From Vermamoeba vermiformis (taxonomy: Eukaryota), in contig JBEWZL010000227.1 in assembly GCA_045837725.1 (NCBI GenBank), forward strand, positions 124,001-188,000: a DNA stretch of 64,000 nt, written 5' to 3'. Numbering within the stretch: the first letter of the stretch is position 1; every line of letters starts with the position of its first letter. The position numbers and the translations under genes are program-made. Under the pieces are notes generated by a model, which was not told the DNA's origin, ran no database searches, and worked only from the letters and a program-made list of their open reading frames with translations. Positions 1 to 64,000 of this stretch are shown here, one piece after another.

Positions 1-3896
<3,896 letters not shown>

Positions 3897-4545
3897 TTTA
3901 TTTCGTTCGTGTACATAACAATCCAATTATTTTAATAAAGCAAATATTTATTTTATTTTTCTGACGAGAAGTACGACATGATGGAACAGCACAATTATCA
4001 ATACAAATGACAAATACCCGCTAGGGCTGTAAGTAACTCCGACATAGAAAGTAAGGAAAGCACGCAAAGATCAGGATCGTACACAACTTCGTTATCAATA
4101 GATTCTCATTATATTTCATTATAGATAATATTGACGTATTTTTCCTGGTTAAACCAACAATTTTAAGTGTATAACTACAAAGATCTAATGAATTAATTTT
4201 TAAAATTCAACCAGGCCTTACTCAAGCAAATGAATTGCTTCAACGCTCACGAGTAAGCTCGCAATGCTATATAGCATCCGTTATGGATGTTGTTGTGGAT
4301 CTAATCGATTTAAGCGAGTCAACCCAAAAATTGAATCAAATCTGATTGGTTCATTTGCAGAAGATGAAGATATAGAAGTACACATTTTTTTGCGGGACGC
4401 GGAAAACTCGTAATCGGAAAAATGGAAGTCCGTGTGGGCATTTCGCCGGGACGATTTAGTATTAAATTGCAATCTTCAAAAAAGTTCTCCCAAACAATAG
4501 GTTTGTTGAAGCAAGGACCACATTTCGGCGTATTCGAATATCGAG

Positions 4546-9496
<4,951 letters not shown>

Positions 9497-9644
9497 ATAA
9501 ATCAGGTACAAATTAATACTTTTTTATTATCATTCGTTGAAAAATAGCCTTATTTCTTGCATTTTTTTCAATTCAATAATGCTTGAACTCTTATGAACTT
9601 TATTATTATAATATGATACATACAGTTGTAAATTGCCTTTTAAG

Positions 9645-11416
9645 TTACACTGGTGCAAAGATCTTTTGAGTGAGAGGACCACAAGGACCAACACCAGGAT
9701 ATTTTAAATGACTGAAAATTAACTGCCAAATTTCAACAGGGAACAAATTCTTAGCTACATCACTTCTCATAATATTGTGTGCCAAAATGATAGCGTTAGA
9801 TTTCATGTCACCATAATGTTTTCTGTTTCTCTTGATTACATTATTCTCTAAGCCCTTCAATCCAGTTAATTTAGTCAAAGTCCAATTCTTTTCTAAAGCT
9901 GGTAGAACTTGATTAACTTCTGAAATTTCATCAATTTCATTTCCGCACTGCAAGTCCAGCAAAGTGTCATTAAGTGTCAAAAACTTGCTAAAGGAGTCCA
10001 AATCTGTTGAATCAAATCTGAGTGCTGGTAAATCTAATTTTTTAATAGTCTTATTATTAGCCATAAATTCGAACAATTCTTTTCCCATGTGTTCTACCAT
10101 TCCTAATATTACATGCTGCAAATTTGCATTAGCATCAATACCATCCAGTAGTCGCAATAAATTAGCTTCACTGTAAATTGTACTGCCACATAAATGCAAA
10201 TATTTGAGTTTCTTTGCAGATCTGACATAATCTGCAATATAAGCTGGTTGATCTGTCTCCCACGTGACTTCTTCAAAAGTGATTTTTTCCATGACTGTGT
10301 TTTTCTTTAAAGCTGCAAATAGGCGTCTATTATCAGGCAGATTGAAATTGTAAGTGTGCAAATGTAACACTTTCACCAAGTTTTGTTCGATCAGATCCAA
10401 AAATAGTTCAGTTGTTTCAATATTGAATGAAACATAATAAAATGTAAATTCAATAGGGACGTTTCTGTCTTTGATTATTTTGAATAGTCTTTGAATCTTT
10501 TCAAATGAGTTTTCGTCTGTGTGAACGGATCTTAATTCTATCAAATCAACTGTCTTATTAACCGAAAGCATCTCGCATAACTTGGAAAATTTCTCGTCGT
10601 TTTCTACAACCTTGTGGTCCATCGATAAATTTCGGAGTGATTTGTTTTTTCTGAGAATTTTGACAAGCATCAGATCCAGATCTATTGAACAACTGTCAAT
10701 GCCCATATAAAGTTCTTTTATCGCCGAATCAGTTGATAGTACTTCTTCGAATTTACTCCAATCACATCTATCTTCCATTTCGTACATGTATGAGAAGTTT
10801 AAAGTTGTTACGGATTTGCTTTGTTGAAATATTGGAATAATACAATCGTCAATTGCTTCTTTGCTTGCAGAATCTCCCATAATAATTACGGATGATAGCG
10901 ATCGATTTTCTATGACAGCTTTGCCGATGTGCTTTAACACATCCGGATTTCGGTCGCCGTAAAGCTCAACCTTTAACGTCTTTAGTGTTTTGGTTTGTTT
11001 GATAGCTTCCAATAACCCATATATATTCTCGAGTTTAGTTCTATCTGATATTACAATACACAACGTTCTAATTTGCGGGATCGAGCGAATAAGTTTTGCT
11101 GAAAGATCGGATGTGGGTTCGTCCAACAAGTTTCTCTCCGTTAGTGTTAAATCTTCAAAATTCATCCAATCGACCAATGCGTTATATACATAGTTCGTCC
11201 AGCGTTCAGGAATTGCAGGAGGGAATAAGAAGGTAGATCCAGACACGAAGGTGAAATTTTTTGGTTCTGAATGCGTTACCAAATACTCAATATCCCTGAC
11301 TTCAATATTCTCCTATTATTTCAGAATTAATACGATTTTTTTAACCTTTAGCAATTTATTTTCAATTTATTTCGATTTAATTTTTTGTACGTTGGTAGAT
11401 CACGACTTACCGTCAT
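9645..11416 (-). CDS. RNI-like leucine-rich-repeat protein with C-terminal F-box-like motif
   Basis: 545-aa ORF with repeated LxxNxxLxxLxL units; tail IILAHNIMRS..LFPVEIWQLIFSHLKYP. Probable ATG-ACG micro-exon at 11411-11416 followed by a GTAAGT donor. Confidence 0.8.
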
Positions 11417-11619
11417 TGATTTTACTATATTATAAGTCCTTAGTAAAAAATATTAATATAATGTTGATGCGCGTCTGTTGTTGAATGATTGCAAAGTGAG
11501 CGTTGAGTAAAAAAGTCTTTTTTCAATTTATTTTTATCAGCGACCTCAACCGACCAGATGTGGCATTAAAAATAGCCGATTATTGACAGATTATATATCA
11601 ATTCAACAATATCGAGGTC

Positions 11620-11823
11620 TGAATAGAAGGTTGTAACGAGCTTCAATGGCGGATTAGCAATCTTCCGTAAGAAATTTCGTTAGAAATATTCAACGCATTG
11701 CGTCCAAAAGATATTGTAATATTACAAGTAGTAAGCAAACAATGGAAGCAATTTTTACGAAGCGAAGAGATCTGGAACAAAAAATGTTTTCCGTATTGCC
11801 AAATTATCATTCCTATGGCTTCA
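11620..11823 (+). pseudogene. F-box domain remnant with in-frame stop
   Basis: Reads ISNLP*EISLEIFNALRPKDIVILQVVSKQWKQFLRSEEIW, a full F-box pattern with TAA at 11668-11670; ends at a GTAAG donor. Confidence 0.65.
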
Positions 11824-11919
11824 GTAAGCTTACTTTAATTATCTATCGCTCTAAATAATATTTTTGAATTTTTTGGTAACCAAGGTCATTTTAAGTTTTT
11901 TTTATTGCGCGGCGTTTAT

Positions 11920-12010
11920 TTTATTGACTCGCTTGATCATCTGAAGAAATTACTAATAGGCGCTAAATCTACCGTCTACACGACCATACTCCAGCTATTA
12001 AGTGCATAGT
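11920..12010 (+). mobile_element. Possible degenerate Ty3/gypsy RNase H fragment
   Basis: IDSLDHLKKLLIGAKSTVYT/DHTPAIKC with a 1-nt frameshift resembles the retroelement RNase H segment AL..FR.YL.G..FTVYTDH.PL; short and isolated. Confidence 0.35.
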
Positions 12011-13172
12011 AAGCCCTTTACACCATAAACGATGCTTTTCATAATCCTCGTCGACTTTGTCAAGCGGGAAGAATTGCAAACAGGAAAGCGATTGCGACAG
12101 CAACGTGTGCGATAACTTTGTTTGCATTGTAAGTCTTCAAAATACTATAGATACTTTTGGATATGATCACTGTTGAACTTACATCCTTTGTATTGACAGA
12201 GAAAAGTCCAAGTGCTGGTACCCAACGCCCGGCTCCAATTCGACACCTTTTGGCAAGCCTGGGGGCGGTGGAACGAACGAAGTTTATGTACCCGATAGTA
12301 GGTGTGATGAAAGTCACGTACTGAGGAAGTTTATCCCTCCGCACGATGAACTGCAGCTCATTAGTTCCCGTCTCATATTCGTGAGTACCTACCTAGTGCC
12401 GTAAGTGCTCGCAAAATATAATTAGTTTTATGACCATGAATATGGATCGAATAAAAAAAATTACATAAAATTCAGTTTTGTAGCGCTGATGACTTGTTCG
12501 TTCGACTTGAAAACTCCGTCGACTAGTCCAGGATCCTTAGAAATGAATTTTTACTGGCAAATCGTGCACATTTTCAGCCACCGTTAACTTTTCCAAAGCA
12601 ATATCTCGTCGTTGCCTTCTGCTGTCGTTTTGCTGCATCGGCATCTTAGTGAACTCACAGATCTTAGTATCCTTAATTCATCAAGCTTCGAGTAGCTGTA
12701 ACTGTACGCGAGCTTTACCTTTGACGGGAAGTTGAACGGTTAACGTTGACGAGGATGGCATCTCAACGCTCCATCTGAGTCAAGATGCTTGTACAATTGT
12801 ACTAACGAGAGTCGCGACAAATAGCAAATATGACCAGATAAGCTGAAAATAGACACTTCTACTAAGCGTTGCGTAGTTCACGGAAGATCGTGGATCTGAT
12901 CCGGACCGGATTTGGTCTGAACCTTCACAACGTCGCGCTTGGTAGCACATCGGATTATTTTCTTGGTCTCAGTGTTGGTAAATTTTGTTTGCGTACATTT
13001 CTCAGAACGCCACAAGATTCCGGCTGTTACGAAATTTGGAAAAATATCTCACATTTTTCGAATTTTTTTCGGCCTCATTGTACAGCCTCGAAAATATTTA
13101 AGGCTACGTACAATGTAGACCGTTTATTCAACAAACAAACTAACAACCACTCAATACCTTCATCAACTAACA

Positions 13173-13716
13173 ATGTCTCTTGCTTTACGTAAAGCTGTCG
13201 CCGATTGCGAAGCCGGCAACGGATTGGCAAACTTCAACAAAGAGTTGAAGGCAATTAGCCCCAAGATGGTCGGCACCCTTGATTTCGACTCCATTAAGGC
13301 TTTGACTGTAAGTACAACACTCGATCCAACTTTCAAAAACAAATTCTTAGAACTATTTTTACGAACAGGGCAAGATCAACTGGACTACCAAAGAAGAAGT
13401 CGACGCTCCTATTGCCGTCTTGAAGTACTTCACTAAGACTATCAACTGCATCACAGTCGTCTCAAAGGCCCTTGCGAAGGTGGCTTCGAATCCTATCGGC
13501 AAGGAAGTCGTTCAAGAAGAGATCGAGAAGGTCATCGTCCACGTGGCCCAAGACGACACGAAAACTGCCGCTTTTGCTTGCGCCTACAAGGTTGAGAAGA
13601 ACGGCAAAGAGCTCCACGTGACCCTTGGTCGTGACTGGCCCTCGCAAGCTAAAGACAGCAACAGCTCTTCCCCTGGAGAAGGTGACTTGGCTAAAATCAT
13701 TGAAGCTATGTTGTAA
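13173..13716 (+). CDS. Small hypothetical protein (~160 aa, one intron ~13308-13368)
   Basis: MSLALRKAVAD...KALT|GKINWTTKEE...KIIEAML*; splicing joins the two ORFs in frame; strong preferred-codon bias (AAG, GCT/GCC, GTC). Confidence 0.8.
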
Positions 13717-14282
13717 ACAGCGAGTTACACGTGAACTGCCTTCTAAATTCTTTCGGCAGATCAGAAATCTCCGCAGAAAATAAATTGTTTTAGCTCAAAA
13801 AACGCGTGCACGAATCTGATTGACATTGGAATGATCATATCCTACTCTAAAGCGAATATTATTAGGTTATATGCAGCTTGGGAAGATTCGTTTTCGGCAT
13901 TTTTGGATTTCAACAATTTCTTGATAGTCGATTTATCAATGTATTAGATAATCCGACAAACTGCACGTGTAATAATTTCTTTACTTAAGCTAACTATTAC
14001 TCCGATCCAGGCAACTTTAGATCTTAAAGTCAAACAAAGTCAATGAGAGAACCGGCGTATTACACAACAGTTGTGAACGCAAAAACGAAAGCTATACTAC
14101 TGAACTTATCGTTAGCTCTACTTGTATCAATTGCGAGCTCCGCAGCATTAACTTAGGGCAACTTGCTTAGCAAAAACCTTAATAATTATGAAGATCTAGC
14201 AACAGGTAATATGATAAATCTCGTATTTTACATGATATAAAAGTATAGTAATTACAATGGTGGGTTTTGTTCGCTCGTAAAC

Positions 14283-17200
14283 TTAATTATAAGCGATGTT
14301 TTCTTTGTTCGCGGACTGCATCTGAAGTTTTTGTTTGACTTTCTTATCGTGAGCTGCTTGTAATTTACCCTTAAGGTCTCTATATTTCTTCTCCATAATT
14401 TCAGCCTTCTTTTCCCAGCCGCTTCGTTCTCGCTCCAGCAGATCGAACTTTTCGCGTAACGAAGATAACTCTTTGAGCTCTTGCTCTTGCATATTGAACG
14501 CTTCCAAATTAGTATCGACCTTGCCCTTCAAGAATTCGACCTCTTCTTCGAGCTCCTTCTGTTTCGTAACGTACTCTTCTTGCAAGATCTGCGCAACTTT
14601 CTGTTTTTCTTCGAGGGCAGTTGCGAGCAAGGAGTTCAACTCTTCTTTCTCTTTCTCGAGCAAGACTAATTGATCGGCAAGCTACGCAATTAATTAGTCG
14701 ATAAATTCTTCGAAAAAATTAATGAATTTGTACGTACTGCTTTGAATTGCTCTTGAACAGACTTGTTCTCTTCGTCTTTCTTAACAAGGGTAGCCTCGCA
14801 TTCAGCAACGATGCTCTGCATCTCGTTTTCGACACGAGAACGCTCGTTATTGTATTCTTGTTCCATACGAGCCTTCTCTTCGTCAGCGGATCGACGAACA
14901 TTCTCGATCTGTTCGTCCTTTTGCGAGATTTGGGCTTGCAAGTCCTTAACGAGCGCTTCGAAGTGGACGCGTTGCTCGTCATAGGCCTTTTCGACGATCT
15001 CACGCTTCTGCATCAATTCCTCAACGCGCTACAAACAGATCCGAGTCAGTACAAATCTCAAGCTACATTGAAATTGAATATTTGTAATAGTTAAAATTCA
15101 TATTCAGCCGAAAGATGGTTTGTTTAGCTTTCATAGAATTCAAGCTAAGGAAATGCTGCATCATTTTGAACTTAAATATTTGTGCATTGCAGTAATACTA
15201 ATTAGTACTAGTCTAATTACCTTATCGCGTTCTTGCTTGGCTCTCTCGCGGTCCTTCAATTGCTTGATGAGATCGGACTTCTCAGACTCAATCTTCTCGA
15301 TCTTTTCTTCGCACGAAGCTTTGGTCTCGTCAATTTCAAGAGAAACATTAATGAGTTGGTTGCTCAGTGCTTCTCTTTCATCAACAAGAGCCTTGAGCTT
15401 GTTCTTCAAGTCGGAGATTTCGCCTTCGCTTTGTTCCAAGCGGATCGAAGTTTGGTCGAGTTTGGATCTGAGTTGTTCAAGCTCGCTGACCTTCTCCTCC
15501 AATAGCTTGACATTAGCAAGCATTTGAGCACTTTCTTCTTGCAATTGAGTATGTTGAGCACTCAATTCATCAAGTCTGGCTTCGAGAATGTTCTTGGACT
15601 CCAAGAGTTGCAACGAATCGGCATTAATTTCTTCGAATTGACGCTCTTTTTCTTCGAGCATCGACTTGAGCTGATTAATAATAGCATCACGTTGCGACAA
15701 ATCTTCGCTCAAAGCACCAACGCGAGAGTCGCCGTCAAGCTTCGCTTCGATGACCTTTTGGAAGTTGTCCTTCATGCCGTCCAACTCCTTCTTAGTCGAG
15801 TCAAAGGTCTTCTGCAAGCCATCAAGTTGAGTCTTGGTCTTTTCGAGCGACTTGGTGAGTTGTTCGTTCTGCTTCTCAAATTCTTTCATTTGAGCGGTCA
15901 ACTCCTTGTTACGTTGCTCGTAGGCCTTGTTGCTGGTCTTCAATTTCTCATTCTAAATAATATTATGTCAATAAATACGTTTTTAATTAATTGTTTTGTG
16001 CTCGATCTAGATCTGGCCGAAAACGTACCTCTTTCTCAAGAACGCCATGGCCGCTCTTCGAAGACTTGAATTCGCGTTCAAGTGAAGCTTTCTCGGCGAT
16101 CAAAGCGGTATTTTCGGCATTAGAGCTCTTCAATTTGCCTTCCAACTGCTGCACCTTCTCCTTCAACTTCTCGATGTCTTTAGCCTTCGAATTTTGTTCC
16201 TTCTCAGCTGAGGTCTGAGTTTGAGTGGCTTGTTTCAACTAAAAGATAAGGTATTAGTAATTTGTAACGAAAAGTCGATTTTAAATCCGGATGCGGGACT
16301 TACCTCTTTCTTCAGCTGCTTCTCAGAATCGCGCAACTTGTTCAACTCTTCCTTAGTAGAGTTAAATTCTGATTGCCACTTAGTCTTGGCAGCCTCAGCT
16401 TCGGATCTCTCGAGCTGCAACTCTTTCTGAGCAGTAGAAAGGCTCTTCTCGGTGTCCTTCAACAAACCAGAAGTCTGCTTTAATTGACTGCGAAGTTGTG
16501 ACATTTCATTAGTCATTTCAACAATCGTAGTACGAGCATTGTTCAAGTCGTTAACGTTAATGTTGTACTGCTCGATCTGTTGTTGCAAAGTGTGCTCGAG
16601 AGTCATCTTATCAGATGCAAGCTAATAAGAAGTATAATTAATACGATATTACGCAGAAATAACCCAATTTTTTCAGTCTTACTTGTTGGATCTGGGCATT
16701 AACAGAGTCAACACCGGCAGAATAAGCCGTAATGGCCATATCAAGCTCATTCTTCTCTTTTTCAACTCTACGCAACTCAGCTTCGACATTTTCAGCGCGT
16801 TCAGTCTCGTCCTTCAATCTGCTCTGCAAGTTTGAGATCTCGCGTCGCAGATCAGACACTTCCAATTGTGATTTTTGGCCCTAAAAAAAGCACCGTGTAA
16901 ACAACTCTGCTATAGATATCGAATTGATTGACTTACGTTTTCTTCTTGGTCCATCAATTGGTCTTCGACTTGCTTCAATCTAGATCTCAATTTGCTGTGC
17001 ATTGAGTCCAATTCCTAATTTATAACGAACATTAGAAAACAGGTTTATATGAGTATTATATAATTTCTGAATATTAAAAGTTTCAGGAACTCGTTGTATC
17101 ATAATAACAGAACAATTTAGAATTGCAAGCATTCAATAGCATGGGATAAATGATTCATCATGAACTTTAGATCTGCCGTTGTAGCGCTGCAAAAAAAATG

Positions 17201-20200
17201 AGAATTGAAAACTTACTTGATATCGAGTCTCAGCGTCCTTGTACTTGTTGTTAATGGCCATAATGGAGTTATCCATATCGCGCATTCTGTTCTTCATCTC
17301 GTTGATTTGCTTGTTCAACGCTTCGTTCTCGTTTTCAACGTCGACCAATCGGCTCGCAGCGCCTCTCAAACGAGTGATGTCGCCTTCAAGCTCGGACTTT
17401 TCAAGCATGTACTTGCGCTTGTTGTCCTCAATAACGAACTCCAAGTGCTTCAAGCGAGTGTTCTCAGCACGCAATTGCTCCAACTTCTCGTTCAAGCTGG
17501 AAGCTTCAACGGACTGTTGTTCCATCGAGTAAGCACGTGACTCGAGTCTCTTGCGCTCTTCTTGCTCTTCCTTCAATTGACGCAACAACTTCTCCTTCTC
17601 TTGAACAGCGAGATCGAGGCTCTGTTGCAATTGATTGACGCGTTTTCTGTTGGCTTGCTCATCGCTCTCGGTCTTGCCAAGGAGCGCCTTTTGAGTGTTT
17701 TGGTCTTTCTCCAAGTTCTCCAACAAAGCACGCATGTCACTTGCGTCGCGCTTAGCGTGTTCAGCTTGTTGTTGAGCAGTGGCTAAGTCAGTAGTCAAGA
17801 CGGTTATTTGAGCATTAAGAGTTGCAACAGATGACTCGAGCGAAGTAATAGTCTCTTTGTGCTTGTTAACTTGAGTCTGGAACTCAGCACGAGTGTCGTT
17901 CAATTGCTTCTCGAGCTGTTCTTTCTTGTGTTGCAGATCCATGGTAATGTTGTCCTTAGATAAGAGATCGTGTTGACGCTTCTTTTCTTCGACTTCATAG
18001 GCTTGCAAACGGTTAACTAAGTCAGCCAACTCTAGCTTCTTAAGCGACAATTCGGTCTTCAAGTCATTAATGACGGTACTGTTACGGGCGGATTCAGCTA
18101 CAAAAAAAAATTAATAAAAGAGTAATAAAAAAAATATATAGCAATAATCTATTATTCATAACAAAGCATTTCGCATTGATAGGAAGGTAAAAAAGCAAAA
18201 AAGATAAGAGCACAACACCTCCGATTCCCAGGTAGTCTCCTACCCCAGTACTAAGAAGGCCTGAACAAGCTTAACTTCGCTGATCGGACGGGAAGCGGTG
18301 CATTCTTGTTAGTGTGGTCGTGCCCGAGAACAAAGTCAATTTGATACCCAGGTCGCTCCTTACTAACCAAAAATACTTCCACCATCCACATCACACATCC
18401 GCATCCGCGTTTAATTTAGGAAAACGTTGAAAAAGAATACGTACCTTGGGATTTAATTTCATTCAGCTCATCGGTCAATTTCTTAATCATAGTTTGGGCA
18501 GCATCGGTCTCTTGGATCTTGGCTTGGTAGTTAGAAGTCATTTCTTGCAATGAAGCGGATAACTCGCGAGACAAAGCGGCCTAATTGAATACTGTTAACA
18601 TCTATCGAGCCAAACCATAAATGAAGCTGCTTACGCGATCATCGAGTTGCTTCTTCATGTTGGAGATCTTTTGTTCGCACTCGATCTTCAACTTGTCGTT
18701 AGCTTCACGAAGGATTTCAATCTCAGCAGATTGATTTGTCGATTGCTTAAGCTCTTCAAGTTCCATCTTCAAGCTCTCCTTTTCTGTAAGACAAAGGTTA
18801 AAATTGGTTCATTTAATAAAAGAAAAGATCCGCCACGTACCAGTAATAGCTTGGGTGTATTCCTCGAGCATTGATTGATCGAACTGGCCTGCCTTGGATT
18901 TAGCTTGGAGCTCGTCAGTCAATTTCGCGTTCTCTTCTTGCAAGTTCTTGACCTTGGACTGGCTCAACGACAGATTCGCTTTGACCATCTCCAATTCTTT
19001 CTTGACTTGCAAGGACTCTTCTTCGCGTTGAGCAAGTTGGAAGTTAAACTCACGAGACTGCTCGTCGCATTGAGTGCGCAAAGCGTTGTTCTCGTTTTGT
19101 AAAGCATCAAACTGTTGCTCGAGATCTGCGTATTGGCCTTGAAGTTCTTGCAGACGTTCTTCAGTCAAAGCGCTTTCTTCAGCCAACTTCGCTTCGATCT
19201 CCTCGTGGATCTCTTCAGCCTCCTTAATTTGAGCCTTCAAAACTTCAATTTCTTGGGCTTGAGAGTCGATAGTAGCTTGCATGTTCTTCATGCGGCCTTG
19301 AGCTTCCAACTCAGCGCTGCGGTCGTTAGCCAACAGCTCCTTAATTTCTTCAGCGGCCTTCATTTGTTGCTTCAAAGTAGCGCAGTCGTCTTCTAACTTT
19401 TTGATCTGTTGCGAATCCTCGCCGATCTGCTTTTTATACTCTTCTTCGCGTTGCTCGTATGAAGCCAACTGATTAATATATTAATAAATTGAAAATAACA
19501 CGAACTTAACGATAATACCTTTTCTTTGAGGTCATCAACCTCAGCTGCGGATCCTTGAGCGAGTTCACCTTGAGCCTCTTCGAGCAATCGTTGAGTCTCA
19601 ATTAAATTACGCTCCTTGTTTCTGAACTGAGCAATCACGCCTTCCAATTCAGTCAACAAGCTAGCCTTCTCGTTTTCGAGACTCTCGATCTGTTCGCGCA
19701 TCTGAGTGAGATGCTCGTCATCTAAATAATCAATTAGATATGACTTAAATTGCCTTAAAAGACTATAGTACTTACGAGCTGGCTCCTGGTTAATACGGCT
19801 GCGTTTCTTTGAAGCACGGGGTTCATCCGCATCCAAAGCAAGAGGACTCAAAGGACCGCCAGTAGCGTAGTTATCAACGACCATATCCATGTTGTCGAAG
19901 TCAAGACCACCGTCAGTGATGAGGGTAGGGCTCAACAAGCCACGAGGCATAGTGCTAGTGGGAGCCCAAGTCTGACGTCTGTTCTTGGCTTGCTTGCTGT
20001 CTCTGCTGCTGGAGACAATGTAGTGGGTAAGCTTCTCGAGCTTATCGTGCAAGCGTTGCTTTTCTTCTTCGGTCTAAATGAAGTTCATTAGGATCCGTTA
20101 CGTTCAATAAATAAACGCATCTGTGTCGACTTACTCTTTGTTTTTCATCTCGCAGCAATTCAAGCTCCTTCATGGTGCTATCGGAGATGGCGGTAGTAAC

Positions 20201-21886
20201 AAGAGGAGCGACAACAGGCTCGATGGCGATGTTGCCTTGGCTCATCTTTTGTAACTGCTGCTTAAGTTGGTGGATCTCCTTAGCGTAACGTTGGAGCATA
20301 GTCTCATTATCTAAGACCTCATTGACTGTAGGCTTGTTCTTAATAGTCTTGGCACGACTGGCGAATTTCAAGGTGCTAAGCGACTCTTCTTGGTGAATGA
20401 AAGAAGGAGTAATAGTACAAATAATGGCCGTCAAGTTGTTGCCTCCCAAAGCAGGCTGGAGAATTCTCGTCAACTTGCTATCACGATAAGGGATATGTGC
20501 GCGACTATAGATAAGGATTAGTTTTTATTCTTCTAACTTCGCATCCGGATTTACTTACCCTTCTTGACCTTCGCTCAACTTGGCAATGACGGTACCAAGT
20601 GTCAGAAGACTCTTGTTGATATGGCCTCCTTCCTTTAAACGGACGCCTTCAGCACCGGTATGAGCAGTGCGCTCAGATCCTGCCAAGTCGACCAAGTTCA
20701 AAGAAGAGACTTTAACGGCGCCACCTTCGAATGACTTCTTGGTGCCACGAGCCAAAGCAGACTCTTTTTCCTTATGCTTCTTTTCTCTGCTTTCAATCAC
20801 CTATCACTACATTAGCTCAAATTTTAAGATCGAGATCTCGGTACGTACCATTCTGAAGATTGTGTGAGATCTGCTGGATCGCTCATTCATGTTAGTCTTG
20901 CCGACGTGACGACGAGCTGCAAAATTGGTTAATAATAATAGAATAATACCTCATTTACTAAGTTGAGTTTCAAAAGTGATTTCAGGAACTCGTTGTATCA
21001 TTAGAAACAATACTAGTATTGAGTATTCAATAGCATGGGATAAAATTGCTCATCATTAACTTTTATAAATGTAATTTAGCGCAAACAAAGCGTTACGTAC
21101 CTTCACCAGCTTGCATAAGAGCAAACACTTGCTCGGGACGAGTAACTATCTCCTCTTTCAAGCCACCAACGAAAATACCGCGCTATAATATTATCAGTAT
21201 ATAATCCTTTATAACAATGAATAGAAAGACTTACTTGGATGTCTTCGTGGATTTTCAAGTTGTCGCCATCTGCTGAAAGAAGGTCCTTGATAACTTCGTT
21301 GTAAATTTCAATGTATGAAACACGAAGAAGGAACTCGCGATCAGGTGTCTATTGTTTTAATTGTTAATATGGAGCCAAGATAACGAGGCCAAAATCAACT
21401 TACAGATTCAATCTGCGAAAAGATATCACGAACGGAAAGAGGGATAATACCCGGCATATCTCTGCTGCCGTGCATAGTATGAGTTTTACCGGAGGCAGTC
21501 TGTCCATAAGCAAAAATGGTGCCTTTTATAATTTGATTAATTTTCGAATCTGAGGATGCTGTATCGACTTACCATTAAAGCCATCCATGGCTGAGGTGAT
21601 AATATTTTTTGCCACATATTGATAGAGCTCTGGAGTTGCCTCGTTTTCGCAAAATACACGATCTGCGTTTCAGAAAAATTAATTCAGAATAGACAAAATT
21701 ACTTGCGTTGAATATTAAGGACTTACCGAAGGTGTATTTGATTGACGGATTAATTTTCTTAGTTTCAGGATGGTAGTAAGTTACACTGCTAGCATCCGTC
21801 TGCCATCCAATACCATAGTCAAGATTTTGTTCTCTTGAGTTCAATGGCCGAACACGAACCACGACTTTAATATTATCGAAGCTCAT
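14283..21886 (-). CDS. Kinesin-7/CENP-E-like motor with very long coiled coil
   Basis: [58 protein letters not shown]; post-motor RRQTW (compare CENP-E RRVTW); long heptad exons; C-terminal KEN box (NKENIAYN*). Confidence 0.9.
15104..15164 (-). ncRNA. Box C/D snoRNA, family A copy 1 (snR39/snR59, SNORD32/51-like), in kinesin intron
   Basis: ATGATGC...TTGA...ATGAAAG...ACCATCTTTCGG-CTGA. The guide is antisense to conserved LSU rRNA CCGAAAGAUGGU; the D+5 rule gives the A equivalent to yeast Am807. Confidence 0.85.
17083..17161 (-). ncRNA. Box C/D snoRNA, family B copy 1, in kinesin intron
   Basis: ATGATGA, D' guide TTATCCCATGCTA-TTGA (antisense to SSU UAGCAUGGGAUAA, yeast ~795-807 region), C'-like ATGATA, CAACGAGTTC-CTGA; terminal stem AAAGTT/AACTTT. 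Confidence 0.85.
18206..18325 (-). rRNA. 5S rRNA gene inside a kinesin intron
   Basis: GGGCACGACCACAC...CCCGTCCGATC...GAAGTTAAGC...TTAGTACT...GGGAA...GTTGTGCTCTT, ~120 nt; 9-bp terminal helix; oligo-T tracts downstream. Confidence 0.95.
20982..21056 (-). ncRNA. Box C/D snoRNA, family B copy 2, in kinesin intron
   Basis: Boxes and both guide segments identical to 17083-17161, spacers diverged; terminal stem AAAAGT/ACTTTT. Confidence 0.85.
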
Positions 21887-21964
21887 GTTGCAAGGATAAG
21901 CTGTGGTGGCCTTCTTTTGGAACGAGATAAACGTTGAAAAGATTTAAATTTTTAATTTGTGAAA

Positions 21965-22015
21965 AAAGCGCGGGCAAAAGTTGGCGCGTTTGGCGCGAAC
22001 GAAACATTTTGGCGT
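21965..22015. promoter_or_regulatory. Tandem E2F-like sites upstream of the kinesin gene
   Basis: TTGGCGCG-TTTGGCGCG at 21981-21997 plus TTTTGGCG nearby, ~100 bp upstream of the kinesin ATG; matches TTTSSCGC. Confidence 0.5.
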
Positions 22016-22313
22016 CTTGTTTCGATAGCTTTCGTTACTCCACCAAATACAACGACCAGTATCCTATTTAATTTTTTGAAACGAAAACTGACTAAAAACT
22101 TTGAAATCGTTCGATTTTGTGGGAGATCGCTAGGCAACCATGGGTAATACCGTAATGTATGTAATATTTTTGCTTAAATAAATTCTACTTACAAATATGA
22201 TGATTTGGGAGATTGAAAATCTTTTGTGTGTTTCATCTCGTGAGGTCAAGTTGGTTCGGGTCAGTTTATCCCATTTAGCAAATTATATTACCAGCTGACA
22301 ACCATTCGTCATT

Positions 22314-25282
22314 ATGAATACTGAACAAATATACACTTACGTCGATAAGTTCTGGGACAGCTCTATTATCCCTACCTTGTCCAAGTACATTGAAATCCCT
22401 AACCAATCTCCTGGTAAGAAGCGATACTGTCCCTACGACAAATCAGTCAAAAATATTAATTAACGTGAATATGAAGCCTTTGATAAGGAATGGAAAGCCG
22501 CTGGTCATACCGATAAGGCTGTTGCTTTGTTGACAGATTGGGTAAAAGCCCAAAATGTTCCTGGCCTTGAACTTGAGGTATTTATATTTTTAAAAATATA
22601 TAGTTGATAAATACAACGTAAATAATATTCCTAGATATTTTTCTATCGCATAGAAAAAGAAATTAATTGTTTTGCAAATCTGATCAGGTTTTGCAAGAAG
22701 AGGGCAGAACTCCTTTGATCTTCATGACCATTCCTAGCAACGGCGATCTCGATCGGTAAATACATAGTGCAAAGCTGCGTATTGCATACGTGTCGCGATC
22801 TGTTGCCACGAAAAATAATCTTAATTTTCGCAGTACTATTCTTATGTACGGTCACTTCGACAAGCAGCCTCCTTTGACCGATTCTTGGGCCGAAGGTTTG
22901 CACCCTTACAAGCCTGTTATTAAGGACGGCAAGGTAAGTTACTAACTCTTGATCCTCATGGATCCGGATCTTCATCCACCACGTGTTTGATCCAATAACG
23001 ATTGACAATACGAAATACTTCCTCGTAATACCCTTCTCGAGCATCTCAATCTATGTTAATCCTTGCCAATACATATTCATCATTACTAATTATACTTTAT
23101 TGTCGTCAAATAGCTGTACGGACGTGGTGGCGCTGATGGTAAGTTAACGGTGTTAGCGCAATGTGCTAGTATTTTAATACTACACTAGTATTTATTGTGA
23201 CATACTAGCCACAAAATCTTGTTATTAACCTCTATCCAGTGTATTGGCTAATTATTTTCATTTGTTAGACGGTTACTCTGTCTTCGCTGCTATTTGCGCC
23301 ATCAAGAGTTTGAAGGAGAGTGGTAAGTGATGCCTCAATAATATACAGAATACGGCTATTCAATATTTAATTAATCAACGTCTCTTATTCTCGATGGGAC
23401 TCGCGTCTCACACGTGGGATCTGATCTGTATTTCCGATGTTTTCTTAATTAGTTCATAATAGGCGCTCATCACTCTCGCATCGTCATCGTTATTGAAGGC
23501 TGCGAAGAGAGTGGCAGCCCTGATTTGCCTTACTACATCACCAAGTTGAAGGATCGCATCCGTGTTCCAGATTTGATTGTTTGTCTTGATTCTGGCTGCG
23601 GTACTTACGACCAATTCTGGGTCACCACTTCATTGCGTGGCATTGTCGCTGGTATTTTGAAGGTTGAAGTCACCAAGGAAGGATCGCACTCCGGCCATGC
23701 ATCCGGCGTTGTTGCTTCTTCGTTCAGAGTTATCCGTCAATTGCTTACTAGACTCGAAGACGAGAATACTGGTGAGATCAAGTTGAAGGATCTGCACTGC
23801 GAGATCCCCGCAGAACGTTTGAAACAAGCCAAGTTGTGCGCTGCTACCTTGGGCCACACCATCGTCGAAGAACTTCCTATTCGTAAGTAGGCATCGTTTA
23901 TTGTTGTTTCGCGCTAAGTAATTAGAATATTTATTATTCTCGGCAAAATAGAATTGACCTATATTTAGCAAATTAACAATTCACCCACAAAATTTCGAAA
24001 CGATTTTCGGCAGCAGATCCAATGAATTTAATTTCAATCGGCGTATTGATGATATTCGATATCTTGTTGCTTATTGATCATATGAAACAATTCAAGAGAT
24101 AATCGAAATCGCGTTGCGGATTTGCTTCCGAATGTTCGGGAAAGGCGCTAATATTAGTTCTATCGTAGTTCCTGGCGTCAAGACTGTCCACGATGACATT
24201 GAGCAATTGCTCATTAACCGCACCTGGAAACCTACTTTGTGCGTTATTGGTGTTGATGGAATTCCGGATCTTGCTCATGCTGGCAACGTCTTACGTCCTT
24301 ACACTGCCATCAAGCTTTCAATCAGGTACGTACACTCCATTTATATTGAGTTCTCATTTGACCGTTTTTTGTGCAATTTTTCTACATTTTTTCTGGACCT
24401 CGCTGAAATCATTGTCATTGCACGTAGATCCGGGTCGTCTTTATTAACCCCTTTTACGTTTCTCTTGCATCTATTTAATATCTCCTATCATATGTCTGCC
24501 ATGTTCTATTCTTGCTCATCTTAAATATGTTGCAGAGTTCCTCCCCGCGTAGATGCACCAACCGCCGCTCAAGCCGTCAAGAAGTTGCTCGAAGAAAATC
24601 CTCCTTACAACGCTAAAGTTACTTTCGAATGCGACAAGGTAAGTTTTGTTGCGCTTAATTAATAGATACAAGATTAAGGAGTGCATGTGGATCGTACACA
24701 ATCGTTAACCAAAATAGATCCTTACTTTCAGAAATTGTTATCAACCAGTCTAAGTCATATTAGACGTTTCCGTATTCATATTTACACATTCATTCGTCTA
24801 AGTAGGCCTTAAGGCTAAATTTTTAACTTGCATCGGATCCCGTTTTCAGTCACACTTTGGGACTTGGACGGAAAGTCCTAACTTGATAATAGATCCATTA
24901 GAACCGGATAAATAATCATCATCAATAGATCGTTAAATTGGGTTCATGTTTCCGTACTATCCTAATTTTCTGTTGGATCTCGTAGGACGGAAGTGGATGG
25001 GATGCACCCGCTTTGGTGCCCTGGTTAGAATATAGTATCAACGAGGCTTCGAACACTTTCTTCAAGAAGCCCGCTAACTTCTTGGGCGAAGGAGGCTCGA
25101 TCCCTTTTATGGGCATGTTAGGAAAGATGTTCCCTGAGGCCTCGTTCTGCGTCACCGGTGTTTTGGGTCCTCAGAACAACGCGCACGGACCTAACGAGAT
25201 GTTGGTTATTGATATGGGCAAGAAGGTTACTGCTTGTGTTGCTAAAATGATCAACGACCACTACAAACAATACAAGAAATAA
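22314..25282 (+). CDS. M20/M25/M40 family metallopeptidase (multi-exon)
   Basis: YGHFDKQPP, LYGRGGADDGY, IEGCEESGS, LDSG, SLRG, HSGHASG, GEGGSIPF, NAHGPNE. Confidence 0.92.
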
Positions 25283-25842
25283 GAAAGACGAGCAAGATTA
25301 GTGGATCTGATAGTCAGGTACATGATAATATGATACAAGATTAATTAGCGTGCTAATTTTATCTGTTGAATAAATTTGTTCCTTCGGCAAATTTTGTGAA
25401 TTCCTAATGTACATTCAGCCACAAATCTTTACAAAATGAAACGATCAATGACGAAAAGGCACAGTTAGATGATAGAGACAGTGGAGATTAAGCAAAGTAC
25501 TCGCGCAAGTGTAAAGCCATTGTTGGCAAGTGACCGATTTTGATACTTTACCAACGTCTGTCTATGTGAATCATTCGGACCGTTAATGCAAATAAGGTTC
25601 GCATCCACGCACGGTGACGATCACTATTATCAAAACAAACGGTGATGTTGATGTTAAGGAAAATCACTTGCAAAGTACCAAAATAATCGGTAACGCTTCT
25701 TTCAACATTTATCCTTCCGTCTTTATAGGCAACTATCTAGCCAATAATGCACATATTTTTTATGGCCAAGTACAGGTGTTGGCGAGAAATCGGTAATACT
25801 TTCAATGAAACCAACTTTTTTCGGATCCTATTTCGGAGTTTT

Positions 25843-25911
25843 CACGTGCCAAAAACGCTGCTGATTGGCTAATACATCACGTGGCGATTTTAAAACGAAG
25901 CTGATTGGCTG
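25843..25911. promoter_or_regulatory. Paired CACGTG E-boxes and CTGATTGGCT (CCAAT) boxes
   Basis: CACGTG..GCTGATTGGCT..CACGTG..GCTGATTGGCT upstream of the Cys-rich gene. Confidence 0.5.
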
Positions 25912-26096
25912 ACGCTAGTTCACTGTGACGATTGACAGATCCAGAAACGAAAAATACAAAAGCCTGTCTGGCCATTCATTTCTTTTATCTTCATCATCAA
26001 AACACCACGAAGACTAGATTAAAGTAAGTTCGCTGAATTTGAAGTGAACCCTTTCATTACAACTCAAACCGATCCTAACTTTCTTATTACCTACAG

Positions 26097-26708
26097 ATGA
26101 AGGCTATCATTGCTATCGCTTTTCTCTTTGCTGTTGTTTCAGCTCAGCGCTTCTGCGTTGACTACACTCAGGATGACACTACCTGCACTGGTCTCCGCTC
26201 CAACTGGCCTACCAAGGTCTGCAACTCTCTCAACGCAACTGCCAGCTCCGCCACTTTTTGCGATTCCACTACTTACTTCGGCATCTGGCACAATATTTGC
26301 CCCGTAAAGAACGTTGACAACAGTTCTTTCTGCCAAGGTACTGGTTACGCTACCGCCTACACCAACTTCCCCGTCCCTTGCCTTGCTCTTCAATCGTGCA
26401 ATACCGACTCCGACTGCAACCCCACACCTGTTCCTCAAGCCCCCGTCGCCCAGACCCTCTACTGCTATGACTGCTGCTTGTTCTGCTTCGATGACGCTAC
26501 TTGCCAGAACTTGGTTGCTTCACAAACTGGCTACACCAACAGCACTAACTGCGTTACTTGCAAGCCTGCTGCCCCCGTCGCTGCTCCTACTTCTAGCAAC
26601 CCCAGCAACCCCAGCACTACTCCCACCAAGACCCCCATCAAGAACTCTTCTGCTGCCGTCGCCGTTGTTTCTGGCGTCGTCTTGGCTTTCTCTGCCCTCT
26701 TCCTCTAA
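26097..26708 (+). CDS. Secreted Cys-rich, probably GPI-anchored surface protein
   Basis: Signal peptide MKAIIAIAFLFAVVSA, Cys-rich body, P/T/S stalk, hydrophobic C-terminus; a 5'UTR intron (GTAAGT..CTAAC..CAG) ends directly before the ATG. Confidence 0.85.
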   Translation: MKAIIAIAFLFAVVSAQRFCVDYTQDDTTCTGLRSNWPTKVCNSLNATASSATFCDSTTYFGIWHNICPVKNVDNSSFCQGTGYATAYTNFPVPCLALQSCNTDSDCNPTPVPQAPVAQTLYCYDCCLFCFDDATCQNLVASQTGYTNSTNCVTCKPAAPVAAPTSSNPSNPSTTPTKTPIKNSSAAVAVVSGVVLAFSALFL

Positions 26709-26853
26709 ATTTTGATACTTGTACACTTCGGTATTAAATGCGAAATTAAATTTAGCTCAAATATCGGGTTTTTATGTGATTCCGCCGGATCTTGCCAAAA
26801 TTCTGATCTTTTTCCACCTCCTTCTTTTGGAATATTCGAAACTTGCTACCACA

Positions 26854-29750
26854 ATGGAGAAAGTTGATAACGCAACTACTAACGAGGTTCAAAGCTCATC
26901 CGAGCTTGGCAAGCTCTTATTGTCCGCAGATAGCGCTGATGTAATTGCTTCGTTTGAAAAAGAGGCGTTGGGTGAGTATTTATTTGCCATCAGCATAAAC
27001 CTGCTTTGAACGGAGCTAATTAACGTGTCAGATTGCCCTATCGAATCCGTTACTGTTTACAATGACCGAGCTGAGGTGAAGAGAAGAGTCCAATTTACTT
27101 CTGGAAAAGCAGGTAGGGTTAATACATTAATTCAAATTGATATTGAATTTTTGAAGATTTTTTAAAAAAGATTTTGTCGTTAATTGAATGGTCTTCAATT
27201 AGCGTGGCAATCAGATTTAATTAGTGAGCATACATAATTAATTAGTAATATTTTAGGTGTTAATGATATTGTCGTAAATGGCCTGAGCCGCTTAGGTAAG
27301 GCGTCAAGTAGATGTGACCGTTATTAATACTCACACGTATTTAATATTAGTCGAGGCAAACAGCGTTCGTGTAAGCGGTGCTACCAAGGCATTGACTATT
27401 TTGGAGGTAAGAATCGCTCTTGCAACAGAGTGAGAAGACCAGATTCTGATCTCTTTGCTAATCAACGCTTACAGGTCTCTCAATACACTATGTTTGAGCT
27501 CCAAAAACAAAATGAGCGAGCTCTGGAATCTGCTTTGTCTGACAAGCGAAAGAAGATGAAAGAACTCGATCGTGCCTTACGCGAAGTTGATGTGGAGTTA
27601 AGCCAAGCTGAAGTACGTTTTATTGATACAACTACGTAAGTAGTATACTAACGATGGCGATATATAGAAGCAAAAGGCTATTCTCGACTACTACTCAAAC
27701 GAGTCGAAGAAAGCCAAGGGCAAGTTGGATTTGGAAGAGGTGAGCAAAATGCTTACTTTCATCCGCGTCGAAACTGCTCGCTTGGAGCACTTGAACGTGA
27801 GCTTGAAGGAGAAGAAGAAAGGTAATGCCACGATTTTAATTTTAATTGCGCTAGAATCTTTAATGGATTCGCGTGATCCGCACGATCTGTGCACTTTTGC
27901 TATGCTTAAGTGACTTTTTATTAATATTCTTCATAGACCTTCAACATCAGCACGACACCTTGAGAAATGAGATCGAGTATCGTCAAATTGAAGACAATAC
28001 TAACGGCCGTCAAGCCACTCGTATCTCGGTCTACGCGCCTGCTGCCGGCGAGGTAAGTTATTTTCATTAGCATTTTTTTCCTAAATCAGAAATATAACAA
28101 CGTACTCAAGGGATTTAAAACGCATATTACTACCTCGTTCTAATACTGGATTCGTTATTTAGTACGCGTTCTCGTTCACTTACATGATCATGAACGCTTC
28201 TTGGGCACCAAGCTACGATGTCCGCGTTGAGACTAAGAACCAGTCCGTGCAGTTGGTGTACTACGGATCAGTCCGCAACACAACTGGTGAGGACTGGAAG
28301 GACGTCAAGTTGTTCCTTTCGACTGCCTCGCCTTCCACTAGCGCAGCTCCACCACCACTTAGAACTTTGCGCGTCAGATTCCCCGTGCCGAAATATGTCT
28401 ACGATCGTAAGTAGAGCCATTTATATAATAATATCTAATTGTGACTTTAAGTTACTTCATTTTCGTCGTGTACTAATAACATTAATTAAATTAGATTCGC
28501 CAAGAATGTCGAATCTTTCAGCTGCTGGATTGTCTGACTTTGGTGGCGGAGAGGAGAGAAAGTTGAGGAAAGATTCAAAGAGAGATCGCTCTGGAACTCT
28601 CGCTTCCAAGCCCGCCATGGCCGTGTTGACTGCTCAAGCCGGTATGTTGCAATAATACCCGTGCCATTATATTCGTTCAAAAATAGAGACTAATGTATGA
28701 CTCGCGTTATAGAGTCCAGCAACACGAGCCAGACTTATGGTATCTTGCGCTCATGCACGGTTGATAGCGACAACAAGCCTCACAAGGTAAGATCCAACCA
28801 CCGGTAGAAGATCCAACTTTTTGGATCTTATCTTTTATTATAATATCCGCTTAGCTAGCTAGCTTATTATACTTTACTATAATCAATTTATGATGCTTAT
28901 TATTGTATTTAGGTCACTATCTCGTCGATTGAGTTAACGGCCTCGTTCTTGTACACCACGATCCCGAAACTCGCTCCTTCGGTACGTGCACAAGTTTACT
29001 GTTCTATATTATGACTTATGAGTTAATTATTTTATCAAACTATTAGGCCTATCTTAAGGCGCACACGACCAACAGCAGCAACTTCCAATTGTTGGCTGGT
29101 CCCATGAACGTGTTCAGCGACAACTTTTTCATCGCTTCTACTGAGCTTAAGGTAAGTAAAGGACTATATTATGATAGTATAAGAATGGGGCTAATTATGG
29201 ATTAATAGGCAACCAGCCCTGGTGGAGAATTCGATGTGTTCCTCGGGGTAGATCCGGGTGTTAAAGTCGAGTTCAAGCCTGTTAAAGTCAAAGAAGGCAA
29301 GGCTGGCATGATTAAGAAGAGCAAGACTGAGAATACCTCGCATAAAATTGTTATTAAGAACAATAAGGCTCAGCAGGTACGTTGTCGCAACTTGTGGATC
29401 CGATCTGGTCAAAAATTTAATTTCTTGTTTTTTAGATTGAAATTTCAGTGTTCGAACAAGTTCCCCTTTCAGAAGACGATAAGGTCAAGGTTAAGGTTAT
29501 TAAGCCTGATATTAAGGTACGAACTATATTTGGATCCACAACCGGATTTGAACGAGTAATTAATAATTCGGTTGTTTTATTATAGGAATCCAATCATGAG
29601 GTGGTATTGAACGAATTCAACAACTTGAAGTGGCATTTCAAGCTCGATCCACAAACCAAAAAGAAGATCGAGTTGGAGTACCAGGTCGACTTCCCTGTCG
29701 ATAATTACCTCTCATTGCACGAGGGTGCTAAAGAAGATACCCTCGAGTAA
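26854..29750 (+). CDS. DUF4140/DUF4139 (MuiA/F37C4.5-like) protein
   Basis: PIESVTVYNDRAEVKR, coiled coil, NASWAPSYDVRV, NTTGEDWKDVKLFLSTASP, AYLKA..N.S.FQLLAGPMNVF, FLGVDP, EQVPLSED. Confidence 0.85.
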
Positions 29751-30169
29751 CAAATATACTCCTTATTATTATTTATATCCCGCAATGTAACGTTGTTCGG
29801 CATGTAGCGTACTGTCGCTAATAAAAATTTGATATTCATAAAAAATAGCTTGTAAACACTCCAAAAGTGCGTATAATGCTTCTTATTGCGTGCATGCACT
29901 CGCGAGAATTCTTCGCTGGTTCGCAGTTGCGGCTTGTTTCCGATCTAACTTTTTGGAATGGTCCCTTGAGTGTCAAAAAAAGCCGAATATCGATTCAGAA
30001 TATAGAAAACGATCGATTATATATTCCTAAGCTACCTTGCTGTGCGATTAGTCTTTTCGGGGTTTAGGGAGTGCAGACTATTTTTGGGTACAGATTTGGA
30101 TTGGTTGTTGGGCCGAAAAACCCGGCTTTGTTTTATATTAATGTAACCCAGAACATCGTTGTTGCACGT

Positions 30170-31387
30170 ATGAACAGAAATAGAGCAATTAAAACGCCTT
30201 CCACGAAGCAAGGCATGAATCCAGACGCAAGCGTGTTGCCAACGGAAGTTTTAGTCTTAATTTTCACTTTCATCCACGAATGGGCGTTGACAATACATGT
30301 TCCGAGATTATCTAGGCAATGGCGTGATATGAGCAGAGTTATTTGGCAAACGAAATGCATAAAAATCAATAAAAAAAGAAAACCGCTGGATTTGTCTTGG
30401 AGACGCTATTATTACGCTGGTAAGTCAATAAAATATAATGAAATAATAAAATTTGCAAAAAAATAAATAAAGCCAAGCTGAAACTGGAGGATTAAATTTA
30501 AAAGAAATGTTCAAATTGGATCTCATGAATTAATTCATTATTAGATGATTTAAAATTGGTTAACAGAGAAACTGTATTATTGCCACAGTAAGTATGCATA
30601 GCGCTGGTCTTTGAAAGGTCGTTGAAAACAACAAAAATTTCTCATCGAATTGTTGCATTCAGGATACTATTCTCATATATATTCATGGTAGTATAATAAT
30701 TTATTAATTCGCAGATTTATTTCGGGATCCAGGCCAACCAAATTTTAAGTTTCTTTTTGCCGGATCTGATCAATATTCTGACAGGTGATACAATACCGAT
30801 AATATTAATGATCGATTATAGATCGTGGGTCGATCGAGGCTTGAACTGGTATCAATTAGTTCTGCATGAGGTAAAAGAATTGCTTAGCGACACAAATAGA
30901 AATTTCAAAATTACTGGCTTGCCGAAAGAGGAGGAATGGAACAAGCATCGAGAATACTATATTTACGTGTCTAGTGTGGGCAGAGTACACGAAACATTTT
31001 TTTACGAGGTTCGTTTTATGTTCCGCGTGTACGGTAAGCGTAGTGTGGTACAAAAAACAAACTTTTTCATGAAACGAAGCTAACAAATTTGCTCAATTTA
31101 TAAGGGTTGAATTATTAATTATTATTGGTACTATAATTTGCTATAGTTTATGGGGTTAGGAGCCTAGTTTAATCTTTCTGCTCTAAACTAGCGTACGCTT
31201 ACTATTTAACGAACATGAATACGAAGCTTGCAAATAATTGCTAAATAATTTATATTTGTTTGCAGGTGAAGAATATCAATCACTGCAGAGAATAGACGTT
31301 GAAGTAGCCGATTCCGACAACATTGACGACTACAGAGCTCGGTACATGCAGTGCCGATGCGTCACGCAGTACTCAACTCAAGGATAG
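30170..31387 (+). CDS. N-terminal F-box protein (exon model approximate)
   Basis: VLPTEVLVLIFTFI...LSRQWR...W...C...SWRRYY followed by spliced exons; TAG at 31385-31387. Confidence 0.65.
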
Positions 31388-31705
31388 GAACTAATTGCTA
31401 GCAAGGTTATAATTTGAGTAGATTTTATTTTTCATAAACGTGGGGTTAGAGTTAATGCTTTAGTTTATTCTCATTCACTTACGCTACTCGTAAAAAGCAA
31501 AGGAAAATAAAAGAGTGTTGGGAAAGGCCCATAGTGAAATAAATTGCGATCGAATTGTGTATTATGTACGACAGGAAGCGCGATGCCTGCTGTTCACTGA
31601 AAACACGTGAGAGTGTGACAAAAGTCAAAAAAAATGAAGTTTTAATTACAAGTTGATTTAAACAAGTGCAGGTAATACCAATATTTAGTATTATTATTAT
31701 TATTA

Positions 31706-34700
31706 TTAAGAAATGACGCAACATCTTCTGTTCTTAGTCTTGCCATCTGGATCCGGTTGAATGACAGTGCTGTCGAGTACAATCTTCGAGTCTTCTTCTT
31801 TGACGTCATTGGCTAACATTCCAAAACCTTTTGCTTTAGACAGTTGATAGATATCTAATAGAATAGTACTGTCGTTAGCAAATCAAGTTTTTTGAGGTCG
31901 GATGTGGCACTTCCTCTCACTCCTTACCGTTCATAATAATCTGGAAAGCCTTATTTACATTAGTTTTGTCCTTTGCAGATGTTTCTAAGAACGAAATTTC
32001 CTGTTTGACAGCAAACTGTTTGCCTTCTTCTGTCGAGACTTGGCGTTGATCGTCCAAATCGCACTTATTTCCTATTAAGGAAATCACCAGATCTTCATTC
32101 TCGCAGTTATTCCGCACGTCTTGCAGCCAATTAGGGATCTTTGCAAACGTGCTCTTGTTCGTGATGTCGTACACTAAGAACACTCCGTGCGCGTTTCGGT
32201 AATAACTAATAAAAATTTAGGCGTTAGTACAGGTCACTGTTTGACACGTGTCACTTTTTGACACGTTATTTAGAACGCTGCCAAATTTGAATCCGATGCG
32301 TTAAAACATTAGAATTTCGAAGGGGTCTGATGTTGCCTAAAAAGGAAATATTTGCAGACGACTTACGTTCGTGTCATTGACTTGAATCGTTCCTGGCCGG
32401 CAGTATCGTACAAAACGACCCGAATAATTCTTCCGTCGACTTCATAGGTCTTCATGGTGTTCTCGCTTTGTACCGTGTTGGGCAATGTTTTCAAGAATTT
32501 GTTCTCGGAAAATCGCAAGAAGAGGTTACTCTTGCCGACAGCGCTGTCACCAATCAAGATAATTTTGTAGGTCAACGAGGCTGGTGGATTGTCTTGGAGC
32601 TCGGTCTCAGCCGAAAACTACGAAATTTCAGGAGTTAGGCCTTACTACCAAATATAGAAAGTGGTCCAAACACGACCCCACAAAAATTGATTTTTTTCGA
32701 GGTCGTGTTTTTTCCTTATTAGGAAATACTTACTGCTTCAGGCAATCGTTCTTCAAAGTCGAGTCTCAATCGGAGCTGCGGCGCGAAATCTCCCTTTTTG
32801 ACCTCGTCTGATTTCTCCCAATTCGTAGTTTTCACTTTGACGTTGTACCACTTGTCCACGTGCGCTCTGTCAGCTAAAAATGACAGCGGCAACGAGACTT
32901 TGCCGACGTAAGCGTTCTTTTTCTTGGAAATGGTGTAGATGCCTACGTGGAGCTTGGACTTTTGAAGGTCGGCGACATCCCTGCAACAATAAAATATCAG
33001 TCCCGTCCGTCAGTGTAAAAATTGATTATGACACGTGTCAAACCAAAGCTCGTGGTAAATATTCCTTTTAAGATTGCGAATATTACCACGAGCGTAAAGT
33101 GACTAGCACTAGGCATTGGTGACACGTGTCAAAGATGTCATTCCGAAGCTCGTACGAGAATCACTTAACAAAGATAGTAATACTTACACGTTATAACTCT
33201 TGTTCCACTTGGGTGCATTAGTGTTTTCAATCGTGTCAGTCGTGTTCTTTTCGCTGTCAAACGCCATCTTGCAGAAGTAATCTTTGCGAAAATTTCACGC
33301 GTTAGTGAAAGTATAAAGGAAAAGAAATTTCGATTTTTGGATATCGTACCTCGTTCTTTCTTGAACAAACCTTTAGCTTCAATAACTAAATATGGAAAGT
33401 GATAATTAGCGACGAGCGGAATAACTCTAAAAACGTACTTTCAATCTTCAAATCTCCGCGAATTGGTTTTCTGAACGACGGAACATCAGTGTCCAAGTCT
33501 TGGCTCATCGACATATCCATGCTTCGTTCACTGAACGACTCATTCTCTGAATTCTCGTCATTGCCTTCATTCGACGAATTATTCCTGGATGATCTCCGCG
33601 ACAAAGATTTTTTCTCACGTGGTTTGTAACTTGCGATCACGTGGATATCTCCCGTGACTTCATTTTTCATCTTCAATTTTTGCAGCGGAATATATTTGTC
33701 GAACTTCTTGCCCGCGGAGATTTGACTGAGCGGAATTAATACGATGCCCATAAAGTCATTGCTTTTCTTCGTTTTGTTCCACACTGTCAAGCGCAGCTTG
33801 GCGTCTTGGTTGTAGATTTTGCTAAAAAAGGAAAATTATTTCTCTGCAATCCGTCATTGAAGTTTTCGATTTGACACGTGTCAAACTAATTGTAACAATT
33901 TAAATTGGCCGTTTTTGTTGTATTGCTGGCTGATGGTAAAAGTGACACGTGTCACTAATATTTTTCACGGCGTGTCAAAGTGTCAAATATTTCATTCGCT
34001 AAGACTTACTATTTGAATCGCTCGTCAAAGGTCGGATCAGCAGAGCTCTCCACGTGCGCTGTTTGGAATTGTTGGCCGTCAATGCGTGCAATCACGAATG
34101 GATTGGGCGGGTCATTTTTGTGCGTCGAGCAAAGATTTCTTGCGTCAGCAACTATGATTCAAAAATATTAGGAAAATGTGTCATATCAAGTATTATTAAT
34201 ATTACTAAAAAAGGTTAAAGTTGGGTGTTAAATTCAGTGAAAAGTTTTGGCGTGAAAAAAATGTTGATAAAGTTGATAATTTTTTTTTAAGGAGTGACTT
34301 ACTGTCAACAGTTAAGCGACCAATCGGCGATTGATTTTCAAAATCAACTTCACTTTGTTCATCGTCCTCGTCAATAGCTTCATAAGGCTCGTACTTGAAC
34401 TTCAAATTCAATCCAGCAATTCTTTTCTTGTCTTTCTTTTGCAACAAATCCAATGTTTTTTTCACGAATACATTGGGTTCAATTTCTTCTAATTTCATTT
34501 TGCACACTGCAATCAGTTCCATTTTTTCTTTGCCTTCAATCACGTACTGCGCATTGAACTCGAACTTTGATTTCAAATCTTTCACGGTACTAAAAAATAT
34601 TAAGGTCCATTAGTACTATAATCTTACATATGCTTCAGTTTTGAATATTTGTTCGCGAACTATTAATTTAAACGATAATTAAAATAATTGTGGGACTATT

Positions 34701-36617
34701 AAATTTTCTCCCCGTGAAAATTTTGCGTAAATTCAAGTGAAGTACTAATAAGGCAATAAATGAATTAGTATCAATGCCGTTACTTACAAGACAAAGTTCT
34801 CGGTCCATTTCGTGAGTTGTTTAGCGTTTTGAGGTGCAGTCAAAATATTCTGCTTTTCGAACACGCACTCGCAGACCATTTTCTTGGAAGTATCAACGGG
34901 AAAATCTGCGTCAAAACTAGCGCTCAAAATTGACACGTAGAGCTTGCCAATAGTCACTGGATTAACTTTTTCGTCGATCGATTTGAACGGCTTGGTAATG
35001 AACTTGAACGGCTTCTTTCTGCAAATATTACCGTAATTAGTCTTTGCAATAATTTATCGCAGGTTAATATAGTGCAAAAATAGGAAGGTTTCTATAATTT
35101 TTTTGGTCCGTGAAACTTTGTGCGAGTAGGTCACTTTTCGTTATAAATTCTCGCAATGTAATGTCCAAATAAGGCAATAACTTACTTTTTCTTTTTGACA
35201 GTGCCGCTCATGTCCTCGTCACTGCCTTCAAACAAATCATCGGGATCACCACGTGCAGAACTAGCGTCAGAATCATGCTCCCAGTCCTCACTCTGCGTCA
35301 GTCTCATGCTGTTTCGGCGAGAGCTGCGACCACTAGAACTCTCCGTGTAGTCCCCTGTAGTGCTCAATGTGCGCGATGACGGACGTGTCTTCAACTGGCG
35401 TATTATAAACTTGTTAGCTTTTGAAAAATACGATATGGAACGAGATTTATATTATTGTTTTTCGTATTTTTATCAAATGTTAATCTTATATTTATACTTT
35501 TTTGGGTTCTAATAGCTCCGATATTTTGAGGGCTTCAAATAATTCAAAAAAATGAAATTTCGATACAAATCAGATCTCGTCACAATCTAATTATAAAGCC
35601 GTAATATAACGTATAAAGAATAATATATGGTAGCACTATAATATACGTACAGGTGTGCCGACAGAATAACGAATTCTAACTTCAGCGTTTTGCCCGTTAG
35701 ATTTGCCAGTCAAATTGAACCATTTATCCTTCACTGGTTTCTTTTCGCCTTTAATCACTAGCTTGGCAGAGCACACTTTAGAGTCTTTGTCGTATATTCC
35801 GATTTTAATTTCAATTTTCTCGGTCTTTTTGTCCAACGTACTGTCATGAATAAAAAAAAATTAATTAAAAAGTTCTTTCAGTATCGATTGATTTGAATAT
35901 TAATATCGGAATTAAAGCTAATTATCGTGGTGAGAATTAAAATTAAAAAAATTGCGTGCAAAGAATTCTAACATAATAATAATGTCAATTTGTTAGATCT
36001 TGGTTTGTTTTATGAACGGAAGGATAGGATCTATAATTTTAGCCAATATAAGTCGTGTTAAATATCTTTTCCACGGAGATTTTGTAGCCGTTGCAAAAGT
36101 AAATTATCGCATATTTCAGATAAAATCGATCTAATTTCCAAAATTACTGAACGATTGATAAATGATAAATCCTATTATAACACGCTTACAATTTAGTCTT
36201 AGCGTCCCATTTTAATATTTCATTTCGTGTATCGAGAGCTGGGGCTTGAAATTTTTGACTTCCCATCTTGAGACGGATGTTGGGGTTTTTGAGGCCCATG
36301 AGGTTGCGAGCCTCGAGAACTATAATAAAATAAGATTAATATCGGCTTCACCATATATTTCGTTGGTACAAAGTCATGGATCTTTGCGAATTAATAATAA
36401 TATTTGTTTCTATCATTCCAAGTCTTGCTTTTACCTTCTATATTTACATATTCGGGGACCTAATAATATAAATAATTAATAATTATTAAAATAAAAGAAG
36501 AGCAACGGGTCAGATGACAAATCTCCGATCACAAAAAATTTTCGCTTTGCAAAGAGCGAATCGATGGAGCCAATTACATCATTTAATATTTCATATGCAT
36601 ACCTCCGGACTATTCAT
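31706..36617 (-). CDS. Multi-C2-domain (4x) protein fused to a C-terminal Rab GTPase
   Basis: Four C2-like units. The last C2 exon (..FEERLPEA|GTAAGT) splices in phase 0 to FSAETELQDNPPASLTYKIILIGDSAVGKS, then YDTAGQERF, GNKCD, ETSAK; C-terminus RRCCVIS*. No in-frame ATG at the start of the Rab exon. Confidence 0.8.
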
Positions 36618-36775
36618 TGTTGTTCTCGTTTTAAAAGTTAAAATTGAAATGTTTCCGCTTGAAAATTCGCAACGTCCACCGAAAAACCTCCCAGATCCAG
36701 TTGCAACGGCTACTTGACATATTTTCCTCGTGCACTACAATAGTGCAGGTTATATATCAATTTATCTGTATTATA

Positions 36776-37834
36776 ATGAGTCAACAAGAGATCTGGGACG
36801 ATTCAGCGCTTGTTCAAGCGTTCAACAAGGCGATCAACTCTTACAAGGTTAGAACCCTAAAAAGACACAGAAAATTTGCAAATTAGTTTATAAATAATAA
36901 CAGTAATTAATTTTTCTTTGTTTAGGAAAGCCACGATCCGAAGAAACGGTAACTTGAAAACACCAAATTTTTTTTGTGGCTTATATTTAATTTCTAGAGC
37001 TGAAGCAGCCGCTAAAGAAACTAAAAATAATAAGAGTAAGTAGTGTGCCATATTATTTGGATTTTTTTTGAAGATTAATTTTTTGGACAGAGATCGAGCA
37101 CGAAGAAACAGAGGACTACAGCGAAGAAGATGATCAATATTATGATGACGAAGAAGAATATGAAGAAGAAGATGCAAAATATCAATCTAAACAACATAAA
37201 GATCAGGCAAAGCAAGTTGAAAGTACATCCAAAAACCGATCGAAAAAGCAAAAAGAACCTCAGCAAGACAATACTACAGATGATTATACAAAACAATGGG
37301 AAGAATATTACGCACAGATGAACAACTACAACAACGCAAATAATCAATACTACAATCCCGCTCAATTTCAAGCAAATCCAAATCCAACCTTTAACACGCC
37401 GAGCAGCTTTCCTCAAAGCAATCCATATGCACCTCCGTATTATCCAAATCAATGGGGGGGTTACGGACAGATGGGACCTATGCCTGGAGCTGTTCCGCCG
37501 GTTGGCCCTCACCAGTGGCAGATGCCGATGATTGCACCACCGCCTCCACCTCCTCAATTTACTAATGGTACGTAATATTATAATAGTTTGATATTATCTG
37601 TTTGCTACTACATAGTCTAGCAAGCATAATTTATTTTTTTTGCGGCGGATCTGGTTTGAAATAGGTCGCTTTCTTGGCCAAGCCTGCAATCATTATTTTA
37701 ATAAGATCATATTGTATTGAGAAATTTCTAATTAATTGAAATATTTTATAGATAAGAATCTGGCACAGTTATTATGGGCTTGGTATTTTTCAGGTTATTA
37801 CGCTGGCATTTACGAGGCCTCAATGCGCAAATAA
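36776..37834 (+). CDS. SMN: Survival motor neuron (SMN)-like protein
   Basis: N-terminal IWDDSALVQAFNKAI (Gemin2-binding), poly-Pro, C-terminal YG box LLWAWYFSGYYAGIYEA. Confidence 0.9.
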
Positions 37835-38196
37835 AACCGGTAATTAATTTAATTATAGATAGACATGCAATAGCAATAGCTTATTATCACCAAATGTGAC
37901 ACAATGGTCCTGCTTAAAATTTCATTTTTTTGAACGTCAGATCAGGGTATGAATTGCTTATCTCGCGCAATTTGGGTTTATTGGACCAATTAAAGATTTA
38001 ATATATTGCATTTCGCTGCGAAATCTAAAACTTTTCAGCCCCTGACTAGGCGGGGAATATTTTTCTTCAACTATTCTCAATTCGCGAGGAAATTCAGATA
38101 ATTAGTGACGTTCATGTCAAAAATCTAGCAGGCATAAATAGCAGTTCGATTTTTTTGTGGTATTATTCTATTTTTGAGCTTAAATTACCCCACACA

Positions 38197-41100
38197 ATGG
38201 CATCTACATCCGCTGTTTCAACTTCAGACGGTACTATTGAGTACGTTGAGAAGAAGAACGATGCAACTACTCCTAAGATTCGCATCAACTTCAATAATGA
38301 AGGCAAATCAGTAGTAGTCCCTGTTTCTCCTTTAGTGACCGTCACTGAATTGGTCGATCTGATCAAGGCCAAGTTCGAACGACTCCATGGCGCTAAAATC
38401 CAAGTAAATACTCTCAATAATATTCAAATATTATTTTGATCAAAAAATTAGCAAATTTTGCGTTACTGGTGTAATTTTGGTGAAAGGTCTTGAACTAACT
38501 GATCGGATTCAGGGCGACAAGCTGTTTAACGAAAAGGGCTCTTTGCTTGATGGTGAAGATCTTGTTGGTGATGTCCTGGCTAATGACCAATTGGTTCGCT
38601 TTGAGAAGAAGCAAGTTAAGAACACCACATCCAGCTCGAAGACCTTAACCAATGCTGCCGCTGCTAGCAAGGCTGAAGCTCAAGCTTCCGAGTCTAAGAA
38701 AGACGAGCCTAAGAAGGGTAATATAATAGTTCTAATTAACTCTCAGAATCTTTTTTTAAAAATTCTGCGGATTCCAATCCGATTTTTTGCCTCTTTAAAC
38801 CTTGCTTTTATATCAATCGTTAATGTCGTATTATTTTAGCTGAGGCTCCTGCTACCTTTACGACTGAAATTAAGGAGATCAAGGACGAAACTGGCGAAAT
38901 TGTGGACACGCAATTGTTCGTCGTGTTCAAGGACGCCAAGTTGATTGAAGCCGTTAGGTATGTATTACTATTGATATAAGTATAACTATAATATGAGGTC
39001 TCACATTTTATTTCTTCCTTATAGAGCGTTCATTAGCACTGACAAATTGTACGACAAAGAACCTCGACTCAATGCAGAGACTTTGTTGCAAGTAAGCTTA
39101 AATTTTTTAATTTTATTTAAACCACGAAATTTCCCAAAATTACGGCGACAGCCTTTCGTGCAAATCAGCACCATAATTTAAAATTTCAGATCCGTACCTC
39201 ATTTTCGGTGCCGATATTATTTTCATTTTGTAGCGCTACCTATAACACTAGTATGATATAATTATTGTGGTACATATAATTAAGGTGTTTTTGTTGCTAG
39301 TACATGCCTCAATTCGAGAAGTCCACTTCAGTTCCGATTCAACCCTTGTTGAAGTTCTTGCGCGAAGAGTTCGGCGATTTGACTGCAAAAGTCAACGCGA
39401 TGATTGCTGACGGCAAAGTGTCTTATTCTCGTAAGTACCAAATAATCAGTTATTATTCTTTTTCCGTACAAAAATAGATTTTTTCTTCTGTTCATAGAGA
39501 AATTATTGTCACGCTTTTCCCGTCCCGAAAGGGTTAATTAAGCATTGACGTGCAATTGAATATTGTGAAATATTTGTTATGCTGAACAAAATTTTAAAAT
39601 TATGAACTACGAACAAATTTTTGAATTATTGTGTACCGCGCGGATCTGTCCAAAAGTGACCTAAAATTTACGCTTTGTAACGAGTGCTTCATACTAACAA
39701 TGCTATCATAGTGTTGTGGGCCGTGTTCTCGCCTGAAGTGCACATTGCCTCTTCATTGCGCTCTCATCACATGGCTGCCAAGGTGACCAGATCCAAGTAC
39801 AATCACAGCAGCTGGTTCCCAAGCTTTGAAGTCGACGCGATCACGATTAAGTGCAACGGCCAACACTTCTATCGCGACACTATTCGTTACTCTATTGAGG
39901 CCTTTAATGGTTTGAAAAAGTTTGACGAGTTGCCGATCCAACCACTCAGTGCCGAGCTGAAGGAAAAATTGATTGCTCGTGGCAAGGTGTTCCGAAAGTA
40001 CGGCAAGGGCGCTCATTATTTGATGTACACTGGCTTCATTGAACGAAAGAGCTGGTGGTCTACTACTTTGATCAAGGCTGACGGAAGGTAAGAAAAAGTT
40101 GAATTTTTCACAGATCCGTGAATTTTTTTTTTTTTGCCTCCCATACTTATTTTTGCCATTTGCGGCATGTATCTGGACCGCTAGAAAAATTTGGTTTTTT
40201 TCCCGTTATCTATTGCCTTTTTTGTGCATCGCGAGAAAACTGACCTTTTTTCCCTCGACGGAAACTACTTTTAACTGACGTAATGCATATTGAACTAATA
40301 TTTCCTATTATTATTATAGAGTTATGGTTGATGGTAGCAGCTTCCAACGATTGAATCCTAACTACGGAGTATTTTCTAATTCTCCGAGCAACGATGCAAT
40401 TTTGCCGCAAATCCCCGATGATTTGTTGCACTTGACGTACCCGACTTTAGGCGGTTTTTCATTTACCGCGAAAAAGTGGGGTGAGATCGATTTGAACAAG
40501 CTCGAAGAAATCGTTTACGACGACGACGCTTTTGATCGATTGGTCTTGCCTAACGAGAAGAAAAAATTGATCCGTTCGCTCGTAGAAAACACGCAGACGT
40601 CATTCTCGGACATTATTTCGGGCAAAGGTGGAGGTTGCATCTTTTTGTTGCACGGTTCTCCGGGTGTCGGCAAGACCCTCACTGCAGAGGCCATCGCAGA
40701 ACTGCTGCACAGACCTTTGTACAGTGTCTCGGTTGGTGAACTTGGCACGAACACCGATGAGCTCGAGAAAAAGTTGCGTGAAATTTTGGAACTGGCTTCC
40801 ACTTGGAACGCTGTCATTTTGATCGATGAAGCTGATATCTGTAAGTACTTACCTTTTTAATACGTATCTTACTCAAAATTGAACTACTATTCGAAATCTT
40901 GTTTTACGAAATTTTTGAACCCAGATCCGCGACAATTTTTTTTCATGAAAACTTTTTTGATAATTTTTGACCTTTTTTATTTACTAACATCACGTATGTT
41001 CGTTCTTATACTAATATTATTTTGTATTGTAGTCTTAGAAAGACGCTCAGAGAACGACATTGTTCGTAATGCAATGGTCGGTATTTTCTTGCGTTTGCTG

Positions 41101-41454
41101 GAGTATCACCAGGGAGTCTTGTTTTTGACCACCAATCGCGTGCGTTGCTTCGACGAAGCGTTCCACAGCCGTATTAGCGTTGCCTTGAAATACGAAGACT
41201 TGGATCGCGAAGCTCGTGAGAAGATCTGGACCAACTTGTTGAATGCTGCAAAGATCACTGGATTGGATGCAAAGAGCCTTTCGGAGTTTGTCATTAACGG
41301 CCGTCAAATTCGAACTACGATTCGATTGGCCCAATCATTGGCGAACAGCGAAGGCGCCACGGTGACTCGAGATCACGTGATGGCTACCATTACTGTCGCG
41401 CAACAATTCGTCAATGATTTGATGAACGAGAGCACACCGCAGACCAATGCTTAA
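38197..41454 (+). CDS. AAA+ ATPase (fungal-type FLLHGSPGVGKTLTAE family) with N-terminal ubiquitin-like segment
   Basis: DIISGKGGGCIFLLHGSPGVGKTLTAE, ILIDEAD, FLRLLEYHQGVLFLTTNR, DEAFHSRI, NGRQIR. Confidence 0.88.
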
Positions 41455-41860
41455 GCTTTGATTTGAAGCTGTCTAATAGGACTTTTATAAACTTGTTTAT
41501 TATTGGATTCAATTAAAATTCATTCTCGAGTAGTTTGTTGGTGTCACTTGGTTGACACGTGTCAAAGAGAGACTTATGAAGCAACCTTCGATTTCCAAAA
41601 ATTACACGTTGGTTGAGTTTATTGATTTCTATTGCGTACCATAAGATATTCTATTTGCCGTTAATGTTTCGACGGTCAACTTTGTTCTTGATATTGTGAT
41701 CGATTGACAGCGGGAAGTAGTCAGATCTCATCAATCGTTTTTCGTTGAGTATAGTTACTTTATCCATGAGTCTACCAATAGTTGGTTGTAAACTCTTGCG
41801 AAGTCGAAAGTAGGTTCTCAATCGTTACAAAGAACTACCCAATGGAATGTGAGAAGGAAG

Positions 41861-43295
41861 TTATTTATTGTACTTCTTATTATACATATCTTCAAATAGC
41901 TTTCCAAAGTCATATTTGATTCCTGGTAATCTAAGCTTGGAGAAAATTAATCGCCAGATCTCAACCGGAAAAAACCTTTCAAAGTTCTCTTTTCTTCTAA
42001 CAATGTTATTAATAATAACGCATATATTCTCTACTGCTATTTTCTTGTTAATTTTGTTGAGTTCAAGTTTGTCACGTAAATCCGGATTTAGGCCATGAAT
42101 TGTCGTCAATGCCTCGTTATATTGCAATGCCATGTTAATCCAATTAGCGCCTTCTTCGACCATATCGGGTTTATTATTAATTAAGTCAAGCTTTGTTAAT
42201 GTCTGATTGAACTTTAATGCTTCACCAAGCCAGATGCATCCGTCAGAGTCAATAGAATTTTCAATCATCGATAACCTTCTTAATGAACTATTAACTCGTA
42301 GTCCCTCTGCTATATATCGACAAGAATCCGAGTCTATCTGGCAGCAATCTAATACCAATTCTTCCAACGTGGATGTAGTTTTCAAGAGCTCGCCAATAAC
42401 TTTAGCGGATTCGCCTTTTAGGTTTGCACAATCACCGAGGTTCAATGATAGCAATGTATTATTCGATTTTAATAGATTGGCTAGTATTCTAAGGCCAGCT
42501 GCGCCAATTTGGTTGTTGCTCACATCCAACGAAGTCAATGTGCGATTAAATTTTAATGTCTCTGCGAGCATTTCCAATCCAATATGCGTAATATCAGTAC
42601 TCGCTATATATAGTGCTGTTAATGTCGTATTATTCCTTAATAACACGCTTAGTGCAGCAAATCCGTTGTCTGTAATTTGAGTTGAATCTAGATTCAATTT
42701 TTTGAGTGTTTGATTTGATAGTAATCCTTCACATAAATATTCTATGCCTTTTGAGGTCATTTTACCGAAGGTTAGATCGAGTTCTGTGAGTGTTGTGTTG
42801 ATTTTTAACGTTTCACTGAATTCTTTGGCGAACGAATCTGTTACGTCACAAGAAGCTGCATCGAATAATTTAATCGTCGTATTAATTTTCATATACTCTG
42901 CTAACATAGCCCAATGTTCATCGTCTATTGTGCTCCGAGACAAATTTAATGCCGTGCTAGTGCTTAGTTTCAATGATTCGATTAGAGTGTGCATTGTCGT
43001 ATCAGTAAAATTCATCCAGTCAAGCTCCAATGAATTTAAATTCGTAGAAAATATTTTATCGTTTGCTAGTTCGCTACGAATCCGTTGCCTTTCCTACAAG
43101 AAAAAGATCCAAATAAATATTCCTTCTAATTTAGCTATTTAGTTATTCTCCCCGTAAAACTTACTTGCGATCTTTGTTCGATACCACCCTACAATATTAT
43201 TAAGTTAAAATTCCCTCAGAAGAACGGATTCTGGCGAATCTAGTAATTGATCTGCAATCTAAAATACAAATCTGCATTCTTACGTAATCAGTCAT
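41861..43295 (-). CDS. RNI-like LRR protein with C-terminal F-box-like motif
   Basis: ~28-aa LRRs (LKxNxTLTxLDL); tail IINNIVRR..FFPVEIWRLIFSKLRLP. Two inferred 5' micro-exons (MTDY; GGIEQRSQ). Confidence 0.85.
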
Positions 43296-43433
43296 AATAT
43301 TCTTGCTTCGCGGTAAATTGTTCGTATTTTTTTGCGTTGTGGTGCTGTGCAATTATTACGGGTGTGAAAATCTAAATTTTTTTAATTGTTATTTTATTCG
43401 AGATCTGCAACGCGTATCAACATCCCAAATAAA

Positions 43434-44556
43434 ATGGCAGCACGTATTCCTTCTTCTTCTACCGCATGGAGTGGTAATTGGAACCCTAAAGAAGATTTTG
43501 GCGCATCTGGACCTGGATTTATTGGTGAAGGAAAGGTACGTCGAATTTAACGCTGAATTAAATGCAATAAATTTAAAAATAGTATATTTTATCTAATTTG
43601 CAAGGCGGATTGCGATACCTACCGCTTTCATAATTTTTGTGTTTATCTTCTCGAGATAGAAAAAATCTTATACTTCCCGATACTATTGCTTAAATATTAT
43701 GGTAGTAATATTAATTATTTGCTTTAAAGGTCGCGGAACTTCGCTTCCACTCGTTGCAATGCAAATCCGACGTTCATCGTTACATGGCTATTGTAGTTGA
43801 CATCAGCGACGTTCATAAACGTACTTTTGGCAAATATGGCGATGAAGTCAACCCGAATTTCAAGAAGGATGTCAATAGGTAAGCCATCCTATAATTACAG
43901 AAAATTTCTTTTGTGGATGTCGCATCCAAACCGCCTTACTTTTTAATAATTGAGTCTATTTATGGTACTAATATTATTTAGCCCTAATAAGGTATCATTC
44001 GACCAATTATTAACGGCACTCGGCAAGAATAGCGGCAGCCCTGCTCCGCCAAAAGTTTTGGATCAAAGTTTCTTGAGCAAATTGCATCCTAAGGTCAAGG
44101 GTAAATATAAATATATTCATACATCGTTAGTATATCCGTATTCATATTTAATAGGCCGTTTTGAGTTCTGGGCTAATGCAGATCAAGCCAAGAACATCTC
44201 GATCGGCGACGAAGTTTTGTTCAGAACAGACGGAGAGTCAATCGTATTGTTTAAGTATGATACTCATTTAATATTAATACGATTATCAAAGACAATGTTA
44301 CTCAATTCAATATTTGTTGGTTTTTTAAGTTTTGGCGATCTCGATCGAGAAAATACTTTCGCTCTAATCAAAATTCTAAGAATGTAATTTTAATTACAGA
44401 GTCGAAGTTAAGAGCCACAGCAAATTTTCAACGTTGAAGAGCGGCGAAGGAGAGCTTTATAACCAAGTTTCAAAGGTCGCTGATGTTTACGACGAAGACG
44501 CACCATTGCCGCAAGACTTAAAGCAAGGTGCTGCTGATGACGAGTGGGACGATTAA
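43434..44556 (+). CDS. ARPIN: Arpin (Arp2/3 complex inhibitor)
   Basis: AWSGNWNP..F, VHKRTFGKYGDEVNPNF, FEFW, IGDEVLFRTDG and the acidic Trp tail GAADDEWDD*. Confidence 0.85.
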
Positions 44557-44728
44557 GTTGATTAGTAAGATAAGAGTATAATACTAGTATTTATCTTATT
44601 GTAATTTATAAAACCTTGGTGGATCTAGATCAACCGAAGACACAAAAAACCTTAATTGCGCGTATATTTATTCGTTATAACATCTGTTAATTTGTATAGA
44701 GTTTATTAGGATAGTTACATTATTATTT

Positions 44729-45290
44729 TTACTCGACAAGTAACGGAAACTCTTCACCAGGATTTTTTTGCTTTTTGTAGCGGTACACGTGGCGTAGATC
44801 TGTCGACAAAAAAGCGACGATCCAAGTCAAGAGCAATACTGTACCACATGCTAAAAAGATCATTACGATATTATAGTTCTTAAAGAACTCCGTGGCGGGA
44901 GATTGAATATGTTGTCGGTCTTGCAGTCCGAACACCAAGTACAAAAATGGTAGTGGCACAAACGCGGTGTACAGCACGAATATAATCCACCTCGACAAGG
45001 GCTTCATATTCCATAAATCTGCAAATTTGTCTAACACTCCTGTGATTGTCGACTACAACGATGCTGGCTAACGGAGATTATCGTCGACGACACGCCAAAA
45101 TAGACGATGTTGAACGACGTATGGCACGTTTCTAAATCTCTTGACTCTTAGTTATTTGGTTTGGTATTACAGATGGGGTTTGACATTCCGAGCTTAATTT
45201 GACTCGCAGCGAACACTGGATTTTTGTAACATGAAATCACCGATGTCAAATACCAAGTACAAAGCACCAAACTTGATGAAATAGTTAAGA
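44729..45290 (-). pseudogene. Membrane-protein fragment, probably degraded
   Basis: Two hydrophobic helices in ORF 44729-45037; upstream coding-like sequence is broken by stops and frame changes, and no clear start. Confidence 0.35.
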
Positions 45291-45506
45291 ATGCAAGTTG
45301 TCTAACGTTTACAGGAACATTATGTGTTATCGAAGATATCTCACATTTAAAAGCTAATCATTCCTCGCGCGACGAAATTACCAAAATTGGATCGGCGCGC
45401 GACCAGAAAACAACGTCATGAATTATTTGACATGTTCTCGTTATAATTTCAGCTTTAAACAAAGGAACCACCAGTCGACAAGACACTGTATTATCCTGGT
45501 GCCAAG

Positions 45507-46806
45507 ATGCGGCCTTTGCAAATTATAAATATCGTCTCTTATGCAGCAATTATTATTATAAATATCTTGTCTAATACAGGCGTCATCGGAGAGACTAACA
45601 AGTAAGTCTAAATAATATTGACGATATTTTAGAATTTAAAAACTAATTTCGGACATTTAAAGGGTTATCTCTGATAAATACGCCTCGTATTTTACCCCAG
45701 CTGGCTATGCCTTCAGTATTTGGGGTTTAATTTTCACTGCTTTGGGTAAGTATTCGATTTCCTTCTGTAAATGAAGAGCAAATCCAGATTTAAAACTCCG
45801 AAACTCGAGAATTGCCTGACAATTTTTTTTTAGGTATCTTTACCATCTACCAAGCTCTGCCTCGCAATAAATCCAACCCCAAGCTCGATAAGGTTCATTT
45901 GTTTTTCATGTTCTCCGCCTTAGCGATGCTCGGATGGGTTTTCTCTTTTAACGTAAGTTTCAGCACTTTGCAGAGTCATATAATAATGCTAACTTAACTT
46001 CGCATATTAGAATCAAGTTATTTGGCTGTCTATGATCATGATTTTCTTGACTTGGTTGCCGCTGGCTTTCGTGTACTTCAGATTGAACTCTTTTGGTATT
46101 TTGACTCCTCCCAAATACGGCTCAATGGACTATTGGATGATTAACTGGCCCTTCATTCTTTACTTTGCTTGGTTAACGTAAGTACAGTTGCAGCCACATC
46201 CGCAACAAACACCGGAATCCGAATCTGAAACAAAACTCATTTTTATTTATTCTAATAGCGTCGCTAATGTTGCCAACTTCTTCATTCTTGCTGTGGATAT
46301 GGGTTGGGCCTCCGTTAATACGCCGTTGTCTTCTTCTATCGCCATTGCAATTGTTAGCGCGGTACGATCCATCATTGAAATTGTACAATACCTCCAAAAT
46401 CTAATATCATCTTTATTCTAGGTTGGCTTAGCCATGCTTATTTGCTACTCTGATATTTTCTTCGTGATGGTTGTCTTCTGGGCCGTAATGGCGATCCGTG
46501 TTAAACAGATCTCATCTGAGGTACGTTTTATTTCTTTATTTAGCCACTATAATCCATGAATATCGTGCATATAATATAATTATTGTAGTAATTTATTAAA
46601 CGCTTGCCTCATAGTCTCGTGTAACGGCTGATCTTGTTCGCGATCTAACTTTTATTTTTTAGACAATCGCTACTGCTGCATTGACCTGCTTCATAGTATT
46701 AACTGTTGCTGATGCTATTGGATTCGTCATATTATTGGTGAAGTACTTCAAAGAGAAAAAAAAAAACTTCGAAAAGATTGACGAGTACCAAACATTCGAA
46801 AACTAA
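45507..46806 (+). CDS. TspO/MBR-like (tryptophan-rich sensory) multi-pass membrane protein
   Basis: [46 protein letters not shown]; multiple GT-AG introns. Confidence 0.75.
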
Positions 46807-47194
46807 GTGAGACTTAGACGTCTGTACACCCTTGTTAATAGTTTACATTCGAATCTTATAAATGCCTTTTCCACAATTCTGGTAAACTTTTGCTCGTTTT
46901 GGTACTAACGTAGCGTCTTCCCGTAAACTTTGATTTTTTCATTTGTCACAAAGAGATGAAACACAATTCATGAAACGCACAATAATCAGTTGAACCAGTC
47001 AATACAACAATATAATAGATTGCATATTGGATTAATAAGTAAGCCTGGTAGGTAAGGTATTGTTCGATTGTAAATGCGGTTTCGTTATTTAAATCAAACA
47101 TTTGTGTTTATTGAAACGCTGGATCATAATTTAATAAGTTTTAATTGTATATTTTACGAATTAATTAATTAACTCGATTTAATTTTTTTCAGAG

Positions 47195-48048
47195 ATGGAT
47201 TCAACCGAAAATGAAAATCAAGAACCTACCATGATTTCTCCAAGCTTAATTGCAGACACAAATAATTATGAAAAATATACTGCAGCAATATTTATTGATT
47301 TTGAGAACTGGAAGGCTGAAGATCCAAGTTACATCCATATTTTGCCGTATTTCGAAAGTCAGATCGCTCTCAACCGTTAGAACAATTTCAACAGGACACG
47401 CGGATTATTTAACACTAGCAGAATATATTGCACATAATACCACGATACAAAAGCTTGATCTGCGTTGTGAGGACGAATCCAGCAATTTGACAGATTTTTT
47501 CCAGATCATTCAAAGCAACACTCGGATAACGAAACTTGCCCTACAATATATTGAAATTAGAGATGTTCGATGATATCAATATTTAGTGATATCTCCAAAA
47601 CCTAATGATATCACTTAACCCTTCAATATCAAGGAACAATTTTCACCAATTTTTTCTACTAAATCGCTGAGGTAAATGACCCACTGGCTACCTGACAGTG
47701 ATTTCTAAACATATTTTATACATTTATTACCAAATCTGGCTGCATGTGCACTCTATTTGGCGTAAAATCCAAGCAGTGGTGCTGATCCAGATTTGCTAAG
47801 CAAAAAATTTTGGACAACAAGTTTGGCTGTAGTCAGCCAATGGCTTGGGACTATCATTTTGACCAGTGGTGTACAATTTGGGATAGTTTTAGTATATATG
47901 TCTGAAGATCTGCCCAACTTTTTGGCATACTTTAACATTTAGTAATTTGATCGATATTTCACGATATCGCCATGAAAAATATAAATATCATGAACACTGG
48001 TTTTGCTCACGATAAACATCTCTAATTGAAATACGTGGATATCAATTA
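47195..48048 (+). pseudogene. Disrupted 5' part of an LRR gene
   Basis: ATG at 47195, frame switch near 47370 into LAEYIAHNTTIQKLDL, then stops without convincing splice signals. Confidence 0.55.
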
Positions 48049-49167
48049 ATGGACCTCATATTATCAATGACTCTAAAGTCTCTAAAGTTAAATTTTGTCA
48101 AAATTTTCGACGAAGCTGCGATCCGTTTCACCAACCAAAAAAAACTGCCACAAAGGCTTAATATCAATCACTATCTTCCATGTGATATTAATTCAATAAT
48201 ATTAAACAAATCAAACATCACTCGGTTGGAATTATGTAAAGCCGATTTAACAACGGATCTATTTTCCTATTTGTTGGACAATTTAAGTGACAGCATTACA
48301 TATTTAGACATATCAAATAGGCCCAAACAACAAGTGCCACCTGAAAATGAGATTTCGTTTGAAGGATTGAACAAATTGGATCAATTTTTATCGACCAATC
48401 GGACGTTACGGACAATTGTATTAGATGGCGCGATTGAACCAGAACCAGAAGTGCAAATTAATTTTGGAGAGTCATTGAAGATCAATAATACACTACAAAC
48501 ATTAAGTTTAAGAGGCTGCTGGCTACCAGATCAAGTCGTGTTAAAAATAGCGGATGCGTTGAAAGTCAACAAAACATTAACGAGACTTGAATTATATGAG
48601 AATCACTTAGATATGGACACCTATGCAAAATTAGTGGCGTCGTTGATTCAAAATGACACTTTGACAGGTGTCAGTTTTGGCCGGTACGAACAATATTACG
48701 AATTCTTTTACGAAGTGGCAGATCTGATCGAAAAAACAAAATCACTTGAAAGTATTGAAGTATCATATACAGCTGGTGATTATGACTATAGTTCTGGATT
48801 AGAGGACATAATGGATCGGTTGAAATGTAACACTACGATTGCAACTTTTTTAATGCAAGTCAGTTTCTACGGAGGTGCAAGAATCCATGAATTATTCAGT
48901 GAAAATTACACGCTGACAACGACCAGTTTGGGACCACACGAATTAGTCCAAAATTATTGCGCTCGAAACAGATCCCATCAACGACAACTCCGAGAAAACA
49001 TAATAATATTTATCCATAATATTGCTAGGGATAATTTAATAAGAGAAAAATTGCCCGAAGAAATTTGGCGACAGATCTTCGAGTACATTAAATATCCGAA
49101 AGCAAAATCTTTTGGATCTGCTGTTCGCTCAATTTTTATGAAGTATAGAACATGTATAGTTGAATAA
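48049..49167 (+). CDS. RNI-like LRR ORF with C-terminal F-box-like motif (3' part of a possibly decaying gene)
   Basis: LKINNTLQTLSL and LKVNKTLTRLEL repeats; tail FIHNIARD..KLPEEIWRQIFEYIKYP. Confidence 0.75.
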   Translation: MDLILSMTLKSLKLNFVKIFDEAAIRFTNQKKLPQRLNINHYLPCDINSIILNKSNITRLELCKADLTTDLFSYLLDNLSDSITYLDISNRPKQQVPPENEISFEGLNKLDQFLSTNRTLRTIVLDGAIEPEPEVQINFGESLKINNTLQTLSLRGCWLPDQVVLKIADALKVNKTLTRLELYENHLDMDTYAKLVASLIQNDTLTGVSFGRYEQYYEFFYEVADLIEKTKSLESIEVSYTAGDYDYSSGLEDIMDRLKCNTTIATFLMQVSFYGGARIHELFSENYTLTTTSLGPHELVQNYCARNRSHQRQLRENIIIFIHNIARDNLIREKLPEEIWRQIFEYIKYPKAKSFGSAVRSIFMKYRTCIVE

Positions 49168-49514
49168 ACTGTGTTTTGTTTGATCATTTGAATGGTAATT
49201 TTATGGTGGCAACATTAGAGAAAAGGATCCATGCCAAGGGATCGACGTTCCACAAATAGACCCAATACAGGCAGACCAAAAATCTTTGCAACAATCTATT
49301 CAGCGTTAAATACGATGTTGCGGTTCACTTCATGACGTTGTTAGTCAACGAGTGATTGCGCTGATCTTGGATGTGATCCCAAGGCATTTTGTCTCTCGCT
49401 ATTAGAGCAGAAGGTGTTAAATCTCAGAATTAATTTATCGCTATTACTAAAACCTTCGGAATCGCTAAGCACATGGCAAAAAAAAAGGATCTGATCGATG
49501 GGCAAAAAAGGAAG

Positions 49515-49648
49515 CGGACCAGGCGGGACTTGCACCCACAACTACTCGTATTAAAGAACTTTTGAAGTGAGAATTCAACAATTTCTTGTGAAAACCAGGA
49601 TGATACCCCGAAGGGCAGGCGAGGGCTCTACTTTTGAGCTACTGGTCC
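49515..49648 (-). ncRNA. tRNA-shaped RNA (134 nt) with a structured insert in the anticodon arm
   Basis: Acceptor GGACCAG/CTGGTCC + G, D arm GCTC/GAGC, anticodon stem CTCG/CGAG enclosing 71 nt, variable loop TAGTT, T arm GTGGG-TGCAAGT-CCCGC, T6 terminator 5 nt downstream. Confidence 0.85.
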
Positions 49649-50195
49649 GATAAAAAATTATCTCTCTAGCGGTTCAAATTGGGTGGTAAAAAACAGAACG
49701 TAAACATTGTGGGAGAATTTTATCCACAAGTACTTCGCAAAATATCCACAATTGCGTACAACAACTGCGCGATCGTCAAAACAGACTTTGTCGATCTGAA
49801 TCCGTTCTGGGTCTTTGAGGCTAAAACGGATTAATTGTGGGTCGATTGTTTAATCTAGAAGCACTCAAGTGTTGCAATCACATTGCCGGCCAGGCTATCA
49901 ACCCTTTTGAATTGTTAGTCTTTGAATTTAAAATTTAATTATTAGTTGTAAAGCAAATTTATATCGAGGCATTAAAGCGAATTATTAGTTGTTCGCTTTC
50001 CTCATCAAGAATAATTTTTTTGAGATAATATCTGATTTTTAAATACGGTGGATTTGGCCTTAAAATGTTTGCATAAGGTCATCAACGCTTCTTAAGAGAG
50101 CTAGTATTAGTAAAACAATATTTAGTGCTACATATTACAACATTGCCCGAAAGCAATCGCAAAATTACATGTTAATTGGAGTGTTTTTCAATTTC

Positions 50196-53100
50196 TTATT
50201 GTTGCGGTGGCGGAGGACGAGGCATGACAGGGCTCTTCATTTGACCGGGCATCGGTCCCTTCATTTGCCCTGGGGGCGGGAATCCGTTGCCTGTTGGTGG
50301 TGATCCATACATGCCAGTCTTTGGCGGACCTGGCGGGAATCCCATGCCTGGCGGATGCTGGCCTGGTGGGAAGCCGGGACCAGGACCTTTCATGGGACCA
50401 GGCGGGAAGCCAGGGCCTGGAGGGAAACCAGGTCCCGGGGCCTTCATGTGACCAGGAGGAGGTCCAGGTGGCGGGAATCCGTTGCCTGTTGGTGGTGATC
50501 CATACATGCCAGTCTTTGGGGGACCTGGCGGGAATCCCATGCCGGGGTGCTGGCCTGGTGGGAACCCAGGGCCAGGATGCGGTGGGCCAGGCGGGAAGCC
50601 TTGACCAGGGCCAGGTTGAGGCGGACCTGGTGGGAAGCCTTGACCGTGGCCTTGTTGTGGTGAGCCAGGAGGGAAACCTTGGCCCTGTTGCGGTGAACCG
50701 GGCGGGAATCCTTGACCGTGACCAGGATGAGGCGGGCCTGGAGGGAAGCCTTGACCAGGACCAGGTTGAGGTGGACCTGGTGGGAAGCCTTGGCCTGGTG
50801 GAGGGAAGCCATTGCCAGTCGGAGGAGAGCCAGGGATCGGTCCAGGTACAACACCAGGTGGCAACATTACAGGGCCCTTGGGACCATTGTGCATAACAAT
50901 AGGGCTCTTAGGCTGTTGGCCTGGAGGTGGCATTGGGCCTTTAGGACCCGGAACAGCGCCGGGTGGGAATCCACCAGAGAATCTCTTGGCGTTGGGAGGA
51001 GCTACACCAGGTGGGATTCGAGGCATGCCCGGTGAACCAGGTGACACGGGACCCTTTTGGTATTGTTGCTTTCTCATGCCGAACAAGTTCTTTCGTGCAT
51101 TGTTGAGTTCTTTCTCCAACCGCATAATCTTCATCTGTTGCTCGAACTCGAACACCTTGCTGCCCACGACACTCGTGACAGCAACACTGGCATCGTTGTC
51201 GTCCAAATCGCTGAACTCGCCTGCCTGTTGAGCTGCCTCGACAAGTTGACTGCAAGACGTGGCAACTTGACGTGCAGAAGTGCTCAACGATTTGTTGGCC
51301 GCCGAGTTAGGATCCGACTGCAAAAGTGAAGTTAGGTTAAAATGCTATATTGCTTAATGTACTTAAGATGTACGTACTCTGACACGTGATGCAGTGACAA
51401 TACGAGCAGTTGCCGTAGTGACTGATCGAGCAGCTACTAACAACGCTTCTTCAGGGATCTTTCCGCTGGCAACTTGAGCAGACAAACCGACCAATCGTTG
51501 CACTGATTCACTGGCTTCCTTAGCCGCTGAAATGAGACCGTTGGCCCAGATAGGATCGTTGTTGTATTTGTTTTGAACTTGGTCAGTGTTGCTCGAGCGT
51601 TCCTTTTGAACAGCGGCTGCTGATCGAACCAGATCTGCTGTGGCGCCCATAATAGCTTGAGATGCGTCGAAAATAGCAGCAGAAACCGATTCCTATACAA
51701 ATAATAGTGTTAGGGGTATATAAAGAAGCAAATAATCGAGAATCAATTGCGGATGTGGATCGAGATCTTACCTTATCAAGAGGAGCGCTAGGATCGCGTG
51801 GTTTGTAGTTAGGTCTGTTCTTCTTAACTTGCAATGAAGCCTCGTTAATCGTCCTCAACGCATTAGCCAATTCCATCTCGGCCTTAGATTGCAAGTTATC
51901 ATCGTCGATGAGCTTCAAGTGCGCGCCACCAGGCAACTGATTGACAGCTGCCACGACGTCACCAATGAGACCTGTGACACCAAGTGATGTCTCTTCCAAG
52001 CGTGCAAGGTTGTCGTCTGATTTGGCTGCATCGATAACATCCAGAGATGCTCTAAAGTGAAACAAAAAGTTAGATCTGGATCTATTCCAAACTTTCCAAA
52101 AACAAATATGGTGATGCGTGCATAAAATTAATATTAATGACATAACATAAATAAGGCTCCAAAACTTACCTAGCAACGTTTTCAGCAACGGACATGAGCT
52201 TGGCTTGCAACTTAGGGTCGTTCGACAAGTTGACAGCACCACGAGCGCTACGCAACAAGGTCTTGACACCTTCTTGCACGTTCTTCGCGGCCTTAATGAC
52301 GTCGTCTTGATTGTTCGAGAACAAGATATCTGACAAGCCGTTGGTCACCTGACGGCAGCTCTGCATGACGTCTTCAGGACGAGCTCCTGGTAGGGCCGAC
52401 AAGTCGTCTAATATAATGTCATTAGAATAAGTACCAAGTCGATAGTATGGCTTTTTGAGCTTACTCAAGTAGGAGGAGATCTCCAACATGACTGAATCCA
52501 GCTCACGTTCTCGTCGTTCGAGACCGCTTGAAGTACCACGAGCCAAGTTGATCAATTGAGAAGCAGCGTCGCCAGATGACTTAACACTAACGAGCAGTGT
52601 CTGTTGAGTAATGTTGTCCTTGCCGCCCTTTCGCAAGTGATCCTGGCAAGACATCAACAATTGCTCAGCAGTGATTGCCAAAGCCTTAGCAGCGGTTAAA
52701 ATGGCTTCTTGTGTCGTGCCATCGCTTGTATTTTGAGCAGCCTATTCATTCAAGTGTCAGTCAGATCGAGATGCGAAAAAGCGATCAGATCCCAAAAAAA
52801 AAATAAAAATATGCTATGTCAGCCGAAAGATGGTTTGTGAAAACTTCCATGTATTTTCAAGTTCGGAATTTGTGCATCATGCATATTTAAATAAAGGAGT
52901 GGAGATAGGACTTTTGACTTCACGATCGAATCCACCAAAAAATTCTTATGGGAGCTAAACCCCGCTCCAAAATAAAATTTTCATAGGACGTACCTTAATA
53001 CTAGCCTCGCTCATCTTCAAAACAGCAGCAGACAAGTTCTGAGCAGAAGCACCGAACGCATCCACGCCAACTTTAGTCGCTTCAGCTGACTCGATAATAG

Positions 53101-56100
53101 ACTTGCCCACGGCATTAGTGGCAGAAACCAAATCGTCCAATGAGAAGTTAGGGTCACGATCAGAGATGTCCAATTGACCGGCTTGAGCAAAGATGGTCTG
53201 GTTGTTCAGCTTGGTGACTTCAGATCGGATCTTCTCCAATGAACTTGCGACTTGGTTCTCAGCAGTAGCTCCCTTCTTAATAGCAGCAATAAAGCGGGGG
53301 ATGGCCTCACTAGTCACCTTAAAGGCCTCATTGAGCTTGACTTGATCGCCGTTCTTGGCACTTTCAATCATTTGCTTCGTGCACGCGATCAGCTCTTTCG
53401 TGGCCTTGATAATTTCAGCCTTGGCTGAGATATCCTTGGTAGTAGCAATAGCGTCACGTGCTTGGTTGATAATATTAGGCAAAATATCAGCCAGAGCTTT
53501 AGCTTGCAGTGACACTTGACCAGGGTTTGCCTATCAAAATTGCGTCAATACAGTTCATTCAGCTGCTTTTTTAAATTCAAATAGTTGATCAGCCGAAAGA
53601 TGGTATGTTTAGCTTTCATATATATCAAGCTAAGGATATTCTGCATCATGCAAAAGAGATTTTTTGTGATCGAAAAAGCCCATCGCAAAATTGTTACCTT
53701 GTCAGTAGAATTCAATGACGCTGATTTATCGGCAATATCGAGAGCCAATGAAGTCAAGCCTTCTTTGATAGCTTGGTATCCTTGACCAGAGGCCATAGGA
53801 GGCAGATCCAAGTTCTTCTCAGCAGAGACTATCTCGACGATAGCAGAGTCGATTTCCTTCGATAAAACGGCGTTGGCTTTGAGTGCTGTGACCAACTTGC
53901 CGAGAGATTGTGACGCGCCCTTGGACTTGGCAATGATATTTTGTTGGCCTTGTTGCGTGGCTGAATCTGTGCACGCGCGAACCAAGCCCAACATAGCCTC
54001 GGCCAATTCCTAGAATAACACCATTAGCATCGTACTTTGCAAGGAATCCGTAGTACTGGTATGGTCTTACCTTGGTCAAGCTCAAGAGATCCTTCTGAGA
54101 TTGATTATCGGAAGTTGTGACTGCGGCAATCTTCGAAGCAGACACGAGCAAAGGAATGTTGTGCTCGACGCGGTTGATAATGCCGGCAAGATCTGCGTTG
54201 ACACCTTCCTTGATGGCACCGTCCACAATGCTGTCGATGTTGTTGGCAATGGATCTGCTCAATTGGACTAACTCTTCTTGAGCTTGTTGGTGAGTCTTGC
54301 CGTTAGCAATTGACGGGTCCAAACCACCAACAGCAATCTTAATCGCAGCACTGTCGAGGTCAGCAACAGTTCCAGCGATAGTCTTGACAGCCTTATCAGC
54401 AGCTTGTTTAGCCGGGTTGACGACAGCGCTAGTCTCCAAGAGCTCACGCAAAGCCTCTGACAAAGCCTTGGTAGTCATAGACAAGTTGTCTTGTGACTGC
54501 TGGTCACCCTTTGCAGCAAGAGAAGTAGCGGCCTTGACCAAGTTACCAGTAGAAATTGCGAGTGAACGCGAGGCAGTAACAAGCTTAGCAGCAATAGCAG
54601 GGTCCAGAGTAGGCATGGGTTGACCACCGTTAGCTTCAGTCTCGAGCTTAGTACGGACGCCTTCGAGTTCCATAGTCTTTTGAGCCAATTCTTTAGCAGT
54701 CTCAATGAGCTGTTGCATGTTTTCAGGTGATTCCAAAGCATTTTGAGCGGCACGTGCCATATTCGAAGTAGCAGTGGCAAGACCGTGAGCAGCCTTCAAC
54801 AAAAGAGCTTGTTTGGGCTTCTCGGTAATAGTACCAGCGGTCTTCTTCGTAGCCTCAATCAACTTCGAAGCAGCTGTGGCAGCTTCACGCGCACTTCCAA
54901 CGACTCTTTGGCCGTCATGAGGGTTGTTAACAATGGTGTTAATTGCATTGAGCAACTCTTGAGCAGGACCGCTCAATTGACCTTGACTGCCTTGAGAGCC
55001 AGGGTTGGCCAAGACAGCAGTGGCAAGACGCAAGTGATCAACATGCGACACGGCCTCGTTAGCCCAGAGACCCAACTTTGACGCGTTACCCATTGAAGCA
55101 GCACCAAGCAAACGAGCGCTAGCGTTAGCAACACCTTGAGCGGCACGCTGCAACTCGCCCAAAGCTTGAGCACGGCCAAAAGTACCATCGGCTTGCAAAT
55201 TGTGAATGGCGCTCGGGTCGAGCAAGTTGGCGATGTTTTGGATCTGCGACACAGCGGCATCAACTTCAGGGAATGAGTTGGCCATGGAAGCTTGAAGTAA
55301 GTTATCAATAGCTGTTTGAGTGGCTGAGACGATTTGAGTCAACTCTGACGAAGCCTTTTGGTTGTTCTTGTTAGCAGCAACTTCTTTAGAAATATTGATG
55401 GCAGTGTTGAGTGTCTCGCCCAACTTTCCAATGCTGCGTTGAATCTGATCGTGGATAGATCTATTTTGCGAGTTCATTGCAGCTTGGTTAGCCGAATCGG
55501 CCAAAGCACTGTAAGTGTTTGCGACCATCTTAGCAATGGCTCCTAATCTCTTAGGATCGTTACGAGCAGTCGCTGCCAATTGCGAAACAGCCGAGAATAA
55601 AGCCTTAGTGTTCGTGTTGATAGATTCACCAGCTTGTCTGAACTCCAAGTTATTGTTCACGGGTTCAGCGCCCAATCGAAGTTTGCCCAATTCATCGGTA
55701 ATAGTCTCAATAGCAGAATCGAGTTCTTGCGCGTTGAGACCTTGAGCAGCAGCAATTAAACTGGACATGGAGTTGCTGACTTGATTGCTGGCCTTGTCGA
55801 GTGCTTGCCTGAGGTTCTCGTCTGCTTGATTAGATGCAGCGGCACGTGCGGCCAAGATCAAGTTGGCTGTGTCTTTGTTTAATTTCTTGGCAGAAGAAAT
55901 AGTGTTGAGTTGCGTGGCCTTGTCCTTGGTAGTTGAGGCAGCAGCCTTGACAGAGTTGGTTTGCTGGCCCAAGACAGTTGAGGACTCCAAAGCAGCCTCA
56001 CCCAAGTTACCTTCACCGCGAGCAGCACGAGCAAGCTTGTTTCGGGCCTCAGTCAAACGAGCCAAAGTCTGTTGCAGCAATTGCATGGCACCTTCGTTGG

Positions 56101-59100
56101 TCTGGCCAGGCTCAGGCAACAAGAAATCACCTTGCGAGGCGTAGCCCAAGATATCAAGTTCGGCATTAGCAGCTTCAATTTGGTTGAGAGATTCATTGAT
56201 ACGCTCGTCACCGGCAGTTTCCTTAACAGCTTTAACGGCGTTCATAAGCTTCTGAATGGCATCAGCGAGATCGTTGGTCGTCTTCAATACGTTTTGGTTG
56301 TCGTTAGGTTCAGTGATGCCAGGTGTCAGTCTCTTGATTTGAGCGACAGCGCTAGCTAATGGCAAAGCATTGCGTTGCACAGTAATGAGCAAGTCACGCT
56401 GGACTTGAACGTCTTCAGGACTCTTGCTGGCCTTGGTGACGGCAGCAATAAGCTCTTGTGCAGCGTTGTCAATGTTTTGGTTCTCCTTCTCCAATTGAAC
56501 CTTGAAAGCAGCATCGGTCACGTGCTTGTTGGCGTTGTACAGCGCAATCTCAGTTCCGAGAGCAGCAGCAGCCGTGGCTTTAGTGTGATAACGAAGACCT
56601 TGAATGGCTCCGTGACGAGCAGCTTCAGTGACTAACTGTTGAACGGCCGTGTCGACCTTTTGTGCGGCATCAGTCATGCGTGCAACAGCGAGTTTGTCGT
56701 CAGGGTTAGCGGCAACTTCTCTGATAGCATTGGTGAGGTTGCTAACTGAGTCAGCAGCTTCTTGCATGTAGTTCTGCAAACGTTTCTTGGCCACTGGATC
56801 AGTAATAGCAGCTGCCACCTTCTTCGATTGAATGACTAAGTCGTTCACTGCCATTGCGGCCAAGCGAGCAGCCTGAACAATCTTGGACTTGTTATTGTTG
56901 GCCTCGCGAAGTTGTGACAAAGCACCGGTCACAGCACCAGAGGTCTTTGCAAAGTCCAAGTCAACCGATGCAGCGCCTCTAAACTCGACGGTCTCTAACG
57001 CGCCCATCAAATGTGACATGGCGTCGTTGACACCCTTAGCAGCACGGCCAATTCCTTGTAAGTGACTCGGCTGTGGGCCTGAATCTTTAACAATAGTGCA
57101 CAATTGCGCGGTGTCATTTGCAAGCCCTTGACTGGCCTCCAAAAGGTGCTTTTTGACAGTAGCATTCATGACTGCAGGAGCCAATGTTTCTATTGATAAA
57201 TTCATTAGTCTTTGCGCTTATTCGGAATATTATTAATACTAACCTGCTGTCAATGCCATCGTCTTTTGATTGCCTTGAACTTTCTTCGTGGCGTTAACAA
57301 TGTCGCGCATCTTGTTGCCGTCCTTCAAGGTCTTCATCGCAGCCAAAGAACTATCGATAACGTCTTGTACTGCGTTCAGCAACTCTGCGGAGGCTTGTTG
57401 AATCAAGCTCTCAGAGCCCCAATCGTTCAAAGTACCAGTACGTGCGCTGTTCAAATAAAGCAAGCCTTCTTCAACTTCTTTTTTGGCGCGTTCGAATTCT
57501 GCTCTCGTCTTCAAATCGTGAGGATTGTCTGAGAGTTTAATAGAAGCCTCGAAGAAGTAATCGAGAAGATGGGCCAATCGCTGAGCACCATCGATCATTG
57601 CCTGATCCGAGGGCGTATCTCCGATGCTGGATGCGGATTTAGCACTTGCGGCTAAACGCATCATGCTAGCAGCCAAATCCTTAGCAATACGATGCAAACT
57701 TGCTTTGTCCATTTGTTCAGGAGGCGACAAAGCAATTTCAGCGAATGCCTGGAAATCTTTCGTCAACTTAGCGGCGTTAGTTTGAACCTGATCCTTCCAT
57801 TGATCGATGGTCATCTTTTCGGCTCTGTTGTACGGCTCAATACCCCTAAAGAAATGCATTATTAAATGGATAGTTAATTAATAATTTTGACTCGCTTTAA
57901 CGATTGAAATGAGAATAAAATTGAAATAGCCAGATCCGCTACCCACTTACTTTTCGAGTTCAGAAGCCAACAATTTCGACTGTTTACGAGCAGTAGGAAG
58001 ATCGTTTACAACAACCTTCTCGGACTCGCTCATTCGGGGTTGACTCTGAGGTCCAATTGATCCGGATCGAGTTTCGGAAACTTGAGCAACAGCAACAGGA
58101 GGGCCTTGAGTGAAACTAGGAGTTGCTGAAATTTGTACTTGACCGGCTTGAGGAGCTAATATTTCTTCTTTAGCCTTCAAAGTATCGTCGTCTTCGACCT
58201 TCTTAGTTCCCTCTGAAAAAAATAAATATTAGAAATATTGAATAAGGGTGAATAATATTTTTAATCGCTGGCGTGACCTTATAATAGTATTTACTGCGCA
58301 CAACGCAATTTTAAAAATAAATAGAAATTAATTAAAAAGAAAATCAAAAGAGAAATTCCGTCTTCGGAATGTTGAACAGAAATGATTTGTATAAGATATA
58401 TATACTACTTCTATTACGTACCTCTTCTAATCTTTAAAATGATGTCGATGTAACCAGCGATCATTTGCGAGATCGCTTCTCCTTCGTTAGTTTGAATGAC
58501 ATAGTACTCGCTTTCAAAGTCACCAAAGTCGAAGGTGAATGTATTAATAGAAGAGACCCATCGCTTAAGTTGAGGAAGTCTATATTCTTTCAAAACTTCC
58601 TTCGTTTCTGGATCGAATCGAAAAATCTTATCACGCGAAATACCAATCAAAATAGGGACCCATTTGCCTTTCTTTTTGCCAGTGCCTTTTTCCTATAGAT
58701 CGATAATATGAGATAACTATCCACAAATAAGCGAGATTTGGCAATTTAATTCCGCCGGATCTCGCGAGCTATAATTATCGAACAAATAAATCAAACAAGT
58801 AATACTCATACCATTGCATTGAAGAATGAAACACCATAAGTACGCAATCCACGGACTTTTTGAACGTATCTGAACTTGGCATTTTGTTCTGTAAGAGAAG
58901 ACAACTTTTTGTGTTCGTTAAGCACGTCTTGTTCGAGCGTTTTCGTTTGTTTTTTCCATGATGAGGGAATATATTGCTCGGTACTATAATAATTTATTAG
59001 CTAAGTTGTCGTATGTTTGAATTCTAGAATTTCTGTAATGTCAAATTTGTCACTCAGCAAAAGAAAATAATACTGCTCGCGATATAAGCCAGGCAAATAT

Positions 59101-60285
59101 TAAAATAAATATGGCAAAATAATATATTTTCTTACGGAATAAATCCAGGCTTGTGCTTGGCTGGGTTGTGATTTCCATGTTCGATCTGAAGTTGAAGGGC
59201 ACCAAGATCTCGTGCTTCTTCCATTGTAGTTGGATAGGAGCCCGTCATTACACCTTCTTTTAACTAAAGCCATCATTAATTTATATTTGTTACAAATATA
59301 TTCGCAATTATTGGCAAGCTCGTTGTTACGCTTGTGAACCAAATATTTTTGATATGGGAACATTAGCGACATTATTATTAATATTAGTATAATATCGCTA
59401 ATATTGCAGTCATGCAATAAATTAACAATTAGGTAAGCGATACAAATTCATTAAAGATTTTTCGGCTTTATGACGTACCTGACCGTAGACCAAATGTAAT
59501 TGCACTGGATCACTAATGTCGACGTTGTTGTACCAAAGACGACGACCCATAAATAAGACGTCCTCTTCCTTGACATCTTGCTCGTACAAGCCTTGGCTAG
59601 CAGTTAACCATTGATCTAAATTGAAAAAATCTTGTTAGTACCTACAATCCGTATTTCATCGTGTAAAAATTAAAATAAATTTAAAAACTAATCAGACTTG
59701 CAAAAGTAACGCCAAAATAAGAAAAGCAAGTTCGCTAGAAATAGATCAAACCAAAAATAATTCGGTACTTACTTTCACTCTTTCCATCAACTCTTAAACC
59801 GTATTCTTCGGGGTTATGAATGCCCAACTTTTCACAAATTACGTTCATAATCTCTAAAACGGTGGTGCTATCATCAACCAAGGCAGTTTTTACACTTTGA
59901 TCAGCAAGCTTAACCTTTATCAATCTGTGCTTCTTTTTGTAGTGTAGGTCCATCTATGAGCATATTTAAATTACTTGTTAGTAAATTTAATACTCGCTAG
60001 GACGGAAAAGTATCACGAGTTCAAGATTCGCATCGGTGGTTTGTTATTTGATAAATAAAAAATTACCCCTGTTTGGATGTCGTAGAATTTAAGCGTGTGG
60101 TTAGGTTTGAGCCATCCAGCTTTAACTCCTTTGCCTGCAGGCCTGAAGATGCCATGATCTTGTCCTCCTTCGGCAAACTTCTCTCTTGCTTCTCGAATGA
60201 CTTCGGCAATTGTAAATTCCAACGGGAACCGAAATGTCTTCGTTGTATTTGATTTGACTGATAGGAGCCTCACAGAAATACTCAT
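50196..60285 (-). CDS. TLN: Talin (FERM head, helical rod, I/LWEQ domain) with Pro/Gly-rich C-terminal extension
   Basis: F0 MSISVRL..., DPVQLHLVYGQ, TYGVSFF, FTFDFGDFESEYYVIQTNEGEAISQMIAGYIDIILK, Ala-rich bundles, WANGLISAAK, EQQMKIMRLEKELNNARKNLFGMRK. Likely 5'UTR intron ~60340-60677. Confidence 0.93.
50200..51050 (-). repeat. Coding PGxGFPPG repeats in the talin tail
   Basis: More than ten GFPP units; GMGFPPGPPKTGMYGSPPTGNGFPPP occurs twice (~50275-50350 and ~50470-50545). Confidence 0.9.
52819..52880 (-). ncRNA. Box C/D snoRNA, family A copy 2, in talin intron
   Basis: ATGATGC...ACCATCTTTCGG-CTGA; terminal stem ATATGC/GCATAT. Confidence 0.85.
53589..53649 (-). ncRNA. Box C/D snoRNA, family A copy 3, in talin intron
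   Basis: ATGATGC..CCTTAGC-TTGA..ATGAAAGCTAAAC..ACCATCTTTCGG-CTGA; closely resembles the kinesin-hosted copy. Confidence 0.85.
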
Positions 60286-60897
60286 TTTAAATTATGCAAT
60301 AACGTGTCAAGTGTTGTTACAACTCCTCGCTGGACGGAGCTAATTAAAATAAGTATTATATTGTACTGTGTGAGTTCCTTCGTAGCTAGGGCGTGATTGA
60401 ATAAAAAAACGAACGTGCCAATATTTTTTTGACATCTTGTCAATCAAATTCGTGAATAAACTTGATAAATTGTGATAGCCGTTTTTTGTTGCGGTTCGAT
60501 TATTCAATGCTCGCACCCGCAACCTACGACCACATTACCATCATGTACCTCGTGTTACATTTACTGCAGTGCAATTAGGAACCAAGTCTACCGACCTCGA
60601 TCGTTAAGCGAGCGATCCAACCGAGGTTACCGTCGCTTATAATTGTGATTAGCCAAATAATCCACGAAGTGACTTACATTGTGTTCCAAGTCTGCAATGG
60701 ATAGCGCGGTCCTTCGCGATCGAATCGCAAATCGGCTAAACGCGGGGAAGCAATCGCACTCAAAATTCTTACCGCCCTCCAAAAAACTAGTTTGGGCGCT
60801 TTCGTCACCTACGGAACTTCGTAGAAGCGCATCCAAGCTCGCTGTAGTCTGTTTTTTATGGCGACTCCAAGTAGTCGCTCGCTTCCGCACCAACCAA

Positions 60898-60981
60898 GAC
60901 GTCGTGACCGAGTGGTTTTAAGGTGGTGGCCTGCTAAGCCATTGGGCTTGTCCCGCATGGGTTCGAATCCCATCGACGTCG
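60898..60981 (+). tRNA. tRNA-Ser(GCT)
   Basis: GACGTCG/CGACGTC acceptor, anticodon arm GTGGC-CT-GCT-AA-GCCAT, long variable arm, GGTTCGAATCC, G73, oligo-T terminator. Confidence 0.95.
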
Positions 60982-61151
60982 AATACTTTTTTGCTTTTAT
61001 CCTGCACCGCAAATCCAAGGACGATGGTTTCCACTCACTTTTGGGCTTTTACTTCAATATTGCCGTTTTTGGATCTAAGTGGATCGAAGTGGTCGATCTG
61101 GTTTTTTTTCGTTTATGTTTTTTTTTTACGAGCTACACAAACACAAACACA

Positions 61152-62367
61152 ATGGGCAAGTTTGATAACAAAGTCGTAATTATTACGGGTGGAGGACAAG
61201 GAATAGGTCGCTGTTTGAGTTTGTCGTATGCCAAAGAAGGAGCAAAAGTAGGTAGGCCAGATTACGGATCCAATTCGCTTCCTATCAATGCCAGGTAATG
61301 TTTCTAACATCCGCTTTAGTAATTGTCGACTTGGACGCGGAAGCCGGTGGAGAAGTGCATCAAATGATTAAAGAAAGCTCTTTGTTTGTTCGAACAGACA
61401 TTGGCGACGAGAACAGCGTGAAAAATTTATTTGCGCAAGGTAATAATTCTATAAAAATTATATCAATTATTATGGCGTCGTCTATTTGCTCTTCTCTAAT
61501 TATTTTTTGCCAGTGAAAGAAAAATATGGAAAAGTCGATATCTTGATCAATAATGCCGTCCATGGAACGTGGATGTGCGATATAATGGACGAGAAAAGCA
61601 TCGAAATATTTGAAAAGGTTATCAACGTGAATGTTAAGTGCGTGTCACATCTGCATTTCGATCAGCTTAGCTAATGATTCCTACTATAGAGGCACTTATA
61701 TGATGGTGAAATATTGCATACCGTTGATGTTGAGGCGTAAGTAGTATAATATTCCAGCGTGTACAAGATTAACTAAAGTTGTTCACAGCCAAGGCAGATG
61801 CGCCCGACGAATACCTTCCTGGTACGAATTTACGCCACCAAATCAATTAATACTAACGCCATATAGGTTCAAATATCATCAACATCGGTTCTACTCGTTC
61901 ATTGATGTCAGAGCCGAATACAGAGCCGTACACCGCGAGCAAGGTACACGGTGTACACCGTCTTACGTCAACTTTGAATCACTAAAACTGACTTGGTTTC
62001 AAAGGGAGCGATAACATCTTTGACCCATGGCTTGGCAGTGTCGTTGTCTAAATATAGAATACGTGTTAATTGTGTTTCTCCTGGCTGGATCGACGTGTCG
62101 AACTGGAAAAAGAGCTCTGTCGCGAAACAAGTACGTGCTCGGTAACGAAAACTCGGGCTTCCCACATTTATTTAACTCTTATTATTGCTTTTAAAGGCTG
62201 AGCTGAAGAAAGAAGATCACGAGCAACATCCTGTTGGTCGCGTTGGAGTTCCTGAGGACATCGCATCTGCCTGTTTTTACCTCTCGCATGAAGACGCTGG
62301 GTTCGTTACAGGTCAAAATATTTTTGTTGACGGAGGTATGACGAAAAAAATGATTTACGTTGAATAA
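61152..62367 (+). CDS. Short-chain dehydrogenase/reductase (classical SDR)
   Basis: [65 protein letters not shown]. Confidence 0.92.
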
Positions 62368-62442
62368 ACCCGAGAGCATTATTAATTACAGCAACGCGAA
62401 ATTTTAATTTTTTTAGCTGTCACAATCCACGACCATAATAGC

Positions 62443-63889
62443 ATGTTACTTCTTAGTAATAAAGTTCGAGAGAAGTATGAGCATAAGGCTTTCTCTAGAA
62501 TAAGTGTAAGCATACCTGATTATTTTCATAAAAAATGTCATTATTTTAATTGGTTGCTTTGTAGGAATATAGCGTGGCTTATCCTGCCGTTGATGATAAA
62601 GGGAAGGAATATTTCGTTAAACAAATAAACGGTTCAATTAGGAATGGACGGATAAGACCTTTGATCTGTCGTGAAATCTTTTTGTTGGAGGAACTGGGGG
62701 ATCATTTCAATATTGTTCAGTTGCACGAAATTATAAAAGATGATCCGCCAAGCGATAGATTGAGCCTGATTTTTGAAAAGGGAGGTAGGCATCCGCGTAG
62801 AAATTAAATTTAATTATTTATTTATTTTAAATTTCTAGGCTATCCTTTAAGCACTCTTATTAATTTTTTTGGCAATAATGACGAAAATAGAGTTCACACA
62901 ATGTATCAACTGCTCTGCGGTCTGAAGTACATCCACAGCGCGGGAATTATTCATTCAGAACTGCGAGTAAGTAGAGTCATTTTTTAGTCATCTTACCTAA
63001 TATATGTATCATTAGCCACAATTTTTGCTTAGAAACAGTGACGATAAGCTTGTAATAACGCATTTTCGACACGCGATGTCAGCCAACAAAAAGCAGCCGA
63101 TCCACGATAAATGCACTTTTCTAATTCAAGAAGATACATGGTATAAGGCTCCTGAATGGTGGTTAAACACTAATAAGTAAGAAAGCGGATTCATTTAAAA
63201 AGCAACAAAAATTGTTGGATGCGACAATTTATTGCTTTCGATTACTTATTTGTTATTTAATTATTATGTACCATAGGGTATCTACTGCGAGCGATATGTG
63301 GGCATTTGGATGTATCGTAGCAGAGGTTTACTTAGCCAAGCCACTATTTAAGAAAACAGCGAATGAAGATCAGCTTAAGAAAATTTTTGAAACGATTGGA
63401 GCACCAAAAGGAGAAGATCTACTATGTTATGATTTGGATTATAGTCTTGAAGAAAAAATTTCAAGCATGGATATCAAGAAAAGCGGATCTCTGCGAGAAC
63501 TATTCGAGAAAAAGCCGTTGGTGCTGGATCTGCTAGAAAAGTTGCTCGAATATAATCCTAGCAAGAGATTAACGGCTGAAGAGGCGTTAAAACATCCTTT
63601 ATTTGAACAATTGCATTTACCAGAGGATGAGCCTCGTTTCGACTTTTCCAAATTTGGAATTGAAGGCGATTGGGAGCGAGCCAGTCTCATTGATATATTC
63701 GACGACAGCAATCAACGGAGGATCGAGATGATTGTTTTAGCTCATAATATCGCAAGAAGTCGGGATGCGTTGGAACTCTTTCCGATCGAGATCTGGGAGC
63801 TCATATTTAAGTTCATTCAGCTGCCAGTTTTTGGTTCATGCCATAAATTAGTCGAGTCCATATTTTCTGAGTGTAAAATGCAACAATAA
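62443..63889 (+). CDS. MAPK/CMGC-like pseudokinase with C-terminal F-box-like motif
   Basis: [35 protein letters not shown] (HRD replaced by HSE), ITHFR (DFG replaced by HFR), TWYKAPE, DMWAFGCIVAE, RLTAEEALKHP; tail VLAHNIARS..LFPIEIWELIFKFIQLP. Confidence 0.85.
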
Positions 63890-64000
63890 ACTTTTAAGTT
63901 TGAAAGATTTGATCGAGGGTTAGGGTTTGCATCCGGTACAAAATAAGATCTACATTCCAATGAACAACGACATGAAAGATTACGGCTCCAAAAATAGGCT

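Follow-up and report, generated by a model that had tools for sequence, protein, structure and literature searches.

The window, by which we mean the whole 64,000-nt stretch of DNA that was analysed, contains one copy of a tRNA-shaped element, a multi-exon talin gene (Pfam talin and I/LWEQ domains), an open reading frame (ORF) facing it and two further RNA genes. The talin gene lies on the same strand as the element and ends 548 nt upstream of it. Apart from talin, the genes are the following.

18207–18325, minus strand: solitary 5S rRNA gene (104.7 bits), with a T6 run after it
48049–49167, plus strand: ATG-started ORF of 372 amino acids that converges on the element and for which Pfam gave no family at E ≤ 0.001
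49515–49648, minus strand: whole tRNA-shaped gene of 134 nt, found by Rfam RF00005 and by ARAGORN in intron mode
60898–60981, plus strand: normal tRNA-Ser(GCU) with a canonical T loop (58.7 bits), with a T6 run after it

Relatives of the talin numbered 37 proteins at E ≤ 0.001 among 7998 candidates scored, and identity was 45% for the closest relative, 25% for an Arcella species (the best among those with a taxon name) and 20–23% for animal talins. With this gene as a neighbour, the host is read as a eukaryote that is probably an amoebozoan. The protein carries a Pro/Gly-rich C-terminal extension of about 260 amino acids with GFPPGPP-type repeats (50196–50985, minus strand) that is absent from the 45%-identical relative. 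The repeat DNA shares a 12–13-nt identity with the 3′ end of the tRNA-like gene, which looks coincidental (low-complexity coding sequence), and a candidate primer-binding site (the reverse complement of the 3′ end plus CCA, with two matches in the talin tail) was rejected, as the GFPPGPP coding repeats explain it.

The tRNA-shaped gene and its flanks are composed of the parts below, in which a raw position r equals 49649 minus the coordinate.

49651–49662, minus strand: A/T-rich stretch GATAATTTTTTA immediately upstream, a possible upstream promoter element
49642–49648, minus strand: acceptor stem 5′ strand GGACCAG, 7 of 7 pairs with 49516–49522 (pair probability 0.98–1.0)
49625–49639, minus strand: D arm GCTC-AAAAGTA-GAGC, with a 7-nt loop and a single G
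49619–49623, minus strand: anticodon stem 5′ strand CTCGC, pairing with CGAG at 49545–49548; the fifth pair is C-A
49604–49617, minus strand: hairpin 1, TGCCC-TTCG-GGGTA, in both the minimum free energy (MFE) and centroid folds (pair probability 0.71–0.87)
49588–49603, minus strand: 16-nt linker TCATCCTGGTTTTCAC, including CTGGTTT, which is complementary to the acceptor 5′ strand
49554–49587, minus strand: hairpin 2, imperfect and weak (−4.5 kcal/mol)
49545–49549, minus strand: anticodon stem 3′ strand ACGAG, placed by Rfam and ARAGORN
49523–49544, minus strand: variable loop TAGTT and T arm GTGGG-TGCAAGT-CCCGC, with G at position 55
49515–49522, minus strand: acceptor 3′ strand CTGGTCC and discriminator G, which is U in organism B (see below)
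49478–49509, minus strand: putative Pol III terminators read from the sequence, T6 at 49504–49509 and a back-up T9 at 49478–49486
49551–49612, minus strand: insert of 62 nt, assuming a canonical 37/38 cut
49555–49616, minus strand: intron of 62 nt as placed by ARAGORN, after position 33

All of the literal features described in an earlier, sequence-only reading are present, namely the 7-bp acceptor stem, the D and T arms, the T6 run, two hairpins with their linker and an anticodon stem (CTCG/CGAG) that encloses 71 nt. The T stem consists of four Watson–Crick pairs and one T-G pair, and in hairpin 1 the potential anticodon GCC is base-paired to the 5′-terminal part of the insert. Downstream of the discriminator G, CTTCC leads into T6, which starts 5 nt downstream and is followed 18 nt further on by T9. 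That T6 resembles the runs after the 5S rRNA and tRNA-Ser genes of the window, which supports the proposed Pol III-type ends. Class 2 genes of Pol III are characterized by internal A and B boxes, an oligo-T terminator and occupancy by the polymerase. Box C/D and H/ACA motifs were not seen by eye in the insert.

Covariance-model and heuristic searches placed the gene in the tRNA family. The Rfam tRNA model RF00005 aligned over its positions 1–71 of 71 with 41.1 bits against a gathering score of 29, at E-values of 2.8e-05 for the whole window and 1.8e-07 for a 401-nt region, and the alignment put 66 nt of insertion in the anticodon loop. As a whole, the tRNA-shaped element is beyond chance. ARAGORN with introns allowed reported a 'tRNA-Stop(tta)', that is, tRNA(UUA), with a 62-nt intron after position 33, and in its default bacterial mode it called neither the element nor a tmRNA. 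The isotype weighs little because relaxed ARAGORN settings also give spurious calls; the artefacts were a 'tRNA-Pro(ggg)' at 50426–50580 in the talin repeats and the tRNA-Ser re-read as Pro with an intron. Between 49400 and 49800, Rfam at E ≤ 1 returned the tRNA and one spurious lncRNA only, with no Vault or Y RNA, and identity as Vault RNA, Y RNA or tmRNA was rejected on the lack of a model match in that interval and of an ARAGORN tmRNA call. The sequence-only reading had inferred a non-standard ncRNA and had listed a match to an Rfam family or a known intron-containing tRNA as evidence to the contrary; the Rfam family match and the ARAGORN intron call formally provide such evidence, and by that same test the element is a tRNA-family gene with an intervening sequence and not an unclassifiable RNA.

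Folding of the whole RNA gave a z score of −2.16, with 4 of 200 shuffles equally good, and the insert alone gave −0.68, with 44 of 200 shuffles equally good; the whole-RNA folding signal stems from the tRNA body. In the ensemble, the acceptor, T and D helices had pair probabilities of 0.85–1.0, hairpin 1 about 0.86, hairpin 2 about 0.4–0.6 and the closing CTCG/CGAG stem approximately 0.33. Three architectures span 2.3 kcal/mol: the MFE fold (−38.1 kcal/mol), the three-way junction of the earlier reading (−37.6) and a third (−35.8) in which a local anticodon arm bearing GCC is accompanied by a giant extra arm. An alternative fold in which CTGGTTT of the linker pairs with the acceptor 5′ strand had also been proposed. 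This pairing costs 13.6 kcal/mol and has a probability of 0.0, a 7-nt complement to that strand arises in 3.5% of 20,000 insert shuffles, and the fold is negligible at equilibrium, although it could possibly form as a co-transcriptional intermediate. The 5′ arm of hairpin 2 (CAAGAAATTGTTGAA) shares a 15-nt exact identity with non-ORF DNA at 13909–13923 on the minus strand (BLAST E 0.003–0.006), which we judged to be probably chance.

The third architecture corresponds to an unspliced tRNA with a local anticodon arm (CUCG-CCUGCCCUU-CGGG, GCC) and an extra arm of about 54–67 nt, an extreme form of the class II type. This fold lies only 2.3 kcal/mol above the MFE, but its extra region, at 67 nt, far exceeds the range known for V arms, and hairpin 1 competes with the local arm and dominates the ensemble. 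Moreover, the best Rfam alignment sets the insertion in the anticodon loop, position 37 would be C regardless and the basal helix of the arm is lost in a relative described below. Nematode tRNAs with V arms and Gly anticodons do exist (nev-tRNAs; PMC3333845 and PMC4300185), and under this fold alone the element shares with them a Gly-type anticodon and an extra arm; its extra region is 3–4 times longer and its lineage is another. We consider this explanation very unlikely.

The top half of the molecule (acceptor, D and T arms) is normal and tRNA-like, with an elbow (D loop AAAAGUA, T loop UGCAAGU) that is unusual but natural. An identical D arm and T loop UGCAAGU occur in a Planctomycetota tRNA-Thr(UGU) (L002, 7698–7772; Rfam 68.6 bits), a bona fide tRNA that also has a similar variable loop and T stem but is bacterial and without an insert; its anticodon arm is normal, and its acceptor stem is unrelated to that of the window gene. 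A second bacterial tRNA-Thr(UGU) (L008, G009:C57:5717-5767) combines the D loop AAAAGUA with the T loop UGCAAAU. This elbow type is rare, being present in 1 of 20 genomes of the order of L002 and in 2 of 401 genomes of the phylum sample, and these genes show that working tRNAs use an elbow of the A18/G55 type. The D loop AAAAGTA accompanies G55 in the window gene, the two Planctomycetota tRNA-Thr genes and one phage element, and it accompanies canonical T loops in two phage tRNAs. The sequence-only reading had proposed tertiary contacts U8-A14, A15-U48 and G19-C56, which are putative, and had noted that the usual G18/U55 contact is changed at both positions, to A18/G55; covariation of the two positions is plausible, but the two phage tRNAs show that it is not strict. 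We found no paper linking A18, G55 and the tRNA elbow.

The phage element (L003, 9613–9682, and L004, 2431–2500; IMG/VR contigs with phage-like gene packing) is tRNA-like, shares its D arm and T loop with the window gene and has an acceptor stem of 7 bp. Its 5-bp 'anticodon stem' encloses 26 nt, not 7; the element lies between divergent ORF blocks and is called neither by Rfam at the gathering score nor by ARAGORN. One metagenome hit with the D-arm and T-loop anchors (L001) was discarded as a chance match, as no Rfam family was found in L001. The pattern for the 3′ half had 0 matches in genome contigs and 0 in viral contigs, and the insert and junction patterns had 0 matches in viral contigs.

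When a Pol III tRNA gene has an insert in its anticodon loop, that insert is normally an intron, and the element could accordingly be a genuine intron-containing tRNA gene whose insert is removed to give a decoding tRNA(GCC) through a 37/38 cut, or tRNA(UUA) or another tRNA through another cut. It shares with the intron-containing nuclear pre-tRNAs of animals, fungi and Amoebozoa a Pol III-type gene, a full cloverleaf and an anticodon-loop insert that pairs with the anticodon (hairpin 1). Both Rfam and ARAGORN accept it, a textbook loop CUUUAAU is present on the 3′ side, and the length of the insert falls within the range of 6–133 nt that PMC11946776 gives for eukaryotic tRNA introns. The anticodon would depend on the cut site: GCC with C37 for 37/38, GCC with A37 for 36/37, GCA for 35/36, GUA for 34/35 and UUA at or before 33/34. 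The 37/38 cut is geometrically possible, but it leaves the loop CUGCCCU with a pyrimidine, C37, and a C-A mismatch at 31–39, the poor tRNA-Gly(GCC) that the sequence-only reading had foreseen.

The signals for such a cut were also absent. The anticodon–intron (A-I) pair of pre-tRNAs involves positions 32 and −3. In the element, C32 faces U at −3 and finds no G as a partner among the 10 nt that precede the 3′ stem strand (UUCUUUAAUA), so that no proximal anticodon–intron pair can form; the four pairs of the would-be central helix, aligned by hand, are C-U, U-U, G-U and C-C. A scan of all cut pairs for a bulge-helix-bulge, using our own coding of the motif geometry, gave none with a 5′ cut at raw 29–38 and a 3′ cut at raw 92–101. 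According to PMC10485636, Amorphea, including Amoebozoa as well as animals and fungi, likely have in common a four-subunit TSEN that removes introns at 37/38 only, the proximal anticodon–intron pair is critical, and the bulge-helix-bulge is a 4-bp helix between two 3-nt bulges bearing the splice sites. The insert meets no known splicing rule and none of the known routes fits: compared with nuclear pre-tRNAs it lacks the proximal A-I pair and the 3′ bulge, and it would leave C37 and C31–A39, so the earlier statement that it is not a canonical intron stands.

A cut after position 33, where ARAGORN places the intron, recalls the disrupted tRNA genes of Archaea and Cyanidioschyzon merolae (PMC4033280). 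The element differs from these in having no bulge-helix-bulge at any splice pair that would restore the anticodon arm, and the host lineage is not known for such introns (PMC10485636). A UUA product would, besides requiring this cut in a lineage thought to be restricted to 37/38 (PMC10485636), be a suppressor tRNA, since this organism uses TAA as a stop. Its genetic code looks standard: a talin exon of 1128 codons has no stop, the talin gene ends CAA CAA TAA, and the 12 stops within tblastn alignments fall in gaps (8 of 12) or within a few residues of HSP ends (4 of 12), a pattern that reads as that of short introns. On these grounds, a stop-reading tRNA(UUA) with a reassigned code was rejected. 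Among the papers listed in literature searches on tRNA introns in Amoebozoa and in Vermamoeba, none concerned a host tRNA gene of such a kind.

Further departures from a decoding tRNA do not depend on the cut. A functional decoding tRNA has a purine at 37, a paired 31–39, U55 and a discriminator that is constant within an isoacceptor. The element has C37 and C31–A39 in the GCC reading, G55, and a discriminator that is G in the window and U in organism B, and the last two also set it apart from intron-containing nuclear pre-tRNAs. An aminoacylated tRNA would not be expected to vary in its discriminator between close relatives.

The stretch or parts of it are present in 20 of the 24 public sequencing runs listed, from 14 studies; these include samples from water, wastewater, soil and biofilm, and 6 of the runs are recorded as RNA. 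Four runs (X4, X8, X11 and X24), chosen because they contain the stretch, were compared in detail, and X12–X20, with small word shares, were left out of the evidence. In X4, a wastewater run marked 'RNA?', one contig is identical over 49503–49638 and continues through T6; because it reads through T6, it is probably derived from DNA. In X8, a size-fractionated biofilm metatranscriptome, one contig is identical over 49533–49624, a 92-nt fragment across the insert. No spliced joint was seen in the four runs, which counts weakly against an intron and proves little, because ordinary RNA-seq is poor at capturing spliced mature tRNAs, which are about 72 nt long.

Run X11 is that of a second, related organism (organism B), in which one contig covers 49481–49632 with six substitutions and one indel. 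The discriminator changes from G to U, G64 changes to A (turning U50-G64 into U50-A64), and four changes affect hairpin 2, in its loop and its 3′ arm; the hairpin keeps an apical stem by a one-base register shift. The locus is orthologous because the 3′ flank is in common. Between the two organisms, 2 of 49 exon nucleotides differ, the insert has four clustered changes and the 34-nt 3′ flank has one indel; by this comparison, the gene is conserved no better than its 3′ flank.

Run X24, an RNA run labelled organism A, yielded 7 reads among 12,966,262 records read. None exceeded 95% likeness to the window, and the reads derive from a diverged allele or paralogue (90–95% similar), so that the exact window copy accounts for 0 of the 7. 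All seven reads cross into the insert. Across the 28 exon positions covered, all three changes lie in the T stem and keep its pairing: G52-C62 becomes A52-U62, a two-sided compensatory change, and U50-G64 becomes U50-A64. The chance of such a structure-preserving set under the null model is 0.0025–0.012, as estimated from one relative and 7 reads, with two of the three changes taken from the loose ends of 3 reads. The insert of this relative is homologous, with a hairpin 2 loop that is 3 nt shorter, 5 nt inserted and two substitutions that disrupt the basal helix of the window's model; because it is present, the constraint acted on an insert-bearing gene. From these sequences, the insert-bearing gene looks maintained and expressed, with carry-over of DNA into RNA libraries being possible.

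These comparisons bear on each explanation. For an intron-containing tRNA, an insert that evolves by indels is intron-like and a structure-preserving T-stem change suits a working tRNA as well, but the X24 relative alters the would-be U33 unless the cut falls exactly after raw 32. Taken with the GCC product that bears C37 and a C31–A39 mismatch, the impossible A-I pair and the varying discriminator, this makes a spliced decoding tRNA unlikely. The claim of a selected two-hairpin module that displays a guide or binding site does not hold up against the thermodynamics or the limited comparative data: the insert folds no better than its shuffles (z −0.68), indels and a register shift distinguish hairpin 2 between relatives, and neither a target nor a function or partner was identified.

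A transcribed relic would be a functionless tRNA gene that Pol III still recognizes, its anticodon loop having been interrupted by an insertion or an internal duplication too recently for the stems to have decayed. Pseudogenes of tRNAs are common, the gene is no more conserved than its 34-nt flank in the comparison with organism B, the insert is thermodynamically ordinary in an aberrant anticodon loop, and none of the X24 RNA reads came from the exact window copy. Against this, the stems and the terminator are all intact, and the insert-bearing X24 relative, seen in RNA, combines the two-sided T-stem change with repair of a G-U pair (chance of about 0.01). The earlier view that the gene is not a decayed tRNA is upheld by the four intact stems and by the T-stem pairing kept through two-sided change, and we regard a relic as a somewhat unlikely explanation.

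A second copy or allele at 90–95% similarity would also be expected of a tRNA-derived mobile element (SINE) or part of a repeat. A SINE is characterized by many dispersed, degenerate copies whose flanks are unrelated. The window, however, has a single copy, the 3′ flank shared with organism B makes the locus orthologous, and a tRNA 3′ half that closes a perfect acceptor stem is unlike SINE architecture; this origin is highly improbable.

The reading we favour, to which we give slightly less than an even chance, is that the gene specifies a tRNA-derived RNA that is made by Pol III, remains unspliced and has no part in decoding. Four features speak against a decoding tRNA: the loop is aberrant, splice signals are missing, the code is standard and the discriminator varies. 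The intact stems together with the structure-preserving change in an expressed insert-bearing relative argue that the gene is maintained. We suggest that this Pol III-type, tRNA-derived gene of an amoebozoan-like eukaryote, single-copy within the window and set between two convergent protein genes, would be transcribed by Pol III and its transcript trimmed by RNase P/Z. As the insert breaks the rules of the TSEN expected in this lineage, the primary transcript would most likely persist unspliced after end trimming, as a non-decoding tRNA look-alike of about 134 nt. Its cellular role would most likely be to mimic tRNA and so occupy the factors that bind tRNA, and its lower domain may evolve fast.

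A broader proposal, which we put forward as doubtful, is that the gene belongs to a small family of selected, never-spliced tRNA-chassis RNAs in free-living amoebae, whose core would serve as a handle for factors and which would act as tRNA mimics or decoys and not in decoding. It is conjectural to a like degree that, within such a family, the core with its rare A18/G55-type elbow engages tRNA-processing, export or surveillance factors, and similarly questionable that a fast-evolving three-way-junction domain replaces the anticodon arm.

Non-decoding RNAs built on a tRNA chassis include tmRNA, mascRNA, the gammaherpesvirus TMERs and vault RNA, in which a tRNA-like acceptor/T domain or a tRNA-type internal promoter is joined to a non-tRNA domain. 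The element differs from these in having no tag reading frame and in carrying its extra domain inside an otherwise complete cloverleaf. Such scaffold RNAs are known mainly from bacteria (tmRNA), viruses and the ends of a few animal lncRNAs.

The significance of the locus differs with the explanation. A relic would be ordinary. If the insert is spliced, the amoebozoan endonuclease tolerates a missing anticodon–intron pair or cuts outside 37/38, which bears on how TSEN architecture limits intron position, a question raised in PMC10485636. Should the RNA prove stable and unspliced, a complete tRNA cloverleaf would here have been re-used as a scaffold in an RNA that is cellular and encoded in the nucleus, and the RNA would offer a handle on which tRNA-binding factors read the top half alone.
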